In this document: positions 1 to 64,000 of the stretch, in pieces
Layout: every line of letters begins with the position of its first letter
How positions within the stretch are numbered: the stretch's first letter is position 1
NCBI GenBank assembly: GCA_964016885.1
Contig: OZ024743.1
Coordinates: 226,114,001-226,178,000 of the forward strand
Direction of reading: 5' to 3'
DNA from: Eledone cirrhosa
Lineage: Eukaryota
Length of the DNA: 64,000 nt
Made by a program: the position numbers and the translations under genes
The notes under the pieces: model-generated
The model's input: only the letters and a program-made list of their open reading frames with translations
Told to the model about the DNA's origin: nothing
Databases searched by the model: none

Positions 1-50509: not shown

Positions 50510-50738
50510 AAGCAAAATTATGTAGTTCATCAGTAGTAGAATATTAATTATAGGTTAACTAAATTAAAAATAGTTTATATATTAATTTCAAAAGTGTATA
50601 TTAATTAGGTTTATAATTTTTAAAGCAGAATTATGTAGTTCATCAGTAGTAGAATATTAATTATAGGTTAACTAAATTAAAAATAATTTATAAATTAATT
50701 TCTAAAGTGTATATTAATTAGGTTTATAATATTTAAAG
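50510..50738. repeat. Tandem duplication, ~112 bp x2
   Basis: AAAGCA.AATTATGTAGTTCATCAGTAGTAGAATATTAATT... at 50510 and 50622. Confidence 0.85.
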
Positions 50739-50781
50739 GTTTTTCTCAGTTTATGATTACACGATATTATTAATTCCTGTC

Positions 50782-50968
50782 GGTGGATTGGCAGTATCGG
50801 TAGAGGATCGGACGCCATGCTTTGACGCATAGAGTTACGGCCCTTTATGATCTGAGTTCAAATCCCGCCGAGGTTAACTTTGCCTTTCATCCTTACGGGG
50901 TCGATAAAATAAAGTACCAGTAATACACTGGGTATTTGCTGGCCTCGTGCCAAAAGTAGAAACAATTA
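50782..50968 (+). mobile_element. Full-length Nin/Deu-like SINE with 16 bp target-site duplication
   Basis: ATTATTAATTCCTGTC at 50766-50781 and 50965-50980; A/B boxes and central domain as at 26290. Confidence 0.9.
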
Positions 50969-51321
50969 TTAATTCCTGTCACTTATTTAATAGGATATCC
51001 TTAGATTTCATTATTTCAAAAAGTTCTTGGGAACATAATCTACATTCATTTCTACTATTTTGATAAGGGGTGGCCCTTTTGAGCACACTCCAAATTATTT
51101 CTGAGGTCAGCATAAGACCTATTTCTTCCCTAAAATAATCCTTCATTCATAATATTCTTTTCCATCCAAAACTGAATTCTACCTTCCTCTACCCATAATT
51201 TAAGGTTCTTCTACTACTATATTACTATCCTGACCCTCACTATCTCTCTATTGGTCAATTCAAAACCTGTTCCCAAACAGACCTATTGTATTGAATCTTT
51301 GTTTTTTTCAATAAACAAATA

Positions 51322-51463
51322 TCATTATTTCTGAAGACAGCATATATATGTGTAGGTATGTATATTCCCTTTGATAGTTTGTATAAATATTGTACATAGA
51401 TCTATAGAATATGCATACCAACTCTAACACATATATATCCTAGAAACGATCGTAAAATGATGA
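51322..51463 (+). ncRNA. Hammerhead ribozyme, family H (105 nt stem II region)
   Basis: TCATTATTT CTGAAGA [cagc ATATATATGTGT..GGTATGTATATTC...GAATATGCATACC..ACACATATATAT ccta] GAAA CGATCG TA AAATGATGA. Confidence 0.72.
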
Positions 51464-51649
51464 ATTTTTTTAATATAAGGAACTGTTTCTTTGTTTATTC
51501 ATTATTTTATTAATTTATCTTAACTCTGTTTTCTGTTTATTTTTCACCGAAAGTAGTTTTTGAATGCATCTTCTCTTTTCATGATATCCGGATTACATTG
51601 AGTTCTTTTTACGGATTGGACACTACCGTAAACTTTTGGTAGATTTATC

Positions 51650-51712
<63 letters not shown>

Positions 51713-51842
51713 TTAAATAGGTCACGGATTCCTGTGACTCTTTCGCCATCCAATTCTATTGTTCTTGATTTTGGTAGGTCAGAGGGATTACAATTTCTGT
51801 TGTCACAAATCTGCTTGACACACACACACGCGCACACACACA

Positions 51843-52002
<160 letters not shown>

Positions 52003-52441
52003 TACACACACACACACAAATACACACACACACATACATACATGCATACATACATACATATATATATATATATACATACATATTCATGTAATATTTATAC
52101 AGATATAAGACCTGTGTATGTTCAGCTAACTTGCTACGAAGTTGCATCTCGGATGTGGTTTCCCGAGTATTTTTATGATAGGGCCTCCAGTCCTATCATG
52201 AAAGGCAGCGCGAGATGAGTCGAACCCACGGCGGTATGAACGTGAGTTCAACATACTAACCACGAGAATATTCACCTTCACATGAGAATATATGATCACT
52301 CAGAAATATGCATAATTATACACGATCAAACACGAATTTGTGTCTGCGTATATATGTAAACAGTTTAATCATGAGGTACACTGGGAAAACTGATTTGAAT
52401 AGAATGTTATTTATATTGCTTGGACTCTAGAACGGTAATCA

Positions 52442-52442
<1 letters not shown>

Positions 52443-52490
<48 letters not shown>

Positions 52491-52537
52491 GGTAGTGGTG
52501 GTGGTGGTAGTGGTGTTGGTGTAGTAGTAATGGTTAC

Positions 52538-52574
<37 letters not shown>

Positions 52575-52703
52575 GGTGGTGGTAGTGGTGTTGGTGTAGT
52601 AGTAGTGGTTACTAGTAGTAATAGTAGTAGTAGTAATAGTAGTAGTAGTAGTGGTGGTGGTGGTGATGGTGGTGGTGGTATTGGTGGTGGTGGTAGTGGT
52701 TAC

Positions 52704-52773
<70 letters not shown>

Positions 52774-52814
52774 GGTAGTGGTGTTGGTGTAGTAGTAGTG
52801 GTTACTAGTAGTAA

Positions 52815-52853
<39 letters not shown>

Positions 52854-52898
52854 AAAGTAGTGATAGTAGTAGTAGTGGTGGTTGTAGTAGTAGTGGTT
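52443..52898. repeat. (AGT)n/(GGT)n compound trinucleotide repeat
   Basis: Directly visible. Confidence 0.95.
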
Positions 52899-53690
52899 GT
52901 ATGAACAGGAATGTATATTTCTATTGTTGTCATTCTTTCAGTTAATTTTGTTTGCATTGTCTGCTTTCATTGTATGTACACATGCATACACACTCTCATA
53001 CACACACACACAACTATAGATTTACACGCACACACACACACATGCAAACACGAACACACAAATGAAAACATATACAAATACATATATACATATATTTTTG
53101 TCTAAACCACAGAGATTATTAAGCAGTCGAATCATTGATGTATGAAAAATGACTCCCTGTAGTGTCGTGTAACTCTTCTGTGTGTGAGGTCAGAAACAAA
53201 CTGTTATGCTACGTCTATCAATGGACATTTGTAGTCGCTGCTGCTATTGTTGTTTACCTGCTTATTTTCGTACTACCCTTATCATATATAAGTTTATTCA
53301 TATTCATACATACTTGCATAGAAACTTTCATATACATACATGCAAACACATACACACTCAACCACTCCCCCATATGTATATATAAATATACATAAATACA
53401 ATAGCAGTAGCAGGAACATAGCGTCGTTCAAAATATGAAAGCATATATGATATGTTTATGTATGATAAAAACACATAAGCCGTGGTATGAATATTATAAT
53501 CCGTGCTCGTGTCACATCTATTTCAGTAGCCATGTGAGGACATCACACGGTTTTCTGGATTTATTCCGTCATCGGTGATGTTTACTCACTAAGTACCGAG
53601 ACGAGAATAGAGAACAACGCAGTAAACATAGGGAAAATATACTGGTGTTATATACATATATATACATACATACGTACATATCTATATATA

Positions 53691-54515
<825 letters not shown>

Positions 54516-54583
54516 CAAGGTTTAGCAAATAAGGAAAAAGTTTCAAAATAAATTAAAAAAAATTAACTTTACTTACTATAGTT

Positions 54584-54667
54584 ACCTTTACCGAATCGGT
54601 TTCGAATCTCAAAAATAAACGGAGTCCATACGGCCTTCGTTGCAAAGAAAGATTCTCGTCAGAAGGT
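54584..54667 (-). ncRNA. Hammerhead ribozyme (single-copy type in window)
   Basis: Minus: ACCTT CTGACGA GAATCT...AGATTC GAAA CCG att CGG TA AAGGT; 52 nt stem II region. Confidence 0.78.
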
Positions 54668-55542
54668 TCTTTTCATTCAAAGAATATAAAATTCTTGAAT
54701 TTAAATTACGAACTAGCGCTATCCAAAACTGTTCCCGAGATGAGAGTAAATGAAGTGGAATCAATTTTTTCAAGGGCCGAGTGCAAAGATAGAGGCAGAG
54801 GCATGGAGGTCAGTCGGCTACCACTATAACTACCAGCAGTCAGAACGACCAAGTGTTTTCTCAACATAGAGGAGAATAGTAATAATAGAATATGTGTTCC
54901 TACATGCACATGTATTGTCCAACCATATGCCAATGTGGTTCCTATTACCCGCTCTACTACCCTAAGTATCGACTACTTTGGTGCGTTATGGTCCACCTGG
55001 TTTCTTACACCTTCTTTTATATATATATATATGTATAAATGAAGACTAGGAGTCTCTCGCTCCACAAAAAATACATACTTTATTGGATGGCCGTTGACAC
55101 TGCTGAGTTCCTCCACCCTTTGAAGCGTTTTATTTTTCATACCACAGGGTATCCAGAATCACCCTCTTCAACAAGCAACCTTGGTGGGGATTCCGGTTTA
55201 GTCGCCGTCGACCCGACCATGCACATTAAGACATCTCTCTAGGAGAAGATGACGCTGATATAAAAGCAGCGACTTCGTTTGCATCCAACAATGTAGACCA
55301 ATTCCCCTTTTGGGGTAAATGCACTCGATGTAGTGAGAGTGCGATTGGCCCCGTGCAAAGCCTTTCCTCACTTAAAAAAGCACAGACATCGCTTGATATG
55401 TGACATTTTTTGCGATGCATGATATTTCTGGGCATAGGCAAGTCCCTAGCAGAATTAAAAAGGCACCACTGTGATGCTCATGCTTAGCTTTCAAGCGGTG
55501 GCATTACTCGAAATCGAGTTGCATCACACACACACACACAGT

Positions 55543-55581
<39 letters not shown>

Positions 55582-55741
55582 TAGAATTGGAGCTCTGAAA
55601 TAGCAATATATATATGGATGTATATATAATGTATTTTGCAATACACTTTATGCTTAATTAAAAGCATTTTGAAGACCGTAAGCTATTGTTTTAAAGTAGT
55701 GACAAATTCACTTACTTTGATCTCAGCAAACAGGGGAGATA

Positions 55742-55785
55742 AGCCGACAAGTCTTGTTTCGCTTTGGTTGAAGCTTATCAAGGCT
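55742..55785 (-). ncRNA. Hammerhead ribozyme, family F
   Basis: Reverse complement of 56198-56241. Confidence 0.78.
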
Positions 55786-56197
55786 AACTACCCCTCCTGT
55801 CTACCGAGATCACTGATGTTATATTCTTATAGAAATCTAGTAAATAATCAGGAGCTGATTATGCAGAGCGGTTGTTGGTCAGGCAGAAATTATAAATTAC
55901 CAAAGCGAAACAAGACTTGTCGGCTTATCTCCCCTGTTTGCTGAGATCAAAGTAAGTGAATTTGTCACTACTTTAAAACAATAGCTAACGGTATTCAAAA
56001 TGCTTTTAATTAAGCATAAAGTGTATTGCAAAATACATTATATATACATCCATATATATATTGCTATTTCAGAGCTCCACTTCTAATTTTTAATTTCTGC
56101 CTGACCAATAACCGCTCTGCATAATCAGCTCCTGATTATTTACTAGATTTCTATAAGAATATAACATCAGTGATCTCGGTAGACAGGAGGGGTAGTT

Positions 56198-56241
56198 AGC
56201 CTTGATAAGCTTCAACCAAAGCGAAACAAGACTTGTCGGCT
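56198..56241 (+). ncRNA. Hammerhead ribozyme, family F (U3:A8 core)
   Basis: AGCC TTGATAA GCTT caacca AAGC GAAA CAAG a CTTG TC GGCT. Confidence 0.8.
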
Positions 56242-56513
56242 TATCTCCCCTGTTTGCTGAGATCAAAGTAAGTGAATTTGTCACTACTTTAAAGCAATAG
56301 CTTACGGTCTTCAAAATGCTTTTAATTAAGCATAAAGTGTATTGCAAAATACATTATATATACATCCATATATATATTGCTATTTCAGAGCTCCAATTCT
56401 AATTTTTAATTTCTGCCTGACCAACAACCGCTCTGCATAATCAGCTCCTGATTATTTACTAGATTTCTATAAGAATATAACATCAGTAATCTCGGTAGAC
56501 AGGAGGGGTAGTT

Positions 56514-56557
56514 AGCCTTGATAAGCTTCAACCAAAGCGAAACAAGACTTGTCGGCT
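56514..56557 (+). ncRNA. Hammerhead ribozyme, family F
   Basis: Identical motif 316 nt downstream of 56198. Confidence 0.8.
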
Positions 56558-56917
56558 TATCTCCCCTGTTTGCTGAGATCAAAGTAAGTGAATTTGTCAC
56601 TACTTTAAAACAATAGCTTACGGTCTTCAAAATGCTTTTAATTAAGCATAAAATGTATTGCAAAATACATTATATATACATCCATATATATATATATAAA
56701 TAGAGAGAGAGAAAGAGGGAGTTGATATATATAAAAAATAGTAAAAAATAAAAATAAAACAGTAGACAATGCTAAAGGGATTTTCTCTCAGAAGAACATC
56801 AAAACATTTAATTTAATTAGAAAATAGGAAATCCCGAATTATTTTTACCGGTTTCTGCTTGTACGATTTTTCAGGGAGAAAATCCCTTTACCAATTTCTA
56901 CTGTCTTTTTCCTTTTT

Positions 56918-56989
<72 letters not shown>

Positions 56990-57046
56990 AAAAAAGATGA
57001 AATCGAAAATGCAACTTGAATCTTTTTAAGAACATTTATTTGGTTC

Positions 57047-57085
57047 CTTTACCGGTGGTTTCGCAGTTCTTTTGCTTTTCAAAAG
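57047..57085 (-). ncRNA. Putative minimal hammerhead (U3:A8 core)
   Basis: Minus: CTT TTGAAAA GCA aaagaac TGC GAAA CC acc GG TA AAG; stem I only 3 bp; sits in a ~135 bp island between (TA)n tracts. Confidence 0.55.
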
Positions 57086-57113
57086 TAGAATTGAGATGGA
57101 GGGTTTGAGGTTT

Positions 57114-57158
<45 letters not shown>

Positions 57159-57160
<2 letters not shown>

Positions 57161-57466
57161 CTATCGTCAGCTTGAAACTAGTTCATCGTTCCTTTGTCAG
57201 TGCTAAACAAAAGGGGCAAAGATGGTTGCTGAACGCTGTACGGCTTAATTTGGGCTGTTTGTTTACAAACAAACCGAACATTATAATAAATGTTCGGCTA
57301 AACCGATACGTACATATATATATGTATGCATGTATGTATGTATGTATATATATATATATATACATACTACTGTACGTCTGTATACATATATGTATGTACG
57401 TGTACATACTTATATTTAAGTAACAGCCGTACTAAGAGTGAGAAATGAAATTTCGTTTCATTTTTT

Positions 57467-57468
<2 letters not shown>
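57159..57468 (+). mobile_element. Family D copy broken and inverted inside the hammerhead
   Basis: TAGCTATCGTCAGC (reverse complement of the 5' ribozyme half) joined to TTGAAACTAGTTCATCG. Confidence 0.78.
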
Positions 57469-57508
<40 letters not shown>

Positions 57509-58185
57509 TTATTTAGGACTGACGATTGCGAAAATAAGTAGTCAATTCCAAAATAGAGTTCATAAGTTTTATCAAGGCCATGTTACTGTCCTGCTACCCT
57601 GGAGGTTTAGCTGTATGTTTACGCAGTAATTAGACTTTAAGAAAAGTACAAATGGTATATATGTATACATCTATATATAGAAAATATCTCTAGGCGTGAA
57701 AAAGGAAAAAGAAAAACAGTGCTCAATCAGGGATGAGAGCTGAATATATTATTTATTTATGTTCATACATGTAACAAAAAACGCTACTTCAGATTTCAAA
57801 CCCAATATTGTTCATAACTTCAGACTGTGAGAAGGATGAAATCCATCTTGATTTAGATATATATATATATATAAATCAGGATGGATTTAGTTTGAAACCG
57901 GTTAGACCATTACTTAACAGAGTACTCAATACTTGGGGTAGTAGAGTATGTTTATATTATAAAGAGTCGGGACCTCGACGGTTGAGCTCCTACCGTTTCA
58001 ACAGTTTGTTCCAGAACTCGTTGTTGAATTGGCAGGAGCTCAGCTGTCCAGGTCCCGACTGTTTATAATATATATATCATTGTAAGAACCAATTTATTCT
58101 TGAATCCCTAGATATATGATGGGAAAGTTACTTATATTACAAAGTCCTTCCAAATTCTTGATTATTTACAAAATTCTTTGATAAT

Positions 58186-58952
58186 CATAGACAGTGTATT
58201 TTGTTAGAAATATAGTAACGAAAATATTTAGGTAATTTGGTTATTATTTCTAGCATTTCGAATGAACACATAGAGGACCTCGTTATTATTGATGGTGGCG
58301 GTTAAGGTAGAGATGTTGTTATGATCTTCATTAATATTGTTGTTGTTGCTGTCATCTATGTTGATTGCTAATGTGTGAAATCTGAAGGAGTTTGCAACAC
58401 CACCCATCACCCACTTTCAATAAAATTGCAGACTCAGACACGAACACACGAGCACACACCAAACAAAAAACACGCACAAAAACGCTCGCGCGAACAGAGG
58501 CCAGAGAGGAAGTTACTGAAACACAGCGATAAACATTGAAGATGTCACAGAGATGTGTGATGAAAGATCTTTGATAAATTATATCTATATTTATATATTT
58601 TCAGCTGTTGGTCAATCAATGATAAACAATGATTGCCAGCTAAATTATTTAAATAAATATACTAAAACGAAAACCAAATCAAACAGTGAGTGCGGTTTAC
58701 TGTTGGCAATATTAGGGCAACATGACCTCTCCTAAATATAACATAGACAGTGTATTTCGTGAGAGATATAGTAACGAAAAGATTAACAAAATTTGGTTGT
58801 TATTTCTAGCATTTCTAACATCTCAATGTTATTGATGGTGGCGTTTAAAGTAGTGGTGTTGTTATGATGTTCGTTGATATTATTGTTGTTGTTGCTGTTA
58901 TCTACGTTGATTACTAAAGTGTGAAATCTGAAGAAGTTTACAACTCCACCCC
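58186..58952. repeat. Diverged ~210 bp direct duplication (58186-58405, 58742-58952)
   Basis: CATAGACAGTGTATTT...ATATAGTAACGAAAA...GTGTGAAATCTGAAG.AGTTT.CAAC.CCACCC twice. Confidence 0.75.
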
Positions 58953-59218
58953 AAACTCTATTTCGATAAAATAGCTTTTCTCCCATCGACTTCCTATCGG
59001 CAGTTTAGATATCACAGAAATTGCAGCATTAATAACACCACCACCACCACGGCCATCACCACCACCACCACCACTATCATCATCATCATCATCATCTAAA
59101 ATGAAATAAGTGTCCGTTTATCTGTAGCCAATCAGGTGATGCGGCGGAGTTTTTGCAAAAGTGGGATGGTGACGGTATGTAAACATCACTGAAAGGTGTG
59201 AGGGTATGTGTTATGGCA

Positions 59219-59291
<73 letters not shown>

Positions 59292-59340
59292 TAGAAAAGG
59301 TAAAGGAAAGAAGAGTGCTCTGTGTATAGTACAGAGCTAT

Positions 59341-59375
<35 letters not shown>

Positions 59376-59722
59376 GGGAATATTGAAGTTTGCTTGAAGC
59401 ATTGTGGAATAATAAGATTTATTTCCTTTTTTTTTGTCGTTTTGGAAGCCTCAACAATGTAGATGGGTAATTCTCCGGGTAACAGGATCCGGTGGTGAAG
59501 AGAGAGATGTAAGGGAATGTAGTATGAGATGTATAGTGTGTAGAGGAACGTAGGAAAGAGCGTAAAAAATAAAAACAATAACACGAGATAGAGTTACCCT
59601 GGGAGAGATTTAATTGTCGCTATATTTCGGATTCGCATCCATCAACTGGGGGGAGGGGGGTTCCGGGGGTGAGGGGAAGGTTATCTGTCGGAGAGGAACG
59701 GTACGTGTCCTCTGCTGTACAC

Positions 59723-59753
<31 letters not shown>

Positions 59754-59929
59754 AGTATCTATATATTCTTTAGTATGGTTGAGTAACAATTCTTGTTCAT
59801 CTGGAGTTTCACCTGTGTACTCACATGATCATCATTTTCGATGATCATGTAAGTACATAGGTGACTACAATTAACAAGTCTCATTACATCGGTTCTAAGT
59901 AGTCATTCTCACGCCCATCACTATCACAT

Positions 59930-59984
<55 letters not shown>

Positions 59985-60139
59985 CATCGATGATAGCACC
60001 ACTACTACGACGACCAGGGGAGGTGATGTACGGTGTTAATGTTTGTTACCGTTACTATTGTCGATCATAACTATATTATTTATGTATTCTGTAACTAGTT
60101 TTTTTAAATCTGACTGATAAAATGACAAGTCAGTCAATC

Positions 60140-61615
60140 ATATTGGTGGCCTCCCCACAGCCCCGGCGGACAGAATAGAGATTACGTTTCCCCGGAGGAC
60201 GGCAAAGGAGACGCGCTGGAAAAGCCACTCCAACTCGCGTGGCTCACACCTGAGGCTGGCCAGCTAAGCACCTATGGTGGTGAGTAAGGAGGTAGCCCTA
60301 GGGTCGAGGACACCAGAAGTAGTCTCCACAGCCAAGGGTACAACCGCAAATCTATCGGAGGGCGACCGGTACTTGAAGAGCTTGGCTTCCTCAGCCTGAC
60401 GTGCAGCAGAACCTGGGTTAGTCGCAGACTGCACCAGGTTGCGGCTGCAGAAAGTGTCGGTTCAAGTGGCATCCCAAACGAGGGGTTTGCCACCGCGGAA
60501 CGGGAAGATGGTCATGCCATCTGGTCTTTTGCCGTCCCCTCGGTCCAGCCCTACCGGCTTGAGCTGGAAAGGGTGGCCTGCAGCATCCAAGCCATGCTTT
60601 ATGACCTCGTAGAGGGCAACATGGCGTGAAAGGCGGCCGGCACTGTGGCGACAGGAAAGCGTGTGGATGCTGAAAGAGTCTGCGGTGGATCCACAGCGAC
60701 TTTGGTGTGGCTCGTAGATCCGGAGGCCGAGCCTCAAGGAAACGCCGATGCGCAGGCTATTGTTATCTAACTGCCTGCCAGTGGAGAAGTAGGGCAAGGC
60801 ATGGAGCCAGGCTCCACGGTGGGGTTTGGAGGCCGCACGAAACAGGTAAGGAGGTACTGGTCGAGCTGGCGCGTGAGCCTGTCCGAAGCCAGGCTGCACT
60901 GGATGGCATGCCAAATACTTTGGGTGGACTTGACGTCAGCAGGGGGAGAAGGAGGAGTGACGTCTACTGAGCTAAGTCCCAGCCGGTCCCACGTCTCACA
61001 GGCGGCCTCACGTTCCCTGAACACAGAGGGTTCTATTGTGTTTTTGAGAACCCTGATGACGAGGACGCGGCATGAGGTTACCGACGAAAGAAATGCCGGC
61101 AAAGTCAGTGAGATCGGGGACCGAAGGCCAAGGCCGCCACAGCTGGCAGGTAAAATGGCCTGCTGTCATTCAATGTCGTCAGACCTGACGTTGCATATCT
61201 CCTCGGCTGTTGCTCGGATACAAGCATCGAGGTCAGCGAAGAGAGATGTGTGGGTGTAGCACGGAGCGCTATGAAGGGTATAGAGGAGCTTCGGCATGGC
61301 GAAGCAGTTCTTCAACAGAAAGAGAGCTGGGTGGCCGTCGATCAAGCCCAGTCGGCTTGTGAGAGTCGGGAATTGTTGTGTTGGAGCCTGGAATTGATGG
61401 TGGAGCGGATGGCTGGCGGGTGGATCGGTGACCCGAGGATGAGGACATCCTCTTTGGGGGTCACCTGCACCTGGTGGAGAATGGACCGCACGGAGGCTGC
61501 AAACCTCTCAGCATCGTGGCTGACATTCACCAGCTCCGACTTGGACGAATTTACCTGGAGGCCAATTCCTGCCAGAGCAGGAACCACCGATTGTAGGTCA
61601 TTGCAGTCCATCCCT
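60140..61615 (-). mobile_element. Decayed CRE-like non-LTR retrotransposon (RT end + restriction-like endonuclease)
   Basis: Minus: IGLQVNSSKSEL, LILGSPI, LPASCGGLGL, HRGAWLHALP, LRIGVSLRLGL, HTLSC..AGRLSRH, GLDRGDGKRPDGMT..LVWDAT, PLAVET, WLFQRVSFAVLRGN; frameshifts. Confidence 0.8.
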
Positions 61616-62291
61616 ACGACTGCTGCGGCCTATGTACACGACGCCGGTCTGTGTTTTTGCTGTTGTTGTAGTTGCTGCTGTTGTTGTTGTTGTAACTGTT
61701 TACTGTGGTTGTTGCTTTCGTTGTTGTTGTTAGTAGGGTAGTAATATCACTACGACTGATGCGGCCAGTGTGGACGATATTGGTCGGTGTTTTGCTGTTA
61801 TTGTCGTTGTTGTTGTTGTCATCATTGTTGTTGTTGATGTTGTTGTCTTAAGGTAGTTATCAACAAAATATATAATCCGCCCTCCCTCAGAGCTCCATTT
61901 ATTGCTTCCACTGGCTAAAAACAGTTTTTTTCGGTTTTTTTTCGTAGTTAGCCTTTTCTAGCAAACACGACGGCTGGCAAACCCTTCAAGGAACTCATAT
62001 GTGTGCTGGGTACACAAGCAATAGGACATGTGGGTTTGCCTGCCAGCGACATATCAAACATATCGGGTATCATCTGAGGATACCGTTCTCATAACAACAG
62101 CAAATGCATAAAGGACATCTCGATTGCATGGAGAACCGTGGAAATAATTATAATAATTAAACGATATATGTACACCTCTGTATCTTATTTTGTTATTTTT
62201 ATAAAATTCTCCATCGTACCTAAAAACTACGATTGTTGAGAGAGCTTTCTCTTGATTACTCCTGTTTTTACCAAATCAATCTCTTCTGAAC

Positions 62292-62448
<157 letters not shown>

Positions 62449-62694
62449 GACGTAAAATAAGAAAATTTTAAAAAATTAAAAATTAACTTACTTACTCTTA
62501 ATACCACCCCACTCCCAACTGACTAACCTCAGTGTCACGTGATTGATTCTTTAGAATACACCACTGACCAGAGGCAGTGAACTTTTTCAGTGCTATGGAA
62601 TTTAGTCCCCGCTAGCTTATTACATCCACTGAATTATTATTTTTATATGAGTTCCTAGTGTCCGCGCATTGCCTGGGAACTTAGCTGAGGATAG

Positions 62695-62776
62695 ACTCCC
62701 TGATGACGTAATGAATTCTCGATAGTTACATTGTGCAACTATATTTATCCCATTACAGAAACTAATTAGTTGGAGT
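62695..62776 (+). ncRNA. Hammerhead ribozyme, family G
   Basis: ACTCC CTGATGA cGTAATG...CATTACa GAAA CTAATTAG TT GGAGT; GUU triplet. Confidence 0.8.
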
Positions 62777-63224
62777 GAAAATTTTAGTAAGTTAATTTTA
62801 AATTTTTTTAAATTTTCTTATTTTACGTCTTTCATATAATTGTTCTGCATCCCCCTGCATTGAACCACCTAGGTACTTTGACATAACTTATATATTTACT
62901 AGTATTAGTGTACATCTGTACACATATGTTGGTAGATGTATTAATTCTATATATTTATCTCCAAATTATTTGTTGAGCAAATTGCAAAATCTACTGCTAA
63001 TTCATAGTAGTAGTAGTAGGCTTTGTCATAATACCACCCCACTCCTAACTGACTAACCTCAGTGTCACGTGATTGATTCTTTAGAATACACCACTAACCA
63101 GAGGCAGTGAACTTTTTCAGTGCTATGGAATTTAGTCCCCGCTAGCTTATTACATCCACTGAATTATTATTTTTATATGAGTTCCTAGTGTCCGCGCATT
63201 GCCTGGGAACTTAGCTGAGAATAG

Positions 63225-63306
63225 ACTCCCTGATGACGTAATGAATTCTCGATAGTTACATTGTGTAACTATATTTATCCCATTACAGAAACTAATTAGT
63301 TGGAGT
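63225..63306 (+). ncRNA. Hammerhead ribozyme, family G
   Basis: Second tandem copy, core intact. Confidence 0.8.
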
Positions 63307-63767
63307 GAAAATTTTAGTAAGTAAGTTAATTTTTAATTTTTTAAAAATTTTTCTTATTTTACGTCTTTCATATAATTGTTCTGCATCCCCCTGCATTGAA
63401 CCACCTAGGTACTATGACATAACTTATGTATTTGCTAGCATTAATGTACATCTGTACTCATATGTTGTTAGATATACTAATTCTCTATATTTATCTCCAA
63501 ATTATTTATTTGTTGAGAAAACCTGCCAAATCCACTACTAATTCATTGGTGTGGTAGTAGGCTTTTGTCATCTTACCAACCCACTCCTTCCGACTAGCCT
63601 CAGTGTCACGTGACTGATTCTTTAGAATCTACCATTTGACCAGAGACAGCGAACTTTTTCAGTGCATGGAATTTAGTCCCCGCTAGCTGTTCCATTCACC
63701 GAATTATTATTATTTTTATATGAGTCCCTAGTGTCCGCGCATTGCCTGGAGACTTAGCTGAGAATAG

Positions 63768-63849
63768 ACTCCCTGATGACGTAATGAATTCTCGATGGTT
63801 ACATTACGTAACTATCTTTATCCCATTACAGAAACTAATTAGTTGGAGT
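63768..63849 (+). ncRNA. Hammerhead ribozyme, family G
   Basis: Third, more diverged unit with core, stem I and stem III unchanged. Confidence 0.8.
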
Positions 63850-64000
63850 GAAAATTTTAGTAAGTAAGTTAATTTTTAATTTTTTTTTAAATTTTCTTAT
63901 TTTACGTCTTTCATATATATATATATATATTTATTTATTTATTTATATAAAAGTAAGAGCGAGAATATATATATATATATATACACCAGTTCAGTAAAAT

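What the first reader, a model, noticed from the sequence alone, without database searches (positions are those of the whole stretch)
55579..56688. Family F: very young 316 nt ribozyme unit, tandem plus inverted
Seen: four near-identical copies (one inverted, one partial, two nearly full) with GUC sites 316 nt apart. The layout combines the tandem form of animal non-LTR retrozymes with the 5' inversion of Penelope insertions. Inference: rolling reverse transcription of a 316 nt circular RNA by a Penelope RT. The repeated 85-aa ORF is antisense to the ribozyme and probably incidental.
Basis: partly seen in the sequence, partly recalled or inferred. Interest (0 to 1): 0.76.

Follow-up and report, generated by a model that had tools for sequence, protein, structure and literature searches.

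The report
Ribozyme retroelement copied from both sides
This is one of hundreds of scattered copies of a 316-base, non-coding repeat carrying a hammerhead ribozyme motif; its two back-to-back arms repeat a single sequence variant and almost always end at two fixed points 26 bases apart, as would be expected if a Penelope-type enzyme copied one small RNA circle round and round from both nicked DNA strands, a mechanism proposed before but not shown.

Summary
In detail: an inverted arm (1.02 units) joined head-to-head to a tandem arm (2.52 units) of a 316-nt unit, inside (TA)n. Each unit carries a minimal type I hammerhead with the U3-A8 core; compensatory changes support the fold. The family is dispersed (1,911 exact tail matches; 455 tail/(TA)n junctions). 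Outer ends are not permuted: 85 of 103 clean two-arm insertions end once at unit position 294 and once near 320 (one 320/320 pair, no 294/294 pair), the Penelope 'tail'. Both arms carry the same subfamily variant (within-locus divergence about 2%, between loci 4.4%). A much younger 310-nt sister family shows this cleanly: 21 variants fixed in all passes, none partly shared, in 14 loci. So a monomer is likely re-amplified at insertion, most simply by rolling reverse transcription of a circle primed twice. Not shown: RNA, cleavage, circles, the partner enzyme (not found). 'Very young' overstates it; the window copy is mid-aged, and long arrays also grew at DNA level. Verdict: new member of a known kind (animal non-LTR retrozyme / non-autonomous Penelope-like element), with unusually good genomic evidence on an open mechanism.

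The parts
55545..55577 (.). (TA)n target, left remnant
55578..55899 (-). Arm B: 1.02 units (unit 1 to 316+6), ends at the tail site
55580..55605 (-). 26-nt tail (unit 295-320), present at this end only; inferred segment between the two reverse-transcription starts
   Evidence: comparison with PMC11167929
55740..55790 (-). Minimal type I hammerhead, U3-A8 core at 55781-55775, GUC at 55748-55746
55899..55899 (.). Head-to-head junction of the two arms, 1-nt overlap
55899..56693 (+). Arm A: 2.52 units (132-316, 1-316, 1-294), ends at unit 294 in the internal TA tract
55907..55921 (+). 3' half of a truncated hammerhead (GAAA to GUC)
   Evidence: direct reading
56171..56265 (+). Long stem (unit 88-110 with 160-182) that extends stem I and carries the ribozyme; family variants keep pairing
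56193..56243 (+). Minimal type I hammerhead: core 56202-56208, stem II, palindromic stem III, GUC 56235-56237
56300..56470 (+). Block most conserved with sister families (around both end sites and just past the tail); likely the enzyme recognition region
   Evidence: conservation; function inferred
56509..56559 (+). Second tandem hammerhead: core 56518-56524, GUC 56551-56553
56684..56699 (+). End site A: internal TA tract running into the right (TA)n remnant
56090..56353 (-). Incidental antisense open frame (87 aa; repeats at 56406-56669 minus and within 55630-55944 plus)

Best explanation
This is an insertion of a dispersed non-coding 316-nt hammerhead repeat with Penelope-type ends, likely made when a Penelope-like enzyme nicked both strands of a (TA)n target and used both nicks to copy, likely round and round, one monomeric RNA that is most likely a circle. 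Shown: the anatomy, the family, the fixed pair of end sites, one variant per insertion, constraint on the ribozyme fold. Inferred: a tandem copy is transcribed; two adjacent ribozymes pair through the palindromic stem III and cut at GUC, probably with protein help; the monomer is ligated; the enzyme binds the conserved block about 140-165 nt downstream of the cut and starts one cDNA at unit 320 (1-3 nt of homology to the target) and the other at unit 294 (the target TA repeat annealing to the internal AU tract); each cDNA runs a variable distance past the cut site and the two are joined head-to-head by microhomology. Some arrays later grew by DNA-level duplication.
For: Dispersal: 1,911 exact tail 25-mers and 455 exact tail/(TA)n junctions, reversed-pattern controls 0. 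End rule: 48 of 60 clean two-arm loci pair 294 with about 320, none 294/294 or 320/320, 12 have one irregular end (93 loci); held-out set picked by the 320 junction: 37 of 43, one 320/320, five irregular (60 loci); 11 of 11 two-arm sister loci pair 281 (one 268) with 305-312. A Poseidon enzyme starts at two internal sites that bound the tail and extends both target strands in vitro, and is predicted to be a dimer (PMC11167929). One template: divergence 1.79-2.09% in all four within-locus classes against 4.44% between loci; cross-arm agreement at family polymorphisms e.g. 184 of 184, 129 of 129, 97 of 97 where chance gives 0.56-0.62. Sister family: 135 passes in 14 loci, 9 haplotypes, 21 variants fixed in every pass of their locus, 0 partly shared, 9 singletons in 37,595 bases. 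201 of 245 arms cross the cut site at least once, 58 at least twice. Priming by annealing at site A: target-like bases replace the unit's at 283-284 in 21 of 106 terminal A units, 0 of 169 internal units, 1 of 137 last B units; sister 8 of 11 against 0 of 120. Ribozyme: compensatory swap in stem II in 23 of 133 loci and in stem III in 12 of 136; U3-A8 in 130 of 132; 24 doubly changed cells against 7.3 in shuffles; relatives use C3-G8; double hammerhead 11 kcal/mol better than two singles.
Against: No RNA-level evidence was obtained; cleavage and circles are untested. No autonomous partner sharing the conserved block was found. The hammerhead is not the predicted ground state: monomer -35.9 against -43.6 kcal/mol, dimer -120.2 against -129.1. 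In vitro the Poseidon enzyme mainly used uncleaved RNA and started without homology to the target; 8 of 9 Xenopus retrozyme dimers did not cleave in vitro. In family F itself, rare alleles are partly shared among passes in 31 cases against 3 shared by all and 314 singletons, and arrays of 26 and about 150 units show higher-order patterns, so DNA-level duplication or conversion also shapes arrays. Run-off at the cut site is weak: inner ends of B arms at 150-160 in 7 of 74, then 3 of 51 in the held-out set (not significant); at 150-176 13 of 74 (window chosen after seeing the data) and 9 of 51 (P 0.03). Only 4 pairs change on both sides, and 50 of 500 shuffles reach that. Repeated end-to-start jumps on a linear monomer would leave the same genomic pattern.
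Confidence: 0.65

Rival explanations
1. The same enzyme copies an uncleaved linear multimer transcribed from a genomic tandem array; no circle is needed, and arrays are re-lengthened and homogenised at DNA level.
For: Unprocessed RNA was the main substrate for the Poseidon enzyme in vitro. Long arrays that could act as sources exist. A few rare alleles sit in the same pass of both arms (6 of 31 partly shared cases). The ribozyme is predicted to be sequestered.
Against: In the young sister family 21 variants of nested haplotypes are fixed across all passes with none partly shared and almost no later mutation: each needs a monomer bottleneck followed by re-amplification, with no time for DNA-level homogenisation. 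In-register passes of the two arms are not significantly closer than out-of-register ones (1.84 against 2.14%, interval includes 0). The long F arrays are internally heterogeneous. The ribozyme fold is kept by compensatory changes.
Confidence: 0.17
2. The inverted structure arises by self-priming or fold-back (possibly on an antisense template), and the two fixed ends are endonuclease cuts that resolve a DNA intermediate, not two priming sites.
For: Proposed for Penelope elements from junction palindromes (PMC3846280); the tail has been ascribed to endonuclease resolution (PMC8557442). Staggered nicks could give two end positions; shared variants in both arms follow naturally.
Against: Copying the second arm from the first arm's cDNA is geometrically impossible in 13 of 48 two-arm loci. 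47 of 60 junctions show overlaps of only 0-5 nt. Target-like bases overwrite the unit at site A. In vitro the tail maps between two reverse-transcription starts.
Confidence: 0.12
3. The unit is only the terminal repeat of a longer autonomous Penelope-like element, inserted as truncated single copies, with all tandem copies made later by DNA slippage or unequal crossover.
For: DNA-level duplications are visible in some loci (adjacent passes sharing several rare alleles; long arrays). A satellite-type route is discussed for retrozymes. An earlier agent reached this reading for a look-alike in another genome (e1-7908855).
Against: In the 153 loci mapped, sequence past the tail runs back into the same 316-nt unit, and no reading frame continues an arm. 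Adjacent tandem passes are as diverged as opposite arms (1.87% against 1.79-2.09%), so most passes date from the insertion. Sister insertions carry up to 17 near-identical passes over both arms.
Confidence: 0.06

Closest known systems
Animal non-LTR retrozymes (Cervera and de la Pena 2020, PMC7229834; Li et al. 2026, bioRxiv 10.64898/2026.07.22.740005)
   Same: Non-coding tandem unit of 150-450 nt, low GC (34.5%), type I hammerhead in each unit, dispersed copies, proposed circular intermediate and Penelope helper.
   Different: Minimal Penelope-type ribozyme with U3-A8 core rather than the canonical loop-loop type; most insertions are head-to-head two-arm structures with a fixed pair of ends (a find for 'inverted' in PMC7229834 gave 0 occurrences); expression not tested here.
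Endonuclease-positive Penelope-like elements and their pseudo-LTRs (Poseidon of Anolis, PMC11167929; Naiad/Hydra survey, PMC8557442; Cercyon min-HHR, PMC4209133)
   Same: Tandem plus inverted insertions, tail at one end only, two end sites downstream of a minimal hammerhead, (TA)n targets, U3-A8 core variant known from Cercyon.
   Different: No ORF; the unit closes on itself at 316 nt; tail 26 nt rather than 30-40; site A shows signs of target annealing, whereas the Poseidon start was reported as non-homologous.
Non-autonomous Chlamys elements such as MRC1 (PMC8557442, passage)
   Same: Non-autonomous Penelope-like elements with multicopy head-to-tail insertions.
   Different: Those resemble an autonomous family at the 3' end and most Chlamys lack canonical hammerheads; here no partner was found and the ribozyme is conserved.
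L1 twin priming (recalled, not from a call)
   Same: Two target strands prime on one RNA and give an inverted arm joined by microhomology.
   Different: In L1 the second start is variable and lies where the first cDNA stops; here both starts are fixed, 26 nt apart, and both arms cover the same sequence repeatedly.

Membership tests
Minimal type I hammerhead | Conserved core with 3-8 pair, GAAA, UH site, three stems | tested here: met
   (U3-A8 in 130 of 132 loci; Rfam HH9 E 0.0012 but below gathering score)
Minimal type I hammerhead | Covariation in stems; palindromic stem III | tested here: met
   self-duplex -8.7 kcal/mol, no stable hairpin. Few independent events (4 pairs)
Minimal type I hammerhead | Self-cleavage | not testable with these tools
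   fold predicted to be sequestered
Animal non-LTR retrozyme | At least two consecutive tandem units of 150-450 nt with complete type I hammerheads, low GC | tested here: met
Animal non-LTR retrozyme | No coding capacity | tested here: met
Animal non-LTR retrozyme | Dispersed copies | tested here: met
Animal non-LTR retrozyme | Expressed as linear and circular monomer RNA | not testable with these tools
   no run on record as RNA was offered
Animal non-LTR retrozyme | Target-site duplication | tested here: inconclusive
   15 of 91 loci against 5-13 in 30 shuffles; (TA)n targets hide it
Non-autonomous Penelope-like element | Tandem/inverted insertions with a tail at one end, microsatellite target | tested here: met
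Non-autonomous Penelope-like element | Sequence similarity to the terminal repeat of an autonomous RT/GIY-YIG element | tested here: inconclusive
   none found in the loci held (about 1.5 Mb, including 30 of 150 listed GIY-YIG matches and 20 of 150 listed matches to the young 758-aa family); the genome could not be searched exhaustively
Autonomous Penelope-like element | RT plus GIY-YIG ORF | tested here: not met

The most novel reading that the evidence does not exclude
A dimeric Penelope-type reverse transcriptase rolls twice on one ribozyme-made RNA circle, the two active sites starting 26 nt apart from opposite target strands (one by annealing TA repeats to an AU tract), so that the tandem repeats, the head-to-head inversion and the one-sided tail of Penelope-like elements are all products of one reaction; this clan of circles has persisted as an independent, viroid-sized parasite lineage with over 16,000 unit copies in one genome.
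Probability: 0.45. Interest if true: 0.78.

Novelty: new member of a known kind. Interest (0 to 1): 0.56.

Why it matters
How Penelope-like elements form their tandem and inverted insertions and their one-sided tail is stated as open in the papers read (PMC8557442, PMC11167929), and the circle-template model for animal retrozymes is a proposal (PMC4209133, PMC7229834; Li et al. 2026 favour cross-mobilisation but say the mechanism is unresolved and discuss DNA-level array growth). This family and its very young sister give a natural experiment: hundreds to thousands of insertions in which both arms and all passes can be haplotyped. The 294/320 rule and the one-variant-per-insertion pattern make the circle and double-priming models directly testable with a 310-316-nt RNA. 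The element class itself is known, so the gain is mechanistic evidence, not a new kind of system.

Tried and rejected
Expression: no RNA holder listed; laying four runs showed related copies in two further coded organisms but says nothing on RNA, and the repeat flanks prevented an empty-site test. Whole-window Rfam scan was swamped by microRNA models on TA repeats; only 150 of 365 rows were shown and none lay in the finding; the targeted scan found the hammerhead. Partner search: a profile of 12 clan segments was run over GIY-YIG loci, long-ORF regions and the young 758-aa family; N-terminal upstream regions were read; a distant relative was followed and proved to be another short non-coding unit. 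All negative. The young 758-aa element ends at two sites 73 nt apart and lacks the conserved block, so it was not accepted as the partner, although its ribozyme core and stem II resemble the sister's. Target-site duplication test inconclusive. Run-off at the cut site not confirmed for the narrow window in the held-out set. Arm lengths are uncorrelated (rho 0.13, P 0.38). Permuted outer ends: rejected. Coding role of the antisense frame: rejected. L013 may be a second haplotype of L023 (same junction); flank comparison was unclear; it was kept in the count and dropped's duplication test. Earlier findings by place and by sequence: nothing.

Full report
Observation. The region 55578-56693 is a head-to-head pair of arms of a 316-nt unit set in a (TA)n tract. 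With unit position 1 at window 56084, the minus-strand arm covers unit 1 to 316+6 and the plus-strand arm covers 132-316, 1-316 and 1-294; they overlap by one base at 55899. Three complete minimal type I hammerheads are present (cores at 55781 minus, 56202 and 56518), with GUC sites 316 nt apart, plus a half ribozyme in the truncated pass. Rfam HH9 matches all three at E 0.0012, below its curated score. The copies differ at 20 of 1,242 compared bases, rank 40 of 60 loci, so the insertion is mid-aged within its family.

Ribozyme. The core is U3-A8 instead of C3-G8, a variant reported for Cercyon elements of Schistosoma (PMC4209133, parts 1-2 of 4 read); a sister family and another relative have C3-G8. 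Across loci, stem II swaps U-A for A-U in 23 of 133, stem III swaps in 12 of 136, and the variants in a 22-pair extension of stem I keep pairing. On 54 distinct rows, one per haplotype (56 of the 134 loci that cover the region), 97.7% of cells pair and 24 change on both sides against 7.3 in shuffles, but only 4 pairs are involved and 50 of 500 shuffles reach that number. Stem III is a palindrome that forms a -8.7 kcal/mol self-duplex but no hairpin; a double hammerhead scores -120.2 against -109.3 for two singles, yet an inactive fold is lower still (-129.1; monomer -43.6 against -35.9). Cleavage would therefore likely need dimerisation and help; the Anolis Poseidon ribozyme cleaved only with protein (PMC11167929, parts 1-2 of 4 read).

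Family. The genome (3.0 Gb, animal) holds 1,911 exact matches to a 25-nt piece of the tail and 455 exact tail/(TA)n junctions, controls 0; I infer roughly 800-1,000 loci because 28 of the first 51 loci on contig 1 carry the exact junction. Identity to the majority unit runs from 89 to 99% in a positional sample; 56 haplotypes occur among 116 fully covered loci. Related copies lie in runs of two other coded organisms that were laid. A clan of related non-coding units shares the block around the two end sites; one 310/311-nt sister has 14,803 exact tail matches.

End rule. I mapped 153 loci: 45 distinct loci from the best matches to the window unit and to its ribozyme pattern, 48 positional loci from contig 1, and 60 held-out loci chosen by the tail junction; duplicate fetches were dropped and stray segments trimmed in four loci. 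Outer ends fall at unit 294 (site A, end of an internal TA tract) or 320, less often 322-327 (site B). In the first 93 loci, 60 were clean two-arm insertions: 48 A+B, none A+A or B+B, 12 with one irregular end; 28 were single arms and 5 complex. In the held-out 60, 43 were clean two-arm: 37 A+B, 1 B+B, 5 B+irregular; 8 single, 9 complex; A+A cannot appear in that sample. All 11 two-arm sister loci pair 281 (one 268) with 305-312 (I picked multi-unit loci from the first 100 listed matches and left single matches out). Inner ends are spread over the unit, and 47 of 60 junctions overlap by 0-5 nt. This is the Penelope tail, described as often present at one end only (PMC8557442, passages; PMC3846280, passages) and mapped in vitro to the stretch between two reverse-transcription starts of an enzyme that extends both target strands. 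At site A, target-like bases replace the unit's own in 21 of 106 terminal units, 0 of 169 internal units and 1 of 137 last units of B arms; in the sister 8 of 11 against 0 of 120. I infer that the nicked TA repeat anneals there.

One template per insertion. Pairwise divergence is 1.79% between in-register passes of opposite arms, 2.09% out of register, 1.87% between adjacent passes, 1.93% between distant passes, and 4.44% between loci; paired differences include zero. At 28 family polymorphisms the two arms nearly always agree (184 of 184, 129 of 129, 97 of 97 at three sites; the weakest are 121 of 135, 80 of 88 and 103 of 113). 201 of 245 arms cross the cut site, 58 more than once, so a once-copied cleaved linear monomer cannot be the template. 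Against a pure model: rare alleles are partly shared in 31 cases, fully shared in 3 and single in 314, several in adjacent passes, and two long arrays (26 units; about 150 units over some 50 kb, end not reached) show higher-order repeats. DNA-level duplication or conversion has thus acted on older copies. The young sister removes this noise: 135 passes in 14 loci carry 9 haplotypes, with 21 variants fixed in every pass of their locus, none partly shared and 9 singletons in 37,595 bases, positions 266-282 other than 269 left out. Fixing each new variant across up to 15 passes on both arms requires re-amplification from one monomer; rolling reverse transcription on a circle is the simplest way, repeated end-to-start jumps on a linear monomer the equivalent alternative. 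Fold-back copying of the first cDNA is geometrically excluded in 13 of 48 loci.

What was not found. No RNA run was offered. No autonomous element with the conserved block was found in about 1.5 Mb of held loci; the search was a sample, not the genome. The genome has many GIY-YIG elements and a young family with open 758-aa frames, one truncated copy of which lies in this window, but its two ends are 73 nt apart and it lacks the block. Run-off at the cut site is suggestive at most. Target duplications are inconclusive. The antisense frame is open in 59 of 120 loci, broken in the sister and without a Pfam match at cut-off.

Comparison. It works like, and meets the sequence criteria of, animal non-LTR retrozymes (PMC7229834, passages and Discussion read; bioRxiv 10.64898/2026.07.22.740005, parts 1-3 of 5 read), which both papers tie to Penelope-like elements; circle-templated more-than-unit copying was proposed in 2014 and 2020. 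It is not an autonomous element. In six searches (listings only, apart from the six papers named) I saw no count of paired end sites or of per-insertion haplotypes for retrozymes, and no description of this family; Repbase and Dfam were not searchable, supplements were not read (those of PMC8557442 list families by species; those of the preprint are closed), and subscription journals are mostly missing, so the family may be catalogued. L1 twin priming is recalled, not from a call. An earlier agent's reading of a look-alike elsewhere as a plain Penelope tail (e1-7908855) does not fit here, because the unit closes on itself and no ORF-linked copy appeared.

Verdict. Element identity about 0.95; monomer re-amplification at insertion about 0.8; circle with double priming as stated about 0.65. 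Interest 0.56.

Noticed in passing
L023:2190-3316, L047, L170-L181, L192-L201: Very young 310/311-nt sister retrozyme with a C3-G8 hammerhead, 14,803 exact tail matches, two-arm insertions of up to 17 near-identical passes; better material than family F for the mechanism. One copy sits in the end of a family F insertion.
   Followed up: yes
window 5264-10090 (+): 5'-truncated copy of a young Penelope-like element (family with open 758-aa frames, many copies 98-100% identical over the 208 aa searched; clade name Hydra-like is my recall, untested). Long microsatellite-rich 3' region, hammerhead core at 9957-9963, two end sites 73 nt apart. Its core and stem II resemble the sister retrozyme's.
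   Followed up: partly
L182-L187 (G000:C2:207.686-207.738 Mb) and L188 (C1:293.635-293.643 Mb): Family F arms expanded into satellite-like arrays (about 150 and 26 units) with higher-order repeats; the larger still keeps its short inverted arm.
   Followed up: partly
window 56268-56273 and 56383-56388 (unit 185-190 and 300-305): A donor-like GTRAGT motif (302 of about 315 passes, the common variant keeps the consensus) and an acceptor-like TTTCAG flank site A; several relatives keep both. Could be a retained intron as in Penelope terminal repeats; untested.
   Followed up: partly
window 14506, 18343, 18462, 30832, 31164, 37643, 54662: Other minimal hammerheads of different families, several in inverted pairs in TA repeats.
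   Followed up: no
L292-L316: Older relative of the clan (about 345-nt unit) with a U3-A8-like core, a long palindromic stem III and two end sites 34 nt apart.
   Followed up: partly
window 34437-35606: 81-nt tandem array (14 copies) with frames open for over 400 codons on both strands.
   Followed up: no
window 57948-58077: 56-nt inverted repeat with an 18-nt spacer in TA context; similar palindromic pieces recur in many loci.
   Followed up: no
L108:184-1237 (-): 351-aa open frame with SH3/SH2-like motifs (Nck-like, name recalled) about 500 nt from a family F insertion.
   Followed up: no
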